Shown here piece after piece: positions 1-64,000 of a stretch of DNA of 64,000 nucleotides; within the stretch, counting starts at the first letter, position 1, and the number at the start of each line of letters is the position of its first letter. Source of the stretch: Dehalococcoidia bacterium (GTDB lineage: Bacteria; Chloroflexota; Dehalococcoidia; Lucifugimonadales; UBA2985); NCBI GenBank assembly GCA_965221925.1, contig OZ244924.1, positions 713 through 64,712 on the forward strand, written 5' to 3'. The notes under the pieces were generated by a model. The model did not search any database, was not told the DNA's origin, and worked only from the letters and a program-made list of their open reading frames with translations. A program made the translations under genes and the position numbers.

Positions 1-63
1 GAGATAGCGGTAAGAGGGCAGGTTTAGCATGAGCGGGTCCCGGCGCTCCGGCCCGGTTGAGAT

Positions 64-101
64 GTAACGCAAACGTAACTTCTGTGTAACCCCCGTGGAA
101 C
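64..101 (+). promoter_or_regulatory. GlnR-box-like direct repeats upstream of amtB
   Basis: GTAAC at 64, 75, 86 and GGAAC at 97, exact 11-bp period; resembles the actinobacterial GlnR box gTnAc-n6-GaAAc. Confidence 0.65.
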
Positions 102-158
102 ACGCATGCCGCATGATTGCTGTTGCTATCGATTCTGAGTAAAGGGGGACATTATAGG

Positions 159-1352
159 ATGGATACAGGGAATACCGCATGGATTCTTACGGCTTCGGCG
201 CTGGTGCTGTTAATGACGCCAGGACTGGCTTTCTTCTACGGAGGCCTTGTCCGCGCCAGAAACGTCATCAGCACGATCATGCTGAGCTTCATGAGCATGG
301 CCGTCATCAGCGTGGTGTGGGTGCTCTGGGGCTATAGCCTGGCGTTCGGCGAGGGAGGTCCGCTCATTGGCGACCTCTCCCTCCTCGGCCTAAAGGGGAT
401 GGAGCCCGGCGACGAGATGTTGTTCGCCGTCTTCCAGATGATGTTTGCCATCATCACCCCAGCCCTTATCACGGGAGCGTTGGTGGAGCGCTTCAAGTTC
501 ACCACCTACCTCGTGTTCTTGGTCGCTTGGGTATCGCTCGTTTACGCGCCCATTGCCCACTGGGTTTGGGCAGGCAATGGCTGGTTGTTCGACCTGGGCG
601 CCCTCGACTTCGCGGGCGGCACGGTTGTCCACATCAACGCTGCCATGGCCGCAATAGCCGCGGCGGTCCTAGTAGGCAAGCGGCGGAACCCCGGCGGGGA
701 GCCCGGCAACGTTCCGTACGTGATCATCGGCGCTTCGCTTCTCTGGTTCGGTTGGTTTGGGTTCAACGCAGGCTCCGGCCTCGCGGCGGACGGCGTAGCC
801 GTGAACGCGTTCCTCGTGACCAACACCGCGGCGGCAACGGCCGCGCTGACGTGGGGCATACTGTCGCAGATTCAACACAAGCGCATGAGCGCTGTGGGAG
901 TCGCCACGGGAGCAGTCGGGGGTCTCGTCGCCATCACGCCTGCAGCGGGCGCGGTGGGGGTGATGGGCGCGTTGGCCATTGGCTTCGGGGCAGGCGTCCT
1001 CTGCTACGTCGCCGTGCTCATTCGCCCGAAGCTAGGCCTGGACGACGCGCTGGACGTGTTCGCAGTCCACGGCATTGGCGGGATCTGGGGCGCGCTGGCG
1101 ACGGGCATCTTCACAGTGGAGGCCTTCGCGGGCGTCAAGGGGCTCGTCGAGGGCAACATTGAGCAGTTGGGCATACAGGCGGTGGGAGTTGGCGCGACGA
1201 TTGCGTACTCGTTCATTGTCTCGCTCATCATCCTTCTCGCACTGGACAAGATTCCGGGGCTTGGCCTGCGCGTTTCCGAGCGGGAAGAGGACGAGGGCCT
1301 GGACCTGGTAGCCCACGGAGAAAGGGCCTACGTCAGAGACGGCGCAGACTAG
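159..1352 (+). CDS. amtB: Ammonium transporter
   Basis: MDTGNTAW...PGLAFFYGG, FQMMFAIITPAL, DFAGGTVVH, FGWFGFNAGS, DDALDVFAVHG motifs; ATG at 159 preferred over the ORF-track start 117. Confidence 0.97.
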   Translation: MDTGNTAWILTASALVLLMTPGLAFFYGGLVRARNVISTIMLSFMSMAVISVVWVLWGYSLAFGEGGPLIGDLSLLGLKGMEPGDEMLFAVFQMMFAIITPALITGALVERFKFTTYLVFLVAWVSLVYAPIAHWVWAGNGWLFDLGALDFAGGTVVHINAAMAAIAAAVLVGKRRNPGGEPGNVPYVIIGASLLWFGWFGFNAGSGLAADGVAVNAFLVTNTAAATAALTWGILSQIQHKRMSAVGVATGAVGGLVAITPAAGAVGVMGALAIGFGAGVLCYVAVLIRPKLGLDDALDVFAVHGIGGIWGALATGIFTVEAFAGVKGLVEGNIEQLGIQAVGVGATIAYSFIVSLIILLALDKIPGLGLRVSEREEDEGLDLVAHGERAYVRDGAD

Positions 1353-1413
1353 GAATGGTAAAACGGTGGAAGCCAACCGCAATGAACGCGGGTTGATTTA
1401 AGGAGGGTCTCTT

Positions 1414-1764
1414 ATGCTGAAGGTTGAAGCGATCATCAGGCCGGAGCGAATAAGCCAGGTAACCCCGGCCCTGGACGAAGCCGGTTGCACCGGGTATCAC
1501 TATACGAACATAACGGGACAGGGCCGGCAGGGAGGACTTGAGGTCTTTACAGGGCGAGGCGGCCAAATGGTTAAAGCCGCTGTGCCCAAGACCTTAATCA
1601 CCACCGTCATCCCGGACGAGCTGCTGGAGGCAGTCATCGATGCCATCGTTGGAGCAGCCAGAAGCCCCGGTGAGGGGAATATCGGCGATGGAAAGATCTT
1701 CGTGTCTCAGGTATCAGAGGTGGTGCGGGTGAGGACCGGAGAGCGGGGGGAGGTCGCAATTTAG
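1414..1764 (+). CDS. glnK: P-II nitrogen regulatory protein
   Basis: KVEAIIRP...GQGRQGG...GDGKIFVS..RVRTGERG; directly after amtB; RBS AAGGAGG. Confidence 0.92.
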   Translation: MLKVEAIIRPERISQVTPALDEAGCTGYHYTNITGQGRQGGLEVFTGRGGQMVKAAVPKTLITTVIPDELLEAVIDAIVGAARSPGEGNIGDGKIFVSQVSEVVRVRTGERGEVAI

Positions 1765-1804
1765 GCCACTTTGGGCAGGACGCCGCTGGTCCTGAAGTTG
1801 CTAC

Positions 1805-1846
1805 AAGCGGGGTGGGAGCCGGAAGGTCCCCACCCCGCTTCCTTTT
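1805..1846 (+). terminator. Probable intrinsic terminator after glnK
   Basis: Stem AAGCGGGGTGGG/CCCACCCCGCTT followed by CCTTTT, between convergent genes. Confidence 0.6.
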
Positions 1847-1864
1847 GCCAGCCAGATCCGTGGA

Positions 1865-2596
1865 TTACAGGCGCGTCTGCCCGTTCCCCTCGCGTCTCTG
1901 GCCGCGCAGCTCAAAACAGAGCTTGAGGAACAGCAGCGCCTCCCCGGCGGACGCCTTTGACCTGCCGTATCGACGGTCCACGAATGTGATGGGGGTCTCC
2001 TTAACGCGAGCGTCGCCGCTCTTGGCAATGATCTCCAAGAGCAGCTTGAACCCCTTGGGACTTAACGTGGGAAGCAGCCCTTCCATGTGGCCTCGCCGGA
2101 AGGCGCCGAAGCCGGATGTGAGGTCTCGCACCGGCAGGCCCACAATCAGGCGTCCCAACGCAGACGCGCCACGGCTGACGAGCTGCCTCCACAGCGGCCA
2201 GTTCTGCACACCGCCGCCGTCCACGTACCGGGAGCCTACTACGATGTCGGCATTTGAGAGGGCTTGCAGCATCCTGGGCAGCTCCTCTGGGCGATGGGAC
2301 AGGTCGGCGTCCATCATCACCCAGTAGTCGCCGGCGGCCTGCGCAAAGCCCGCGGCAACGGCGCTCCCCAGCCCAAGCTTTCCGGGCCTTTGTATCAGCC
2401 TTATCCGCGGGTCTTCCTCGCCCAGCTGACGCACCACTTCACAGGTGCCGTCCGGGCTATTGTCATCCACCACGATGACCTCATAGTCCCAGCCGGACTC
2501 CAGCGCCTCGCGGATGCCCTGGCAAAGGGGCTGGATATTGCCGCGTTCGTTGTAAGTTGGAACAACTATGGAGACCTTCTCGCCGCCCTGGGTCAT
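1865..2596 (-). CDS. Polyprenol-monophosphomannose synthase-like GT2 glycosyltransferase
   Basis: VVPTYNE, VDDNSPDGT, GLGSA, MDADLSH, VGSRYV, DLTSGF (DPM1/Ppm1 family); ATG at 2596 overlaps the upstream stop. Confidence 0.9.
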   Translation of the reverse strand: MTQGGEKVSIVVPTYNERGNIQPLCQGIREALESGWDYEVIVVDDNSPDGTCEVVRQLGEEDPRIRLIQRPGKLGLGSAVAAGFAQAAGDYWVMMDADLSHRPEELPRMLQALSNADIVVGSRYVDGGGVQNWPLWRQLVSRGASALGRLIVGLPVRDLTSGFGAFRRGHMEGLLPTLSPKGFKLLLEIIAKSGDARVKETPITFVDRRYGRSKASAGEALLFLKLCFELRGQRREGNGQTRL

Positions 2597-2982
2597 GCGC
2601 GCCTGCCCCGCTCTATAGAGCAGCCGGGAAACCGGTAGCGGTTTTGGGCAATCCAGCCGTAGGCCGCCCGGCCCAGGGCACCCATTCCCGGAAGCCACAG
2701 CATTGGAGCAATGGGCAGCAGGGGCGGCAGCCTGAGGGCCAGTATTCTGAAGGCGTGGAACCCCTTGTAAAGACGGCCATTGCCCGCGTCCAGGTAAGCA
2801 GCGCGGCTCAGGTCTTCCCACGACAGGCCGTTGAGCGGCTCTGCCAGGGATTGCCAGGGAATCCACTCCACGCTATGAAAGAAGTCGGCCTTCGAAAGCC
2901 AACGCCCCGCGCCGGCGCAAAAGCCGCAATCCCCATCGTAGTAAAAGACCCAGCCAGACTCATGCCGCATACTATCCGCCAT
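2593..2982 (-). CDS. DCC family (DUF393) thiol-disulfide oxidoreductase
   Basis: YDGDCGFC (DxxCxxC) and C-terminal YGWIAQNRYR; start uncertain (2982 or 2970). Confidence 0.85.
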   Translation of the reverse strand: MADSMRHESGWVFYYDGDCGFCAGAGRWLSKADFFHSVEWIPWQSLAEPLNGLSWEDLSRAAYLDAGNGRLYKGFHAFRILALRLPPLLPIAPMLWLPGMGALGRAAYGWIAQNRYRFPGCSIERGRRA

Positions 2983-3042
2983 TATACCCTCCCCACTGGA
3001 GCGCACGCCATATCCCCTGCTTTGACCTCCAGGGTCTTTCGA

Positions 3043-3726
3043 TTATTGTGATGGTAGTAGGCCTAGCAATCTGAGAGCGCCGTTGGGCTGCCAAGCGACG
3101 TTCCTTATGGCTGCTGCGATGTTGGTAGCTCCGCTCAGTCGGAGGATATTCAGCGCCACGTTTCTCAGGGCTGCCATCATCTGTGGCGCTGAGCCGGTGC
3201 GAACTTGGGAGCCATCCTCCCCCATGGTCACGTCCCTCACATAGTGCAGGCCATTCTCAATGCGCCAATGGCCGCGTACCAGTTGGAGCAGTCTATCAGC
3301 CGGTGTGTGAGTCCCAAGGCTGGTGATAGCGTATCGCACCTGCCGAGTGGTCTTGCCTTTGATGCTGCGCCAACTCTCAACCTTCATCACCTGCCCGTGT
3401 CCGGGCCACTCCAGATAGGTCTTCAGTGTGTCTGTAGCCCACAACCTGCGATACTCTCGACGCTCTCCATGACTGTCCTCGGTCTCGGCATATCCATACG
3501 TCTCACCAACCACAGGCCGGTCGAAGCACAACTCTATGTCCTCGTACAGCCTCTTCTGGTTGCTCTTGACTATCAACAGATAGTCGCCACCTCCACCAAC
3601 CACCTGTTCACACAGCTGTCTCTGGCAGTACAGCGCATCCCCGGTCACTACCCTGTCTGTTACGATCATTCTCTCCAACAGCGAGCTTGCCATAGCCAAC
3701 TCCGACTGATTCTTCTCAGCCGTCAC
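3043..3726 (-). CDS. ISAs1 transposase, C-terminal ORF
   Basis: VTGDALYCQR, DYLLIVKSNQ, HWRIENGLHYVRDVTMGED. Confidence 0.9.
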   Translation of the reverse strand: MTAEKNQSELAMASSLLERMIVTDRVVTGDALYCQRQLCEQVVGGGGDYLLIVKSNQKRLYEDIELCFDRPVVGETYGYAETEDSHGERREYRRLWATDTLKTYLEWPGHGQVMKVESWRSIKGKTTRQVRYAITSLGTHTPADRLLQLVRGHWRIENGLHYVRDVTMGEDGSQVRTGSAPQMMAALRNVALNILRLSGATNIAAAIRNVAWQPNGALRLLGLLPSQ

Positions 3727-4166
3727 CCCCCTTTTTGACTCACCACCAAGCCCATGCGATGGCTATAGGCAGCCACAAGACGGACTCCAGGCGCCTCCTC
3801 CCCGTGTATCCCCCTAAGCGCCTTGCCATCTATTGCTATTGCCTCCTCTCTTGTTCCCAACTGAGATTCAACCCATTCCCCAAGCACACTCTCGAACGCA
3901 TCCACGTCTATACTGCTGAACACCTTATGCAACGTGGATATCGCAGGGGTCCGCTCTCTGGTGAACCCCAACTCCTTCAGTGTAGCCGGGTCTTGCATCC
4001 TTCCCCATTGGGCTATGGCATATAGACTACGGGCGCCACTTGCTATTGCACACACCGATAACGCCAAGATTGCACTCAGCGCATGGCGACGACCATGCCT
4101 GGACCGGGGATCAGGCACCCCCTCCAGTACTCCAAGTAGGCTCTTTCCCAGTCCCTCCGTATTCAT
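3723..4166 (-). CDS. ISAs1 transposase, N-terminal ORF
   Basis: VPDPRSRHGRRH, IAIDGKALRG; ends at an A5G6 run. Confidence 0.9.
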   Translation of the reverse strand: MNTEGLGKSLLGVLEGVPDPRSRHGRRHALSAILALSVCAIASGARSLYAIAQWGRMQDPATLKELGFTRERTPAISTLHKVFSSIDVDAFESVLGEWVESQLGTREEAIAIDGKALRGIHGEEAPGVRLVAAYSHRMGLVVSQKGG

Positions 4167-4220
4167 ACGCCAACTCTATCACTCTTCTTACCATAATCGA
4201 AAGACCCTGCTTTGACCTCG

Positions 4221-4700
4221 TTAACCCGCGTCCAGCCTCCGCCATCGGCTGAGGGGGCGGCAGACCAGCCAGGCCCTGGCCTCTATTGCCCTCTGCGAGA
4301 CCGGGCCAAAGGAACGGCTGTCGGTACTCATATCCATTGCATCCCCCAGGAGGAAGAACTCGTCTTGCTTGAGGAGCCACTCGCCGTCCTTTCCGTCCGG
4401 CAGGAACGCCTCTTTCAGAGGCGCATCGTTGACCGCCAGGACTCTCATGCTGAGCCTTACCGTATCGCCCGGAACGCCCACAACCCGCTTTATCACCGCT
4501 TTCCTCCCACCCAACGGGCCGCGCGCAAGAACCACGTCCCCCCTTTGCGGGGAGCGCCGCAGATAGGCAAGGCGGTCAAAGAGCGCGTACTCCCCGGAGT
4601 CCAGCGTGGGATACATGCTCCATCCCGTGACGGTCACCCGGCGAGATGTGACGAAAGCCGCCGCATCATACAGCATCTTCATAATCCGGCGCAAAGGCAT
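4221..4700 (-). CDS. sodX: S26 peptidase, probable Ni-SOD maturation protease
   Basis: V.GWSMYPTL, IKRVVG, GDAMDMSTDSRSFG; divergent neighbour of sodN. Confidence 0.75.
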   Translation of the reverse strand: MPLRRIMKMLYDAAAFVTSRRVTVTGWSMYPTLDSGEYALFDRLAYLRRSPQRGDVVLARGPLGGRKAVIKRVVGVPGDTVRLSMRVLAVNDAPLKEAFLPDGKDGEWLLKQDEFFLLGDAMDMSTDSRSFGPVSQRAIEARAWLVCRPLSRWRRLDAG

Positions 4701-4846
4701 CCCCTAAACTGCGCGAGTCTCTCACACCCTTGAGGATACCAGACCTGAGCGCAACGAGATACCCGGCGCATTACCCCTTGGCAGCGCTCCCTCATTGCTT
4801 TAGACTATACGCAGTTAAAGAATCTCTCTTGCTAGGAGGTATACCC

Positions 4847-5332
4847 GTGTCCATATTCAGGCAAGCCGTCAGCGCAATTGCCAAAGCGCTCCCATCCGAG
4901 AAGGGCTACGCCCACTGCGACATCCCCTGCGGGATCTACGACCCCATCGCCGCCAAGATAGCTGCCCAGACCGTCCAGAAGATGGTTTTGCGGATGCAGG
5001 CGCTGCCGAGCCCCGAGTCGGACGACGCCCGGGCAGCTTACGTAAACACCATGAGCCGCTACGTGATGGTCAAGGATGAGCACGCCGAGCTCTGCAAGCG
5101 AGAGCTGCGGATTCTCTGGGCCGACTATGGCTGGCCCAATACGCCGGAAGGCTTTGACCTGCACGGTTCCTTCAACGCCGCTCTGAAGCTGGCCGGCCGC
5201 TGCCGCCAGACCGTGGACATGGCCGCCTGTGAAGAGCTGGTTGCCACTGTTGACAGCATCGCCACCGCTTTCTGGGCCACCAAGGGCGTCGAGTATAGCG
5301 ACCCCAACGCCGCAGCCCGCTTCGGGACATAG
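4847..5332 (+). CDS. sodN: Nickel superoxide dismutase precursor
   Basis: Ni-hook HCDIPCGIYDP after a 22-aa leader; GTG start with GGAGG RBS. Confidence 0.95.
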   Translation: MSIFRQAVSAIAKALPSEKGYAHCDIPCGIYDPIAAKIAAQTVQKMVLRMQALPSPESDDARAAYVNTMSRYVMVKDEHAELCKRELRILWADYGWPNTPEGFDLHGSFNAALKLAGRCRQTVDMAACEELVATVDSIATAFWATKGVEYSDPNAAARFGT

Positions 5333-5455
5333 CCCCGGATGAGAGAAGCTTCCACCGCCCTCCCCCCTAGCGAAGAAGGAGGGCGGTGTTGGCCCGTTCC
5401 CCTGGCGAAGGTGAAGCCGCCGCGCCCTATATACATTCTGTGGTAACATATACAC

Positions 5456-6349
5456 ATGAAACTTGGGGCATTTGAGATAGAGGAACCCCTACCCAGGCTG
5501 AGAAATCCCCATGCCTTCGCCACCCTCCGCCCCTGGGTGGACGTGGGAAGCGTGGGACGCCTCACCTTCCGCAGCTTGGAGCGCCACTTCCAGGCCAATG
5601 ACCTGGCCAAGCTCGCCAGGCCCGGTGTCTTCTTCGACTTCACGCGATACCGCCCCACCATATACACCGTCGACGGACAGCGGCAGGTGACAGTGCCAAC
5701 CGTCAACGTTCGTTACGCCCGCGGGGAGGGAGACAACGACTTCCTGTTTCTCCACCTGCTGGAGCCCCACCTGAACGGCGAGGGCTACGTTCACTCCATC
5801 GTAAAGCTCTTGGAGAAGCTGGACGTCAGGAGGTACTGCCTCCTTGGGGCCATGTATGACTTGGTGCCCCACACCAGGCCCATAATGGTGACCGGGGCGG
5901 CCACCGGAGAAGAGACCCTGAAACTCGTAAGGAGCCTTGGCGTTCACTCCAGCAGCTACGAGGGCCCCACCAGCATCGCCTCTCTGATCTCCCAGGAAGC
6001 AGCGCGGATGGGGGTTGAGACTATGGGGCTGATAGCCCACCTGCCCCAGTACGCGCAGATGGACGTAGACCACGCCGGCCGCTTGCGCCTGCTGGAGTTG
6101 CTGTGCCAGCTGTACGACTTTGACATGGACCTGGAGAGGGTCAAAATGCGGGCCAAACAGCAGACCGAGGAGATATCCTCGGCTATGGACCGCAACCCGG
6201 AGGTGAAGGGGCTGGTGGAGCAGCTTGAACGGCAGTACGAGGACAGGGTCAGGAGGATGAGGGAAGGCAGCCAGGACGTGGAGCCGGATCTCTCTTCCGA
6301 GGTGCAGGACTTCCTGGATCAGCTGGGCGACCAGTTCAGCCAGAACTGA
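5456..6349 (+). CDS. PAC2 (proteasome assembly chaperone) family protein
   Basis: PWVDVGSVG, FFDFTRYRP, VPHTRP, YEGPTSI, HLPQY, VEQLERQYE. Confidence 0.85.
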   Translation: MKLGAFEIEEPLPRLRNPHAFATLRPWVDVGSVGRLTFRSLERHFQANDLAKLARPGVFFDFTRYRPTIYTVDGQRQVTVPTVNVRYARGEGDNDFLFLHLLEPHLNGEGYVHSIVKLLEKLDVRRYCLLGAMYDLVPHTRPIMVTGAATGEETLKLVRSLGVHSSSYEGPTSIASLISQEAARMGVETMGLIAHLPQYAQMDVDHAGRLRLLELLCQLYDFDMDLERVKMRAKQQTEEISSAMDRNPEVKGLVEQLERQYEDRVRRMREGSQDVEPDLSSEVQDFLDQLGDQFSQN

Positions 6350-6393
6350 GCCTCCTCCGGGAGCGGCTTCACACCCACGCAACGAGTTTCGCA

Positions 6394-6567
6394 ATGCCTG
6401 AAGCCCCAGACCTGGAGGTAGTCAAGGTGAGAGACTTCCTCTCGGTGCACGGCAAGCGGGGAGGCTTGTGCCCTCGCTGCGGCGGCAACATCACCACCAT
6501 CGGCGCAAACCGGCGGCTCACCAACTACTGCCGCCGGCGCCAGCCCGGACTGCTGTTGAGGAACTGA
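6394..6567 (+). pseudogene. Internally deleted Fpg/Nei DNA glycosylase (57 aa, not in ORF track)
   Basis: MPEAPDLEVVK N-terminus joined in frame to the zinc-finger tail VRDFLSVHGKRGGLCPRCGG...NYCRRRQPG. Confidence 0.8.
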
Positions 6568-6632
6568 GGCCGCCGGGGATAGCCTCGTGCGCAACGCCAG
6601 GATTTGCCTTACAATGGACTTAGGAGGACGCT

Positions 6633-7964
6633 GTGTTTGAATCTCTGTCTGAAAAGCTCAACACTGTCTTCAACCGCCTCTCCGGCAAGGGGCGACTCAC
6701 GGAGAAGGATGTGGACGACGGCCTCCGCGAGGTACGCCTGGCCCTGCTGGAAGCCGACGTCAACTTCCGGGTAGCTCGTGACTTCGTTCAAAAGGTCCGC
6801 GAGAGGGCCGTGGGCAGCCAGACGCTGGAATCCCTCAGCCCGGGCCAGCAGATAGTGAAGATAGTCAATGAAGAGCTCATCGCCATCCTCGGAGGCGAGT
6901 CCTCCAGGCTGGCGGGCTCCGACTCCCCACCCTCGGTCTTGATGCTGGTCGGGTTGCAGGGATCCGGAAAGACGACAACCGCCGCCAAGCTGGCCCTCCA
7001 TCTCAAGCGCGGGGGCCACAGGGCGCTGCTGGTTGCGGGAGACCTCCGCCGTCCGGCCGCGGTCGAGCAGCTGGTGACCCTGGGTAAGCAGTTGGACGTG
7101 CCGGTGTACAGCGAAGGCCAGGGGGCCAGCGCGCTGGATGCGTGCCGACAGGGGGTCCAGAAGGCCAGGGACACTGGGGCCGCATGGGTCATTCTGGATA
7201 CCGGGGGCCGGCTCCAGATAGACGACGAGATGATGGAGGAGTTGGAGGAGATCAGGAGAGCCACGTCGCCCTCGGAGCTTCTCATGGTGGTGGACGCCAT
7301 GACGGGCCAGGACGCTGTCAACTCCGCCCAGAGCTTTCACGATCGGATTGGCCTGACCGGCCTGGTTATGACCAAGCTGGACGGCGACGCTCGAGGAGGG
7401 GCTGCCCTCTCCATCACCCAGGTAACCGGCCTGCCCGTGAAGTTCATCGGCACAGGGGAAAGGGCCGACGCCCTGGAGCCCTTCCACCCCGACCGCATGG
7501 CGTCTCGCATCCTGGGTATGGGAGATGTCCTGACACTGGTGGAGAAAGCCCAGGAGACCATGGACCAGGAGCGCGCCCGGGAGATGGAGCGCAAGTTCCG
7601 CAGGGCAACCTTCAACCTGGAGGACTTCCTGGAGCAGCTCCACCAGGTGAACCGTATGGGGCCCATCAGCCAGGTACTGGAGATGATACCCGGCTTCTCC
7701 TCGCTGTCACGGCGTATGTCGCCGGAGGAGCTGGACGGGAAGCGCATGAAGACAATGGAGGCCATAGTCTACTCCATGACTCCCAGGGAGCGCCGCAGCC
7801 CGGAGATCCTCAACGGCAGCCGGCGACGACGTATCGCCAGGGGCAGCGGGACCACGCCCCAGCAGGTGAACCAGCTGCTCAACCAGTTTCGACAGATGCA
7901 GAAGGTAATGAAGCAGGTGTCCTCCGGCAAAATGCCGCGCGGCATTGGGGGCCTGTTCGGATAG
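6633..7964 (+). CDS. ffh: Signal recognition particle protein
   Basis: MFESLSEKL, GLQGSGKTT, DAMTGQDA, TKLDGDARGG, Met-rich M domain with SRRRRIARGSG. Confidence 0.98.
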   Translation: MFESLSEKLNTVFNRLSGKGRLTEKDVDDGLREVRLALLEADVNFRVARDFVQKVRERAVGSQTLESLSPGQQIVKIVNEELIAILGGESSRLAGSDSPPSVLMLVGLQGSGKTTTAAKLALHLKRGGHRALLVAGDLRRPAAVEQLVTLGKQLDVPVYSEGQGASALDACRQGVQKARDTGAAWVILDTGGRLQIDDEMMEELEEIRRATSPSELLMVVDAMTGQDAVNSAQSFHDRIGLTGLVMTKLDGDARGGAALSITQVTGLPVKFIGTGERADALEPFHPDRMASRILGMGDVLTLVEKAQETMDQERAREMERKFRRATFNLEDFLEQLHQVNRMGPISQVLEMIPGFSSLSRRMSPEELDGKRMKTMEAIVYSMTPRERRSPEILNGSRRRRIARGSGTTPQQVNQLLNQFRQMQKVMKQVSSGKMPRGIGGLFG

Positions 7965-8008
7965 AGCGGTCGCCGCGCCCCTGGATGCCCCACAACGCGG
8001 AGCCACTT

Positions 8009-8045
8009 CCCGCTCATATGGTTCGACAAGCTCACCACGAGCGGG
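8009..8045. repeat. REP-like palindrome
   Basis: CCCGCTCATATGGTTCGACAAGCTCACCACGAGCGGG; family recurs at about 9700, 14448, 15981, 16771, 26428, 27576, 31430 and 57590. Confidence 0.8.
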
Positions 8046-8093
8046 AAGGGTGGCCGGCTCACCATGAACTAACGAATGGGGTAGGTCTGGGAT

Positions 8094-9122
8094 TTATCCT
8101 CCCTTGTTGGTGTCTGCCGGCAGGTCCATCAGGGCCTGGGTGCGGGCTCGCATCTGCCCCAAGGAGCCGAGCCCCTCTCTGGGAAGGAACACCACGGCGA
8201 AGAGGGTGGGAGGGACGAAGAGAATGGCGTGCATTGTGATGGCATAGGGAAGAGCCAGGCTTTTTTCGATGCCGAAGAAGCCCATTATGTATACCATCGC
8301 AGCCTCGAAGACGCCGATGGCCCCGGGGGTGGTTGGGATGGAGGTGGCCACGAATATGGTGGAAAGAATGAGCAGCACCGCTTGGGCCAGGGTGAGGTCA
8401 ACGTTCATGCCCAATGCTATGATCCAGCCACTGACTCCCAGAATGCCCCATTGAAACAGGCTGGCAATCATGGAAACCAGCATACGCGCCTTGTTGCGTT
8501 CCAGTTGGGCCAGGGACACAGCAAAGGTGCGCAGCACGGGAAACCGCTCTACAAACGGGATCCCTCGGCTGCCCCAGGCCATGAACCTGACCAGGACCAG
8601 GAGTAGAAAGGAGAAGGCTATACCCCCGGCGGCATAGCGGCCAAGCTGCCCCGCTCCGGGGACCAGAAAGAGGCCAAGGGCCAACAGAAGGGTTGAGGCC
8701 CAGATGTCCATTATACGCGTCATGCCCAAGGTTGCCAGGGCGGCGCCACGGCTGATCCCGTCCTTGAAGATCAGGAGGGCCAGCTGGGTAGCCTCGCTGG
8801 CGATGCGTATGGGCAGGACATTGTTCAGCCCCAGCCCCATGTTCTCTATCAGGAACAGCCTTCGCACGGATATGCGTTCATCGATGAACAGCACCTGCCA
8901 CCTGTAGGCCCTGACGACGTTGCTGAGGAGGAATACCACCAAGGCCAGGGCTAATAGGTGAAGAGGCAGGTCTCTGAAGGACTGCCACACGTCCTCCCAA
9001 GACACTCCACGGCTGGCGAGCCATCCCAGCGCCAGACATACCACGAGGCCGATGGTTAGACGGATGGCCAGGGCTTTCTTGCTGCCGCTTCCGTAGTTGT
9101 ATAGGTTAAGGAGTCTTCTCAC
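8094..9122 (-). CDS. Lysylphosphatidylglycerol-synthase TM domain (flippase-like) membrane protein
   Basis: Multi-pass hydrophobic protein with RAYRW, NNVLPIRIASE, PTTPGAIGVFE. Confidence 0.8.
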   Translation of the reverse strand: MRRLLNLYNYGSGSKKALAIRLTIGLVVCLALGWLASRGVSWEDVWQSFRDLPLHLLALALVVFLLSNVVRAYRWQVLFIDERISVRRLFLIENMGLGLNNVLPIRIASEATQLALLIFKDGISRGAALATLGMTRIMDIWASTLLLALGLFLVPGAGQLGRYAAGGIAFSFLLLVLVRFMAWGSRGIPFVERFPVLRTFAVSLAQLERNKARMLVSMIASLFQWGILGVSGWIIALGMNVDLTLAQAVLLILSTIFVATSIPTTPGAIGVFEAAMVYIMGFFGIEKSLALPYAITMHAILFVPPTLFAVVFLPREGLGSLGQMRARTQALMDLPADTNKGG

Positions 9123-9250
9123 AAGTGACAGCCTGTTCAGACCAGGGCCTTGCCGTGCGCCCGTAAGTATATACTATGTCTCATGCGTGATGCTACAGTC
9201 CGCTCCAGAGCGTCCTCCGCGCCCCCGTTGGCGCAAACGGGGGGTTCAGG

Positions 9251-9904
9251 AACGGGCCTCCCATCCCCTCCTCCCCTCTGGATGCCCGCGTGCGCGGGCA
9301 TGACGACGTTGGGGAGGACACGGTTCCGTTCATCCCCGTATCAAGTACGGGGCAGGCTCTGAGCTTGTCGAAGGGCGTGAGCGGAACGTGTGGGCCTTCC
9401 CAAGGGCCCCGATCATGTGGTTCGACAGGCTCACCACGAACGGGCCTCCCATCCCCTCCTCCCCAACGTCGTCATGCCCGCGTGCGCAGGCATGACGACG
9501 TTGGGGAGGACACGGTTCCGCTCATCCCCGTATCAAGTACGGGGCAGGCTCTGAGCTTGTCGAAGGGCGTGAGCGGAACGTGTGGGCCTTCCCAGCGGCC
9601 CCGATCATGTGGTTCGACAAGCTCGCCACGAACGGGCCTCCCATCCCCTCCTCCCCCCTGGACGCCCGCGTGCGCGGGCATGACGACGGTGAGAGGAAGC
9701 CCGCTCATATGGTTCGACAGGCTCACCACGAGCGGGAAAGAGATCCACCATGAGCGGGGTTCCAAGTTCCGTTCATCCTGAGTTTGTCGAAGGGCGTGAG
9801 CGGAACGTGTGGGCCTTCCCAGCGGCCCCGATCATGTGGTTCGACAGGCTCACCACGAACGGGCCTCCCATCCCCTCCTCCCCTCTGGATGCCCGCGTGC
9901 GCTG
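9251..9904. repeat. BIME-like tandem array of ~190-bp mosaic REP units
   Basis: Units start AACGGGCCTCCCATCCCCTCC at 9251, 9439, 9631 and 9858; contain ATGCCCGCGTGCGCGGGCAT and GAGCTTGTCGAA/TTCGACAGGCTC arms. Confidence 0.9.
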
Positions 9905-9947
9905 CAGGGTCTTTCGATTATGGCAAGAAGAGTGATAGAGTTGGCGT

Positions 9948-10391
9948 ATGAATACGGAGGGACTGGGAAAGAGCCTACTCAGAGTACTGGAGGGGGCGCC
10001 TGATCCCCGGTCCAGGCATGGTCGTCGCCATGCGCTGAGTGCAATCTTGGCGTTATCGGTGTGTGCAATAGCAAGTGGCGCCCGTAGTCTATATGCCATA
10101 GCCCAATGGGGAAGGATGCAAGACCCGGCTACACTGAAGGAGTTGGGGTTCACCAGAGAGCGAACCCCTGCGATATCCACGTTGCATAAGGTGTTCAGCA
10201 GTATAGACGTGGATGCGTTCGAGAGTGTGCTTGGGGAATGGGTTGAATCTCAGTTGGGAACAAGAGAGGAGGCAATAGCAATAGATGGCAAGGCGCTTAG
10301 GGGGATACACGGGGAGGAGGCGCCTGGAGTCCGTCTTGTGGCTGCCTATAGCCATCGCATGGGCTTGGTGGTGAGTCAAAAAGGGGGGTGA
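9948..10391 (+). CDS. ISAs1 transposase, N-terminal ORF
   Basis: Differs from 3723..4166 at only two residues. Confidence 0.9.
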   Translation: MNTEGLGKSLLRVLEGAPDPRSRHGRRHALSAILALSVCAIASGARSLYAIAQWGRMQDPATLKELGFTRERTPAISTLHKVFSSIDVDAFESVLGEWVESQLGTREEAIAIDGKALRGIHGEEAPGVRLVAAYSHRMGLVVSQKGG

Positions 10392-11071
10392 CGGCTGAGA
10401 AGAATCAGTCGGAGTTGGCTATGGCAAGCTCGCTGTTGGAGAGAATGATCGTAACAGACAGGGTAGTGACCGGGGATGCGCTGTACTGCCAGAGACAGCT
10501 GTGTGAACAGGTGGTTGGTGGAGGTGGCGACTATCTGTTGATAGTCAAGAGCAACCAGAAGAGGCTGTACGAGGACATAGAGTTGTGCTTCGACCGGCCT
10601 GTGGTTGGTGAGACGTATGGATATGCCGAGACCGAGGACAGTCATGGAGAGCGTCGAGAGTATCGCAGGTTGTGGGCTACAGACACACTGAAGACCTATC
10701 TGGAGTGGCCCGGACACGGGCAGGTGATGAAGGTTGAGAGTTGGCGCAGCATCAAAGGCAAGGCCACTCGACAGGTGCGATACGCTATCACCAGCCTTGG
10801 GACTCACACACCGGCTGATAGACTGCTCCAACTGGTACGCGGCCATTGGCGCATTGAGAATGGCCTGCACTATGTGAGGGACGTGACCATGGGGGAGGAT
10901 GGCTCCCAAGTTCGCACCGGCTCAGCGCCACAGATGATGGCAGCCCTGAGAAACGTGGCGCTGAATATCCTCCGACTGAGCGGAGCTACCAACATCGCAG
11001 CAGCCATAAGGAACGTCGCTTGGCAGCCCAACGGCGCTCTCAGATTGCTAGGCCTACTACCATCACAATAA
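10388..11071 (+). CDS. ISAs1 transposase, C-terminal ORF
   Basis: Differs from 3043..3726 at one residue. Confidence 0.9.
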   Translation: MTAEKNQSELAMASSLLERMIVTDRVVTGDALYCQRQLCEQVVGGGGDYLLIVKSNQKRLYEDIELCFDRPVVGETYGYAETEDSHGERREYRRLWATDTLKTYLEWPGHGQVMKVESWRSIKGKATRQVRYAITSLGTHTPADRLLQLVRGHWRIENGLHYVRDVTMGEDGSQVRTGSAPQMMAALRNVALNILRLSGATNIAAAIRNVAWQPNGALRLLGLLPSQ

Positions 11072-11158
11072 TCGAAAGACCCTGGCGTGCGCTGCGCCTT
11101 ATGGCAAACCTGGGGAATACGGAGTATAGTGGACGTAGCGGGTCTAGGAGGAAGGATT

Positions 11159-11374
11159 ATGGAAGAGCAAAGGCTGGAAGAGCAAAAACCGGAAGAGCAG
11201 AGGCCGGGTATCGGCTTCACAAAACGTCATCGCTGGTCCGGACTCTGGAACGGCGTGGTTATAGGCATGGGGCTTTCCTGGATCATCGCGGGACAGATTC
11301 TTGGCGTATTCCCCCTGGTTTTGGGCATCATCATGGAGGTGATGCAGCGCAGGGGTCTGAGTAGCGAGGGGTAG
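11159..11374 (+). CDS. Small hypothetical membrane protein
   Basis: AGGAGG RBS, ATG 11159, two hydrophobic segments. Confidence 0.55.
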   Translation: MEEQRLEEQKPEEQRPGIGFTKRHRWSGLWNGVVIGMGLSWIIAGQILGVFPLVLGIIMEVMQRRGLSSEG

Positions 11375-11541
11375 CCCCGGGCTCCATGCCTTTCAGGCGT
11401 GGAATCCGGCCCGCGTACGCGGGTGGGCCTCTGCGCATCGGCTTGTGAAGGCGCAGGAAACCTGCTAAGATTCTCATCGTCATATTCCCGGCCCGCGTTG
11501 TTGGGCCGAGCGTGTAAATACCGTAGAAGAGGTGGACATCT

Positions 11542-12612
11542 GTGTCGAAGATCAACGTAGCTATTATAGGAGCGGGCAACTGCGCATCCTCCCTGGTGCA
11601 GGGAATATACAAGTACCAGGAGGCCGATGAGGACGCCTTCATTCCCGGACTCATGCACCCGGTATTGGGAGGCTACCACATATCGGACATCAACCTCGTT
11701 GCCGCCTTCGACATCGACAAGAACAAGGTAGGCAAGGACCTGTCCCAGGCTATCTTCACCGCGCCGAACAACACCGCAAAGTTCGCCGACGTGCCCTTTA
11801 TGGACGTGCCCGTGGAGAGGGGCATGACCCACGACAGCCTTGGGAAGTACCTGTCCCAGGTGATTGTCAAAGACCCCGGCTCCACCGTGGACATTGTCAA
11901 CATACTCAAGGAGAGAGACACACACGTGGTGGTGAACTACCTGCCCGTGGGAAGCGAGCAGGCCACCAAGTGGTACGTGGAGCAGGTGCTGGCAGCAGGT
12001 TGCGGCTTCGTCAACTGCATTCCGGTATTCATTGGCAGAGAGAACTACTGGCAGAAGCGCTTTGAGGAGAAGAACCTGCCGGTGATAGGCGACGACATCA
12101 AGTCCCAGTTTGGAGCTACCATCACCCACAGGGTCTTGACGCGCCTCATGCGGGAGAGGGGGATCAAGCTGGAGAGGACCTACCAGCTCAACTTTGGAGG
12201 CAATACCGACTTCTACAACATGCTGGAGAGGGAACGGCTGGAGTCCAAGAAGATATCGAAGACCAACGCGGTGACCTCTCAGTTGGACTACGATCTGGGG
12301 CCGGACAACGTACACGTAGGCCCCAGCGACTACGTGCCCTGGCTGGCAGACCGCAAGTGGTGCCACATCCGGATGGAGGGACGCACCTTTGGCGACGTCC
12401 CCATAAACCTGGAGCTCAAGCTGGAGGTGTGGGACAGCCCCAACTCCGCCGGCGTGGTGGTGGACGCCATACGGTGCTGCAAGCTGGCCTTGGACCGCGG
12501 CATTAGCGGCGCTCTCAAGGGCCCGGCCGCCTACTTCATGAAGTCGCCTCCCATTCAATACTCCGACGACGAGGCGCGAAGAATGGTGGAGAGCTTTATA
12601 GACGGCGACTAG
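11542..12612 (+). CDS. ino1: myo-inositol-1-phosphate synthase
   Basis: [60 protein letters not shown]. Confidence 0.96.
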
Positions 12613-12645
12613 GCGCCTAGCGCCCTGGACGCCCTGCATAGCTAA

Positions 12646-13811
12646 ATGAAAATCGGTCTGGTTTCCCCCTACGATTACGCCTACCCCGGTGGCGTGATGG
12701 CTCACATCTTCCACCTGAGCCAGCACCTCATCAAGGCCGGACACGAGATCAAGATCATTGCGCCTCTCTCAAGCCCCCCAGCCATCCTGGACAGGGCTTT
12801 ATCCGGCTGGGCAGGTCCGTCCCCGTACCCACCGGCGGTTCCACGGCTCGCATATCCCTATCGGTATGGCTGGAGCCGCGTATCAAGCGCCTCCTGAGGG
12901 AGGAGAGCTTTGACGTCATACACCTGCACGAACCCCTTGCGCCCGTCATCCCTTTGCTCATTCTGCATCTCTCCCAGTCGGTGAACGTGGGAACGTTCCA
13001 CGCCTTCCACGGCAGCAGCCGCATATACTGGCTGAGCAAGCACATGCTGAGAAGGTCGCACGACAGGCTGGACGGCAGGATTGCCGTTTCCAGTCCCGCG
13101 TTGAGCTTTGTAAGCAAGCACTTCCCCGGCGACTACCGGGTCATTCCCAACGGGATAGAGTTCAACCGGTTCTCCGGGCCGGCGCGCCCTCTCCGAGATT
13201 TCCAGGACGGCAAGCTGAACATCCTGTTTGTAGGACGGCTGGAGAAACGCAAGGGGTTGCGATATCTCCTGGGAGCATACGGCAAGCTGAAGTGGAAACA
13301 TCCAAACACACGGCTCATTGTGGTTGGCCCCGGCAACCCGGAGCCGGAGGCTTACCGCTTCATCGCCGAGCGCAACATCGAGGACGTTGTGCTGGTCGGC
13401 GGCGTATCCTACGAGGACCTGCCCCGCTACTATCAGGCCGCGGACATATTCTGCTCGCCCGCCACCGGCAAAGAGAGCTTCGGCATAGTCCTGCTGGAGG
13501 CGATGGCGGCGGGCAAACCCATAGTCGCCACGAACATAGAGGGGTACGCATCGGTGATGTCTCACCGCGAGGAGGGCCTGCTGGTCCCACCCAAGAGCGA
13601 AGAGGCCCTAGAGGAAGCCCTGGATACCCTTCTGGCGGACTCAGCGCTGCGGGAGGAGATGGGCGCCAGGGGGACCGAAAAGGCGCCCCACTACGACTGG
13701 GAACGAGTAACGGCCAGGATAATCGAGTACTACACCCACCTCTTGGACCGTCGCAGCGTCGCCAACTCTACGGACCTTCTGCAGCAGCAGGAAGGGCCCA
13801 TCCTTTCCTGA
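12646..13811 (+). pseudogene. pimA: PimA-like GT4 phosphatidyl-myo-inositol mannosyltransferase with a 1-bp frameshift near 12793
   Basis: [14 protein letters not shown] in one frame; [12 protein letters not shown]...HLHEP..GTFH..ESFGIVLLEAMAAG in the next; may be a sequencing error. Confidence 0.75.
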
Positions 13812-13816
13812 ATGCC

Positions 13817-14416
13817 ATGCCTTCATGGCAAGAGTGCAGGACACAGGCCCGCAAGGCCTCTACCCGCTACCTTGAGGAGCCATTAGCGCGCCTCCTGAAG
13901 GCGGTGGGCCTGTCGCCCAACAAAGTGACGATTCTCGGCCTCCTGACCGGCGCAGCGTGCGCCTACCTGCTCAGCATGGGTAACTTTGTTGGCGGCGGCG
14001 CCCTGCTCATTCTGTCAGGCGTGATGGACATGGCCGACGGCGCCCTGGCGCGGCGCTACGGCAACGCCAGTCCACGAGGCGCGCTCCTGGACTCCACCAT
14101 AGACCGCGTGGCGGAGGCCACGGTCTTCCTGGGCCTTCTGGTGTTCTATTTAGACCCCCTCTCTATTCCGGAGGCGCTGCTGGTAAACCTGGCGCTGTTT
14201 GGCTCTTTCATGGTGAGCTATCTGCGCGCGCGGGGAGAGGGGCTGGGCGTGGATTGCAAGGTGGGTATAATGACCAGGCCGGAGAGGGTGTTAGTCTTGG
14301 CGGTGGGCCTTCTGATAGGCCAGGCCGCCATAGCCCTGGCTATCATCGCCGCCCTGTCCTTCCTGACCGCCATCCACCGGTTCTGGCACATCTACCGAGC
14401 GCTGCCTAAGGCGTAG
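13817..14416 (+). CDS. pgsA: CDP-alcohol phosphatidyltransferase (phosphatidylinositol-phosphate synthase-like)
   Basis: DMADGALARR...GALLDSTIDR signature, SYLRARGEGLG, GIMTRPER. Confidence 0.88.
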   Translation: MPSWQECRTQARKASTRYLEEPLARLLKAVGLSPNKVTILGLLTGAACAYLLSMGNFVGGGALLILSGVMDMADGALARRYGNASPRGALLDSTIDRVAEATVFLGLLVFYLDPLSIPEALLVNLALFGSFMVSYLRARGEGLGVDCKVGIMTRPERVLVLAVGLLIGQAAIALAIIAALSFLTAIHRFWHIYRALPKA

Positions 14417-14536
14417 GGCGCCGCGCATATGGTTGTGGGCGTAGCCGACGCCGCTCATTTACTTCGACAAGCTCAGTATGAGCGGCGTCGCGCGCCATAA
14501 CCAACGCCTGTAGATAATACCTAAGCCGGGGGTTTG

Positions 14537-14564
14537 TTGACATGGAGCGGCCTACGGATATACT
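14537..14564 (+). promoter_or_regulatory. Sigma70-type promoter of the MFS gene
   Basis: TTGACA-16 bp-TATACT. Confidence 0.55.
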
Positions 14565-14672
14565 TTAACGGCGGCCAGGGACCGCTTTGGGCGCTGTGTT
14601 CTCCACGGCAGGCTCATTCCTCCGCTGACCTCAAACTTTACCGCACTCAGGCTCAGGGAAGGAAGGTCCAAG

Positions 14673-15953
14673 TTGCAAGAGAGCAGGCCAAGGATCTTCT
14701 ATGGCTGGTGGATTGTCCTGGCGGCATTCCTGCTCCTCACCTTCACCAGCATGACCGGCGCCTATGGCCTCAGCCTGTTCTACAAGCGCCTCACCGACTA
14801 CTTCGGCTGGGGCCGGACCGCGCTGGCGGGGGCCATCTCCCTGTCCAGGCTGGAGGCAGGCTTCCTGGGAGGAATCGAGGGGTTTCTGGTCGACAAGTTC
14901 GGCCCGCGAGTAATGATACTCATGGGTATCGTTCTCACCAGCATCGGCATGATACTCCTGTCCCGCGTCAACACCCTGCTGGCTTTCTACGTCATTTTCA
15001 TCCTGATGGTGACTGCGGGGAGGAGCCTCAGCTCCATGGTTGCCATTGACACCACGGTGGTCAACTGGTTCATCCGGCGGCGAGGCACGGCCTTCGGAAT
15101 GCTGCGATCGGCTGTGGCGGTCGGCGCGGCCGGAGTGATAGTGGTTGCGTGGTTCATCGACATGTACGGCTGGAGAACGGCCTTCGTCGCCACGGGCATA
15201 GGTACGCTTCTCGTCGGAGTGCCGACGGCCCTTGTGATGAGGCACAGGCCGGAGCAGTACGGCCTGCTCCCGGACGGCGACGCGCAGGAGCCAAGACGCA
15301 GCCAGCCAATGGACGTCCAGGGCGGGTCCGAGGAGGCAGCCGCCGTACCTGAGGTGGAACTGGAGCCGGACATAGGCATGACGGTGATGGAGGCCCTGAA
15401 GACCAGGCCGTTCTGGACCCTCTCATTCGGGTTTGCCATACGGCTCCTGGTCACCGGAGCCGCGACCCTGCACGCTCCTTCCCTGGTGGAGGACCTGGGG
15501 TACTCCACGGCCACCGCCGCTGCCGTCCTTGGCTCTATGGGAATGGTCAGCATAATCGGAAGGCTGGGCGGCGGATTCCTCAACGATGCCTTTGGCACCA
15601 AGATAGTGGCCGTAGCCAGCGTATGCGCCCTCGCCGTCTCCTGCCTGGTCATCGCCTATGCCCAGAACCTTTGGCACATATTGTTGTTTGTGGCCCTGTA
15701 CGCTCCGTCCTACGGCTGCTCCGCAGCTACAATGCCGGCCATCAAGGGCGATTACTTTGGACGAAGGTCATACGGCACAATCCTGGGCCTCTCAGGAATG
15801 GCGCAGATGGCCGGTTCCATGCTGGGCCCGGTCTATGCTGCGTACGTGTTCGAAGTCTCGGGCAGCTACCGTTTTGCCTTCCTCAGCTTTGCGGCGCTGC
15901 TTCTGATCTCCGCCGCGCTCTTCATGTCCCTACAGCGGCCCCGCTACCGCTGA
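14673..15953 (+). CDS. MFS transporter
   Basis: IFYGWWIV, GFLVDKFGPR motif A, about 12 hydrophobic segments. Confidence 0.92.
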   Translation: MQESRPRIFYGWWIVLAAFLLLTFTSMTGAYGLSLFYKRLTDYFGWGRTALAGAISLSRLEAGFLGGIEGFLVDKFGPRVMILMGIVLTSIGMILLSRVNTLLAFYVIFILMVTAGRSLSSMVAIDTTVVNWFIRRRGTAFGMLRSAVAVGAAGVIVVAWFIDMYGWRTAFVATGIGTLLVGVPTALVMRHRPEQYGLLPDGDAQEPRRSQPMDVQGGSEEAAAVPEVELEPDIGMTVMEALKTRPFWTLSFGFAIRLLVTGAATLHAPSLVEDLGYSTATAAAVLGSMGMVSIIGRLGGGFLNDAFGTKIVAVASVCALAVSCLVIAYAQNLWHILLFVALYAPSYGCSAATMPAIKGDYFGRRSYGTILGLSGMAQMAGSMLGPVYAAYVFEVSGSYRFAFLSFAALLLISAALFMSLQRPRYR

Positions 15954-16082
15954 GTCTGGGCTGCTCACTGGGCGCGCTACCGCTCACGCCCTTCGACACG
16001 CCCTTCGACACGCCCAGAGCCTGCCCAGTACTTGATACGGGGATGAGCGGGTAAGAGAGGCTTCGGGCGCTGTTCCCCTCAC

Positions 16083-16403
16083 TCACGATGAGTGGGCCTC
16101 CACCATCTCCAGCCTTTGAGAGAGGCGGTCAGAGGTGACCTCCAGGTCATACTGGCTCTGCAGCCCCATCCAGAACTCCGCGGAGTTCCCAAAGAAGCGC
16201 GAGAACAGCAGCGCCGTCTCCGCTGTGATGGACCGCTCCCCATGAACGATGGCATGAATCCGGCGCGGGTCCACGCCAAGGGCCTTGGCCAGCCGGTACT
16301 GGGTGAGGTTCATCGGCAGCAGAAACTCCTCGTTGAGGATTTCTCCGGGGTGAATGGGAGGCAGCCTTTCCGGATTCTGTGCAGTCTTCCTTGTCATGGT
16401 CAC
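16083..16403 (-). CDS. higA: HigA family antitoxin
   Basis: PPIHPGEILNEEFL, ITAETAL, FWMGLQSQYDL. Confidence 0.93.
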   Translation of the reverse strand: MTMTRKTAQNPERLPPIHPGEILNEEFLLPMNLTQYRLAKALGVDPRRIHAIVHGERSITAETALLFSRFFGNSAEFWMGLQSQYDLEVTSDRLSQRLEMVEAHSS

Positions 16404-16422
16404 ACCTCTTCCAAGTTTCGCA

Positions 16423-16697
16423 TCAATGGTAGTCCACTACCTCCACCTGATAGGCGTTTCCTTCGCTCCAGACAAAGCAGATACGCCACTGATCGTTGAT
16501 GCGTATACTGTGCTGTCCGCTTCTGTCCCCCGAAAGGGCTTCCACCCGGTTCCCCGGAGGCGCCCTCAGATCGTTGATGGTCCTGGCGTTGTTCAGGAGC
16601 ATCAGTTTCCTTTGGGCCCGGCGTTGAATGTCCCAGGGGAACTTGCTGACACGCCGGCGCTCGCGCGGGTGTCCATGTCCCGGCAACTCTGGATCAT
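16423..16697 (-). pseudogene. higB: HigB toxin with N-terminal frameshift
   Basis: MIQSCRD start (ATG 16697) is out of frame with RVSKFP...PPGNRVEAL.GDRSGQHSIRINDQWRICF...VVDYH. Confidence 0.75.
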
Positions 16698-16829
16698 GTG
16701 TCTATAATAGTGCGATACGCTATTAGTGTCAATTGCTAAGCCCTTCCACCCAAGCAGCCGGGGGCCAAAACCCGCTCATGGTGAGTGGGTCGAGTTATAT
16801 GAGCGGGACGACGGCGTGGGAGGCGCGTC

Positions 16830-18830
16830 TCACCCCGCTGATTCTATTGCCAGATTGCCGTAGCCGTCCACGCGGGCGGTCCAGCCCGGGGGCAAGACGG
16901 TGGTCGCGTCCATCTGGAAGACCAGGCCCGGCCCGGCGATGGCGTTGCCGGGGAGCAGGCGCGATCGGTCGTAGCAGCGAGTGGGCAGTGGCTTCCCGTT
17001 GAACACCACTGGCCGCTCGTTCACCAGGGCCGCCGACGGGTCTCTGCCGCCCTCCTCCATTGGCGTGACAGTCGGCTTCTCCACCGGGCCGATTGCCTTC
17101 AGCCGGGCCGTGACCACCTCCGTCGGCTGCGACGAGTCGCTGTGGCCGTAGCGCCGGCGATGGGCGCGATGGAAGCGCCGCGCCGCCGCCCCGGCTGCCC
17201 CCGCGCGCAGCGGCGGGCAGGGCACCGTCAACTCGTAGGACTGGCCCACGTACCGGACGTCCAGGAATCGCTGGAACCGCAGCATCGCCCTGCCGAATCC
17301 TTCAGCGCCCAGCTCCTCCCGCGCCTGCTCCTCCATAGGGAGGAAGGCCCTTCCCAGCGCGTCCGCGTCCACCTGAGACTCATGCAGCAGCAATGTGTGG
17401 GAGTAGTCCTTCACCACGTCGGCCATAGCTGCGCCCAGGGCGGAGAGGACGCCGGGGTGAGGGGGCGCCAGGACGCGGGTCATACCCAGGCCCTCCGCCA
17501 GGGCGCAGGCGTGCATGGGTCCTGCGCCGCCAAAGGCCACCAGCGTGAAGCGGCGAGGGTCGAAGCCCCGCTCCAGGGAGATGGCGCGGAGGGCGCGCTC
17601 CATAGCCGCGTTGGCGACTCTCAGGACGCCCTCAGCGGTTTCGGCGGCGTCCTGGCCCAGCTCCGCGGCCAGCCTGTTCACGTAGAAGCGCGAGCGCTCC
17701 ACGTCAATGGGCATACGTCCGTCCAGGAAGCGGCCTTCGTCCAGTCGGCCCAAGACCAGGTTGGCGTCCGTCACCGTCACCTGCTCGCCGCGGCCGTAGC
17801 AGGCGGGCCCTGGGTCGGCCCCTGCCGACTGCGGGCCCACCAGCAGCGCGCCGCCGGGGTCGACGCGGGCGATGGAGCCTCCTCCCGCCCCTACCGTGTG
17901 TATATCTATGGTGGGCATACGCGTTGGATAGCCTCCAATCTGCGCCGAGGTGGTCTCCTGAACCCGGCCGGGGCAAAGGGAAACGTCCGTGGACGTGCCG
18001 CCCATGTCAAAGGTGATGACCTGGGAGAAGCCCGCTTGGGACGCCAGGTGAAAGGCTCCGACCACGCCCCCGGCGGGGCCGCTGAGCAGGGTGCGGACAG
18101 GCTCCTGCGCGGCCCTCGCCGCCGAAAGGCTGCCCCCGCCGGAGTGCATAATGCGCAGGCGCGGGCCCAGGGCATCGCCCAGCCGCCGCAGATAGCGGGC
18201 CATGGGCGGACCCACGTAGGCGTTGACCACCACGGCGCTTGCGCGCTCGTACTCCCGGTACTCCGGCAGCAGGTTGCTGGACACTGAGAGGAACAGGTCT
18301 CCGCCCAGGCCGTCCAACGCCTCCTTGAGCAGCCGCTCGTGCGCCGGGTTGCGGAAGGAGAACAGGAGCGACACGGCGACCGCGTCGGCTCCCCTCTCAC
18401 GCGCCAGCCGGGCGATGCGCTCGGCGTCCTCGGCGCTCAGGGGGACGACGACCTCGCCCCGGCTACCCAGGCGCTCCGGCGCTCCAATGCGCAGCTCCGG
18501 CGGCACAAGCTGGGGCGGCCGCTCCACCCCAAAGTCGTACAGCGCCGGGCGGTTCTGCCGTCCGATCTCCAGCATGTCCTCAAACCCCTCCGTGACCAGG
18601 AGGGCGGTGCGGGCGCCCTTGCGCTCCAGCAGGGCGTTGGTGGCTACGGTGGAGCCGTGGGAGACTTCGGCATCGGGCGGCGCTTGGAGTTCCCGCAGAC
18701 CTTGCATCACGGCGTCTGTTGGGTCCGCCGGCGTGGAGGACGTCTTGAATACCCTGAGCCTGCCCCCGGCTATCAGGGCAAAGTCGGTGAACGTCCCGCC
18801 TATGTCTACGCCCAGGATGGCCTTGCTCAT
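16830..18830 (-). CDS. Hydantoinase A/5-oxoprolinase family ATP-binding subunit
   Basis: GVDIGGTFTD, HGSTVATNALLE, SGPAGG, DMGGTSTD, GAGGGS, FGGAGPMH. Confidence 0.93.
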   Translation of the reverse strand: MSKAILGVDIGGTFTDFALIAGGRLRVFKTSSTPADPTDAVMQGLRELQAPPDAEVSHGSTVATNALLERKGARTALLVTEGFEDMLEIGRQNRPALYDFGVERPPQLVPPELRIGAPERLGSRGEVVVPLSAEDAERIARLARERGADAVAVSLLFSFRNPAHERLLKEALDGLGGDLFLSVSSNLLPEYREYERASAVVVNAYVGPPMARYLRRLGDALGPRLRIMHSGGGSLSAARAAQEPVRTLLSGPAGGVVGAFHLASQAGFSQVITFDMGGTSTDVSLCPGRVQETTSAQIGGYPTRMPTIDIHTVGAGGGSIARVDPGGALLVGPQSAGADPGPACYGRGEQVTVTDANLVLGRLDEGRFLDGRMPIDVERSRFYVNRLAAELGQDAAETAEGVLRVANAAMERALRAISLERGFDPRRFTLVAFGGAGPMHACALAEGLGMTRVLAPPHPGVLSALGAAMADVVKDYSHTLLLHESQVDADALGRAFLPMEEQAREELGAEGFGRAMLRFQRFLDVRYVGQSYELTVPCPPLRAGAAGAAARRFHRAHRRRYGHSDSSQPTEVVTARLKAIGPVEKPTVTPMEEGGRDPSAALVNERPVVFNGKPLPTRCYDRSRLLPGNAIAGPGLVFQMDATTVLPPGWTARVDGYGNLAIESAG

Positions 18831-18984
18831 CTCATCGTGAATCTATGGAATATGGAGCGATTCGTCAAGACGCGCCGCCCAGCGTTGGTGGAACAGTTGG
18901 TACGGAATACAAGCTACCACGTAGCAATTTCCATTGACGATACACGACTATAATGGTACATTATTTGACGAAGGAGGTGAGAAC

Positions 18985-19965
18985 GTGAGACTACACCCAC
19001 AATCTATGCTGACCGTTAGGCGTTTTATCCGGAAACAGGTTGCTCTTGTTGCTCTTTTGCTAGTAGGGACGCTTCTTTTCTCGGCCTGTACCGGAGAAAT
19101 GGGGAGTCCGGGCGCTCAAGGCCCCCAAGGACCTGAGGGAGGCCAAGGCCCCCAAGGACCTGAGGGAGGCCAGGGGCCTCAAGGACCTGAGGGAGGCCAG
19201 GGATCTCAAGGGCCTGAGGGAGCCCAGGGATCTCAGGGGCCAAAAGGCGACCCCGGAGGGCCGATAGGGCCTAAGGGTGACCAGGGAGGCGAGGGCCCAG
19301 AGGGACCTCTGGGACCTGAGGGACCACCAGGACCGCGGGGACCACAAGGAGAGCCGGGTACCCCGGGCGGGCCTCCTGGTCCGCTAGGACCACAGGGACC
19401 AACCGGCCCGCAGGGACCGATTGGCGCTCGCGGAGTACAGGGTGAAACCGGCCCACAGGGAGAGCGGGGCATCCAGGGCTTACCAGGAGAGCAAGGGCCG
19501 ATTGGGCCGATAGGGCCGCAAGGGCCCAACGGCGCCCAGGGGCCAGGAGGGCCGACAGGCGCCACGGGACCTCAGGGACCGGAAGGTCCGGCGGGCGCCC
19601 AGGGACCGGCAGGACAGCGCGGGGCTCCCGGACGTGAAGGCGCAGCAGGGCCGCATGGTCCACAGGGAATCCAGGGCAAACCTGGAGTGGCCGAGCTCGA
19701 AATCGTCACCGAAGTGGAAGGACCGACTGCCACTCTACTGAAAACGGCAACAGCGAGATGCTCGGAAGCCGGAGAGGAACTGTCAGCAATCTCCGGTGGA
19801 GCCAGGCTTTCGGGCGTAACCACCGGCGTAACCATTATTGGAACCTACCCCACTGGGAACGAGGGCGAGGTGCCGTCTGGGTGGATAGCAGAAGCCAGAT
19901 TCAACGGGGCCGACCCAGGGAGCTGGACACTTACCGTCTACGCGGTGTGCGCCGTCGTCCAATAG
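18985..19965 (+). CDS. Collagen-like lipoprotein
   Basis: Signal peptide with lipobox LFSAC, ~195-aa Gly-X-Y region, C-terminal globular domain; RBS AAGGAGGT. Confidence 0.88.
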
Positions 19966-20047
19966 GAGACAAAGCGCAACTGCGCCTCGCGCAGCCGGAT
20001 GGGCGCGTGAAGTGTGACGCAGCGATGGATGATCCGGAAGGGTCCGT

Positions 20048-20081
20048 GTGAGAGGGGCCGGCATAAGCCGGCCCCTCTCAC
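20048..20081. terminator. Perfect 15-bp hairpin between convergent genes
   Basis: GTGAGAGGGGCCGGC-ATAA-GCCGGCCCCTCTCAC; no U tract. Confidence 0.55.
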
Positions 20082-20136
20082 CGTCTCTATTGCCCTGCTC
20101 ATCCCGTCGTGGAAATATGGAGTACGGGGCAATTCG

Positions 20137-21018
20137 TCAAGGCGCGCCACGGACGGCTCCCGGCCTGCGAAAGGCCAGGTACACGCCGGACAACGCCAGG
20201 ACGCCACCCGCCACGCTGGTGGGAGGCGGCGCCTCGCCAAGCACGATCCAGGCCAGGATGGTAGCGCCTACGGGCTCCGCCATCACCGCCACGGCCACCA
20301 GCGTGGCGCTCACTCGCCCAAGCGCCCAGTTGAGGGATGAGTGGCCCACAAGCTGAGGCACAAAGGCAATCAGAACCAGCATCAAGTACGTTCCTGCGCC
20401 GAAGCCGCTGAGTGGAGCGCCCGTTACGGCGACCGCGGCCATGAGCATCAGCGCAGAAGCTGGATACACAATAGCGATGTAGCTGATGTTGGAGAGGTCT
20501 CGCCTGACCCGTCGGCCAATCAAGAAGTAGGCCCCTGCGGCCGCCGCTCCAACGAGGGCCAGGAGGTCGCCGTAAAGCTGGCCTCCCCCTGCCGCCCGAT
20601 CTCCCTCGGCCAGCACAACGCCACCCACAATGCCCAAAGCAATGCCTCCCGTCACCGCCGGTGTGAGTCGCTCCCGGAAGGCCACGCGGGAGACCAGGGC
20701 AACCAGCAACGGGCTGGTGGTCACCAGCGCCACGGAGCTTGCAACTGAGGTGAACTCCAGCGAGGCGATCCACGCCACAAAGTGGAGCGCCAGGGCCAGC
20801 GCAGATGCCACGCACCAGAAGAGCTGCGAGCGGCTGACGGAGCGCAGACCGCGCCGGTCTACGGCCAGGGCCAGGGGAGTCGTCACGAGACCGGCAATGC
20901 CGAGCCGGTACGCGGCGATGACCAAGGCGGGGGCATCGGCCAGCCGAATCAGGACCGCCGCGCAGGAGACGGCCGCTACCCCGGAGGCGACTACGCTATA
21001 GAGAAGTATTGGACGCAC
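20137..21018 (-). CDS. EamA/DMT family transporter
   Basis: About 10 TM segments, IAAYRL, GDLLAL, GHSSLNWAL, EPVGATILAW. Confidence 0.9.
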   Translation of the reverse strand: MRPILLYSVVASGVAAVSCAAVLIRLADAPALVIAAYRLGIAGLVTTPLALAVDRRGLRSVSRSQLFWCVASALALALHFVAWIASLEFTSVASSVALVTTSPLLVALVSRVAFRERLTPAVTGGIALGIVGGVVLAEGDRAAGGGQLYGDLLALVGAAAAGAYFLIGRRVRRDLSNISYIAIVYPASALMLMAAVAVTGAPLSGFGAGTYLMLVLIAFVPQLVGHSSLNWALGRVSATLVAVAVMAEPVGATILAWIVLGEAPPPTSVAGGVLALSGVYLAFRRPGAVRGAP

Positions 21019-21126
21019 TTACCGCAGCTTGATGGCCGTGGAGCCAAACACCGGTCGAAGGTATCTTACAGGGAGAGATTGCCGTGTCAAGCCGTTCTCC
21101 GCAGCGCGTGAGGGTTTGGCCGGGAG

Positions 21127-21570
21127 TCAGCCGAAGATGGCCTGCAGCCTGGCCTTCCTGTAGCCGAATATCCGGCGCAGCTCTCCGGCTATGAACAGGC
21201 GATTGACCAGCGCGCCGCCAGGCGCCCGGTAGTCGACGCTGTCCGTGACCAGGGTTCCGCCCTCCACCTCCTCGAAAGTGTGACGATGCGCCCATAGCCT
21301 GTACGGGCCTTTGCGCTGGACATCGCAGAAACCGGAGGGCGGGTCCCACTCCGTTATCTCGCTCAGCCACCTGAAGGGCACGCCGCGTATCCTGATGCGG
21401 TAGTCGATGATGGTCCCAACGGCCATCTCGATGGGCAGAGGGGTCAGGATGGAGAAGTGTACCCACGGAGGAGTCAGCGCGTTGAGGTTTTCGGCGGAGG
21501 CGAAGAACTCAAAGACGGCGTCCCGCGGATGCCTTATGAGCGTTTCCTGGTGAAGTTTGAACCCCGGCAT
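21127..21570 (-). CDS. SRPBCC family protein
   Basis: VFEFF..AENLNALTPPW, DVQRKGPY..W.H.H.F, IFGYR. Confidence 0.85.
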   Translation of the reverse strand: MPGFKLHQETLIRHPRDAVFEFFASAENLNALTPPWVHFSILTPLPIEMAVGTIIDYRIRIRGVPFRWLSEITEWDPPSGFCDVQRKGPYRLWAHRHTFEEVEGGTLVTDSVDYRAPGGALVNRLFIAGELRRIFGYRKARLQAIFG

Positions 21571-21643
21571 GTCCCCCCAATCGCCGGCAGAGTCCCCCAA
21601 TCATACCCTACAATCCCCAAAAGTTCACCCGCATTGAAGCGCG

Positions 21644-21937
21644 TCACCGCGCCCTACCGGCGGCGGTCCGCAAGGCGCGCACGGCCTGTCCAACCCGCCG
21701 GTCGGCAGCTGCGAGGTCGAACTGCGTTTGGAGGTTCAGCCAGAATTGGGGGCCTACGCCAAACCAGCGCCCAAACCGCAGGGCGGTGTCGCCTGTCACG
21801 GAGCGCTTCCCGGCGACTATCTGGCCGACCCGGTTCGGCGGCACGTCAATCTGACGCGCAAAGGTTGTTGGAGCCACGCCCATCTCCTCAAGCTCATCCT
21901 TTAGAATCTCCCCCGGGTGAACCACGCGCTTCAACAT
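21644..21937 (-). CDS. higA: HigA family antitoxin (orphan)
   Basis: VHPGEILKDEL, VTGDTALR, FWLNLQTQFDL; AGGAGG RBS. Confidence 0.88.
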   Translation of the reverse strand: MLKRVVHPGEILKDELEEMGVAPTTFARQIDVPPNRVGQIVAGKRSVTGDTALRFGRWFGVGPQFWLNLQTQFDLAAADRRVGQAVRALRTAAGRAR

Positions 21938-21956
21938 GTCTCACATCCTCCTGCTG

Positions 21957-21980
21957 CTAGTGGTAGTCCACAATCTCCAC
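21957..21980 (-). pseudogene. C-terminal remnant of a HigB toxin
   Basis: Reads VEIVDYH-stop immediately upstream of higA, matching the end of the 16423 HigB (VEVVDYH). Confidence 0.6.
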
Positions 21981-22116
21981 ACAGGACTGAAAGCCACTAT
22001 ACCGCCTGTCCCCGTATCCAAGAATCACGTTTATTCCAGCGTAACGGTCGTAGACGATTGACGTCAATCGTCACCCCATGCTTGCTGCCGGATGCGGGTG
22101 TGGGGTTTATTGAGAT

Positions 22117-22491
22117 ATGGCGATTGAGTTCGTTGGGGTGGACGGCTGCCGCGGCGGTTGGTTCAGCGTTGGGTTTGACGACAACGGCTGCTATACGTTC
22201 GATGTGTTCGACACCTTTGGCAAGCTGCTGGGCTGCTACGAGGACGCGAAGCTGATCCTTGTAGATATGCCGATTGGCCTTCCGGAGGACCAAAAAGGCC
22301 GCAACGCCGACCGCGAGGCCAGGAAGAAACTCGGCCCTCGCCGGTCAAGCGTCTTCTCGGCGCCGACTCGCCGGACGGCACAGCAGGCGGCGGAGTCACC
22401 GGAGGACTACCTCGCTGCTGTCAATGTTGAGTTCAATCACACCGGGAAGAAGATCAGCAGGCAGGCAGGTGATGATTGTGGGCGAACCTAA
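22117..22491 (+). pseudogene. Truncated DUF429 (predicted nuclease) N-terminal half
   Basis: VGVDGCRGGW, VDMPIGL, DREARKKLG.RRSSVF; breaks off after KKISRQA. Confidence 0.7.
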
Positions 22492-22633
22492 CGAGGACAG
22501 CTCACTCAGGGCAGTCAGCGTCATAGTGATACCGGAGGGTATGGCAATGCCGTTTGGAGCCGGACGAGGTGGATTCGGCGGGTTCGGCGGCCCCGGCGCG
22601 GGGGACGGCCTACAGCTCCCGTAACGCAGGCCC

Positions 22634-23032
22634 TTACACGCGCTCGGCTTCGTAGATTCGCAACTCCGTGTGGCGCGCAAGCACGTCGAAGTCGGCGTCG
22701 TTATGCAGAACCGGCGCGCCGGCGCGTATGGCTGCGGAGGCAATGAGGCAGTCGATGAGCCTGCGGACGGTCTCTCCCTGCCGTCGGCAGCGGCGATAGA
22801 GCGCGGCAGCGTCATCATAGTCGGCCGTCAGCGTTGGAATCACCGCCGCCCGCGCCAGCAGCCGCCGCAGGCTCAGCAGGTGCGATTCATCCCGCGCCCC
22901 GGCCAGTACCTCCATCCGCACCGCGTCGCAGACGGCAATCTCGCTCGCTAGCGCTTCGTCAACCAGGGCGCAGACCGTGGACCCTGTGTTGCGCAGGAAC
23001 TCTATCCAGGCAGATGTATCGACCAGGATCAC
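22634..23032 (-). CDS. vapC: VapC PIN-domain toxin
   Basis: MILVDTSAWIE, EVLAG, IDCLIA, LHNDADF. Confidence 0.93.
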   Translation of the reverse strand: MILVDTSAWIEFLRNTGSTVCALVDEALASEIAVCDAVRMEVLAGARDESHLLSLRRLLARAAVIPTLTADYDDAAALYRRCRRQGETVRRLIDCLIASAAIRAGAPVLHNDADFDVLARHTELRIYEAERV

Positions 23033-23232
23033 GGCAACCGGCTTGAGCGCATCGCGTCCAGGTTGCCCTCCCAGCCAATCCCACGCAGCGAGCGGGCATC
23101 GTCTATGGACGCTGGTTCGGCTGCCAGCGTTCGCAGCGCGTAGTTAACCGCCTCACGCTTGGTGGCAAGCCGATAGCGCCGCATCACCTCGGCGCACGCC
23201 TGGTCGTCGACGTCTATATTGGTGCGTGACAT
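23029..23232 (-). CDS. vapB: VapB antitoxin
   Basis: MSRTNIDVDD..TKREAVNYAL..GWEGNLDAMR; 4-bp overlap with vapC. Confidence 0.9.
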   Translation of the reverse strand: MSRTNIDVDDQACAEVMRRYRLATKREAVNYALRTLAAEPASIDDARSLRGIGWEGNLDAMRSSRLP

Positions 23233-23306
23233 ACACCTATCATACACCAAAAAGCGGCCGGCGGCAAGGCTGGACCCAACAGAGCTGTATAGCCTGCATT
23301 CTTGCT

Positions 23307-23912
23307 CTAGGTCTGCAGCACGATCTCGTACTGCTCTGCGGTAAACGGAAGGGTTGTGAAGTTACTTCTGGCAGGCGGTCTCCACGAACCGGCCCGTTCG
23401 CCGGGGGGAGCGAACTCGGTGTGAAGAGTAAGCCCCACGAACTTATTATCCGATCCGAGTTGACGAAGAAGCAGGCGCCTCGCAAACCGTGGGTCGCCCT
23501 CCTTAGCGCCCTCCCAATACACCCTGCGACTCTCCACAAAGGCGGGAACGGCTCCATCCACATCGATGGTGAAATCGTTCAAATTAACCACGCCAGGCCG
23601 GCGTGTGCCTGGAATGTCCAAAACGACCTCGTAGCCTAGAGCCGGGGCAGACTCGGTCACCAGGTCGCTAGTTGGGTTGGCTCTAGCAAAGCTTTCCAGC
23701 GCTGGGCTCTGGAAAGCCGCTCGCCAGGCCTCTCTGCTATCCCATAGGGCCAGACGAGAGTATTTGTCTAGATATCCAAATGAATTCAAAGTGAGGTATC
23801 CTTGAAATCCAGGCTGGGACTTTAGAATGTCTATGATCTTCTCATTCCATGCCATGTAGTCTCCAACCCTCCACACAGGTACCATTTCCTCTCTACGGGT
23901 CACATATGTCAT
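23307..23912 (-). CDS. Hypothetical protein, possible tandem ABM-like (dimeric alpha/beta barrel) domains
   Basis: LKSQPGFQG..Y..LALWDSREAWRA..SP pattern; lower GC than flanks. Confidence 0.55.
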   Translation of the reverse strand: MTYVTRREEMVPVWRVGDYMAWNEKIIDILKSQPGFQGYLTLNSFGYLDKYSRLALWDSREAWRAAFQSPALESFARANPTSDLVTESAPALGYEVVLDIPGTRRPGVVNLNDFTIDVDGAVPAFVESRRVYWEGAKEGDPRFARRLLLRQLGSDNKFVGLTLHTEFAPPGERAGSWRPPARSNFTTLPFTAEQYEIVLQT

Positions 23913-23968
23913 AGCTGACTTCCCCTTTCCGGTATCGCTTAACATTCCCCGGTTCATCCAGAGATTCG

Positions 23969-24721
23969 TTAGTTATCCCTTCTCATGAGGCTGAAGCTCT
24001 GGGCGGTTGGCCCTCTATCGGGCTGGGTAGCCAGGAACAACGCCAACTGCGTCACGTCCTTGGGTGATTTCACCCACTCGCTGTCAATATTGAAAACAGA
24101 ACCTTCAGAGCTGGCAGAAGCGTCTGCCACTGACCTGGTGTCCACCGGACCAGGGATCAACTCGTTGACGCTTATGTCATACTCCCAGAGTTCTTGGGCT
24201 GCGACTCGCGTGAGCATCCATAGCCCAGCCTTGGAGCATGCGTACGCCGACGAAGCCACCCTCCCGCGGTGGCCGATACCTGATCCCACCGTGATGATCT
24301 TGCCGCCTCCCCTGCTTTTCAGATAGGGAATGGCGGATCTAACGCAATAGTATGCTCCTACCAGATTCAACTCTACTGTTGCGAGCCACTTGAGGGGATC
24401 GCCGTCGTCTACTCGACCGATGTCAAGTCTCCCTCCGGCGTTAACCACCACGATGTCTATGCCGCCAAAGAACTCCGAAGCCCCTCTGAACATCTGCTCC
24501 ACAGCTTCCAGACTGGTAACGTCCGTCTGTATGGCAAGTCCGTTTCCACCGGAACCTTCTATCACTCGAACCGTGTCCTCGATTTCCGACGATGTACGCG
24601 CGGCGCAGCAGACGCCCGCGCCCTCCTGCGCATATGCCATAGCAATAGCCTTGCCGATTCCTCTCCCCGCGCCTGTTACCACCGCGACCTTCCCTTCCAA
24701 ACTCCGAGATTGTTCTGTCAT
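23969..24721 (-). CDS. Short-chain dehydrogenase/reductase
   Basis: TGAGRGIG, VNAG, YACSK. Confidence 0.92.
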   Translation of the reverse strand: MTEQSRSLEGKVAVVTGAGRGIGKAIAMAYAQEGAGVCCAARTSSEIEDTVRVIEGSGGNGLAIQTDVTSLEAVEQMFRGASEFFGGIDIVVVNAGGRLDIGRVDDGDPLKWLATVELNLVGAYYCVRSAIPYLKSRGGGKIITVGSGIGHRGRVASSAYACSKAGLWMLTRVAAQELWEYDISVNELIPGPVDTRSVADASASSEGSVFNIDSEWVKSPKDVTQLALFLATQPDRGPTAQSFSLMRRDN

Positions 24722-24787
24722 TTCCTTGCCTCTCTGGCGATTTCGAGCAGCCAAGTCTCCCTACAAGCATACCCGGCGGCAGGAGAT

Positions 24788-24937
24788 CCGGCAACGCGGA
24801 CTCGAATAGATTGGGGCGCTTCTCCCTCGTCACAGTGGCGCAGCACAGCGTCCCGCATCATTTCCCGGCGAGACGCTCCCAGTTGCCGGCTTCGGTGAAG
24901 ATGCTGTGACCACAGCGCGAGCTTCATAGCCTCCCTC
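24788..24937 (-). pseudogene. Degenerate HicB-like small antitoxin
   Basis: Across frameshifts reads EGGYEARA / HSIFTEAGNWERL / EMMRDAVLRHCDEGEAPQSIRV; boundaries approximate. Confidence 0.5.
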
Positions 24938-25118
24938 AACGGAGTTGCATTCGGCAGGCGCCAACAATATACTGGAGCATAATCCAAGGACGGGACTTCG
25001 TGTACATCACCGAATCGCTCCGCTCTATGCCGATGGCAACCCGCTTAACCGCGCTGCGCAGACGCGCGGGAGAGGCTGTGGGCTATGAGAAGGGCCTGCG
25101 CGCCTGTGAGGCTTCGCA

Positions 25119-26333
25119 GTGAGCGGCCTCGCCTACGATATAGCCATCATAGGCGGCGGCATCATTGGCCTTGCCACTGCTCTGGAGCTGTCCACCAGAC
25201 ACCCCAGGTACAAAACCGTGGTCCTGGAGAAGGAAGCGGAGTTGGCAACCCACCAGACCGGGCACAACAGCGGGGTGATTCACTCTGGCATCTACTACCG
25301 GCCGGGTTCCCTCAAGGCCAGGAACTGCGTGGCCGGAGGCCGCGCCCTCCTGGAGTTTTGCCGGGACAACGGCGTCGAGTATCAGATGTGCGGCAAGGTA
25401 ATTGTCGCCACCGACCGGAGCGAGCTTGCCGGCCTGGATGAGCTGTACAGGCGCGGGACCGCCAATGGCGTCCCGGGGCTGCGAATGATAGAGGCCGAGG
25501 AGCTCAGGGAGTTGGAGCCTTACGCCCGTGGTGTGAGGGCGCTCCACTCGCCAAACACGGGAATCATCGACTACACCCAGGTTGCTTTAGCCTACGCCAA
25601 CCGATTCCGCGACAACGGGGGGGAAGTTGTGACCGGAGCAAGGGTCATGGCCATACGCCAGACCGACGGCCTGGTCAACATCTCGACCGCAAAGGGAGAC
25701 GTCCGGGCGAAGAGCATCATCAACTGCGCCGGCCTCTACTCCGACACCATCGCCCGGATGATGGGGGTGAAGCAGGACGTCAGAATCGTGCCCTTCCGGG
25801 GTGAATACTACATGCTTTCGCCGGAGGCAAGCCACATGGTGCGGGGGCTCATCTACCCTGTGCCCAACCCGGAGTTCCCCTTCCTTGGCGTACACTTCAC
25901 CAGGACCGTCCACGGAGACGTGGAGGCCGGGCCCAACGCGGTGCTGGCCTTTGCCAGAGAGGGGTACAAGATGACGCGGGTCAACATGGCGGAGACCCTG
26001 GGAACCCTGGGGTATCGCGGCTTCTGGGCCATGTCCGCCAGGTACTGGAGGATGGGTATGTTGGAGATGTACCGCTCTCTCAGCAAGAAGGCCTTTGTCA
26101 CCTCCCTTCAACGACTTGTGCCGGACATTCGGGAGAGCCACCTGGTGAGGGGCGCCGCCGGGGTTCGCGCCCAGGAGGTGGGAAAGAACGGCCTGATGAC
26201 GGACGACTTTCACATCACCGAGACTCAGAACGCCATTCACGTAAGGAACGCGCCCTCTCCCGGAGCAACGGCCTCCCTGGCCATCGGCAGGGACGTGGTG
26301 GCCGCCGCTGCAAAGTCGTTCCAGCTAGTGTAG
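25119..26333 (+). CDS. lhgO: L-2-hydroxyglutarate oxidase
   Basis: GGGIIG, HQTGHNSGVIHSGIYY, PFRGEY, FPFLGVHFT, NAPSPGATASLAIG. Confidence 0.92.
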   Translation: MSGLAYDIAIIGGGIIGLATALELSTRHPRYKTVVLEKEAELATHQTGHNSGVIHSGIYYRPGSLKARNCVAGGRALLEFCRDNGVEYQMCGKVIVATDRSELAGLDELYRRGTANGVPGLRMIEAEELRELEPYARGVRALHSPNTGIIDYTQVALAYANRFRDNGGEVVTGARVMAIRQTDGLVNISTAKGDVRAKSIINCAGLYSDTIARMMGVKQDVRIVPFRGEYYMLSPEASHMVRGLIYPVPNPEFPFLGVHFTRTVHGDVEAGPNAVLAFAREGYKMTRVNMAETLGTLGYRGFWAMSARYWRMGMLEMYRSLSKKAFVTSLQRLVPDIRESHLVRGAAGVRAQEVGKNGLMTDDFHITETQNAIHVRNAPSPGATASLAIGRDVVAAAAKSFQLV

Positions 26334-26561
26334 CGGCCCGCAAGCCTTCTCTACAGGCGCTTGTTAGGTCAAGCCGAGGCGCATCGTTGCCACACTCTCG
26401 CCGTTTCTATAAAATCCGCTAATCTTTCCCGCTCGTGGTGAGCTTGTCGAACCATATGAGCGAGAAGACTACGGACGTATACGTCCCCGCTCGCCCTTCG
26501 ACAGGCTCAGGGCGAACGGTATCATGCACATAACCAACACATGTTGAGAATACCCCTTCGC

Positions 26562-27497
26562 TTAACGGTACGCCACCAGCACCACCGAGGCGGTGGCAAG
26601 CCACAGCACGATGTTGAGAATCAGCGGTACGTCCGTCAGGAGTATCTGCTCCGGGCTTTCCCCCAGGTTCTTGTGGTGCACCAGGTACAGGTAGCGAAAA
26701 AGGCCGTACATTACAAACGGCACGGTCAGTAGCATGGCGTTATTGCTTGGCAGGTTGTCGGCGGTGAAGGTATAGAGGACGTAGGAGACCAGGGTAGCAG
26801 GCGCCACAATGGATATGAGCTGCTCCAGGAACCGCGGCGTGTACGCTTCCAGGCTCTGCCTCTGTAGAGAGCCGGTCTCCCCGGCCAGGACCGTCTCGTT
26901 GAGACGCTTGGCAAAGCCCAGGAAGAGCGCGCCCAGTGAGGTGCAGATATACAGCCACGGCGATATGGCAACGTCCAGCACCACCGCGCCCGCAACCGCC
27001 CTCAAGACGAACCCGGAGCTGATTATAAGAACGTCGATTATGATCACGCGCTTCAGGTAAAGGGAGTAGGCGGCCATAGAGGCCAGGTATATCAGCGTCA
27101 CCAGGGCGAACAGGGCCTCCAGGAGGAAGGCAAGGGCTACCCCGCCGGCGGCAAGGGCAAGGGCAATAGCCAGGGCCGGAAACGGGGCCAGGACCCCTGC
27201 TGCCACAGGTCGATGCCGCTTCCTGGGATGGTGGCGGTCGTTCTCCGCGTCCAGGACATCGTTGAGCAGGTAGACGGCGCCGGTGATCAGGCAGAAGATG
27301 GCAAGAGCCGCCGTGGTCCTGGCAAAGACGCGGGCCGCCTCGTCCAACTCGCTCAGGCTCCACGCCTGGTCTATGGTGAAGAACAGGGCAAAGTAGATGA
27401 TGAGGTTCTTGATCCACTGGCGCGGGCGCATGGAGGAGATGACTCCCCTGGCAGCGCTCCAACCCCATGCACGGCCTATTCCCTCTGCTTCTGCCAT
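26562..27497 (-). CDS. Decaprenyl-phosphate phosphoribosyltransferase (UbiA family)
   Basis: MRPRQWIKN, YLLNDVLD..DRHHPRKRHRP.A.G, GFVLRA, TVPFVMYGLFRY, GESPE. Confidence 0.88.
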   Translation of the reverse strand: MAEAEGIGRAWGWSAARGVISSMRPRQWIKNLIIYFALFFTIDQAWSLSELDEAARVFARTTAALAIFCLITGAVYLLNDVLDAENDRHHPRKRHRPVAAGVLAPFPALAIALALAAGGVALAFLLEALFALVTLIYLASMAAYSLYLKRVIIIDVLIISSGFVLRAVAGAVVLDVAISPWLYICTSLGALFLGFAKRLNETVLAGETGSLQRQSLEAYTPRFLEQLISIVAPATLVSYVLYTFTADNLPSNNAMLLTVPFVMYGLFRYLYLVHHKNLGESPEQILLTDVPLILNIVLWLATASVVLVAYR

Positions 27498-27637
27498 ATC
27501 ACCTGGATGATAACCAGCCGCGGCGAGCAAAGTCAACGCTGGCTGGAGCGCCACTCCCTTCCCGCGCATAGCCAGCCCCGTACTTGATGCGGGGGCGAAC
27601 CTGTCTAAGGGCGTGAGCGGGGACAACCGCGACTTCG

Positions 27638-27665
27638 GTAGGGGCGGTTCGCGAACCGCCCCTAC
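27638..27665. repeat. GTAG-type REP palindrome
   Basis: GTAGGGGCGGTTCGCGAACCGCCCCTAC, perfect palindrome. Confidence 0.7.
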
Positions 27666-27908
27666 ATCGCATCGCCCATTACCAGGGCCTGTAGAGAATG
27701 CCTGGATTTTTGACAAGGAGCGGAATCCCTGCTATTATAGTAGGTGAAATAGTCTATATCCTGCGCTGTTTTCCATAATTCAACGTCTTCTATTTCGATA
27801 CAACACGCAAAACGGTCGGCCTACCACCAGCAAGACCCTTGGCGCGCCCACCGTGTCGAAGCCGTGTATGAGCTATGGTCAACTTCTTCTTGCAGGCGTA
27901 AAAGCTGA

Positions 27909-29906
<1,998 letters not shown>

Positions 29907-29950
29907 GGGAGCCGAGGGCGGCGCAACAGTGCGCATGGGGCGCCCTTGAC

Positions 29951-30130
29951 CTACGTGACGCGTATGGGATGAGGCAGGGGCTGGTTAACCAGGTAGCCCT
30001 TCTCGTTGAAGGGCCCGTGGTTCGGCTGGGTGTTGCCCACAGTGTCAGTGGCCCGGGTCATGATGGCCCGCTCGCCCGGCTCCGCGTTCCAGGCTAACTC
30101 GAACCGCGTCGCGCCGTCGGCGTCCCAGCG
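29951..30130 (-). pseudogene. C-terminal fragment of a sulfite-oxidase-family molybdoenzyme
   Basis: RFELAW.A.PG...IMTRATDTVGNTQP..PFNEKGY (dimerisation-domain tail); no N-terminal part. Confidence 0.6.
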
Positions 30131-30253
30131 GACGGCCGTGGGCTCAGGGTTGTTCTGAGTCACTCGCTCCTCCTGGTTCACGAAGATGCTTTCTATTGTA
30201 TCAACCAGTGTATTGTGATTGAATAGCCAAAGATTCTTTTATGGAGAAGCGAT

Positions 30254-31372
30254 ATGAAAGACAAGATGCGCTCAAGCACGAAACGAGTGAAGGAGGCCAG
30301 CAAGAAAGCAGCTGGCAAAACCTCTTCCGCGGTTGGCAAGGCAGCCTCCAATACCAAACAAGGAGTTTCAGACTCTGCGTCTGCTGCTGCGGGGATAGCG
30401 CAGGATGGTTCCAAGAAAGCATTCGACAAATCGGTGGAGGCTACAAGGCTGGTACGCTCTGGCTCTAAAAAAGTGTCAGACACTACAGCCTCGGTTGCCA
30501 ATGCTGTGCTGGAGACAAGTCAAGGTGTGCTAGCCAGCCATCTGTCACTGGATCTCAACAATGCACTTCAAGAGTTAGTCAAAGGAAGTTCCAGCATTTA
30601 TGACAAGGCAATGGATGCTGTGTACAACACGACCAACATAGGAGGGGGCAACCACCGACTCTTCGACGGGGGACACACCATCGGAGGAGCCTTTAACGCC
30701 GTTAGGGACGCATCACCGGATGACAACATAGCGCAGGAGGCTTGGGGATTCATCCAAGGGCTTCTAAGGGACGGTACCACGTCCAAAGGACTTCCCTTCG
30801 CAAACTGGGACAAGGCTACTTATGACCAGGTATCGGGCTGGCTGGACACAAACTTCCATATCCCCAAGAACTGGTTCTACGACCTGAATTCGTATGACGC
30901 CGCGGAATTGCTAGGTGGTGTAATTGGTGTCGTCAGCGTGGCGCTCAGTTGGAATCGCTCTAATACTGAGCAGTTTGCGAGGCTCGTTGGCAGCATGGGA
31001 TTAGCCTCTGTAATCAGCGCCAATCCGCTGCTAATGATTGTAACCGTCATTTCTCTTGCAAAGGCCTTTCACAAAGCCCACCAAGCTGGGGAGTATGCAG
31101 AATTTGTAGATGGACAGTTCAAAGGCGCCATTGGGACTGGAGGAACTCTAGCCGCAGTATCCCTCATTGGGGCAGCCGGTGGGCCTGCTGCCGTAGCGCT
31201 GCTAACAGGTCTCGCAACTGGCATCCTGATCAACAAGGCAACGAACCACGTAAGCGTGACACAGATCGGGCAGTTTTTGGCTCAGCAGGCATCCGTTGCC
31301 GCAGTTGAGTTGAAGAGCAACCTGAGCCGAACAGGATCAGAGTCCGCGGAATTAGACCCAGCTATCTCATAG
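30254..31372 (+). CDS. Hypothetical protein with hydrophobic C-terminal helices
   Basis: 372-aa ORF, lower GC, Lys/Ala/Ser-rich N-terminus, HRLFDGGH motif, Gly/Ala-rich helices. Confidence 0.7.
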   Translation: MKDKMRSSTKRVKEASKKAAGKTSSAVGKAASNTKQGVSDSASAAAGIAQDGSKKAFDKSVEATRLVRSGSKKVSDTTASVANAVLETSQGVLASHLSLDLNNALQELVKGSSSIYDKAMDAVYNTTNIGGGNHRLFDGGHTIGGAFNAVRDASPDDNIAQEAWGFIQGLLRDGTTSKGLPFANWDKATYDQVSGWLDTNFHIPKNWFYDLNSYDAAELLGGVIGVVSVALSWNRSNTEQFARLVGSMGLASVISANPLLMIVTVISLAKAFHKAHQAGEYAEFVDGQFKGAIGTGGTLAAVSLIGAAGGPAAVALLTGLATGILINKATNHVSVTQIGQFLAQQASVAAVELKSNLSRTGSESAELDPAIS

Positions 31373-31510
31373 CAGGGATACCCTTGTCATTACCATGAAA
31401 ATTAGATGCTTTGGGTTGGCGACCTCTTTCCCGTTCGTGGTGAGTGGGTTCGAACCAAATGAGCGGAGAAGCCGGCCTTACATGGCAAGCAGCCCAATCT
31501 CCTCCCGTCC

Positions 31511-32980
31511 CTAGTCCTTCCACTGGACCATGAACGCCGACCCCTCCGCCTCCTCTATGGCCCGCAGGCTGGACTGGGCCTTGTGCAACGTCTCTTGGTA
31601 CTCGCTCTCCGGGACGCTGTCGGCCACTACCCCACCGCCCGCCTGGATGTAGGCCACGCCGTCCTTGATAACCATCGTGCGGATGGTGATGGCGGTGTCC
31701 ATGTTGCCGGAGAAGCTGAAGTAGCCCACCGCGCCGCCGTAGGGGCCGCGTCTCTCTCCCTCCTGCTCGGAGATGATCTCCATTGCGCGGATCTTGGGCG
31801 CGCCGGAGAGGGTCCCGGCGGGGAGGCAGGAGCGGAGGGCGTCGTAGATGGTACGGTCCTCCCGCAACCTGCCCTGCACCTCCGATTCCAGGTGCATGAC
31901 GTGGGAGTAGCGCACCACCCGCATGAGGTCGGTGACCTCCACCGAGCCGGGCTGGGAGACCCGCCCAACGTCGTTGCGTCCCAGGTCCACCAGCATAATG
32001 TGCTCGGCGCGCTCCTTTTCGTCGGCCTTCAGCTCTACCGCCAGCGCCTCGTCCGCTTCCGTCGTGGCGCCGCGGGGCCGCGTGCCAGCCAGGGGGAAGT
32101 TGTAGACCAGCCCGTCTTCCACTCGCACCAGCAGCTCCGGCGATGCGCCGACTATGGAGAAGTCGTCCAGCGACAGGAAGTACATGTAGGGCGATGGGTT
32201 CAGCGCGCGCAGGGCCCGGTATATGTCCAGGGGCGGAGCGTTGGTTGGCCTTGCCAGCCGCTGGGAGGGCACAGCCTGGATGATGTCGCCGGCGTAGATG
32301 TACTCCTTCACCCGCTCCACCATCGCCTCGTATTTCTCCTTGGTGGTGTTGGAGGAGTAGGCGGGCTTGTCCGATGCCGGCTCCCTGACGGCCCTGCGCT
32401 CCACCAGAAGGGGCCTGTTCAGCCTCTCCGCCAGGCGGTCGATCCGGCCCACCGCGTCCATGTACGCCTGCTCCACGCTGCCGCCGTCCAGCCGGATGTG
32501 GCTGACCACCTTGATCTTGTGGCTCACGTGGTCGAACACCAGCATGGTGTCCACGAAGAGAAACATAGCCTCAGGAAGTCCCAGTGGGTCGCTTTCGGGT
32601 GGCGGCGCCGGCTCGAAGTAGCGGACGACGTCGTAGGCGATGAAGCCAACCGCGCCGCCGTGGAAGCGGGGCAGCCCCCGTATCGATACAAGGGTGTGCC
32701 TGTCCAACTCCTCCTGCACCAGCAGTAACGGGTCCACTTCCCCGTAGGGCTGGCCCGGCCCGGTCTTGACCACTCTGTACGGCTCAGTGCCGATGAAGCT
32801 GTAGCGTGCAAGCTGCTCTCCGCCCTCCACGCTCTCCAGGAGGAAGGAGTATGGGCCTTCGGCGACCTTCAGATAGGCCGAGACTGGGGTCTCCAGGTCC
32901 GCGTTGATCTCCTGGTACAGGGGAATCAGGTTCCCCTGCTTCGACAGCTCCCTGACATCTTCCAATGATGGATAGTACAT
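31511..32980 (-). CDS. trpE: Anthranilate synthase component I
   Basis: DLETPVSAY, FLLESVEGG, NPSPYMY, EHIMLVDLGRND, PAGTLSGAPKIRA. Confidence 0.96.
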   Translation of the reverse strand: MYYPSLEDVRELSKQGNLIPLYQEINADLETPVSAYLKVAEGPYSFLLESVEGGEQLARYSFIGTEPYRVVKTGPGQPYGEVDPLLLVQEELDRHTLVSIRGLPRFHGGAVGFIAYDVVRYFEPAPPPESDPLGLPEAMFLFVDTMLVFDHVSHKIKVVSHIRLDGGSVEQAYMDAVGRIDRLAERLNRPLLVERRAVREPASDKPAYSSNTTKEKYEAMVERVKEYIYAGDIIQAVPSQRLARPTNAPPLDIYRALRALNPSPYMYFLSLDDFSIVGASPELLVRVEDGLVYNFPLAGTRPRGATTEADEALAVELKADEKERAEHIMLVDLGRNDVGRVSQPGSVEVTDLMRVVRYSHVMHLESEVQGRLREDRTIYDALRSCLPAGTLSGAPKIRAMEIISEQEGERRGPYGGAVGYFSFSGNMDTAITIRTMVIKDGVAYIQAGGGVVADSVPESEYQETLHKAQSSLRAIEEAEGSAFMVQWKD

Positions 32981-33019
32981 TTTTGGCTATCCCTTCCGAC
33001 TGGGAAGTCGCGTGTATTC

Positions 33020-34075
33020 TTATCTGCTGGGCAAAATCAGCCCCATGCTCTGCTTTACCGCGTCCAACTTGGGACCTGCCACAGCCTGCGCCCGCTCGGC
33101 GCCGAGCTCGAGCAGCCTGTCGAGCGCCCCCACGTCCTGCATGAGCGCCTCGTATCGCTCACGGATGGGCGTTATCGCGGCGATGACGACTTCCGCGACA
33201 CGGCTCTTCAGGTCGCCGTAGCCACGCGCCGACGCGAATTCGGCCTCCACCGCCACCTCGTCCATGCCGGTTATCACCTTGTAGATGCCCAGCAGGTTGT
33301 TGACGCCGGCCCTTTCCGGCTCGTCGGAGAAGCGGATCTCGTTGCCAGTGTCGGTGACGGCGCGCTTGATGGCGCGCTCGATCTCCTTGGGGTCGTCCAG
33401 TATGCGTACTGCGTGGCCCCGGATGTGCGCATAGCTCTTTGACATCTTCACCGTGGGGTCATTGAGACCCATGACACGCCCGCCGATTTCGGGAATGACT
33501 CCCTCGGGTACGACAAACGTATCGCCGTAGATGCGGTTGAAACGCTGGGCGATGTCACGCGCAACCTCAACGTGTTGCCGCTGGTCCTCACCGACGGGCA
33601 CTTCATGGGCGTCGTAGAGCAGGATGTCGCCCGCCATGAGGACGGGGTAGTCGAGGAGCCCGGTGGATACGCTCTCTTGGTTCTCTGCCTTTGCCTTGAA
33701 CTGCGTCATTCGCTCCAGCCAGCCGATGGGCGTGACGCAGTTGAGCAGCCAGCAGGCTTCAGCGTGCGCCGTCACATGGCTCTGCACAAAAACGGTGCAC
33801 TTGTCCGGGTCAAGCCCCGCGGCGAACAGCATCGCGGCCAGCGAACGCGTCTGGCGCCGCAGCTCCGCCGGGTCTTGGGGTACGGTCAGAGCGTGCAGGT
33901 CGACGATGCAGAAGTAGTTCTCCTTCTCCTCCTGCCTGTCTACCCATCCCTTGATGGCGCCGATGTAGTTGCCAAGCTGCACGTCGCCGCTTGGCTGTAT
34001 GCCGCTGAACACCGTCCGCTTGCCCTCGGCGCGGCTTCGGCCCGTTATCTCCCGTATGCTCTCCTGCGTAGTCAT
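33020..34075 (-). CDS. trpS: Tryptophanyl-tRNA synthetase
   Basis: FSGIQPSG..LGNYIG, VDLHALT, YPVLMAGDIL, PVGEDQ.QH, KMSKS. Confidence 0.97.
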   Translation of the reverse strand: MTTQESIREITGRSRAEGKRTVFSGIQPSGDVQLGNYIGAIKGWVDRQEEKENYFCIVDLHALTVPQDPAELRRQTRSLAAMLFAAGLDPDKCTVFVQSHVTAHAEACWLLNCVTPIGWLERMTQFKAKAENQESVSTGLLDYPVLMAGDILLYDAHEVPVGEDQRQHVEVARDIAQRFNRIYGDTFVVPEGVIPEIGGRVMGLNDPTVKMSKSYAHIRGHAVRILDDPKEIERAIKRAVTDTGNEIRFSDEPERAGVNNLLGIYKVITGMDEVAVEAEFASARGYGDLKSRVAEVVIAAITPIRERYEALMQDVGALDRLLELGAERAQAVAGPKLDAVKQSMGLILPSR

Positions 34076-34119
34076 CTCCGGCCCTCGCTCCTCTCTTGAC
34101 CCTGGCTTACGAAACCCAA

Positions 34120-34410
34120 CAAAAAAACCCCGCTCCCATCAAGGGGCGGGGTTTCTCCGCGGTGCCACCCTTATTTGGAGAGGCAATATAGACGCATCGC
34201 CCCTCTCCGGTATCTCAGTCGAGCCTCTTTCGGTAAGCTCGTGAGCCTGTAACGGGACTCTCCCGGCAAGGCCTACGACCCCTGTTGCCAAGGGCTTTCG
34301 GTTTGCGGCTCCCGGGCCCATTCAACCCCTGCGCTGGACACCGGCTCACACCTTACCCGGCTCTCTGAGTCCCGCTTGAGGCCTACTATCCCCGTTCGCA
34401 GCCTTTAGCT
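34120..34410 (-). ncRNA. Trp-specific T-box riboswitch
   Basis: Minus strand: AGUA, AGAGA and GUGUGA elements, specifier GAA-UGG (codon at 34318-34320), T-box AAGGGUGGCACCGCG, terminator CCCCGC...GCGGGG-U7. Confidence 0.93.
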
Positions 34411-34424
34411 ATGCAATTGGCGCG

Positions 34425-34453
34425 AGTATAAGAGCAGACTCGCGGGTTGTCAA
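34425..34453 (-). promoter_or_regulatory. Sigma70 promoter for the T-box/trpS transcript
   Basis: TTGACA-17 bp-TATACT on the minus strand. Confidence 0.75.
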
Positions 34454-34685
34454 GAAAACGCCCCCCTGCTCAGGCTGTATGGTCGGGCTTGTCATGTTCC
34501 GTCGGCCTATCCGCTCCAATGGTCCGACAGGCTCCGAGTGGGTCGAATGGCGTGAGCGTGCGCAGCTTGCGTATGTGATGCTGAGTGACATGACTTGCGG
34601 TAGCCAAGGCAAGCCGGCGCGCTAAACCGTGCAGGAGCTTGACCCAACAGCTGTCGGAGGGTGACGGTTAGCCGCCGAAACGCCT

Positions 34686-37604
34686 CTACAAACGCCGGTT
34701 GGAGACTACGGGCTCTGAGGCCAATAGATCACGGAGTTTGCTCAGATCCGGTAGGCCCAAGATGCGGGAAATTCCGTCGTCTAGGAATTTACGGGCCGGA
34801 CAATGCGCCATACCGGGCAGTCGCTCGAACTCCGCCTCCGCCAGATTGTCGAACAGGTCCGACAAGCCCTCAAGTTGCTCCGAGGAGAGCCTTCGTGTGT
34901 CCATGACCGGCAACTCCTCCAGGTCGGCCTTCTTCATGGCGACCCAACTACCCTCAGTGCTGGTTCTATGAGCGAGAATGGTCAGGATACCGAGACTGGA
35001 ATTCAACCAAAGTGTGATGGCCTTTTCGGCTTGTGGGTCTTCAGCCCGGACGGGCCACCATACATTGGAGAGAACCCTCTCTGCCGACCACATTGAGAAA
35101 ACCCTGGCAGTATCAAGTCTCAGCCGTTCTGCCACCAGGAGGCGTCCGGATTTCTGCCATAGGTGGTCGCCGTAACCGGATCTCTGTCCACCTCTGGGTC
35201 GTGTCAACGGCGACAGATAGGCATTGGGCGAGCAAGTAAGTGACTTGCGTTGGTCGGTGTCATGCCCCTCAACAAGGGGATATGCAGTGACTGAACTGGT
35301 TCTGTCAAACCCATCAACCAATCGACGTCTGTCTGGCCCAATTTGGCCGAGTTCACCAAACTGACACATTGAGATATTCGCGGTAGTTGCCTCGCCCGGA
35401 ACCCAAACTTCGCCGTTGTCCAGTAGCCTCAGAGCGCTTCGCACCAGGTCGGCGCGGGCGAACTGCACGCCGGACCACTTCCTGCCAATGAGCTTCGACT
35501 CAGGAATTGAAAACGCCTCTCCTACGTGTCTGCCGTCAACCTCCAGCAGAGCCGTACCTGTCTCCTCAAGCCTCGCCGGCGTCGTGGCGGTGATCGCCCG
35601 CGCAACCCGATGGGCGTCCCGAACGCCATTCGGGTTATCCCAGAGGTTGATGAAGGTGGTGTACCGCTCAGCCTGATACTGGCCCTCAGGGCGCCGTGTC
35701 GCTATGAGCAGAGCCTCCGACAGGTCGGTACTGTCCGAGAAGTTCCAGCGCAGCGGGTCGTGGGAGGTGATGACCATGTCCAGAACAAAATCGCGCTCTA
35801 TCAGGGAGCGGGTCTGTTCCCAGGATGGCCCGGTGCACATAGTGACAGGCAGTACGAGGGCAAGCCTTCCCTCGTTGGGCCTCAGCTTGGGCGTCGCAGC
35901 AGCTACAAACGCCGCGCCCAGCCCCGCGGTTGCCGTTGCCTGTCTGGACCTCAGCCGACGAGACAGCTCGTCCTGAAGCCTCCGGCGTTCCGCTGGCGGG
36001 AGGCTGCCGAAAAGCAGATTGCCACCCACCGAGCGAGTGAACGGGGGATTCATGATCGCCAGGTCCAGCTCCGGCAGCCTGGCAGTCACGCCTTCCTCCA
36101 CACCACGAGAGCCGGAACCAGAAATCCTTTCAGGGTCTCTGGTTCCCACGCCCATCTCCTCCGCCGAAAGAGCGAACTGCACCGCGGCCTCATCCTGTCC
36201 CAGGAAGTCCAGAGACCCCAAGTTCACGTTGGACCCCTCCGCTCCCAGGGGCATGACGTACAGGTTCATGCGGTCGAACTGTATGTCCGGGTTGAGCATG
36301 GCAAGGCTGGTTGCGGCGAAGTGCACGGCGGAGAGTTGGACGTCGTATCCGTGAAGCGCCTGCTCCACCATCGCTTTGTGCAGCTCCGGGGCATTGCGGC
36401 CTCCGGCGTCGATATGGCGGCGCTCCGCCTCGGCTGCCACCGCCATCAGAAGCGTCCCCGTGCCGCAGGCAAGGTCGGCAACGTTCAGGGAGGCCGGGAA
36501 CTCGTGGTCACTCCAGTCCACGCTTGGAGGCCAGTTGTGGAACACAAGTCGGGACAGCAGGGTGGCCGCGGGCACGGAGGTGTAGTAGGCGCCCGTGAAC
36601 TTGGCGTCCGTCAGCAGCGTGTGGAACAGACGACCGGACAGGTCGTGCCCCTCCAGCCTGCGGGTGTCCTCCATAGCCTTGACCAGGGGAGTGAGCGCCT
36701 GTGACTGGAGGTCCTCAGGCCCATCGCCAAGCACGTCTAAGATGTTGGCCGCTAAGTCGAACACGGGCACGTAGTCGATGTGGGCACAGATATAGCGCCA
36801 GGTGTCGCGGAGGCCGGCGCTACCCTGTTCCAAGGCCTCGTTGACCGTAGGAACATCCTCATTAGCGGCGGCGAGGCGGTCCTGGAAGGCTAGAGCGTTG
36901 AACAGCACAAGGCATCCAATCCGCAGAGCAGCGGCGCGATCTCTCTCCTGGTCAGTGTTAGCAATAATGTCGGCAACGCGGCGGGATATGCGAGCGTGGC
37001 TTGTGACCCGCTTGGCGGCCTGCTCCAGGGCGTACCCCACAGCTATAGCAGCGGCCGTCACCCTGTCCACGCCCTCAAGCTCCAACGGCAAGGTGCGCAA
37101 CTGGTCGGCAAAATCCGCAGCCGACCCGCTCCTCATGCGAGGCTCCGGCATCTTCGCGCCGAGGGAACCGTGCAGCCACCACCGGAGGTCCGCGGCAGCC
37201 TCAAGCTCTGCCAGGGTGTTCTCTGCGTGTCGAAGCCTATCTGGGTAGAATACCCCTAACATTCCAAGGGCCTCCGGGAAAGCTGCCCGGCGCTCTTCAA
37301 GCTGGCTCTCCAGGAGCGCGCCCTGTCCCTCCCACTTGCACTCCAGGAGGACCAAGGCGCCGCCTCGCAGATTGACGCGGACATCCGGTATCCCTCTCCT
37401 GCTGCGACGCTCTGCCCTGGCAGACAGGCCGTGGTCGCGTAGCAACTGGGCCAGGAGGACGTTAACGCCCTCCTCACGGATGGTCTCAGGATCGTTCTGC
37501 CTGGGTGGTCTCGGTTGTGCGTTAGTCAAGATCGCTCGATTCTCAACGCGACGTACTGTAAAGTTGCTCTGCACTCTGAGTAGACTCTCTCCCTGTCCTG
37601 CCAC
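34686..37604 (-). CDS. Fused type IIG/IIL restriction-modification enzyme (N6-adenine MTase)
   Basis: N-terminal PD...ECK nuclease motif, GAYYT, DLACGTG (motif I), NPPF (motif IV), long C-terminal recognition region; start may be 37529. Confidence 0.85.
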   Translation of the reverse strand: MAGQGESLLRVQSNFTVRRVENRAILTNAQPRPPRQNDPETIREEGVNVLLAQLLRDHGLSARAERRSRRGIPDVRVNLRGGALVLLECKWEGQGALLESQLEERRAAFPEALGMLGVFYPDRLRHAENTLAELEAAADLRWWLHGSLGAKMPEPRMRSGSAADFADQLRTLPLELEGVDRVTAAAIAVGYALEQAAKRVTSHARISRRVADIIANTDQERDRAAALRIGCLVLFNALAFQDRLAAANEDVPTVNEALEQGSAGLRDTWRYICAHIDYVPVFDLAANILDVLGDGPEDLQSQALTPLVKAMEDTRRLEGHDLSGRLFHTLLTDAKFTGAYYTSVPAATLLSRLVFHNWPPSVDWSDHEFPASLNVADLACGTGTLLMAVAAEAERRHIDAGGRNAPELHKAMVEQALHGYDVQLSAVHFAATSLAMLNPDIQFDRMNLYVMPLGAEGSNVNLGSLDFLGQDEAAVQFALSAEEMGVGTRDPERISGSGSRGVEEGVTARLPELDLAIMNPPFTRSVGGNLLFGSLPPAERRRLQDELSRRLRSRQATATAGLGAAFVAAATPKLRPNEGRLALVLPVTMCTGPSWEQTRSLIERDFVLDMVITSHDPLRWNFSDSTDLSEALLIATRRPEGQYQAERYTTFINLWDNPNGVRDAHRVARAITATTPARLEETGTALLEVDGRHVGEAFSIPESKLIGRKWSGVQFARADLVRSALRLLDNGEVWVPGEATTANISMCQFGELGQIGPDRRRLVDGFDRTSSVTAYPLVEGHDTDQRKSLTCSPNAYLSPLTRPRGGQRSGYGDHLWQKSGRLLVAERLRLDTARVFSMWSAERVLSNVWWPVRAEDPQAEKAITLWLNSSLGILTILAHRTSTEGSWVAMKKADLEELPVMDTRRLSSEQLEGLSDLFDNLAEAEFERLPGMAHCPARKFLDDGISRILGLPDLSKLRDLLASEPVVSNRRL

Positions 37605-37619
37605 ATTTGTGCGCCTAGT

Positions 37620-37952
37620 CTAACACTTCTCCCAAACAGCCAAAAGACCGTGACCTAAGCCTCCATCACCTTCTCCTGAATCCCCGGATACGTGGTGGTA
37701 GACGGCCTTCTGCCTCTGTTTCCGTGAGCCACTCCAGCAACTCCCTCCTTTCGATATGCTCTCAGTAGTCGCCATGCATGGCGCTCGCTCACACCCAGCA
37801 GCCTGGCCACCTCTGCCACCGACACCTTCCCTTCCAGTACTCCGTTCAACACCGCTATCCTCGATTGCTCTCTCATGGTCAACGTCAGTCCTTTCATAGA
37901 CTGACAGTTTCATTGAACAATTAACTACTGACATAATCATTGAACAATGACA
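37620..37952 (-). mobile_element. Left-end remnant of an IS1202-like/ISNCY element with truncated transposase (37655..37897)
   Basis: HTH LTMREQSR...LGVSERHAWRL..YRKEG...HGNRGRRP; terminus TGTCATTGTTCAATGA with repeated CTGACAnnnTCATTGAACAA sites at 37901 and 37928. Confidence 0.75.
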
Positions 37953-38048
37953 GAAGCACTTCGAACCCTTGTCACCATAAGCAATTAGTGATACACTTCT
38001 CAAAGTTTTTGCAACGGCAGGGAGGAGGCTTCAGTGGAGAACTCAGCT

Positions 38049-38246
38049 ATGCCCAAGTGTCAGAAATGCAACACGGGGGACCTGGTGCCGCTGTCTGACT
38101 TCGGGAGTCAGGGAGCGCCCATCCATTACAAGGCTTGGGTTTGCACCAACCCCGATTGCGGCTTCAACATAAAGATTCGCAACGGGGACGTCTACCTCAA
38201 CGAGCCTATAACCAGCGGCGCTATGCACGCTCCCAGGGCGCGATAG
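38049..38246 (+). CDS. Small zinc-ribbon protein
   Basis: CQKC and CTNPDC pairs; GGAGGAGG and GGAG RBS candidates; start 38034 or 38049. Confidence 0.7.
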   Translation: MPKCQKCNTGDLVPLSDFGSQGAPIHYKAWVCTNPDCGFNIKIRNGDVYLNEPITSGAMHAPRAR

Positions 38247-38340
38247 CAGCGCTTTACGTCCTCACGACACGGCTGTTTCGGCATACGCGGCGGCGATTGG
38301 TCGCCGCCCGGCTTGGACTCAACTCGTTTGGCGTAAGCTA

Positions 38341-38389
38341 TTGACGCCCTTGGCTGCCTCGCCTAGACTTTAGACTGACCAGTCGGTCT
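38341..38389 (+). promoter_or_regulatory. Promoter and probable TetR operator
   Basis: TTGACG-17 bp-TAGACT followed by imperfect palindrome AGACTGACCAGTCGGTCT (38372-38389). Confidence 0.65.
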
Positions 38390-38408
38390 GGAGAAAAGCG
38401 AGGAAACC

Positions 38409-39035
38409 ATGGAGGTCAGGGAGCCCCAGACCCAACCCGCCCCTGAGGGCAAGGAAGCCACTCGACAGCGCATTCTGGATGCGGCCACTGAGGTTTTCTC
38501 CGAGAAGGGCTATCATGGCTCGGCCGTAGACGACATCGTGAAGGCGTCCAGTACCTCCAAGGGCTCCTTCTACTTCCACTTTCCCAGCAAGCAGGATATA
38601 TTCTTCGCCCTGGTTGACCGCCTTATCGCCGCGCTGGCCCGCTCCACTGAGGAGGCCATCGCCCGCGAGAAGGGCGCGCTTGCCAAGGTGACGGCCGCCC
38701 TGGACACCGTGTTCCACACCTTCTCGCGGCATAGCAGCCTTGCCAAGATACTTCTGGTGAGCGGCGTGGGCCTGGGCAGGGCCTTTGACGAACGTCTTCT
38801 GTCGATTCACGCCCGCTTCGCCGGTGCTATCAAGGCACACCTGGACGAGGCTGTGGCCGAAGGCTCCATACCGCCCGTGGACACCGAGCTGACCGCCTAC
38901 GTCTGGATGGGCGCGGTGAACGAGGTGATTGTGCGGTGGCTTTACACCGGCAAGCCGGAGCCGCTGGAAGGGGCCCTGGACAGCCTGCGGGAGCTTCTCC
39001 TGCGGAGCATTTGCGCTAACAATTATAGGCAGTAG
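38409..39035 (+). CDS. TetR/AcrR family transcriptional regulator
   Basis: TRQRILDAA..F.EKGY...VDDI....SKGSFYFHFPSK. Confidence 0.93.
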   Translation: MEVREPQTQPAPEGKEATRQRILDAATEVFSEKGYHGSAVDDIVKASSTSKGSFYFHFPSKQDIFFALVDRLIAALARSTEEAIAREKGALAKVTAALDTVFHTFSRHSSLAKILLVSGVGLGRAFDERLLSIHARFAGAIKAHLDEAVAEGSIPPVDTELTAYVWMGAVNEVIVRWLYTGKPEPLEGALDSLRELLLRSICANNYRQ

Positions 39036-39044
39036 GTAATAGTC

Positions 39045-40502
39045 GTGAAATTCAAAGACCTGCGAGAGTTCATTGCGTTCCTGGAAGAGAAGGGGGAGCT
39101 TGTTCGGGTGAAGACGCCCGTAAGCTGCGATCTGGAGATCACGGAGATCAACGACCGCGTGGTCAAGAGCGGCGGCCCGGCCCTCCTGTTTGAGAACGTG
39201 GAGGGGTACAACATCCCAGTTCTCACAAACACCTACGGCTCGGCCCGGCGTATCGCCTGGGCCCTGGGCGTGGAGAGCCTTGACGACCTGGTTGCCAGGG
39301 TGGGAAAGCTCCTTGGCCTGGCCCAAGGGCCGCCACGGGGCCTTTTGAACAAGGCTCGCACGCTTATGGACCTGGTAAAGATGGCGGGGACACAGCCCAA
39401 GCAGGTCCGCAACGCCCCCTGCCAGGAGGTGGTTCTCACCGGCCAGGACGCAGACTTGAACAGCCTTCCCGTCCTCAAGTGCTGGCCCATGGACGCCGGC
39501 CGCTTCATCACCCTGCCTCTGGTTATCTCCAGAGACCCGGAGACCGGCGCCCGCAACGTTGGCACCTACCGGATGCAGGTCTACGACGGCCAGACCGCCG
39601 GGATGCACTGGCAGACCCACAAGGTGGGCACCCAGCACGAGCGGACGGCCCTGGGCATGGGCAAGGACAGGCTGGAGGTGGCCGTGGCCCTGGGCGGCGA
39701 CCCCACCACTCTTTGGACCGGCTCTGCGCCGCTGCCGCCGGGCGTAGACGAGCTGGCGATGTCCGGCTTCATTCGTGAGGAGGGCGTGGAGGTGGTCAAG
39801 TGCGCCACGCTTGACCTGGAGGTCCCCGCCCACTCGGAGATTGTGCTGGAGGGGTATGTTGTACCCGGTGAGCTTCGCACGGAAGGCCCCTTCGGCGACC
39901 ACACGGGCTACTACTCGATGGCGGACTCTTACCCCGTGTTCCACCTGACGGCAATAACCCGTCGCCGGAATCCCATTTACGCCACCACACTGGTGGGCCG
40001 CCCCGTTCAGGAGGACTACTACATGGGCAAGGCTACGGAGCGCCTGTTCATGCCCATTATCCAAATGGTGCTTCCTGAGATTGTGGATATGAATATGCCG
40101 GCGGAGGGCGTTTTTCACAACCTGGTCATCGTCTCCATCAAGAAGGAGTACCCCGGCCAGGCCCAGAAGGTGATGTACGCCCTGTGGGGCCTGGGCCTGA
40201 TGATGCTGGCAAAGGCCATTGTGGTGGTGGACAACTACGTCAACGTGCAGGATGTATCGGAGGTGGCCTGGCGGGTGACCAACAACCTGGACGCCTCCCG
40301 CGACATTATCTTTGCGTCCGGCCCGGTGGACGACCTGGACCACGCATCGCCAACACCCAAGTTCGGCAGCAAGGTGGGGATAGACGCCACGGCCAAAGGC
40401 CCGATGGAAGGGCGGCAGCGGGAGTGGCCCCCGGACATCGTCATGTCAGACGAGATCAAGGCCCTGGTGGACGGCAAATGGGCGGAGTACGGGATACAGT
40501 AA
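39045..40502 (+). CDS. ubiD: UbiD-family menaquinone biosynthesis decarboxylase (MqnL-like)
   Basis: DLREFI..LE, GPALLFENV, NVGTYRMQ, EGPFGDHTGYY, KVGIDAT.K. Confidence 0.92.
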   Translation: MKFKDLREFIAFLEEKGELVRVKTPVSCDLEITEINDRVVKSGGPALLFENVEGYNIPVLTNTYGSARRIAWALGVESLDDLVARVGKLLGLAQGPPRGLLNKARTLMDLVKMAGTQPKQVRNAPCQEVVLTGQDADLNSLPVLKCWPMDAGRFITLPLVISRDPETGARNVGTYRMQVYDGQTAGMHWQTHKVGTQHERTALGMGKDRLEVAVALGGDPTTLWTGSAPLPPGVDELAMSGFIREEGVEVVKCATLDLEVPAHSEIVLEGYVVPGELRTEGPFGDHTGYYSMADSYPVFHLTAITRRRNPIYATTLVGRPVQEDYYMGKATERLFMPIIQMVLPEIVDMNMPAEGVFHNLVIVSIKKEYPGQAQKVMYALWGLGLMMLAKAIVVVDNYVNVQDVSEVAWRVTNNLDASRDIIFASGPVDDLDHASPTPKFGSKVGIDATAKGPMEGRQREWPPDIVMSDEIKALVDGKWAEYGIQ

Positions 40503-40591
40503 CCATTCCTGTGGCGTTTGCCCTACACTTGACACGGGAGCAGGAATCCAAGCAACCAAGAATAACACCGCCTTAACCATTCCTGCGAAAG

Positions 40592-40830
40592 CAGACCTTT
40601 GCATAACCCCTGGCATTAGGGGAAAATACGGAGGAAGAGTCCCAAGGAGTCAGGAGGGAGCCATGCACCGAGAGACGGGTCATTGAGGTCTAGCGGAATC
40701 GTTGTTGCCGGAGGGGTTGGGCCAGAACCATCGTCTGGAGCGTATCTCTCAGATAGTCGATTGGGAGCGGTTCGAAGGGTTGGTGGCTGACATATACTCG
40801 GCCAGAGAGGGTCGGCACAGCCACCGCCCG
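40592..40830 (+). mobile_element. IS5-family left-end remnant
   Basis: IR CAGACCTTTGCATAAC, then from ATG 40663 MHRETGH*GLAESLLPEGLGQNHRLERISQIVDWERF...EGR with an internal stop, truncated. Confidence 0.75.
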
Positions 40831-40943
40831 CTTGACACCGGCGAGCAAATGGGGATAATGGCACGGGGCGCGGCGGGTAACCAACTCCCGTATTCTACTC
40901 TTGTCGGGCCGCGCGAAACTCGCAACCCAAGGATGCTGTAGAG

Positions 40944-41870
40944 ATGGTTGCGGCAAGCATTTCCATCGGTGAAATTGCCCAAGGGGACGCTCGCGGGTTG
41001 CTGTCAGAGATACCCGCCAATAGCATTGACCTCAGTTTCTGGTCTCCGCCTTACTACGTGGGCAAGTCCTACGAGCGGGGTATGACGTTCAAGGAATGGT
41101 GTACGCTGCTATCTGACGTAATTTGTGCTCATACCAGGATCATCAAACCCGGAGGGTTTTTGGCTATCAACATTGGGGATATCCTCTGCTTTCAGGACGG
41201 AAGCATCCCCCGGTTTCAGGCCGATAATGTGCGGCGGAAGAAAGTCCAGGTCACGCGGGACGATGTCCTAACAGCCAAGGCTAAGAACCCTGGAGCCAAT
41301 CGCTACCAGTTGGCGTCCTTACTCGGTTGTAGTGAGCAAACCATTCAACGCCGCCTGGAGGACAACAATGTTCGGGGGGGGAAGACATCAACCCCGACAA
41401 AGGTGCTCCTTACAGGGTGCATGGTGTCAGAATGGGCGCAGGAAGCAGGCTTCTACCTGTACGATCAACGGATCTGGCATAAAGACCCTTGTTGGGTCAA
41501 TAGCAAGTGGCACTCCAACTCTTACCGTGCGGTGGATGAGTTTGAGCATGTGTATATATTCTGGCTGCCTGGGATAACCGAATACGACCGTGACCGCCTC
41601 GACGACCATGAATGGGCCGATTGGGGGTCAAGAGGTGTTTGGAATATTCGCTCCGTGCGGCGCAACGACAGACATGAGGCTGAATTCCCAGAGGAACTAG
41701 CCCGCCGGGTAATCAAGCTCTTTTCCCCTGTAAGCGGAGTGGTTCTTGATCCATTCGTCGGCACTGGTACAACAACGACGGTCGCCAAGCAACTGGGCCG
41801 CCAGTGGATCGGCATAGACATAGATGCTGGCAACGTCTCTATCGCAAATGGGCGCACTAATGACACCTGA
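40944..41870 (+). CDS. Beta-class DNA methyltransferase (probably N4-cytosine)
   Basis: SPPY near the N-terminus, HEAEFPEEL and LDPFVGTGTT near the C-terminus. Confidence 0.9.
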   Translation: MVAASISIGEIAQGDARGLLSEIPANSIDLSFWSPPYYVGKSYERGMTFKEWCTLLSDVICAHTRIIKPGGFLAINIGDILCFQDGSIPRFQADNVRRKKVQVTRDDVLTAKAKNPGANRYQLASLLGCSEQTIQRRLEDNNVRGGKTSTPTKVLLTGCMVSEWAQEAGFYLYDQRIWHKDPCWVNSKWHSNSYRAVDEFEHVYIFWLPGITEYDRDRLDDHEWADWGSRGVWNIRSVRRNDRHEAEFPEELARRVIKLFSPVSGVVLDPFVGTGTTTTVAKQLGRQWIGIDIDAGNVSIANGRTNDT

Positions 41871-42540
41871 TGACCTAGAGCGGCTTGAGCAAACCGCAAT
41901 GGCGATGGTGGTCCAGGCGTTGACCGACTATCGCCAACAGGCTGTGACCATCTTCCGCGAAGAGACCGACTTGCCCCAAGACATCGCCGAAGACATTACG
42001 CGGGAAGCTCTGGAACTAATGGGGGTATCTGGCTGGAATGAGCGGTTGTACGGCAAGGTGGACTTCAAAAAGGCCGTGTACGTCTTCCTGCCGAGCGCAC
42101 ATCCGGTAGCGTTGATGCTCGACTCAAAGGCGGAGAAGCCCAACGGCGACAGGACAGCAACAATACAGATGTCCCAAACCTCTATGCGCGTCAGAATGCG
42201 TCGGTCTGACGTTGAAATGGATGAACCGGGAGGCTTGGAACAAGTAATCACCAGGGGTGGACGTGCACTTTATGTAGTAACGATCATCGCCAAGTATGTG
42301 TACGAGGAAACTGACACAGGGCAAGAGCTTAGACGGCTCATCATCTCCTGCATTCCAAACGGCCTGCTACAGGAACGCTATAACCCCAATGCCCGTGCGG
42401 GCATTTGGTTGGCAGGCCGCAATGCCCCTACACGTGGTGAAGACTTTCGGGTGAGGTTGAGTTACCGACTTCTGTCGGAGAAAGCTCCTTGGCGTGTGCA
42501 GGAAATCGTTCTTCGGGAGGGAACTGGGAATGCCACGTAA
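41860..42540 (+). CDS. SfiI/BglI-family type II restriction endonuclease
   Basis: DIAEDITREAL, GKVDFKKA, DSKAEK, TATIQMSQTS, IPNGLLQERYNP, GRNAPTRGEDFRVRL, WRVQ; overlaps the MTase stop. Confidence 0.8.
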   Translation: MTPDDLERLEQTAMAMVVQALTDYRQQAVTIFREETDLPQDIAEDITREALELMGVSGWNERLYGKVDFKKAVYVFLPSAHPVALMLDSKAEKPNGDRTATIQMSQTSMRVRMRRSDVEMDEPGGLEQVITRGGRALYVVTIIAKYVYEETDTGQELRRLIISCIPNGLLQERYNPNARAGIWLAGRNAPTRGEDFRVRLSYRLLSEKAPWRVQEIVLREGTGNAT

Positions 42541-42763
42541 GCGAAAAGAACTAGGCCGCCCGGAGCGCCCGTACCCGCCTCGGATTGATGCAACGGCGGA
42601 AGAGATTGCCCAGGTCTTCCTGCGGACTGCCCCTCCGGGTCCCGCAATCGACGAGTCGCAAACCTACTGTTGCGCTGACTGCGGGCGGGAGGTCAATTAC
42701 CCTGAAATCCTGTACCGCGATGGGCGGTGTGCGGAACACACCACCCGGCCCGTCGTCCAGTAG
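42530..42763 (+). CDS. Small hypothetical protein with GRP basic motif and CxxC...CxxH
   Basis: GGAGG RBS; MPRKRKELGRP...CADC...CAEH; overlaps the endonuclease stop. Confidence 0.5.
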   Translation: MPRKRKELGRPERPYPPRIDATAEEIAQVFLRTAPPGPAIDESQTYCCADCGREVNYPEILYRDGRCAEHTTRPVVQ

Positions 42764-42799
42764 CCGGAGGCCCTTTGGGAAATCAAGTATATAATTCCC

Positions 42800-43197
42800 A
42801 AAAGAAAACTCGGGCGCTGGAATCCTCAAGCTCCGAGCAAGACTCATCTGTTGAAGAGGACGACGATGGAATCGTCACCACAGCTGAGGAGCTTCAGGGC
42901 TATTATATCGTCAAAGCCGTTCTTCACGATGTGGTAGACATAAAGCGAGTCGCCATGCGTGACCTGAAAGGGTGGTGCGCTGTACTTCTCGACGACAGCA
43001 TTCGGAAGCCCATATGTCGACTGCGCTTCAACACTCAGCAGAAGTATCTTGGGTTGATAGACGAGCAAAAGCAAGAACAGAGAGTTCCCATAGATGACGT
43101 TGATGAAATTTATAATTACCAAGATCAGATTAAGGCCACAATAGGCTTCTACGAGAATCAGGGAGCAGAGGCCACAGCAGATACGATCATTGCATAG
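42800..43197 (+). pseudogene. C-terminal fragment of a type-I-restriction-domain (HsdR_N-associated) protein
   Basis: GIVTTAEELQGYYIVK...RD...AVLLDD..RKPICRL.FN; no start or N-terminal domain. Confidence 0.6.
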
Positions 43198-43364
43198 ACC
43201 CATGCCCAGCGTAACAGCCCCGGCGGTTTGATATGGGAAGTTCCAGTCCGTGTGATTGAGCGAGATACCCAGATTTCGTAGCCGCCCGCGCCAGCCCCGG
43301 CCGCTTAATCCTGGCCGCCACCAAGGCGGGAGCGCGATGAGCGGCGTAAAGAAGGAGGTAGCAA

Positions 43365-44162
43365 ATGCTGGAGACTTTAAACCTCGATGGTAAGGTGGTT
43401 GTTGTGACAGGGGGAGGAACAGGCCTGGGCAGAGAGATGGGGCGTCACCTGGCAAGAGCGGGGGCGGACATGGTGGTGGCGGGCCGGCGGACTGGGCCCA
43501 TAGAGGAGGCTGCAGAGGAGTTCAAGAGCATGGGACGTCGAGCGTTGGCTGTCTCGACGGATGTCACCGATTCAACGCAGGTGAACGCGCTGTTTGATCG
43601 GGCGCTGTCGGAGTTCGGGCGCGTAGACGTGCTGATAAACAACGCGGGTGGCGGAGGCGGCGGCAAACCCCTGTGGGAGATAACCGACGAGGATTGGCGC
43701 ATAGGTATAGACACCAATCTAACATCGGCATTCTACTGCTCCCGCGCCATAATGAAGCACATGGTGGAGCGAGGGAGCGGTAGAATCATAAACGTCTCTT
43801 CAGGCCAGGGGCTGCGCGGACAGAGGGGCAGCTTCATGTACGGCTGTGCTAAGGGTGGGATGATCCAGCTCACCCGGGTCCTGGCGGCTACCTACGGCTC
43901 GGCGGGCGTCACCAGCACGTGCATCGTGCCGGGGATGATCCCCACAAGGCAGAGAGTCGATGACGAGACGCCAAACCGTCGGCTGGGATTCCTGCCTATG
44001 GGACGACCGGGCACGCCCGAAGAGATTGCGCCCTTGGCGGTTTTCCTGGCGTCCGAAGCGTCGGACTACATGAACGGCGAGATGTTCTACTGCGACGGCG
44101 GAGCAATGGCAGGCGGAGCAGCCATTACGGGCTACGCGCCGGTGATACCACTTCAGGACTAG
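43365..44162 (+). CDS. Short-chain dehydrogenase/reductase
   Basis: TGGGTGLG, NNAG, YGCAK; AAGGAGGT RBS. Confidence 0.92.
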   Translation: MLETLNLDGKVVVVTGGGTGLGREMGRHLARAGADMVVAGRRTGPIEEAAEEFKSMGRRALAVSTDVTDSTQVNALFDRALSEFGRVDVLINNAGGGGGGKPLWEITDEDWRIGIDTNLTSAFYCSRAIMKHMVERGSGRIINVSSGQGLRGQRGSFMYGCAKGGMIQLTRVLAATYGSAGVTSTCIVPGMIPTRQRVDDETPNRRLGFLPMGRPGTPEEIAPLAVFLASEASDYMNGEMFYCDGGAMAGGAAITGYAPVIPLQD

Positions 44163-44172
44163 AGGAGCTTAC

Positions 44173-44934
44173 ATGTCAATTCCGGAAGAGTGGGACCTTT
44201 CAGGCAAATCGATTGTACTGACCGCTGGAAGTCGAGGATGGGCGCCCATACTGGCCGAGGGGCTGGCAGAGGCAGGAGCCGATCTGGCTATAATAGGTCA
44301 CAGGCCGGAGATATTGAAGGCGGCGTCTGAAGCGGTAGAGAAGTACGAACGCCGCGTGGTCGCGATAACGGCTGACCTCAAAGACCCCGATGAAGCGCGG
44401 CGAGCCATGCAGGAAGCCGTTGGCTTTCTGGGCAAGATAGACGGACTTGTGAACGATCCACAGGTGGAGTTCGCCAAGCCCATCCTGGAAATCGCCCCCC
44501 ACGAGTTGGACGCCGTTCTCGACAGGAACTTCAAAAGCGTCTTTTTCTGCTGCCAGGAGGCAGGGAGGATCATGCTGGAGCAAGGAGGCGGACGGATTGT
44601 GAACCTCTCATCCGTTTTGGGGGAACGGGGCGTATCCAACGAGACGGTCTATTGCGCCAGCATGGGCGCGGTGGAGCAGCTGACCAGATCGCTGGCGCTG
44701 GAATGGGCCAAAAACGGGATCACGGTCAACGGCATCGGCACGGCGTGGTACACGCTGGAGGACATTCCCCTGGAACAGCAACAGGAAGACCCCCTAGTGA
44801 GGTATCTGCCGTCCCGCAGGCTGGGACATCCCAGGGAGATAGCGCCTCTGCTAGCGCTGCTTTGCTCCGATGCAAGCAGCTATGTGAACGGGCAGACCAT
44901 CTTCGTAGACGGCGGCGCCATGACACACGCATAA
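44173..44934 (+). CDS. Atypical short-chain dehydrogenase/reductase
   Basis: SDR-fold sequence with degenerate motifs TAGSRGWA and YCASM. Confidence 0.85.
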   Translation: MSIPEEWDLSGKSIVLTAGSRGWAPILAEGLAEAGADLAIIGHRPEILKAASEAVEKYERRVVAITADLKDPDEARRAMQEAVGFLGKIDGLVNDPQVEFAKPILEIAPHELDAVLDRNFKSVFFCCQEAGRIMLEQGGGRIVNLSSVLGERGVSNETVYCASMGAVEQLTRSLALEWAKNGITVNGIGTAWYTLEDIPLEQQQEDPLVRYLPSRRLGHPREIAPLLALLCSDASSYVNGQTIFVDGGAMTHA

Positions 44935-44937
44935 TAG

Positions 44938-45038
44938 AGGTGGGGATAGACGCCACAGCCAAGGGCCCGATGTCCGACGAGATCAAGGCACTGGTGGATG
45001 ACAAATGGCCGGAGTATGGGGTACAGTAACCATTTCTG
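44938..45038 (+). repeat. Diverged duplicate of the ubiD 3' end
   Basis: VGIDATAKGP-MSDEIKALVD.KW.EYG.Q* matches 40372-40511 with a 39-bp in-frame deletion. Confidence 0.9.
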
Positions 45039-45044
45039 CGAAAG

Positions 45045-45259
45045 GAGACCATTGCGCAACCGCCCAACGCGCCATTTGATGTCATTCCGAGCGCAGCGAG
45101 GAATCTAAGACGTTGCGACGTAGCCATGAGAAGATTCCAGCCACAAGGGTCCTCGTGTGGGATGAGAGCCTTTAGATTCCTCACTCCGCCGTGCTCCGTT
45201 CGGAATGACAGTTGGGGCGTCTTTTCACAGGATGGCGCCCAGAGTTATGCAAAGGTCTC
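45045..45259. mobile_element. IS5-derived MITE (215 bp) containing a REP doublet
   Basis: Ends GAGACCATTGCGCAAC and GTTATGCAAAGGTCTC; CGAAAG on both sides (45039-45044, 45260-45265). Confidence 0.7.
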
Positions 45260-45375
45260 CGAAAGCAGGAATGGTTAAGGCGTATTGAGTGGGTCTCAGC
45301 GCCTAGCGGAGGTCCCTTGGGTTGGCGCCAACCGGGGCCGTTTGAAGGCTTGTCGAATCCCAAAAAGAGAACACA

Positions 45376-45582
45376 ATGAAGCTGAGCCTGGATGAGGATA
45401 CCGATACCCTCTACTTGCGACTGGACGAGTCGGCAATTGTGGAGTCCGAAGAGGCTCAGCCGGGCGTTGTCCTAGACTTCAACGCAGAGACCCGGGTGGT
45501 GGGCATAGAGATGCTGAACATCAGCAAGAGAGTGAAATGGGAGAAGCTGCTGGACTTCCACTTCGAGTCCAACTTGCAATAG
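45376..45582 (+). CDS. DUF2283 domain protein
   Basis: D.DTDTLYLRL...ESEE..PGVVLDFN...VVGIE.LN.S. Confidence 0.85.
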   Translation: MKLSLDEDTDTLYLRLDESAIVESEEAQPGVVLDFNAETRVVGIEMLNISKRVKWEKLLDFHFESNLQ

Positions 45583-45651
45583 CTGCAATTCAATATCCGG
45601 AATAGACCCCATGCCACAGATAACAGACCAGGCAGCCAACACAGGAGCGCA

Positions 45652-46524
45652 ATGAGCATGGCAACGGGCTCGCCCATAGCCAAAATCCGCCTTCTGCTGG
45701 ACTCCATCCGGTTTGAGCACACCGTCTTTGCCCTGCCCTTCGCATACCTGGGCATGATACTGGCCTCCGACGGCCTGCCCACGCCGGCGCAGTTCCTCTG
45801 GATAACCGTCGCTATGGCATCGGCGCGCACCCTGGCCATGTCCGCCAATCGCATCATAGACAGGCGCATGGACGCCCAGAACCCGCGCACCGCCGCGCGG
45901 CCCCTGCCCGCCGGCCGCATCAGGCTGTGGGAGATGACGGCCATGTCGGTCGTCTCCCTGGGCGTGTTCCTGCTGGCCGCCGCCATGCTCAACACCCTGG
46001 CCCTGGCGCTGGCCCCGGTCGCCGCCGTGGTCGTGGTGGGCTACTCATACACAAAGCGGTTCACCTGGATGTCCCACTTCGTGCTGGGCTGGGCGGACGG
46101 CATTGCCCCCGCCGGAGGCTGGATAGCGGTAACGGGATCACTGACGTGGGAGCCGGTACTCATGGCCTTTGCAGTCGCCACCTGGATAGGGGGCTTCGAC
46201 ATCCTGTACGCCTGCCAGGACCGCGACTTTGACTTGCAGCGCGGCCTCCACTCGATACCCCAGAAGTTCGGCATACCCGCCGCCCTGACGTGGGCCAAGG
46301 GGATGCATGTCCTCACCGCCGCGTCCCTCCTGGCAATAGGGCCCTGGATGGGGTTGGGGTTCCCCTACTACATAGGCTGGGCGCTGGCTGCGGGCCTCCT
46401 GGTGTACGAGCATCGGCTGGTCTCTCCCACCGACCTGTCCAGGCTCAACATGGCCTTCTTCAACATCAACGGCTACATTGCCGTCATCATATTCGGGTTT
46501 ACCTTTGCGTCCATATACGTGTAG
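45652..46524 (+). CDS. ubiA: UbiA-family prenyltransferase (MqnP-like)
   Basis: IRFEHTVFALPFA, NRIIDR.MDAQNPRT..RPLP.G, YSYTKRFT, FDILYACQD. Confidence 0.92.
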   Translation: MSMATGSPIAKIRLLLDSIRFEHTVFALPFAYLGMILASDGLPTPAQFLWITVAMASARTLAMSANRIIDRRMDAQNPRTAARPLPAGRIRLWEMTAMSVVSLGVFLLAAAMLNTLALALAPVAAVVVVGYSYTKRFTWMSHFVLGWADGIAPAGGWIAVTGSLTWEPVLMAFAVATWIGGFDILYACQDRDFDLQRGLHSIPQKFGIPAALTWAKGMHVLTAASLLAIGPWMGLGFPYYIGWALAAGLLVYEHRLVSPTDLSRLNMAFFNINGYIAVIIFGFTFASIYV

Positions 46525-46542
46525 CATAATGAGGGTGAGAAC

Positions 46543-47130
46543 ATGGACCCGGTAGTAGTGGGCATATCAGGGGCCAGCGGCTCCGCACTGGCGAAGCGCG
46601 CCATTGGCGCGCTGCTGGAGCGCGACGTGCCCGTCATTGCCACCTGCACCGCGGCTGCCCGGATGGTGTGGCAGGAGGAGATGGAGGAGTCCTTTGGCTC
46701 AACGCTGGCGCAGTGGCAGGAGTCGCCCCACTTCACCTACCACCCCATCGGCGACCTCAAGGCGTCGATAGCCAGCGGCGGTACGCCCATTGCCGGCATG
46801 CTGGTGGTCCCGTGCAGCATGGGCACGCTCGCGGCCATCGCGCACGGCCTGTCCGCCAACCTGCTCCAGCGGGCCGCGGACGTGTGCCTGAAGGAGCGGC
46901 GCAGGCTGGCGCTGGTCCCGCGGGAGACCCCGCTGTCTCCCATACACCTGGAGAACATGCTCTCGCTGTCCCGCCTGGGCGTAACCATCCTGCCGCCGGC
47001 GCCCGCCTTCTACCTGCATCCCAGGTCGGTCGAGGACGTAGTGGACTACGTGGTCGCCAAGGCGCTGGACGCCCTGGGGCTGGACGGCTTCATGGATGAG
47101 CGTATGCGCTACCTGAGACGCAGCGAATAG
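46543..47130 (+). CDS. ubiX: Flavin prenyltransferase
   Basis: VGISGASG, IASG, PCSMGTL, RAADV.LKERR.L.LVPRETP. Confidence 0.95.
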   Translation: MDPVVVGISGASGSALAKRAIGALLERDVPVIATCTAAARMVWQEEMEESFGSTLAQWQESPHFTYHPIGDLKASIASGGTPIAGMLVVPCSMGTLAAIAHGLSANLLQRAADVCLKERRRLALVPRETPLSPIHLENMLSLSRLGVTILPPAPAFYLHPRSVEDVVDYVVAKALDALGLDGFMDERMRYLRRSE

Positions 47131-47142
47131 GGGGCGGACGAT

Positions 47143-47943
47143 ATGGCGCTATTGAAGGGCGACGAAAAGGCCCGCTACGTGGCATCGATGTTCGACCGCA
47201 TCTCCGGCCGCTATGACCTGATGAACACGGTGATGACGGGTGGCCTGCACCACCTGTGGCGATGGAGGACGACCGCCGTCGCCACCCGCGGGGGCGGGGG
47301 CGAGGCGCTGGACATCGCCACGGGCACGGGAGACCTGGCCTGGGAGCTGGCCGACAGGCCTACGATAAGCCGGGTGGTTGGCCTGGACTTCGCGGCCCAG
47401 ATGCTGGCGCAAGCCCGCAGGAAGGCCCGCAAGCATCCACGCCAGTCCGACCGGGTGCACTGGGCGCGCGCCGACGCCGTCAACCTCCCCTTCCAGGACG
47501 ACCGCTTTTGGTGCGTCACCTGCGGCTTTGGCCTGCGCAACTTCTACGACATCGAAGCGGCCCTCCGTGAGATGGCCCGCGTCATTGTGCCGGGAGGAAG
47601 GGTCGTTATCCTGGACATAGTCCCGGTGGTCGGCAGCGACTGGCTGAGCCGGCTGTTCCAGTGGTACTTTCGCAAGGCGGTGCCCTGGCTGGGGTCGCTG
47701 CTTGCCGGGAGCAGGGAGGCCTACGCCTATCTGCCGGAGTCGGTGGAGCATTACATGACTCCCCAGGAGCTGGCGGCGATGATGGAACGGGTGGGCCTGC
47801 GCAACGTGGGCTACCGGAAGATGGGCCTGGGCACGGTTGCGATGCACGCGGGCGAGAAGCCCGTTCAGGGAAAGGGCGTACCGGAGATAGCGGACGGCAG
47901 CTTTGTACGCACGGCGGAAGCGCCGGAGGTAATTCAGTCGTGA
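47143..47943 (+). CDS. menG: Demethylmenaquinone methyltransferase
   Basis: MFDRIS.RYDLMN, LDIATGTGD, FGLRN, AYAYLPESV. Confidence 0.92.
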   Translation: MALLKGDEKARYVASMFDRISGRYDLMNTVMTGGLHHLWRWRTTAVATRGGGGEALDIATGTGDLAWELADRPTISRVVGLDFAAQMLAQARRKARKHPRQSDRVHWARADAVNLPFQDDRFWCVTCGFGLRNFYDIEAALREMARVIVPGGRVVILDIVPVVGSDWLSRLFQWYFRKAVPWLGSLLAGSREAYAYLPESVEHYMTPQELAAMMERVGLRNVGYRKMGLGTVAMHAGEKPVQGKGVPEIADGSFVRTAEAPEVIQS

Positions 47944-48608
47944 GGGCCTCGGAGCATCTGCGCGGGAAGTACGCCTACCTGTGGGACAGGCTGTTCCAAC
48001 ATCCCTTTGTGGTGGGCGTGGGCAACGGCGAGCTTCCCCTGGACAAGTTCCGGTTCTACGTGAAGCAGGACTACTACTTCCTGGTCCAGTACAGCCGGAT
48101 GCTGGCCCTGGCGGCGGCCAAGGCGCCGGACCTGGAGAACGTGGGGCGGTTCGCCGCTCTGCTCAACGAGACGCTGAACACGGAAATGGAGCTGCATCGC
48201 GCCTTCTGCCGCAAGTTCGACGTGTCCGCCGCCGAGTTGGAGAGCGTCAGCCCCGCGCCCATAACGCTGGCCTACACCGATTACCTGCTGCGTGTGGCCT
48301 ACGAAGGCACACTGACGGACGTCATCGCCAACCTGCTGCCGTGCCAGTGGGGCTACTGCGAGACGGGGCTGTACCTCGCCCGCACGGGCGACACGTCGGA
48401 CGCCAACCCATACGCCGAGTGGATACAGATGTATTCCGCGGATGAGTTCATCGCCTTCGTCGACTGGCTGCGGGAGTTCCTGGATTCGCTGACTGAGGAC
48501 GCGGGCAGCAGGGAGACGGCCCGCCTTGAGGAGCGCTTCCTCACGGCCACCCGCTACGAGTACCTCTTCTGGGATATGTCCTACAACTTGCAGGACTGGC
48601 CGCTTTAG
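47940..48608 (+). CDS. tenA: Thiaminase II
   Basis: HPFV..., FYVKQDYYFL, EMELH, LLPCQWGY, WIQMY, EYLFWDM; GTG start overlaps the menG stop. Confidence 0.92.
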   Translation: MRASEHLRGKYAYLWDRLFQHPFVVGVGNGELPLDKFRFYVKQDYYFLVQYSRMLALAAAKAPDLENVGRFAALLNETLNTEMELHRAFCRKFDVSAAELESVSPAPITLAYTDYLLRVAYEGTLTDVIANLLPCQWGYCETGLYLARTGDTSDANPYAEWIQMYSADEFIAFVDWLREFLDSLTEDAGSRETARLEERFLTATRYEYLFWDMSYNLQDWPL

Positions 48609-48684
48609 GGGTGTGGAGAAACTCGTCGTAATATAGATCGGGCAAGGCCACGTTTGAAAGACTGCCGACCCACAGGAGGCTCGT

Positions 48685-49629
48685 ATGACAGCGTTGCAAG
48701 AGCGATTTAACCAGGGAGAGGTTATCATTCTGGACGGAGGCACGGGCGCTGAGCTTGAGAGGCGCGGCGTACCCATGCACGCCCTGGCCTGGAGCGGCGC
48801 CGCCCTGCTCACTCACCCGGAGGTCGTACGGCAGGTGCACCTGGACTACATTGAGGCGGGCGCCGACGTCATTATCGCCAACACCTTCGCCACGTGCAGA
48901 AACGTGATGGACGCCGCCGGCATGGGCGACGAGGTTGTCCGCGTGAACACCCTGGCCGTCGACCTGGCCCGGGAGGCCCGCGACCTGAGCGCCCCCTCAA
49001 GGCCCGTGTCCATAGCCGGCTCCATATCCACCGAGAACACAACCCCCATCTTTTACACGGGCAGCCGCCGCGAGGGCCGGACGTTCCCCACCGAGCAGCA
49101 GGCGCGCGCCAACTACCGCGAGCAGGCGGAGATTATGGCGGAGGCCGGCATTGACCTCATCGTCCTGGAGATGATGCGGGACGTACCCCAGACCACCTAC
49201 GCCCTTGAGGCCGCCCTTGCCACCGGGCTTCCCGTCTGGGTTGGCTTCAGCACAAAGATGGCCGGGGACGGCTCCACAGTCCTGCTACAGGGAGGCCCGG
49301 ACAACGACACGACGCTGGCCCAGGGGTTGGAGGCGATAAGGCCCCTTGGCTGCGCTATGGTGTCCATTATGCACTCCCACACCGAAGATACGACGCCTGC
49401 GCTGGCAGAGGTCAAGAGGCTCTGGCAGGGGCCGGTGGGCGCTTACCCCAACTCCGTGGGATTCGATCTGCCCCGCCCGGACGCTGAGGAAACCATCTCA
49501 CCCCAGGGACTGCTGGCCAAAGCCCAAGAGTGGGTGAAGATGGGCGTACAGGCCATCGGCGTATGCTGCGGACTTGGCCCTGAGTACATCCGGGCGTTCA
49601 GGGAGGGCCTGCCGCCGCGTCTGCCGTAG
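48685..49629 (+). CDS. Homocysteine S-methyltransferase family protein
   Basis: ILDGGTGAEL, H.DYIEAGADVI.ANTF, GAYPN, GVCCG. Confidence 0.88.
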   Translation: MTALQERFNQGEVIILDGGTGAELERRGVPMHALAWSGAALLTHPEVVRQVHLDYIEAGADVIIANTFATCRNVMDAAGMGDEVVRVNTLAVDLAREARDLSAPSRPVSIAGSISTENTTPIFYTGSRREGRTFPTEQQARANYREQAEIMAEAGIDLIVLEMMRDVPQTTYALEAALATGLPVWVGFSTKMAGDGSTVLLQGGPDNDTTLAQGLEAIRPLGCAMVSIMHSHTEDTTPALAEVKRLWQGPVGAYPNSVGFDLPRPDAEETISPQGLLAKAQEWVKMGVQAIGVCCGLGPEYIRAFREGLPPRLP

Positions 49630-49667
49630 GCATCGGCCGCCCGCCGCCCAGGGTGGGGCGATCCTTG

Positions 49668-50135
49668 CTATGGGTACTCGTTCACAGGAGTCCGGCCGCG
49701 GGAGGCGCACCAGTCCTCGTAGGAGGGAACCTCCTCGCTTACCACGTACAGGAAGTGGTATGCGCCCATGTCGCCCAGAAAGCGGAACTGCTTTCGCAGG
49801 TCTGACACCGTCTTCTCAAAGTCCCCGTGTGAGCGGAGGTATCCTTGGAAATCGCCATGAAGCTCGGCCAACTCAATCATACGTCGAGAGTTCTCCACGA
49901 TTGACTCGATCTTGCGGCGATTTCTTATGACCCGCCGGTCGTTGGTCAGCTCGTCCAGGTCGCTTTCGCTCAGGTTGGCGACTACGTTGGGGTCGAAGTT
50001 GCGGAACGCCTGCCGGATGTCGGGCCACTTGGACTCCACAACGCGCCAGGAGATGCCCGTCTGGAACACCGACTTGCTCATTGTCTCCAGATAATCGGCA
50101 AGGCTGCTCGGCTCTATCTTCTCGGGTTCCGGCAT
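49668..50135 (-). CDS. DNA-3-methyladenine glycosylase I family protein
   Basis: FQTGISW..V..K....AF.NFDP, IRNRRKI..I..N, K.FRFLG. Confidence 0.85.
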   Translation of the reverse strand: MPEPEKIEPSSLADYLETMSKSVFQTGISWRVVESKWPDIRQAFRNFDPNVVANLSESDLDELTNDRRVIRNRRKIESIVENSRRMIELAELHGDFQGYLRSHGDFEKTVSDLRKQFRFLGDMGAYHFLYVVSEEVPSYEDWCASRGRTPVNEYP

Positions 50136-50211
50136 AGCTACACCTCCTTGAACTTTATGCGGTAGCCCCGGAGTCTCCGGCTGCGCAACCCCAGGGGCAG
50201 ATGGTCGGTAT

Positions 50212-51474
50212 TCAGGTTGCCAGAAGGACCTCCAACTCCTGGGCCGCCTCCTGAATCGGCGCCTCTCGCTGCTCGCCCCTGGACATGTCCCGGAGGATTA
50301 CTGAGCCGTTCTTCATCTCGTCCTCACCAAGGATCAGGGCGTAGGGTACGCCCAGAGAGTTGGTGTACCGCAGCTGCGATTTGAGGCTCCGACCTGCCGG
50401 GGCCAGCACGGCCCCAACTCCCCTGCCCCGCAGCTCGGAAGCCAGGGACATGGCTGTCTCCTTGGCTGCGTCTCCCAGGTGGGCCACCACGACGCTAATG
50501 AAGTCCCCCTCAGGGACGGGCGCCTCCTGCCGCTTGATGTTGAGTATCATGCGCTCCAAGCCCGCGCCAAAGCCGATTCCCGGCGTTGGAGGTCCGCCCA
50601 ACTCCTGGATCAGGCCGTCGTAACGACCTCCGCCGCAGATGTTGCTCTGTCCCCCCTCCTCTGGGGGTTGAATCTCAAAGACGGTCCTGGTGTAGTAGTC
50701 CAGGCCGCGCACCAGTTTGGGCTCCAGCCGGAACGGGATTTCCAGCTTCTGCAGGTAGCTCAACAGCCTCTCCCAGTGGTCACGGCACTCCTGGCAGAGG
50801 CTCTCGACGGTCTGCGGGGCCTCCCGCGCCATGTCCGTGCAGGCGGGCTGCTTGCAGTCGAGCAGTCGCAGGGGGTTGCGTTCCAGCCGCTCTGCGCAGT
50901 CCCGGCAGAGGCGGTCAAGTCGAGAGGCGTAGTATGCCTTGAGGCGCTCCAGGTAGGCCGGCCTGCACTGGGGGTCGCCTATGCTATTGATAAGGAGGGT
51001 GAGGTCTCTGAGTCCCAGGCCCTTCATAAGCTGCCAGGCCATCTCTATGACCTCTGCGTCCACCGACGGGTCGCCGTCGCCCAGGGCCTCCACGCCAAAC
51101 TGGTGATGCTGCCTGAACCGTCCCGCCTGTGGGCGGTCGTAGCGGAAGACCGGGCAGAAGTAGTACATACGGACAGGCTGGGGCAGGTTGCGCATCCCGT
51201 GTTCCAGGTACGCGCGGCAGACGGGGGCCGTACCCTCGGGACGAAGGGCAACGTAGTCGCCTCCCCTGTCCTGGAAGGTGTACATCTCCTTCTCCACAAT
51301 GTCGGTGACCTCGCCCACGCCCCGCACAAACAGGTTGCTATGCTCAAACACGGGCGTGTCCAACCGACCATAGCCGTACCGGCGCGCTATCTCCCTGGCT
51401 TCGGCCTCCACGTAGCGCCAGTATCTCTGCTCTTCAGGCAGAATATCTGCCGTGCCCCTTGGAGCGCGGTACAA
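50212..51474 (-). CDS. hisS: Histidyl-tRNA synthetase
   Basis: PRGT.D, KEMYTF, LRPEGTA, FRYDRPQAGR, RGLDYY, GGGRYDG. Confidence 0.98.
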   Translation of the reverse strand: MYRAPRGTADILPEEQRYWRYVEAEAREIARRYGYGRLDTPVFEHSNLFVRGVGEVTDIVEKEMYTFQDRGGDYVALRPEGTAPVCRAYLEHGMRNLPQPVRMYYFCPVFRYDRPQAGRFRQHHQFGVEALGDGDPSVDAEVIEMAWQLMKGLGLRDLTLLINSIGDPQCRPAYLERLKAYYASRLDRLCRDCAERLERNPLRLLDCKQPACTDMAREAPQTVESLCQECRDHWERLLSYLQKLEIPFRLEPKLVRGLDYYTRTVFEIQPPEEGGQSNICGGGRYDGLIQELGGPPTPGIGFGAGLERMILNIKRQEAPVPEGDFISVVVAHLGDAAKETAMSLASELRGRGVGAVLAPAGRSLKSQLRYTNSLGVPYALILGEDEMKNGSVILRDMSRGEQREAPIQEAAQELEVLLAT

Positions 51475-51665
51475 GACGTGCCTCCTCTTGGCGTTCTGCT
51501 CAGGGGGAAGGATAGCCTATAGCGCGGAGTTTGCCAAGGTGGAGGGATAACCTGGATAATCGCGGCGCGTGGGTGGGGCCTTCGGATAGTTCGTGGCCGG
51601 AAACGCCGCTTGCTGGCATTGCCCGTCTCGGATACAATGAGGAAAGCGTATCGGGGGCCTCCTTA

Positions 51666-51743
51666 GCGCTTGTAGCTCAGTTTGGATAGAGCGCAGCCCT
51701 GCGAAGGCTGAGGCCGTGGGTTCAAGTCCCACCAAGCGCACCA
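51666..51743 (+). tRNA. tRNA-Arg, anticodon GCG
   Basis: Acceptor GCGCTTG/CAAGCGC, anticodon arm CAGCC-CT-GCG-AA-GGCTG, T-loop GTTCAAGTC, encoded CCA. Confidence 0.95.
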
Positions 51744-51865
51744 CCCTGTTTGGAGAGGGAGGTTGAAGCGATTGCTTCGTACCTCCGCCCCGTTGGCGGG
51801 TATAGAGGCCGGCGGCGGGGCGAGCTGCGTAGGTCTGTATAGCGACGGCAGAGCAAGGAGGGAAC

Positions 51866-54151
51866 ATGACTACCACTGAGAATCGGACGACGGAATATCG
51901 GGTTATCGGGACTCGCCCCATCCGCCACGATGGCGTGGACAAGGTCACCGGACGCGCCAGGTACGGCGCCGACGTCATCATGCCCGGGTTGCTCTACGGC
52001 AAAGTCCTCCGCAGCCCTCACGCCCATGCAAGGATAGTAAGCGTAGACGTGAGCAGGGCCGAAGCCCACCCCGGAGTGAGAGCCGTGGTTACGGGCAAGG
52101 ACATGCCTCAGATCACCGGGACTGTGTCCATAGCGGGAGGCGAAGGCGGAGCCATAAACCTCAAGTACTACCGCGAGATGATACTGGCCTCCGAGAAGGC
52201 GCTCTTCAAGGGCCATCCCGTGGCCGTTGTGGCGGCGGACAACCCGCACGTGGCGGAGGAGGCGCTCTCTCTCATAGACGTGAGCTACGAGGTCCTGCCC
52301 CACGTCCTGACGGCGCCGGACGCCATGAAGGAAGACGCTCCGCTCATCCTTGAGGACCTGAGAACCAGGTCCATGGGCCGGATTACCGACAATGCGAGCA
52401 ACGTGGCGGCATACGAGAAGTATACCCTGGGAGACGTGGAGAAGGGGTTTCAGGAGGCGGACGTGGTGGTTGAGCATGAGTTTACCACCCCCACCGTCCA
52501 CCAGGGCTACATTGAGCCGCAGAACGCGACCGTCCTATGGAATCCCGACGGCGAGGTAACGGTCTGGACCAGCAACCAGGGCCCGTTCTACGTGCGCCGC
52601 GCTACGGCGGCGCTCCTTGGCATCGCAGAGTCCCAGGTAAGGGTCATACCCATGGAGATAGGCGGCGGCTTCGGAGGCAAGATACTCTGCTACCTGGAGC
52701 CCCCGGCAGCCCTTCTGTCACGCAAGACGGGGCGTCCGGTTGAGATAGTGATGACCAGGGCCGAGGTGCTGGAGGCCACCGGCCCCACCTCCGGCTCCTA
52801 TATGCGGGTGAAGATAGGGGCAAGCAGCCAGGGGAAAATAACCGCGGCGGAGGCCTTCCTGGCCTTTGAGGCGGGGGCCTTCCCCGGCTCTCCTGTGGGA
52901 GGCGCCGCGCGGTGTATGTTCTCCCCATACAGCATTGAGAACGTGGACATCGACACCTATGACGTGATAGTCAACAAGCCCAAGACCGGGGCGTACCGCG
53001 CCCCCGGCGCCACCCACGGCGCCTTTGCCGTGGAGACGATCATCGATGAGATATGCGGCGCCCTCGGCATCAACCCAATGGAGTTCCGGTTGATGAACGC
53101 CTCCCAGGAAGGGGACAGGCGGGCAGACGGCGTTGTCCACTCCAGAATCGGGAACGTGGAGACCCTACGGGAGGCCGCGGGCAGCGCCCATTGGAACACT
53201 CCCCTGGAAGGGAAGCTCCGCGGCAGGGGGGTGGCCAGCGGCTACTGGGGGAATGGTGGGCTGGAATCCAGCGCCACTCTGAGCGTCAACGCAGACGGAA
53301 CGGTGGGCCAGGTGACGGGCTCGGTGGACATCGGCGGCACACGGGCGGCCACCGCCATGCACGCCGCTGAGGTTCTGGGAATCAGGGCCGAGGACGTCCA
53401 TCCCATAGTGGGTGACACCGGCGCAATCGGCTACACGGCGGTCACCGGCGGCAGCCGTACCGCCTTCGCCACCGGCTGGGCCACCTACGAAGCGGCCCAC
53501 GACGTGCTCCGGAAGATGAAGGAGCGCGCGGCCCTCCTGTGGGAGACCACGGCCGAGCAGGTGGACTTCTCAGATGGGACGTTCAGCCACAAGGCCAATC
53601 CGGAGCAGCGGTTGACCTTCAAGGAGCTGGCGGTCAGGCTCTTGGAGACCGGCGGCCCGATAATCGGCAACGCCTCGGTCAGCCCAAAGGGAGTGGGCGC
53701 GTCCCTCTCCACCCACATCGTAGACGTGGAGGTTGACCCGGAGACGGGGAAGGTGGACATACTCCGGTACACCACCTTCACGGACGTTGGGAAGGCCGTT
53801 CACCCCAGCTACGTGGAGGGGCAGATACAGGGCGGCGTGGCGCAGGGCATTGGGTGGGCCCTGAACGAGGAGTACTTCTACAACTCCCAGGGGCAGATGG
53901 CTAACTCAAGCCTGCTGGACTATCGTATGCCCATCTCCCTGGATCTGCCTATGATAGATGCCGTCCTGGTGGAGGTGCCGAACCCCGGCCATCCCTACGG
54001 AGTGCGGGGTGTTGGAGAGATACCGCTGGTCCCCCCGGTGGCGGCTATCGCAAACGCAATCCACGACGCGGTTGGGATCCGAATGCGCCGTACGCCCATG
54101 TCGCCGGGGCACATTCTGGAGGCCTTATGGGAAGACGGTCCTCGCAGCTGA
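51866..54151 (+). CDS. Xanthine dehydrogenase family molybdopterin-binding subunit
   Basis: KVTGRARY, GGGFGGK, AYRAPG, GGSR, EGQIQGG..QGIG.AL, RGVGE. Confidence 0.93.
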   Translation: MTTTENRTTEYRVIGTRPIRHDGVDKVTGRARYGADVIMPGLLYGKVLRSPHAHARIVSVDVSRAEAHPGVRAVVTGKDMPQITGTVSIAGGEGGAINLKYYREMILASEKALFKGHPVAVVAADNPHVAEEALSLIDVSYEVLPHVLTAPDAMKEDAPLILEDLRTRSMGRITDNASNVAAYEKYTLGDVEKGFQEADVVVEHEFTTPTVHQGYIEPQNATVLWNPDGEVTVWTSNQGPFYVRRATAALLGIAESQVRVIPMEIGGGFGGKILCYLEPPAALLSRKTGRPVEIVMTRAEVLEATGPTSGSYMRVKIGASSQGKITAAEAFLAFEAGAFPGSPVGGAARCMFSPYSIENVDIDTYDVIVNKPKTGAYRAPGATHGAFAVETIIDEICGALGINPMEFRLMNASQEGDRRADGVVHSRIGNVETLREAAGSAHWNTPLEGKLRGRGVASGYWGNGGLESSATLSVNADGTVGQVTGSVDIGGTRAATAMHAAEVLGIRAEDVHPIVGDTGAIGYTAVTGGSRTAFATGWATYEAAHDVLRKMKERAALLWETTAEQVDFSDGTFSHKANPEQRLTFKELAVRLLETGGPIIGNASVSPKGVGASLSTHIVDVEVDPETGKVDILRYTTFTDVGKAVHPSYVEGQIQGGVAQGIGWALNEEYFYNSQGQMANSSLLDYRMPISLDLPMIDAVLVEVPNPGHPYGVRGVGEIPLVPPVAAIANAIHDAVGIRMRRTPMSPGHILEALWEDGPRS

Positions 54152-54239
54152 CGGAGCGACCTTCCTGATCATAACGTCGAAAATCGGCGGAAGTGACTGT
54201 ATTCTGGGGCTTTGCTTCTCAATACGTAGGAGGAATAAC

Positions 54240-56930
54240 ATGGTACAGGTACAGACGGAGACGGTTGCCAGACCCCAATCCCTGGCGGGAATCAGAGTCT
54301 TGGACTTCACTTGGGTACGCGCTGGCCCGTGGGGCTGCCGCTGGCTTGGGACGCTGGGCGCAGAGGTCATCAAGGTGGAGTGGCCCCAGAACCCCGACAT
54401 GATAAGGAACCCCGGCCTGATGAGCCTCCCGGGCGTTGAACCCAGCCTGAACTCCAACTACATGTTCAACGACACCAATGCCAACAAGCTGGGCATAACC
54501 CTCAACGTCCGCTCCGAGAAGGGCATGGGGCTTCTCAGGCGCCTGATAGCGGTGTCCGACGCCATCGTTGAGAACTACAGCTCCCGCGTCCTCCAGGGCT
54601 GGGGGCTGCCCTACGAGGAGTTGGCCAAGATCAACCCGGGGATCATCTACGTCTCCCAGGCCGGGTTCGGCCACACGGGACGTAACCACCACTACCAGAC
54701 AATGGGGCCGGTGGCTCAGGCCCTCTCCGGGCTGACCCACCTTTCCGGCCTCCCCGGCGAGGAGCCCGCCGGCTGGGGCTGGTCCTACCTGGACGATACC
54801 GGAGGCATGTACACGGCTATGGCCGTCCTAACCGCCCTCAACCATCGCAACACGACCGGGTCGGGCCAGCACGTAGACCTTTCTCAGATGATGCTGGGCA
54901 TTCCCCTCAACGGCTCCGCCCTGCTGGACGCCACCGTCAACGGCAGAAGCCTGAGCCGCGAAGGGTTCCCGCCGGGAAACAGGGCCCACTGGCCCGGTAC
55001 TCCCCTCCTCCACAACTACCGCGGCCCCACGGTGGCCCCCCACAACGCCTACCGAACCAAGGGCGGCGGTTACTACGATTGGTGCGCCATAGCCTGCTTC
55101 TCCGGCGAGGAGTGGCGCAGGCTTGTCCAGGTAATGGGGTCGCCCGACTGGGCTGCGGACGACAGATTCTCCACCGTCCGGGGCCGTCTCATGGACCAGG
55201 AAGAGTTGGACCGGGGAATCGAGGCGTGGACACTCACTCTGGAGCGGTACGAGATAATGGAGCTCTGCCAGGCCGCGGGCGTCCGAGCCATGCCCGTCCA
55301 GAGCAACAAGGACCGGGTGGCGAACGACCCTCAGCTTAGACATCGGGATATGTACACAGAGCTGGACCATCCCATCCTGGGACGCCACAGTTTCCAGAAC
55401 GCCCCCTTCAAGCTCTCGGAGTCGCCCGCTTTCAACCATATGCCCGCGCCGCTCATCGGCCAGCACAACCGCCAGGTGTTCGAGGGGCTGCTTGGCCTCT
55501 CCCACGATGAGCTGGTTGCAGGCTACGAGGATGGCACCTTCTGGCCCCCCACTATGGCCCGCTACCCGTACGTGGATGAGATCATCCAGGCGGGGCCGCT
55601 GAAGCCCGAAGAGAGCCTTTGCGCGGTCCAGGCGGGGTCTTCTTCCGGCGACCCCCAGGGAGGCCCCGTTACCTACGACCACGGCGCACTGGCCGGCCTG
55701 CGAGTCCTGGAGCTGTCCGACGAGAAGGGCCAGTGGGCAGGCAAGCTCATGGCCGACCTGGGCGCCGACCTCGTCAAGATAGAGCCCCCGGGCGGAGAGG
55801 GAACGCGGTCGGTGGGCCCCTTCTACCAGGACCTGCCCCACCGCGAGCGGAGCCTCTCCTTCTGGCACTACAACACGTCCAAGCGCGGCATTACCCTGAA
55901 CCTTGAGTCGGAGGACGGCCGGCGTCTGTTCAAACGGCTGGCGGAGAAGGCGGACGTGATTCTGGAGACCTTCCGGCCCGGCTACATGGACTCCCTGGGC
56001 CTTGGATACCGTGAGTTGAAGGAAGACAACCCGCGCCTGATTATGTGCTCCCTGACGCCGTTCGGCCAGACCGGCCCCTGGAAGGACTTTGCCTCCAGCG
56101 ACCTGATCCACCTGGCCGCCGGAGGCCAGATGGGCTGCTGCGGCTACAATGAAGAGGACGTGGATGACCCGCCACCCATCGCCGGGGGCGGGGGCCAGGC
56201 CTGGCACATGGGGTGCCACTACGCTTACATGGGGGTCATGGCCGCATTGAACTACAGGGTCGCCACGGGCAAGGGCCAGTACATAGACGCATCCGTCCAC
56301 GAGGCCTGCGCCCTGACCACGGAGATGCACGTAATCACCTACATCTACACCGGCGAGGAGGTGCGGCGCAACACCGGACGCCACGCCTCTTCGGCCAGCG
56401 GCTTCACGCAGCCCAAGAGTCAGCTGCGCTGCAAGGACGGAAAGTACGTGAACGCGTCGCTGCCGCCTCTGCGACTCACGCCTGCGCAGGTCAAGACGCT
56501 GGGCGAGTGGATGGATAGCTACGGCATGGCCGGCGACCTGCTGGACGAGAAGTACCAGGACCCGGAGGCGATCCGGGAGAACGGACTGCACATACACGGG
56601 CTGTTCGTCCAGTTCGTTGCCAGCCTCACCCAGGACGAGGTGTACCACGGCGGCCAGGAGCGCGGCTTTACGTGGGGGGCCATACGGAACCCTGACAACC
56701 TGATCGATGACGGGCATCTCCACGACCGGGGTTTCTGGACAGAGGTGGAGCACCCCGACCTGGGCCGTACCCTCACCTACCCCGGGCCGGCCGGGATCTA
56801 CAACGGCTCGCCGTGGCGCATCTCCCGGAGGGCTCCCCTGATTGGGGAGCATAACGAGGAGATTATATGTGGAGAGCTGGGCCTGTCCAAAGCTGAGCTA
56901 GCCGTTCTGGCTGAAGGGGGCGTGGTTTAG
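54240..56930 (+). CDS. Class III CoA-transferase with two fused CaiB/BaiF domains
   Basis: LAGIRVLDF/LAGLRVLEL, LGAEVIKVE/LGADLVKIE and APLIGQHN/APLIGEHN each occur twice; ATG 54240. Confidence 0.92.
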   Translation: MVQVQTETVARPQSLAGIRVLDFTWVRAGPWGCRWLGTLGAEVIKVEWPQNPDMIRNPGLMSLPGVEPSLNSNYMFNDTNANKLGITLNVRSEKGMGLLRRLIAVSDAIVENYSSRVLQGWGLPYEELAKINPGIIYVSQAGFGHTGRNHHYQTMGPVAQALSGLTHLSGLPGEEPAGWGWSYLDDTGGMYTAMAVLTALNHRNTTGSGQHVDLSQMMLGIPLNGSALLDATVNGRSLSREGFPPGNRAHWPGTPLLHNYRGPTVAPHNAYRTKGGGYYDWCAIACFSGEEWRRLVQVMGSPDWAADDRFSTVRGRLMDQEELDRGIEAWTLTLERYEIMELCQAAGVRAMPVQSNKDRVANDPQLRHRDMYTELDHPILGRHSFQNAPFKLSESPAFNHMPAPLIGQHNRQVFEGLLGLSHDELVAGYEDGTFWPPTMARYPYVDEIIQAGPLKPEESLCAVQAGSSSGDPQGGPVTYDHGALAGLRVLELSDEKGQWAGKLMADLGADLVKIEPPGGEGTRSVGPFYQDLPHRERSLSFWHYNTSKRGITLNLESEDGRRLFKRLAEKADVILETFRPGYMDSLGLGYRELKEDNPRLIMCSLTPFGQTGPWKDFASSDLIHLAAGGQMGCCGYNEEDVDDPPPIAGGGGQAWHMGCHYAYMGVMAALNYRVATGKGQYIDASVHEACALTTEMHVITYIYTGEEVRRNTGRHASSASGFTQPKSQLRCKDGKYVNASLPPLRLTPAQVKTLGEWMDSYGMAGDLLDEKYQDPEAIRENGLHIHGLFVQFVASLTQDEVYHGGQERGFTWGAIRNPDNLIDDGHLHDRGFWTEVEHPDLGRTLTYPGPAGIYNGSPWRISRRAPLIGEHNEEIICGELGLSKAELAVLAEGGVV

Positions 56931-57002
56931 ACTGCAACAAGGCAGGCAGGCAATGGCGGCGACCTTCTGACGGACGATGCCGTGGCCGGAGTCGCCGTCG
57001 TT

Positions 57003-57497
57003 GCTTCTGTTGCATTTGCGGGGTATGAACCTGGAGGACGTTCTGTGGCGATGCCACGAAGCCCAAAAGCATATAGACCAGAAAGGAGGAGGATCCATGG
57101 CTAGAGGCGCAAGCAGACCATCTAGGAGCGGGGGGGTGGGCGCGAAACGCCCAGCACCTAAAGGACAGATAAAATCGGGCAAGACCGTGCAGTATGCGGT
57201 GAAAGATGCCAACGGCAACACCAAGTATGTCGGCACAACCAATAACCCGACCAAACGTGCGGCCGAACATCAGCAGACCGGCAAACTGACGGGCAGCGAC
57301 AAACTCGTGGTTCAAACGAGGGCTATCCCAAGGAAGGCGGCCGAAAGCGTGGAGGCAGCCAAGATAGCTGCCCATCGCAAGGCCACCGGGGCCAATCCCC
57401 AGCACAACGCTACCCCGGATGGCAAATACCACAAGGCCTAGAACCCACCCGCCACAGAACGCCCTCCAGGTTCATACCCAGCAAATGCAACAGAACC
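57003..57497. mobile_element. Non-autonomous IS6-type cassette carrying a GIY-YIG gene
   Basis: 48-bp inverted repeats (57003-57050, 57450-57497; 45/48 identical) starting G(G/C)TTCTGTTGCA; 8-bp direct repeat CCGTCGTT on both sides. Confidence 0.85.
57097..57441 (+). CDS. Minimal GIY-YIG nuclease family protein (114 aa)
   Basis: VQY...KYVGTTNN..KR..EH, later E and PQHN; strong RBS AAAGGAGGAGG. Confidence 0.78.
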   Translation: MARGASRPSRSGGVGAKRPAPKGQIKSGKTVQYAVKDANGNTKYVGTTNNPTKRAAEHQQTGKLTGSDKLVVQTRAIPRKAAESVEAAKIAAHRKATGANPQHNATPDGKYHKA

Positions 57498-57589
57498 CCG
57501 TCGTTGCTTTGGCCCATCGGGCGCGCCGGTTAGCGGGGCTTCTCTGTGGGCGCTGGTTATGCCAACATTGGTTGGAGCGCCACTCCCGT

Positions 57590-57724
57590 TCCGCTCACGC
57601 CCTTCGACATGCTCAGAGCCTGCCCCGTACTTGATACGGGGATGAGCGGAGCAACCTTTCCCGTTCGTGGTGAGCTTAGTTCCCTTGCCCGTTCGTGGTG
57701 AGCTTGTCGAACCATATGAGCGGG
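57590..57724. repeat. REP-like cluster
   Basis: CCCTTCGACATGCTCAGAGC, CCCCGTACTTGATACGGGG and two CCCGTTCGTGGTGAGCTT arms. Confidence 0.8.
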
Positions 57725-57769
57725 GAGGCCAACGGCACAGCGCCAACTCGGTACAACGCGTAAGCGCCG

Positions 57770-58705
57770 TTACCACCAGATCTTGTTCTCTACGCTGTCC
57801 TTCAGCTCCGTGAAGTCCTTGGTCCACAGGGAGGTGCTCAGGTACTTCCAGCCGCCGTCCGCCAGCAGGCAGACGATGTTCCCGCTCTCCATTCGCTCCG
57901 CCAGCCTCACGGCGCAGCACACCACCGACCCGGAGGAGATGCCCGCGAATATCCCCTCCTTCTGCATCAGCTCCCGCGTAGCGCGGAAGGCCTCCCTGCT
58001 CTCAATCATTATCCGGCTGTCCAGTAGCGAGAGGTCCAGGATGGGCGGTATGAACCCCTCCTCCAGGCTTCGGAGTCCCTGGATCACGTCGTCCGGATGG
58101 GGGACCACCGCCACTATCTTTATGTCCGGGTTGTACTCATTGAGCCGTCGTCCCACGCCCATGAGTGTGCCGCCCGTGCCCAGGCCGGCGACAAATACAT
58201 TGACGTCGGGGAGGTCCTGGATTATCTCCCTGCCGGTGGTCTCGTAGTGGGCGCGAGGGTTGGCCTCGTTTCCGTACTGGTAGGGCATGAAGTAGGAGTC
58301 GTCCTTGGCCGCCATCTCCTCCGCCACCACAATGGCTCCATTGGTGCCTTTGGCGCCGTCACTGAACACAATCTCCGCCCCGTAGGCCAGCAGCAGCTGC
58401 GTCCTCTCGGCGCTGACGTTCTCAGGCATGACCACCTTCACGCGGTAGCCCTTGCGCTTGGCGATGAAAGCCAGGGCTATGCCCGTGTTGCCGCTGGTGG
58501 GTTCCAGTATGGTCTTGTCGTGGGTGAGCGTCCCATCGGCCTCCGCCCGATCGATCATGTACTTGGCAATGCGATCCTTGAGGCTCCCCGTGGGGTTGCT
58601 GCCCTCCAGCTTGGCGAATATGTGGACGTCCTCCTTGGGACTCATCCGGGTTAGCTCCACCATTGGCGTGTTGCCAATGGTGTCGAGGATGTCTCTCCTG
58701 GTCAT
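57770..58705 (-). CDS. cysM: PLP-dependent cysteine synthase (CysM-like)
   Basis: IGNTP.V.L, KLEG.NPTGSLKDR, EPTSGNTG, GLGTGGT, DGGWKYLST. Confidence 0.88.
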   Translation of the reverse strand: MTRRDILDTIGNTPMVELTRMSPKEDVHIFAKLEGSNPTGSLKDRIAKYMIDRAEADGTLTHDKTILEPTSGNTGIALAFIAKRKGYRVKVVMPENVSAERTQLLLAYGAEIVFSDGAKGTNGAIVVAEEMAAKDDSYFMPYQYGNEANPRAHYETTGREIIQDLPDVNVFVAGLGTGGTLMGVGRRLNEYNPDIKIVAVVPHPDDVIQGLRSLEEGFIPPILDLSLLDSRIMIESREAFRATRELMQKEGIFAGISSGSVVCCAVRLAERMESGNIVCLLADGGWKYLSTSLWTKDFTELKDSVENKIWW

Positions 58706-58742
58706 AGCTGCCTGTCCCAATCTTCCCTGGCGCGCAAGTCTC

Positions 58743-59576
58743 TCAGCCCTGGACGGCAGAAACGGGCTCTTGCAGCCCGCAAAAGACCTCGTAGTCGATC
58801 AGCTCGTGGACGGTCGGGTTGTCGCCGCACAGGGGGCACTTGGTATTGCGCCGCAGCTTCACCGTGCGAAACTCCATGCTCAGCGCGTCGATGAGCAGCA
58901 GCCGTCCGACCAGGGGCTCGCCTGCGCCCAGGATCAGCTTGATGGTCTCCGTTGCCTGGATGCTCCCCACCATGCCGGGGAGCGCTCCCAGTACGCCCGC
59001 CTCGGCGCAGCTGGGCACCGCCCCGGGGGGCGGGGGCGTGGGGAAGAGGCAGCGATAGCACCCGCTTCCGGGGATGAACACGCTGGCCTGCCCGTCGAAC
59101 AGCAGGATGCTGCCGTCCACCAGCGGCTTGCCGGACAGATACGCCGCATCGTTCACCAGATACCGGGCTGCGAAGTTGTCCGCCCCGTTCACAACTATGT
59201 CATACTGGGAGATTATCTCCATAGCGTTCTCAGAGGTAAGGGGCGCCTCATGGCCCACCACCTTGACGTCTGAGTTGTATTCGGCAAGGGTCTGCTGGGC
59301 GGACAGGACCTTTGGCCTGCCTATGTCGTGCTCATGGTGAAGTATCTGGCGCTGGAGGTTGCTCACCTCCACCACGTCGAAGTCCACGATGCCCAGAGTG
59401 CCCACGCCTGCCAGGCAAAGGTACAGGGCTACGGGAGAGCCGAGGCCTCCGGCCCCTACAATCAGGACCTTTGCCTCCAGAAGGCTCCTCTGTCCCCTGC
59501 TCCCCACCTGGGGCATGATGATATGCCGGCTGTATCGCCTCACCTGATCGGGTGTTAGCGCTGTAGTCTGTGTCAT
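58743..59576 (-). CDS. moeB: ThiF/MoeB family adenylyltransferase
   Basis: RYSRH, GAGGLG, SNLQRQ, DNF..RY, CYRC and CPLC zinc sites. Confidence 0.92.
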   Translation of the reverse strand: MTQTTALTPDQVRRYSRHIIMPQVGSRGQRSLLEAKVLIVGAGGLGSPVALYLCLAGVGTLGIVDFDVVEVSNLQRQILHHEHDIGRPKVLSAQQTLAEYNSDVKVVGHEAPLTSENAMEIISQYDIVVNGADNFAARYLVNDAAYLSGKPLVDGSILLFDGQASVFIPGSGCYRCLFPTPPPPGAVPSCAEAGVLGALPGMVGSIQATETIKLILGAGEPLVGRLLLIDALSMEFRTVKLRRNTKCPLCGDNPTVHELIDYEVFCGLQEPVSAVQG

Positions 59577-59713
59577 TGGCAAGCCCTCCTTGCTATTGCG
59601 GTCGCTTGAGCCGGACGCCCTACTCCCGCTTTACAGTTTACAATACAAAGGCCCCGCGCTCCACCCTCCTAGGGCAGGCCGTAGCGGGGCATGGCTTCCA
59701 CCGGGGACCGATG

Positions 59714-60151
59714 CTAGATCTGATACATTCCCCGTCCGTGGAGTCGCTTCTGACGATTAGCCAGGTCGGCAATGGTCGTGGAGCTCAGCACGCTATGGAT
59801 AGCATCCTCCACAGACCTCCACACGTCACGCTGCGCGCATATGTCGGAAAGGGTACACTCCGTGGGCTCTGTGATGCAGTCCAAAGCCGCCGCCGTGCCC
59901 TCCAGTCCATCCATCACCATTCCAAGGCTTATCTCGTCGGGAGCCTTTGCCAGTACGTGGCCCCCTTGCGGCCCCCTTCGGCTTCGGATAAACCCGGTCT
60001 TCCCCAGGGTGGTAAGGAGATGGTCCAGATAGGGCTCCGGAATGCTCTGGCGATCCGCTATCTCCACAGTTTGCACGGAGCCGTCTCCGTACCGCTGCGC
60101 AAGGTCCACCAGCGCGCGTACCCCGTAGTCTACCTTCATTGGCACCTTCAT
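59714..60151 (-). CDS. Rrf2 family regulator (IscR/CymR-like)
   Basis: YGVRALVDLA, YLDH, S.RGPQGG, three Cys (C..C..C). Confidence 0.92.
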   Translation of the reverse strand: MKVPMKVDYGVRALVDLAQRYGDGSVQTVEIADRQSIPEPYLDHLLTTLGKTGFIRSRRGPQGGHVLAKAPDEISLGMVMDGLEGTAAALDCITEPTECTLSDICAQRDVWRSVEDAIHSVLSSTTIADLANRQKRLHGRGMYQI

Positions 60152-60289
60152 GCCACCGCCTCCTAATTGCGTCCGTTGAGTAATTATAGCATCCCCCCTG
60201 TACACCTTCAAGCCCAGGCTATACTATAGGCAGGCAAATTTGCCCGCTAGACGATGCGAGGAAAGTCGACCAGGCCTTCGGTTAGCGAC

Positions 60290-60838
60290 ATGACGCCGGA
60301 CAGGACAGAAGTCGTCCCATACGACGAGGAGTGGCCCCGTCTGTTCAGCAGCTTGGGCAAGGATCTTCGCGCGGCGCTGGGCGACATCGCCCTCCGCATC
60401 GACCATATTGGATCGACCTCCGTTCCGGGACTGGCCGCAAAGCCCATCATTGACATCCAGATCTCCGTTGCGGCCCTTGAGCCGGTGGAGCCGTACCGCC
60501 TTCGCCTGGATGGGCTGGGACTTGTCTTCAGGGCGGACAACCCGGAGCTGACCAAGCGTTATTTCCGGGAGTCGCCCGGCAACAGAAGAACCCACATCCA
60601 CGTGCGACGGGCGGGAAGCTGGGCGGAGCAGTTCGCCCTGCTATTCCGCGACTACATCAGGACCCACCAGGAGGACGCTCGCCTCTACGCCGAGCTGAAG
60701 CGCCGTCTGGCCGGGGAGTACGGCGAGGACCGGCACGCCTATACGGAGGCGAAGACGCCCTTCATCTGGGAGGTGATGCGCCGCGCCGACCGCTGGTCGC
60801 AGGAGATCGGCTGGCAGCCCGGGCCGTCGGACGCGTAG
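60290..60838 (+). CDS. GrpB family protein
   Basis: VVPYDEEWP, IDHIGSTSVPGLAAKPIIDI, FRDY.R, YTEAK. Confidence 0.9.
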   Translation: MTPDRTEVVPYDEEWPRLFSSLGKDLRAALGDIALRIDHIGSTSVPGLAAKPIIDIQISVAALEPVEPYRLRLDGLGLVFRADNPELTKRYFRESPGNRRTHIHVRRAGSWAEQFALLFRDYIRTHQEDARLYAELKRRLAGEYGEDRHAYTEAKTPFIWEVMRRADRWSQEIGWQPGPSDA

Positions 60839-60850
60839 CCTCCCACAGCC

Positions 60851-61792
60851 TTAGCTTGGCAGCGTAGACCCCGTGAAACCCTCGCGGCCTTGCAGGAAAT
60901 CCGCGGCATCCACCGCTCGACGCCCCTCCAACTGGACCCGCTTGAGTCCCAGGACGCCGTCGCCGGTGGCCACGCCCAACGGAGCCGGGGCGCCGGCCTC
61001 CAGCCTGACCACCCTCCCCGGCGGGCCGGCGTCTACCCCTGCAATGGGCGCCGCCTCCAGGACCTTCAGCAGCCTCCCTTGCCAGTGGGTGTAGGAGCCG
61101 GGCCAGGGGGTGTACGCCCGCGCCTGTCGCCACAGGTCCACCGCCGGCAGCGTCCATCGAATGGCTCCGTCCTCCTTGGTCAGCTTGCGGGCGTAGGTCG
61201 CACGGGTTTCGTCCTGGGGCGTTGGGGGCAGGGCTCCTCGGCAGTAGAGCGGCAGGCTCCTTACCAGGAGATTTGCGCCCCGGCGAAACAGCTCTTCGGT
61301 CATCGTGGCTGTGGTGTCCTGTGACAGCAGGGGCCTCTCCTCCCGGTCGATAATTGGCCCTGAGTCCAGTCCTTTGCCCAGAAGCATCAGGGTCACTCCG
61401 GCAACCTCGTCGCCCTCCAAGATGGTGAAGGCCACGGGTGAAGGCCCCCGATGCCGGGGCAAAAGCGACGGGTGGATGTTCACGCATCCCCAGGGCGCCG
61501 CCGCCAGCGCCTCCGCAGGGAGGATCAACCCGTAGGCGGCTACCACTATGACATCCGGCTCCAGGGAGCGGAGCTCGTTATAGGCGGCCGGGGGTCTCAG
61601 GGAGGCGGGTTGGAACACCCTCAGCCCGCGTCCCTGGGCGTACGCCTTGACCGGCGACGGGAGAACGCTCCTTCCACGTCCGGCGGGTTTATCCGGCTGG
61701 GTATAGACCCCAACCACCTGGAATCCACTCTCCAGCATGAGCTCCAGCGGAGGGACGGAAAAGGCGGGGGTTCCCATATAGACCACTCGCAT
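60851..61792 (-). CDS. fmt: Methionyl-tRNA formyltransferase
   Basis: MGTP.F, TQPDKP.GRG, AYG.IL, NIHPSLLP. Confidence 0.96.
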   Translation of the reverse strand: MRVVYMGTPAFSVPPLELMLESGFQVVGVYTQPDKPAGRGRSVLPSPVKAYAQGRGLRVFQPASLRPPAAYNELRSLEPDVIVVAAYGLILPAEALAAAPWGCVNIHPSLLPRHRGPSPVAFTILEGDEVAGVTLMLLGKGLDSGPIIDREERPLLSQDTTATMTEELFRRGANLLVRSLPLYCRGALPPTPQDETRATYARKLTKEDGAIRWTLPAVDLWRQARAYTPWPGSYTHWQGRLLKVLEAAPIAGVDAGPPGRVVRLEAGAPAPLGVATGDGVLGLKRVQLEGRRAVDAADFLQGREGFTGSTLPS

Positions 61793-62098
61793 CGAGCCAC
61801 CTCTTCGGGGATTATAGAGGGATGACGAGGCCCAAACAACAGCCGCCCAAAAACTCGCCGAAAACCCGCCACGCTACCCTTGCACCTCCCCCATGATACC
61901 CCTGTTATATTGCTTATAGCCTAAACCATGACCCGCCCCAATCGCCGCGATAGGGGCCCCCTAACCCGCCTGGTTTCCAGGCGCCTCCTCTGCGCCCCCT
62001 GGCGCTTATGTATCCCGATCTCATCTTGTTGTTGCAGGCCGCGCCATGCCAGCGCCGTGTGCGTTTCCCGGCGTCGCCCAAGGAGAAGCTGAATACCG

Positions 62099-63478
62099 TT
62101 GACCCGCCTGAATCCGCGCGCAAAGTGGGAAGCCGTACTAGGCAGCCTGGAACTGCAGGTAAGCAGGCCCAGCTACGCCACCTGGCTTAAGGACACAACA
62201 GGCCTGTCCTTTGAAGACAACAGGATGGTGGTGGGCGTCCCATCCTCCTTTGTGGCCCAATGGCTCGAGCAGAGGATGTCCTCTCTGATAGAAGCCACCC
62301 TGTCCCAGAGCGTCGGGCAGCCGGCGACGGTGCGCTTCCAGGTGGTCACGGCGCCGTCGCCCCATGCGCCGCGGCGCGAGACGCTGCTCAACAATGACGA
62401 CTCACCCGCCCGGCCGGCCAATGCTCTCCCGTCCTCGCACGGGTCCGGCTCATTTGCCCTCAACCCAAAGTACACACTGGACTCCTTCGTGGTAGGCCAA
62501 TCGAATCAGCTTGCCTATGCCGCGGCGGTCGCAGTCTCCACCCGGCCAGGGTTGGCCTACAATCCTCTCTTCCTGTACGGAGGCGTAGGGCTGGGCAAGA
62601 CACACCTTCTACACGGCATAGGCCACGCGTCGGCTCGGAACGGCCTCAGCTACCTATACGTGAGCTCCGAGCAGTTCACCAACGAGTTCATCACGTCCAT
62701 TCAGATGAAGAGCACCCGCGCGTTTCGGGAGAAGTACCGGTCTGTGGACGTCCTCCTAGTGGACGACATCCAGTTCTTGCGCGGGAAGGAGACCATACAG
62801 GAGAGCTTCTTCCACACCTTCAATGCCCTCCACGACTCCAACCGGCAGATCGTGGTAGCCTGCGACAGGCCCACGTCGGCGCTCGTCCCCTTGGAGGATC
62901 GCCTCAGGTCCCGCCTGCAGTGGGGCCTCAGCGCAGACATCCAGCTACCTGAGCTTGAGACGCGCAAGGCGATAGTCAAGATGAAAGCCCACTCTATGGG
63001 CGTAACCGTCCCGGACGAGGTCTCCGACCTCATCTCCACGAACTTCACCTCCAGCATTCGAGATATGGAAGGGGCTCTGAACCGGGTCTGCGCCTATGCA
63101 GACCTGACATCCTCTCCTCTCAACCTGGCCCTTGCTAGTCAGAGCCTTGGGGACATGCTAAACGCGCAACAGCAGCGTATCCCCTCGCCGGAAGCTATTA
63201 TCGCCCAGGTCTGCTCTTTCTACGGCACAGATGTAAAGGCGATCACAAGCAAGCGCAGAGATAAAAAGGTCACTCTGGCCCGGCAGGTTGCCGTCTACCT
63301 ACTCAGAGAGTGGACTCAGATGTCGCTGAAAGGCATTGGGTCGCTGGCCGGCAACAGAGACCACACGTCGATACGCCATGCTTGGGCCAAGATACAACGC
63401 GAAAGGGAAACGAACGCGACACTCGCCGCGGATATCAGTTCCATCTGCGAAGCAATAACAGACACCGACATCGCGTAG
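62099..63478 (+). CDS. dnaA: Chromosomal replication initiator
   Basis: LNPKYT..FVVG.SN, YNPLFLYGGVGLGKTHL, DDIQF, FFHTFN, RDHTS; TTG start. Confidence 0.98.
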   Translation: MTRLNPRAKWEAVLGSLELQVSRPSYATWLKDTTGLSFEDNRMVVGVPSSFVAQWLEQRMSSLIEATLSQSVGQPATVRFQVVTAPSPHAPRRETLLNNDDSPARPANALPSSHGSGSFALNPKYTLDSFVVGQSNQLAYAAAVAVSTRPGLAYNPLFLYGGVGLGKTHLLHGIGHASARNGLSYLYVSSEQFTNEFITSIQMKSTRAFREKYRSVDVLLVDDIQFLRGKETIQESFFHTFNALHDSNRQIVVACDRPTSALVPLEDRLRSRLQWGLSADIQLPELETRKAIVKMKAHSMGVTVPDEVSDLISTNFTSSIRDMEGALNRVCAYADLTSSPLNLALASQSLGDMLNAQQQRIPSPEAIIAQVCSFYGTDVKAITSKRRDKKVTLARQVAVYLLREWTQMSLKGIGSLAGNRDHTSIRHAWAKIQRERETNATLAADISSICEAITDTDIA

Positions 63479-63479
63479 G

Positions 63480-63643
63480 CACGTTTCCCCCATACTCCCC
63501 ACTGTCCCCAATACAGACTAAGCAACGCCGACACGTCTAATATAGCGTATAGGCTGTAGAGCCTAGGCAAGCAGAGAATTCACAGAATCCCCAAACTGCT
63601 CTATTATTGATGTTATCCTATATACCTAATATACATAGATATT
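63480..63643 (+). other. Putative replication origin (oriC)
   Basis: Intergenic region after dnaA with degenerate boxes (TCCCCA repeats, ATTCACA), then CTATTATTGATGTTA triplets and an AT-rich tract. Confidence 0.6.
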
Positions 63644-64000
63644 ATGATAGATACCGCAAGAATAGTGGTTAAGAGTGGTAATGGGGGAGTTGGTGATGTC
63701 AGCTTCCGGCGAGAGAAGTACGTCCCTTTGGGTGGGCCTGACGGGGGCGACGGGGGCGCTGGAGGGAATGTTTTCCTCTCTGCTCAGTCTGGTCAGCATA
63801 TGCTCCGTTCTTTTAGGTACAAGCGTAGCTTCCATGCGGAGGACGGGGGAAGAGGACTCGGAAATAACAAGATGGGTCGGCGAGGCAAAGACTACGTTAT
63901 TGACGTTCCCGTAGGAACTCTGGTTACCAGGGTGTATGAGGACACGAGTCGGATGGTTATAGACGATCTGACGGAGTCCGGGATGAGGACTCTTGTTGCC
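63644..64000 (+). CDS. obgE: GTPase Obg, 5' part (runs off the window)
   Basis: MIDTARIVVKSGNGG.G..SFRREKYVPLGGPDGGDGG.GG; absent from ORF track because there is no stop. Confidence 0.95.
   Translation, partial: MIDTARIVVKSGNGGVGDVSFRREKYVPLGGPDGGDGGAGGNVFLSAQSGQHMLRSFRYKRSFHAEDGGRGLGNNKMGRRGKDYVIDVPVGTLVTRVYEDTSRMVIDDLTESGMRTLVA

Follow-up and report, generated by a model that had tools for sequence, protein, structure and literature searches.

A probable IS6-type MIC with a predicted minimal GIY-YIG endonuclease as its only passenger in a Dehalococcoidia genome

The window, that is, the whole stretch of 64,000 nucleotides of Dehalococcoidia DNA that was analysed, contains at 57003-57497 a 495-bp element in which two inverted repeats (IRs) enclose a single open reading frame (ORF), without a transposase gene. 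We consider it very probable that this element is an MIC (a transposase-less cassette with insertion-sequence ends) of the IS6 type, mobilised in trans and now stranded, and that its one passenger is a minimal GIY-YIG endonuclease. What is known of IS6/IS26 elements concerns mainly bare transposase genes, which form cointegrates and thereby spread antibiotic resistance. Here, a pool of cassettes with one gene each, from uncultured Dehalococcoidia, is framed by IS6-type ends; solitary nucleases or restriction-like fusions are the cargo of many, and several of these cassettes sit in genomes without any such transposase. The interest of the finding rests more on this pool than on the single cassette of the window.

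Anatomy of the cassette

Every component of the layout given in an earlier note on this DNA (a target-site duplication (TSD), a 48-bp IR, a strong ribosome-binding site, a 114-aa ORF, a second IR and a TSD) was found in its place. The left copy of the TSD, CCGTCGTT, occupies 56995-57002 as read from the sequence, and a single uninterrupted copy of it stands in the sister genomes G008 and G007. The left terminal IR follows at 57003-57050 (plus strand), 48 bp long, with the IS6-type tip GCTTCTGTTGCATTTGCGGGGTA and an inner partial copy of the tip, GTTCTGTGGCG, at 57040-57050. The leader of 46 nt (57051-57096, plus strand), likewise read from the sequence, contains the Shine-Dalgarno GGAGGAGG at 57085-57092, a strong ribosome-binding site 4 nt 5' of the ATG at 57097. 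This ATG opens the gene for the 114-aa minimal GIY-YIG nuclease P0001 (57097-57441, plus strand), which is recognized by a Pfam match and by residues that are invariant in 19 sequences. The ORF had been said to end 8 bp before the second IR, and so it does: the TAG stop lies at 57439-57441, eight bases follow, and the right terminal IR, also 48 bp and with a tip that reads GGTTCTGTTGCATTTGCTGGGTA inward, occupies 57450-57497 (minus strand). The right copy of the TSD, CCGTCGTT, read from the sequence at 57498-57505, has empty sites in the sister genomes.

The two IRs match at 45 of 48 positions over their full length without gaps, and a repeat search paired 46 nt of each arm at 96% complementarity. 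Outside the arms stands an exact direct repeat, 12 nt long (CCGTCGTTGCTT) instead of 8, because the left tip begins with GCTT and not with the GGTT of the family, and GCTT happens to equal the 4 bases after the target. The 15-nt tip has two matches in the window, where 0.06 would be expected by chance, and a count of two was not reached in any of 100 shuffles. The first ~24 nt of the left IR are common to the whole cassette family. At 48 bp, the IR is the longest among the paired elements and about twice the 21-35 bp usual in the family.

The cassette is single-copy in its genome (G000; 2.46 Mb, 5 contigs, 99% complete). Its only ORF encodes the GIY-YIG protein, and the element is therefore not an insertion sequence. 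No sigma-70-like promoter came up within the element in a consensus scan. A 154-aa frame from 56977, with its start outside the element, was rejected as an artefact; all nine relatives that start at the alignment column of P0001 begin with MAR, MAK, MTR or MS.

Insertion and sister genomes

A 2.9-kb query across the locus recovered flanks 95-97% identical to it in the sister genomes G008 and G007. In each of them the two flanks meet at one CCGTCGTTGCTT, which is the empty site that the earlier note had proposed to look for; the IS6-type 8-bp duplication that it had described is likewise confirmed, with CCGTCGTT on both sides of the cassette and one copy in the empty site. G008 carries a copy of the cassette elsewhere, 95% identical and with its own 8-bp TSD, CATTCAAC, on both sides. 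The flanks of this copy map to contig C1 of G000 with an 8-bp overlap at 1927262-1927269, the corresponding empty site in G000. The window cassette is a real insertion that transposed as a unit: it is present at two sites, with its own TSD at each, and each site is empty in the other genome. The gene of the G008 copy is intact, and one IR is shorter by 36 bp, which were deleted from between its tip GTTCTGTTGC and the inner GTTCTGTGGC; the position of this deletion indicates that each 48-bp IR contains a tip and a partial inner copy of the tip.

Contigs from sequencing runs were also compared. Run X1 holds the filled site exactly and may be the sample behind the assembly. In X4, X8 and X15 there are separate contigs with a G008-like cassette between other flanks; X15 is an RNA library, which by itself is no demonstration that the cassette is transcribed. 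No contigs joined across the cassette were found in these four runs.

The nuclease passenger

P0001 matches the Pfam GIY-YIG family (PF01541) over residues 33-63 with 24.9 bits (cut-off 22.6), and Y33, Y44, G46, R54, H58, E86, G98, P101 and N104 are invariant in the 19-sequence alignment, which upholds the earlier identification as a GIY-YIG ORF; it is not a transposase fragment. The Tyr of GIY, the Tyr of YIG, Arg, His, Glu and Asn are what we take to be the catalytic set of the superfamily, by analogy with I-TevI. Residues 1-28 form a basic, Arg/Gly/Ser-rich low-complexity tail, and residues ~30-110 the catalytic core of ~80 aa. The nearest solved structures by sequence are T4 endonuclease II (E 0.0038), I-TevI, UvrC and SLX1, all at weak E values of 0.004-0.15. 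The gene copies of G000 and G008 differ by 7 synonymous and 5 non-synonymous changes; the resulting pN/pS of 0.23, calculated from only 12 differences, is consistent with selection for function.

No NCBIfam family and no PADLOC entry matches P0001, and in PHROG only a weak 'endonuclease' match was obtained (E 1.8e-4). A word-indexed search gave 16 relatives of 113-167 aa, all unnamed, and an exhaustive profile search gave 446 cluster representatives at E <= 0.001 (93 at E <= 1e-10), mostly of 70-170 aa; a metagenome scan with protein alignment added 3 partial loci only. Judged by sequence, the relatives are a small family of minimal proteins, and P0001 is predicted to be an intact, selected, minimal GIY-YIG endonuclease. 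A free-standing homing endonuclease of the I-TevI / Seg type was considered and rejected: in I-TevI the catalytic domain is joined to a separate sequence-specific DNA-binding domain, and P0001 has no such separate domain.

In a profile search, relatives of the nuclease were found in 22 of 401 genomes of the class. Paired IS6-type ends or flanking IRs were found at none of the 28 relative loci outside G000, beyond chance matches of 11-12 nt, and one 114-aa relative gene (L133) lies between two housekeeping genes. Since the relatives at these other loci have no IRs, the cassette captured an otherwise free-standing gene. The relative in genome G001 has a hairpin repeat on both sides, which occurs in 106 copies in that genome, and keeps one degenerate IS6-type end that lies inside the hairpin repeats. 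A 49-bp repeat at the same locus was tried as a second kind of IR and rejected, being two copies of this abundant species-specific hairpin repeat.

As to its role, our tentative guess, held at rather less than even confidence, is that P0001 may be a solitary DNA nuclease kept for cutting incoming or competing DNA, in a defence-like or selfish manner. Smaller shares of the probability go to an Ssn-like role and to that of a transposition helper, and the remainder to some other role; Ssn proteins are described as site-specific single-stranded DNA nucleases of the single-domain GIY-YIG type (PMC11893778).

The pool of cassettes sharing these ends

A 17-nt tip pattern, scanned with <=2 mismatches over the 29 genomes of the family, had matches in 14 of them, including several inverted pairs 500-1100 bp apart; a reversed-pattern control gave 0 to 2 matches per genome. 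In a wider genome collection the pattern GGTTCTGTTGCATT-N3-6-GGGTA, after the IR tips GGTTCTGTTGCATT..GGGTAG, detected 75 stretches, 72 of them in records titled Dehalococcoidia, Chloroflexi, Chloroflexota or Anaerolineaceae. Ten of the matches lie at the extreme ends of short-read contigs, as expected for repeated DNA. Scripted pairing of the ends produced 57 entries, 5 of which are alternative pairings of one end, leaving 52 distinct elements, between 270 and 2439 bp long and for the most part from Dehalococcoidia genomes. The further IR-bounded copies with different cargo that the earlier note had suggested seeking are therefore plentiful. An 8-bp TSD is perfect in 24 of the 52 elements, has one mismatch in 8 and is lacking in 20, and the elements without a matching TSD include six near-identical copies of 276-290 bp in one genome.

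The portion of the ends that is shared is ~24 bp. Described traits of the IS6 family are 8-bp repeats, GG tips and a cTGTt motif (PMC7986276), and the window's right tip, GGTTCTGTTGCA, has both the GG tip and the motif; the left tip has GC. Among 64 ends of TSD-bearing elements, G1 and G2 are present in 61 and the CTGTT positions in 62-64, a conservation that is biased upward at end positions 1-14 because the ends were chosen with a 14-nt tip pattern. The internal caaa motif of the IS6 consensus IR (PMC7986276) is absent from these ends, and GCATT(T) stands in its place.

No target consensus was apparent by eye among the 24 perfect TSDs. Hairpin targeting was not detected either: the centre of the TSD falls in a good hairpin loop in 3.1% of 32 rebuilt empty sites vs 5.2% of 289 controls, and the mean folding energy is -30.7 at these empty sites vs -31.6 in control windows. 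In viral contigs the tip pattern occurs in 10 related AT-rich contigs from one sample, each with a single match. These matches were considered as evidence of a carrier and judged to be due to chance, as they lie inside other sequence and all are unpaired, so that they give no sign of a viral carrier.

Cargo of the pool

A Pfam scan took in 48 ORFs from the paired-end elements. Nuclease domains supported by Pfam are present in 12 transposase-less elements: GIY-YIG in 7, HNH in 3 (L103, L102 and L037) and methylase-Mrr in 2 (L095 and L060). The GIY-YIG cargo falls into three sequence groups, namely that of the window and G008, that of L063, and a ~200-aa group (L031, L046, L100 and L111), and an eighth GIY-YIG candidate in L062, below the Pfam cut-off, has the invariant residues. 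Between the window group and the ~200-aa group the relationship is only distant (hhalign E 5.7e-4, probability 29%), so that they look like separate captures.

The commonest cargo, with five elements of which G000 has one, is a 207-238-aa family. The motifs H-E, P-D-L and E-V are conserved in it, and it has a weak PD-(D/E)XK-like motif, with VRR_NUC matches that are sub-threshold only. No NCBIfam match was found for two of its members, no PHROG or PADLOC match for one member, and no solved relative. That the family might be the transposase was considered and rejected, for it has no transposase signature and real IS6 transposases were found in other elements. Further cargo includes LRR-like secreted proteins, two membrane proteins, a DnaJ-domain protein, a NikA-like ribbon-helix-helix protein and ORFs without an assigned kind, and roughly twelve elements, 270-544 bp long, lack a convincing ORF. 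The pool is a source of very small uncharacterized nucleases from several superfamilies.

Partner transposases and probable mobilisation in trans

Three elements with these ends contain a transposase of the DDE_Tnp_IS240 family (PF13610; 57 bits vs a cut-off of 27). L077 (1417 bp, perfect TSD) encodes a 297-aa transposase and a 155-aa ORF; L058 (1533 bp) has the same transposase and an HTH_36 protein; and L055 (2439 bp, perfect TSD) has a 267-aa transposase and a 378-aa methylase-Mrr fusion. The best NCBIfam match of L077 and L055 is transpos_IS6 (NF033587), with 112-115 bits over the whole profile, slightly under its equivalog cut-off (115 vs 125 bits), and the next family reaches 51. At both ends of L077, 23 of 24 positions agree with the window's right tip. 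L055 shares its genome with L060 and L095, two transposase-less elements whose passenger is the same and whose ends resemble those of L055, and these three elements together show how such cassettes arise.

The transposases have a restricted distribution. A profile search found no PF13610 transposase in G000, nor does the L077 protein have a match there, and PF13610 was found in none of the eight and none of the seven other genomes of the two genera that hold paired-end cassettes. Over the 29 genomes of the family there are two weak PF13610 matches, both in genera without a tip match, and genome G027, a single 2.79-Mb contig, holds five cassettes without PF13610. Of 401 genomes sampled from the class, 40 contain relatives of the L077 transposase, none with more than 48% identity. 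Among the sampled genomes of the same order only two had matches, one fragmentary and broken by stop codons, the other consisting of one partial match without stops and a fragment with a stop. As G000 has no such transposase, the cassette would be stranded until one arrives.

The earlier note had described a non-autonomous cassette moved in trans and proposed a search for an autonomous IS6 partner. The non-autonomous part stands, since the cassette has no transposase, and partners with the same ends exist in other Dehalococcoidia genomes, though not in this one. The trans step we infer from other genomes only, because no transposase with these ends was found in G000 or in the 15 genomes of the two genera.

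The IS6 family is described as transposing by copy-in cointegrate formation (PMC7986276, PMC6807381). On this model, an IS6-family DDE transposase supplied by another element would bind the two ~24-bp tips, and insertion would take place between a CoA-transferase gene and the repeat cluster, with duplication of 8 bp of target. The donor replicon would be joined to the chromosome through the cassette as a copy-in cointegrate, in which replication doubles the cassette; homologous recombination between the two 495-bp copies would then release the donor and leave one cassette with its TSD. Such a cointegrate route would explain the presence of cassettes in genomes that never kept a transposase. 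The passenger is probably transcribed by read-through from the upstream gene, because the two genes are co-oriented and the consensus scan gave no promoter within the element. If this account is true, IS6-type ends can act as a general shuttle that carries small genes of a selfish or defensive kind; the shuttle would be loaded when the transposase is lost, and donors present only transiently would deliver it.

Neighbouring repeats and alternative explanations

The earlier note reported a REP cluster about 90 bp away, and repeat cores do lie beside the cassette, at about 57585-57727. G000 has 179 clusters of this repeat, and positions no more than 100 bp from a cluster make up 2.8% of the genome. 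The three IS6-type cassettes of G000 are 25 (window), 94 and 29 bp from a cluster, and the other two carry unrelated cargo. The proximity of cassettes to clusters is real and not specific to the nuclease cargo; it may only mark intergenic regions that tolerate insertion. These repeats also bear on a reading, compatible with the cassette, in which P0001 acts like Ssn, cutting single-stranded DNA at a genome-specific hairpin repeat and thereby modulating DNA uptake or recombination. Ssn genes are described as often flanked by hairpin repeats of their own (PMC11893778), and Ssn proteins are small, single-domain GIY-YIG proteins; the hairpin repeat on both sides of the G001 relative and the short distance between the window cassette and a cluster of an abundant repeat fit this pattern. 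However, none of the 28 other relative loci among the 400 other genomes of the class has flanking repeats, the cluster is already beside the empty site in G008 and G007, the two G000 cassettes with unrelated cargo share the proximity, and the site of the G008 copy is >10 kb from any such cluster. An Ssn-like role is judged unlikely.

Two further readings assign the nuclease a part in transposition itself. TnsA is the second-strand nuclease of Tn7, and the nuclease cargos might be interchangeable enzymes of that sort, cutting the 5' ends (the non-transferred strand) at the IRs and converting copy-in into cut-and-paste transposition. The recurrence of GIY-YIG, HNH and Mrr as cargo, together with the fourth family and its weak PD-(D/E)XK-like motif, is in favour, as are the unusually long IRs of the window with a second partial tip copy at each end; the reading would also explain why G000 and G008 have one copy each at different sites with clean empty sites reciprocally. 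We nevertheless hold it to be quite improbable, as other cassettes carry membrane, LRR-like, DnaJ and ribbon-helix-helix genes, the transposase-bearing L058 and L077 carry an HTH protein and a 155-aa ORF and not these nucleases, and the GIY-YIG relatives are mostly free-standing and without IRs. Harder still to credit is that the element is self-contained and moved by the GIY-YIG protein, with the 48-bp IRs as the substrates of this protein, even though the gene takes up nearly the whole element and the IRs exceed those of all other family members in length. The same tips and TSDs bound 51 other elements that have unrelated cargo or none, three of them with an IS6 transposase; IRs are missing at all 28 other relative loci; and the G008 copy lost 36 bp of one IR with the gene intact. 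In view of the first two of these observations, the earlier proposal that the long IRs may be substrates or binding sites for the cargo protein finds no support. A chance origin of the inverted repeat, an error of the assembly and a decayed piece of a transposase are all refuted as explanations: although X1, the only run with the exact filled site, may be the source sample of the assembly, the number of tip matches expected from shuffles is only 0.06, G008 has an independent copy flanked by a TSD of its own, both empty sites exist, and the ORF matches GIY-YIG and no transposase. The reading preferred here is that of an IS6-type MIC mobilised in trans; what counts against it, besides the lack of a transposase in these genomes, is the score of the partner transposases just under the IS6 cut-off, the missing caaa motif, the 20 elements without a matching TSD and the 48-bp length of the IRs.

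Comparison with known systems

The earlier note knew of no described element with this architecture. The kind is already known as the MIC class, transposase-less and IS-ended cassettes with passenger genes, of which MIC231 of Bacillus cereus is described as the prototype (Chen et al., 1999; PMC6542083). MICs and the window cassette have in common IS-type IRs around a passenger, the lack of a transposase and a target duplication, and the mobility in trans of MICs would be shared as well. The window cassette differs from MIC231 in its ends, which are of the IS6 and not the IS231/IS4 type, in its Dehalococcoidia host, in the absence of a cognate transposase from the genome, and in its membership of a pool whose dozens of different cargos include many nucleases. 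In the full-text literature, a search that left most subscription journals and ISfinder outside its range, no description of IS6-type cassettes with passenger genes was found, nor any paper in which Dehalococcoidia and IS6 transposase cassettes come together. The IS6-type pool with its nuclease-rich cargo is thus apparently undescribed.

Within the IS6 family, a 2021 review mentions only two ORF-less MITEs and one passenger-carrying member, ISDsp3 (PMC7986276). ISDsp3, from Dehalococcoides sp. BAV1, is given in a 2019 analysis as 1456 bp with a 319-aa transposase, repeats matching at 28/36, an 8-bp TSD and a position outside all clades (PMC6807381). It resembles the window cassette in its family, its Dehalococcoidia host, the 8-bp TSD, the long terminal repeats and the passenger gene, and is likened, by its description, to L077 and L058 (1417 and 1533 bp) in size class; unlike the window element, it keeps its transposase. 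The two MITEs, MITEBth2 (227 bp) and MITEHarch3 (336 bp), are described in PMC6807381 (lengths in PMC7986276). Like the window cassette they are transposase-less and have both IS6-type ends, whereas they contain no ORF and the window cassette carries a gene that appears intact and selected.

The Ssn family, defined by CDD cd10448, is comparable to P0001 in that a small single-domain GIY-YIG protein is encoded by a gene bracketed by repeats. The bracketing repeats of the window are, however, transposon ends common to unrelated cargo, unlike the hairpins of Ssn, which are its own. A broader analogy may be drawn with integron gene cassettes, which are small, mostly single-gene, promoter-poor mobile units with interchangeable cargo that are moved by an integrase at attC and attI. 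The IS6-type cassette pool is likewise made up of small, mostly single-gene, promoter-poor units whose cargo is interchangeable; in contrast to integron cassettes, these would be moved by a DDE transposase acting on IRs, with 8-bp duplications and at many sites.

IS6-type cassettes in the source genome

Besides the cassette in the window, the source genome harbours two further IS6-type cassettes, both located shortly past the window's end, and all three lie within approximately 70 kb of a 2.38-Mb contig (C1). The nearer is a 713-bp cassette (L033 805-1517, coordinates with L-numbers being counted within each locus; C1:69017-69729) that encodes a 207-aa protein of a frequent cargo family and has no matching target-site duplication. 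The other, of 1030 bp (L036 488-1517; C1:124968-125997), encodes a 245-aa LRR-like repeat protein and is bordered by the duplication CGCACGAC/CGCACGGC. The sister genomes G007 and G008 lack this 1030-bp cassette, yet carry 152-293 bp of other sequence between its flanks.

The repeat cluster at 57585-57727 of the window belongs to a family with 179 clusters in the source genome. All three cassettes of this genome (3/3) are positioned 25-94 bp from the nearest such cluster, although the stretches no more than 100 bp away from these clusters add up to just 2.8% of the genome.

Relatives of the small nuclease

A species-specific hairpin repeat, CCCTTCCCCCGTCTGCGGGGGAAGG, flanks the relative of the nuclease gene in genome G001 on both sides (L005 1273-1321 and 1831-1879). 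It is present in 106 copies in G001, but in just one copy each in the source genome, G007 and G008. In a profile search for relatives of the small nuclease, 16 separate stretches of P0022, a protein of 2096 aa, matched the profile; P0022 may be a repetitive protein composed of a portion of the small-nuclease domain.

Miniature elements and tandem ends

Six near-identical miniature elements of 276-290 bp were detected in one genome (L053, L080, L105, L107, L108 and L110). IS6-type tips are present in these copies and a matching 8-bp duplication is absent; among them, one tip begins with CG, not GG. A tandem pair of tip copies occurs at one end of each of two cassettes, spaced 34 bp apart in L010 (1501-1570) and 42 bp apart in L037 (1459-1530), and resembles the partial inner tip copy inside the window's 48-bp inverted repeats.

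Cargo of IS6-type cassettes

The commonest cargo of the cassettes is a family of 207-238-aa proteins, with members in L006 (798-1436), L007 (1590-2228), L012 (744-1457), L052 (3398-4030) and L033 (865-1485). Invariant in the family are H8-E9, P73-D74-L75 and E89-V90, a weak PD-(D/E)XK-like motif. VRR_NUC matches stayed below the threshold; no NCBIfam match was found for the two members scanned, no PHROG or PADLOC match for the one member searched, and no relative among solved structures.

In genome G027, a small zinc-ribbon protein (CxxC...CxxxC) with a basic tail adjoins one inverted repeat in each of two cassettes (L026, 64-aa ORF; L041, 61-aa ORF), the main cargo of which differs.

A further cargo, of 374-378 aa, joins an N6/N4 methylase to an Mrr-type nuclease domain. 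It recurs within one genome, in a transposase-bearing element (L055 5253-7691) and in two transposase-less cassettes (L060 756-2376; L095 3339-4956). This cargo looks like a single-chain restriction-modification enzyme carried between IS6-type ends.
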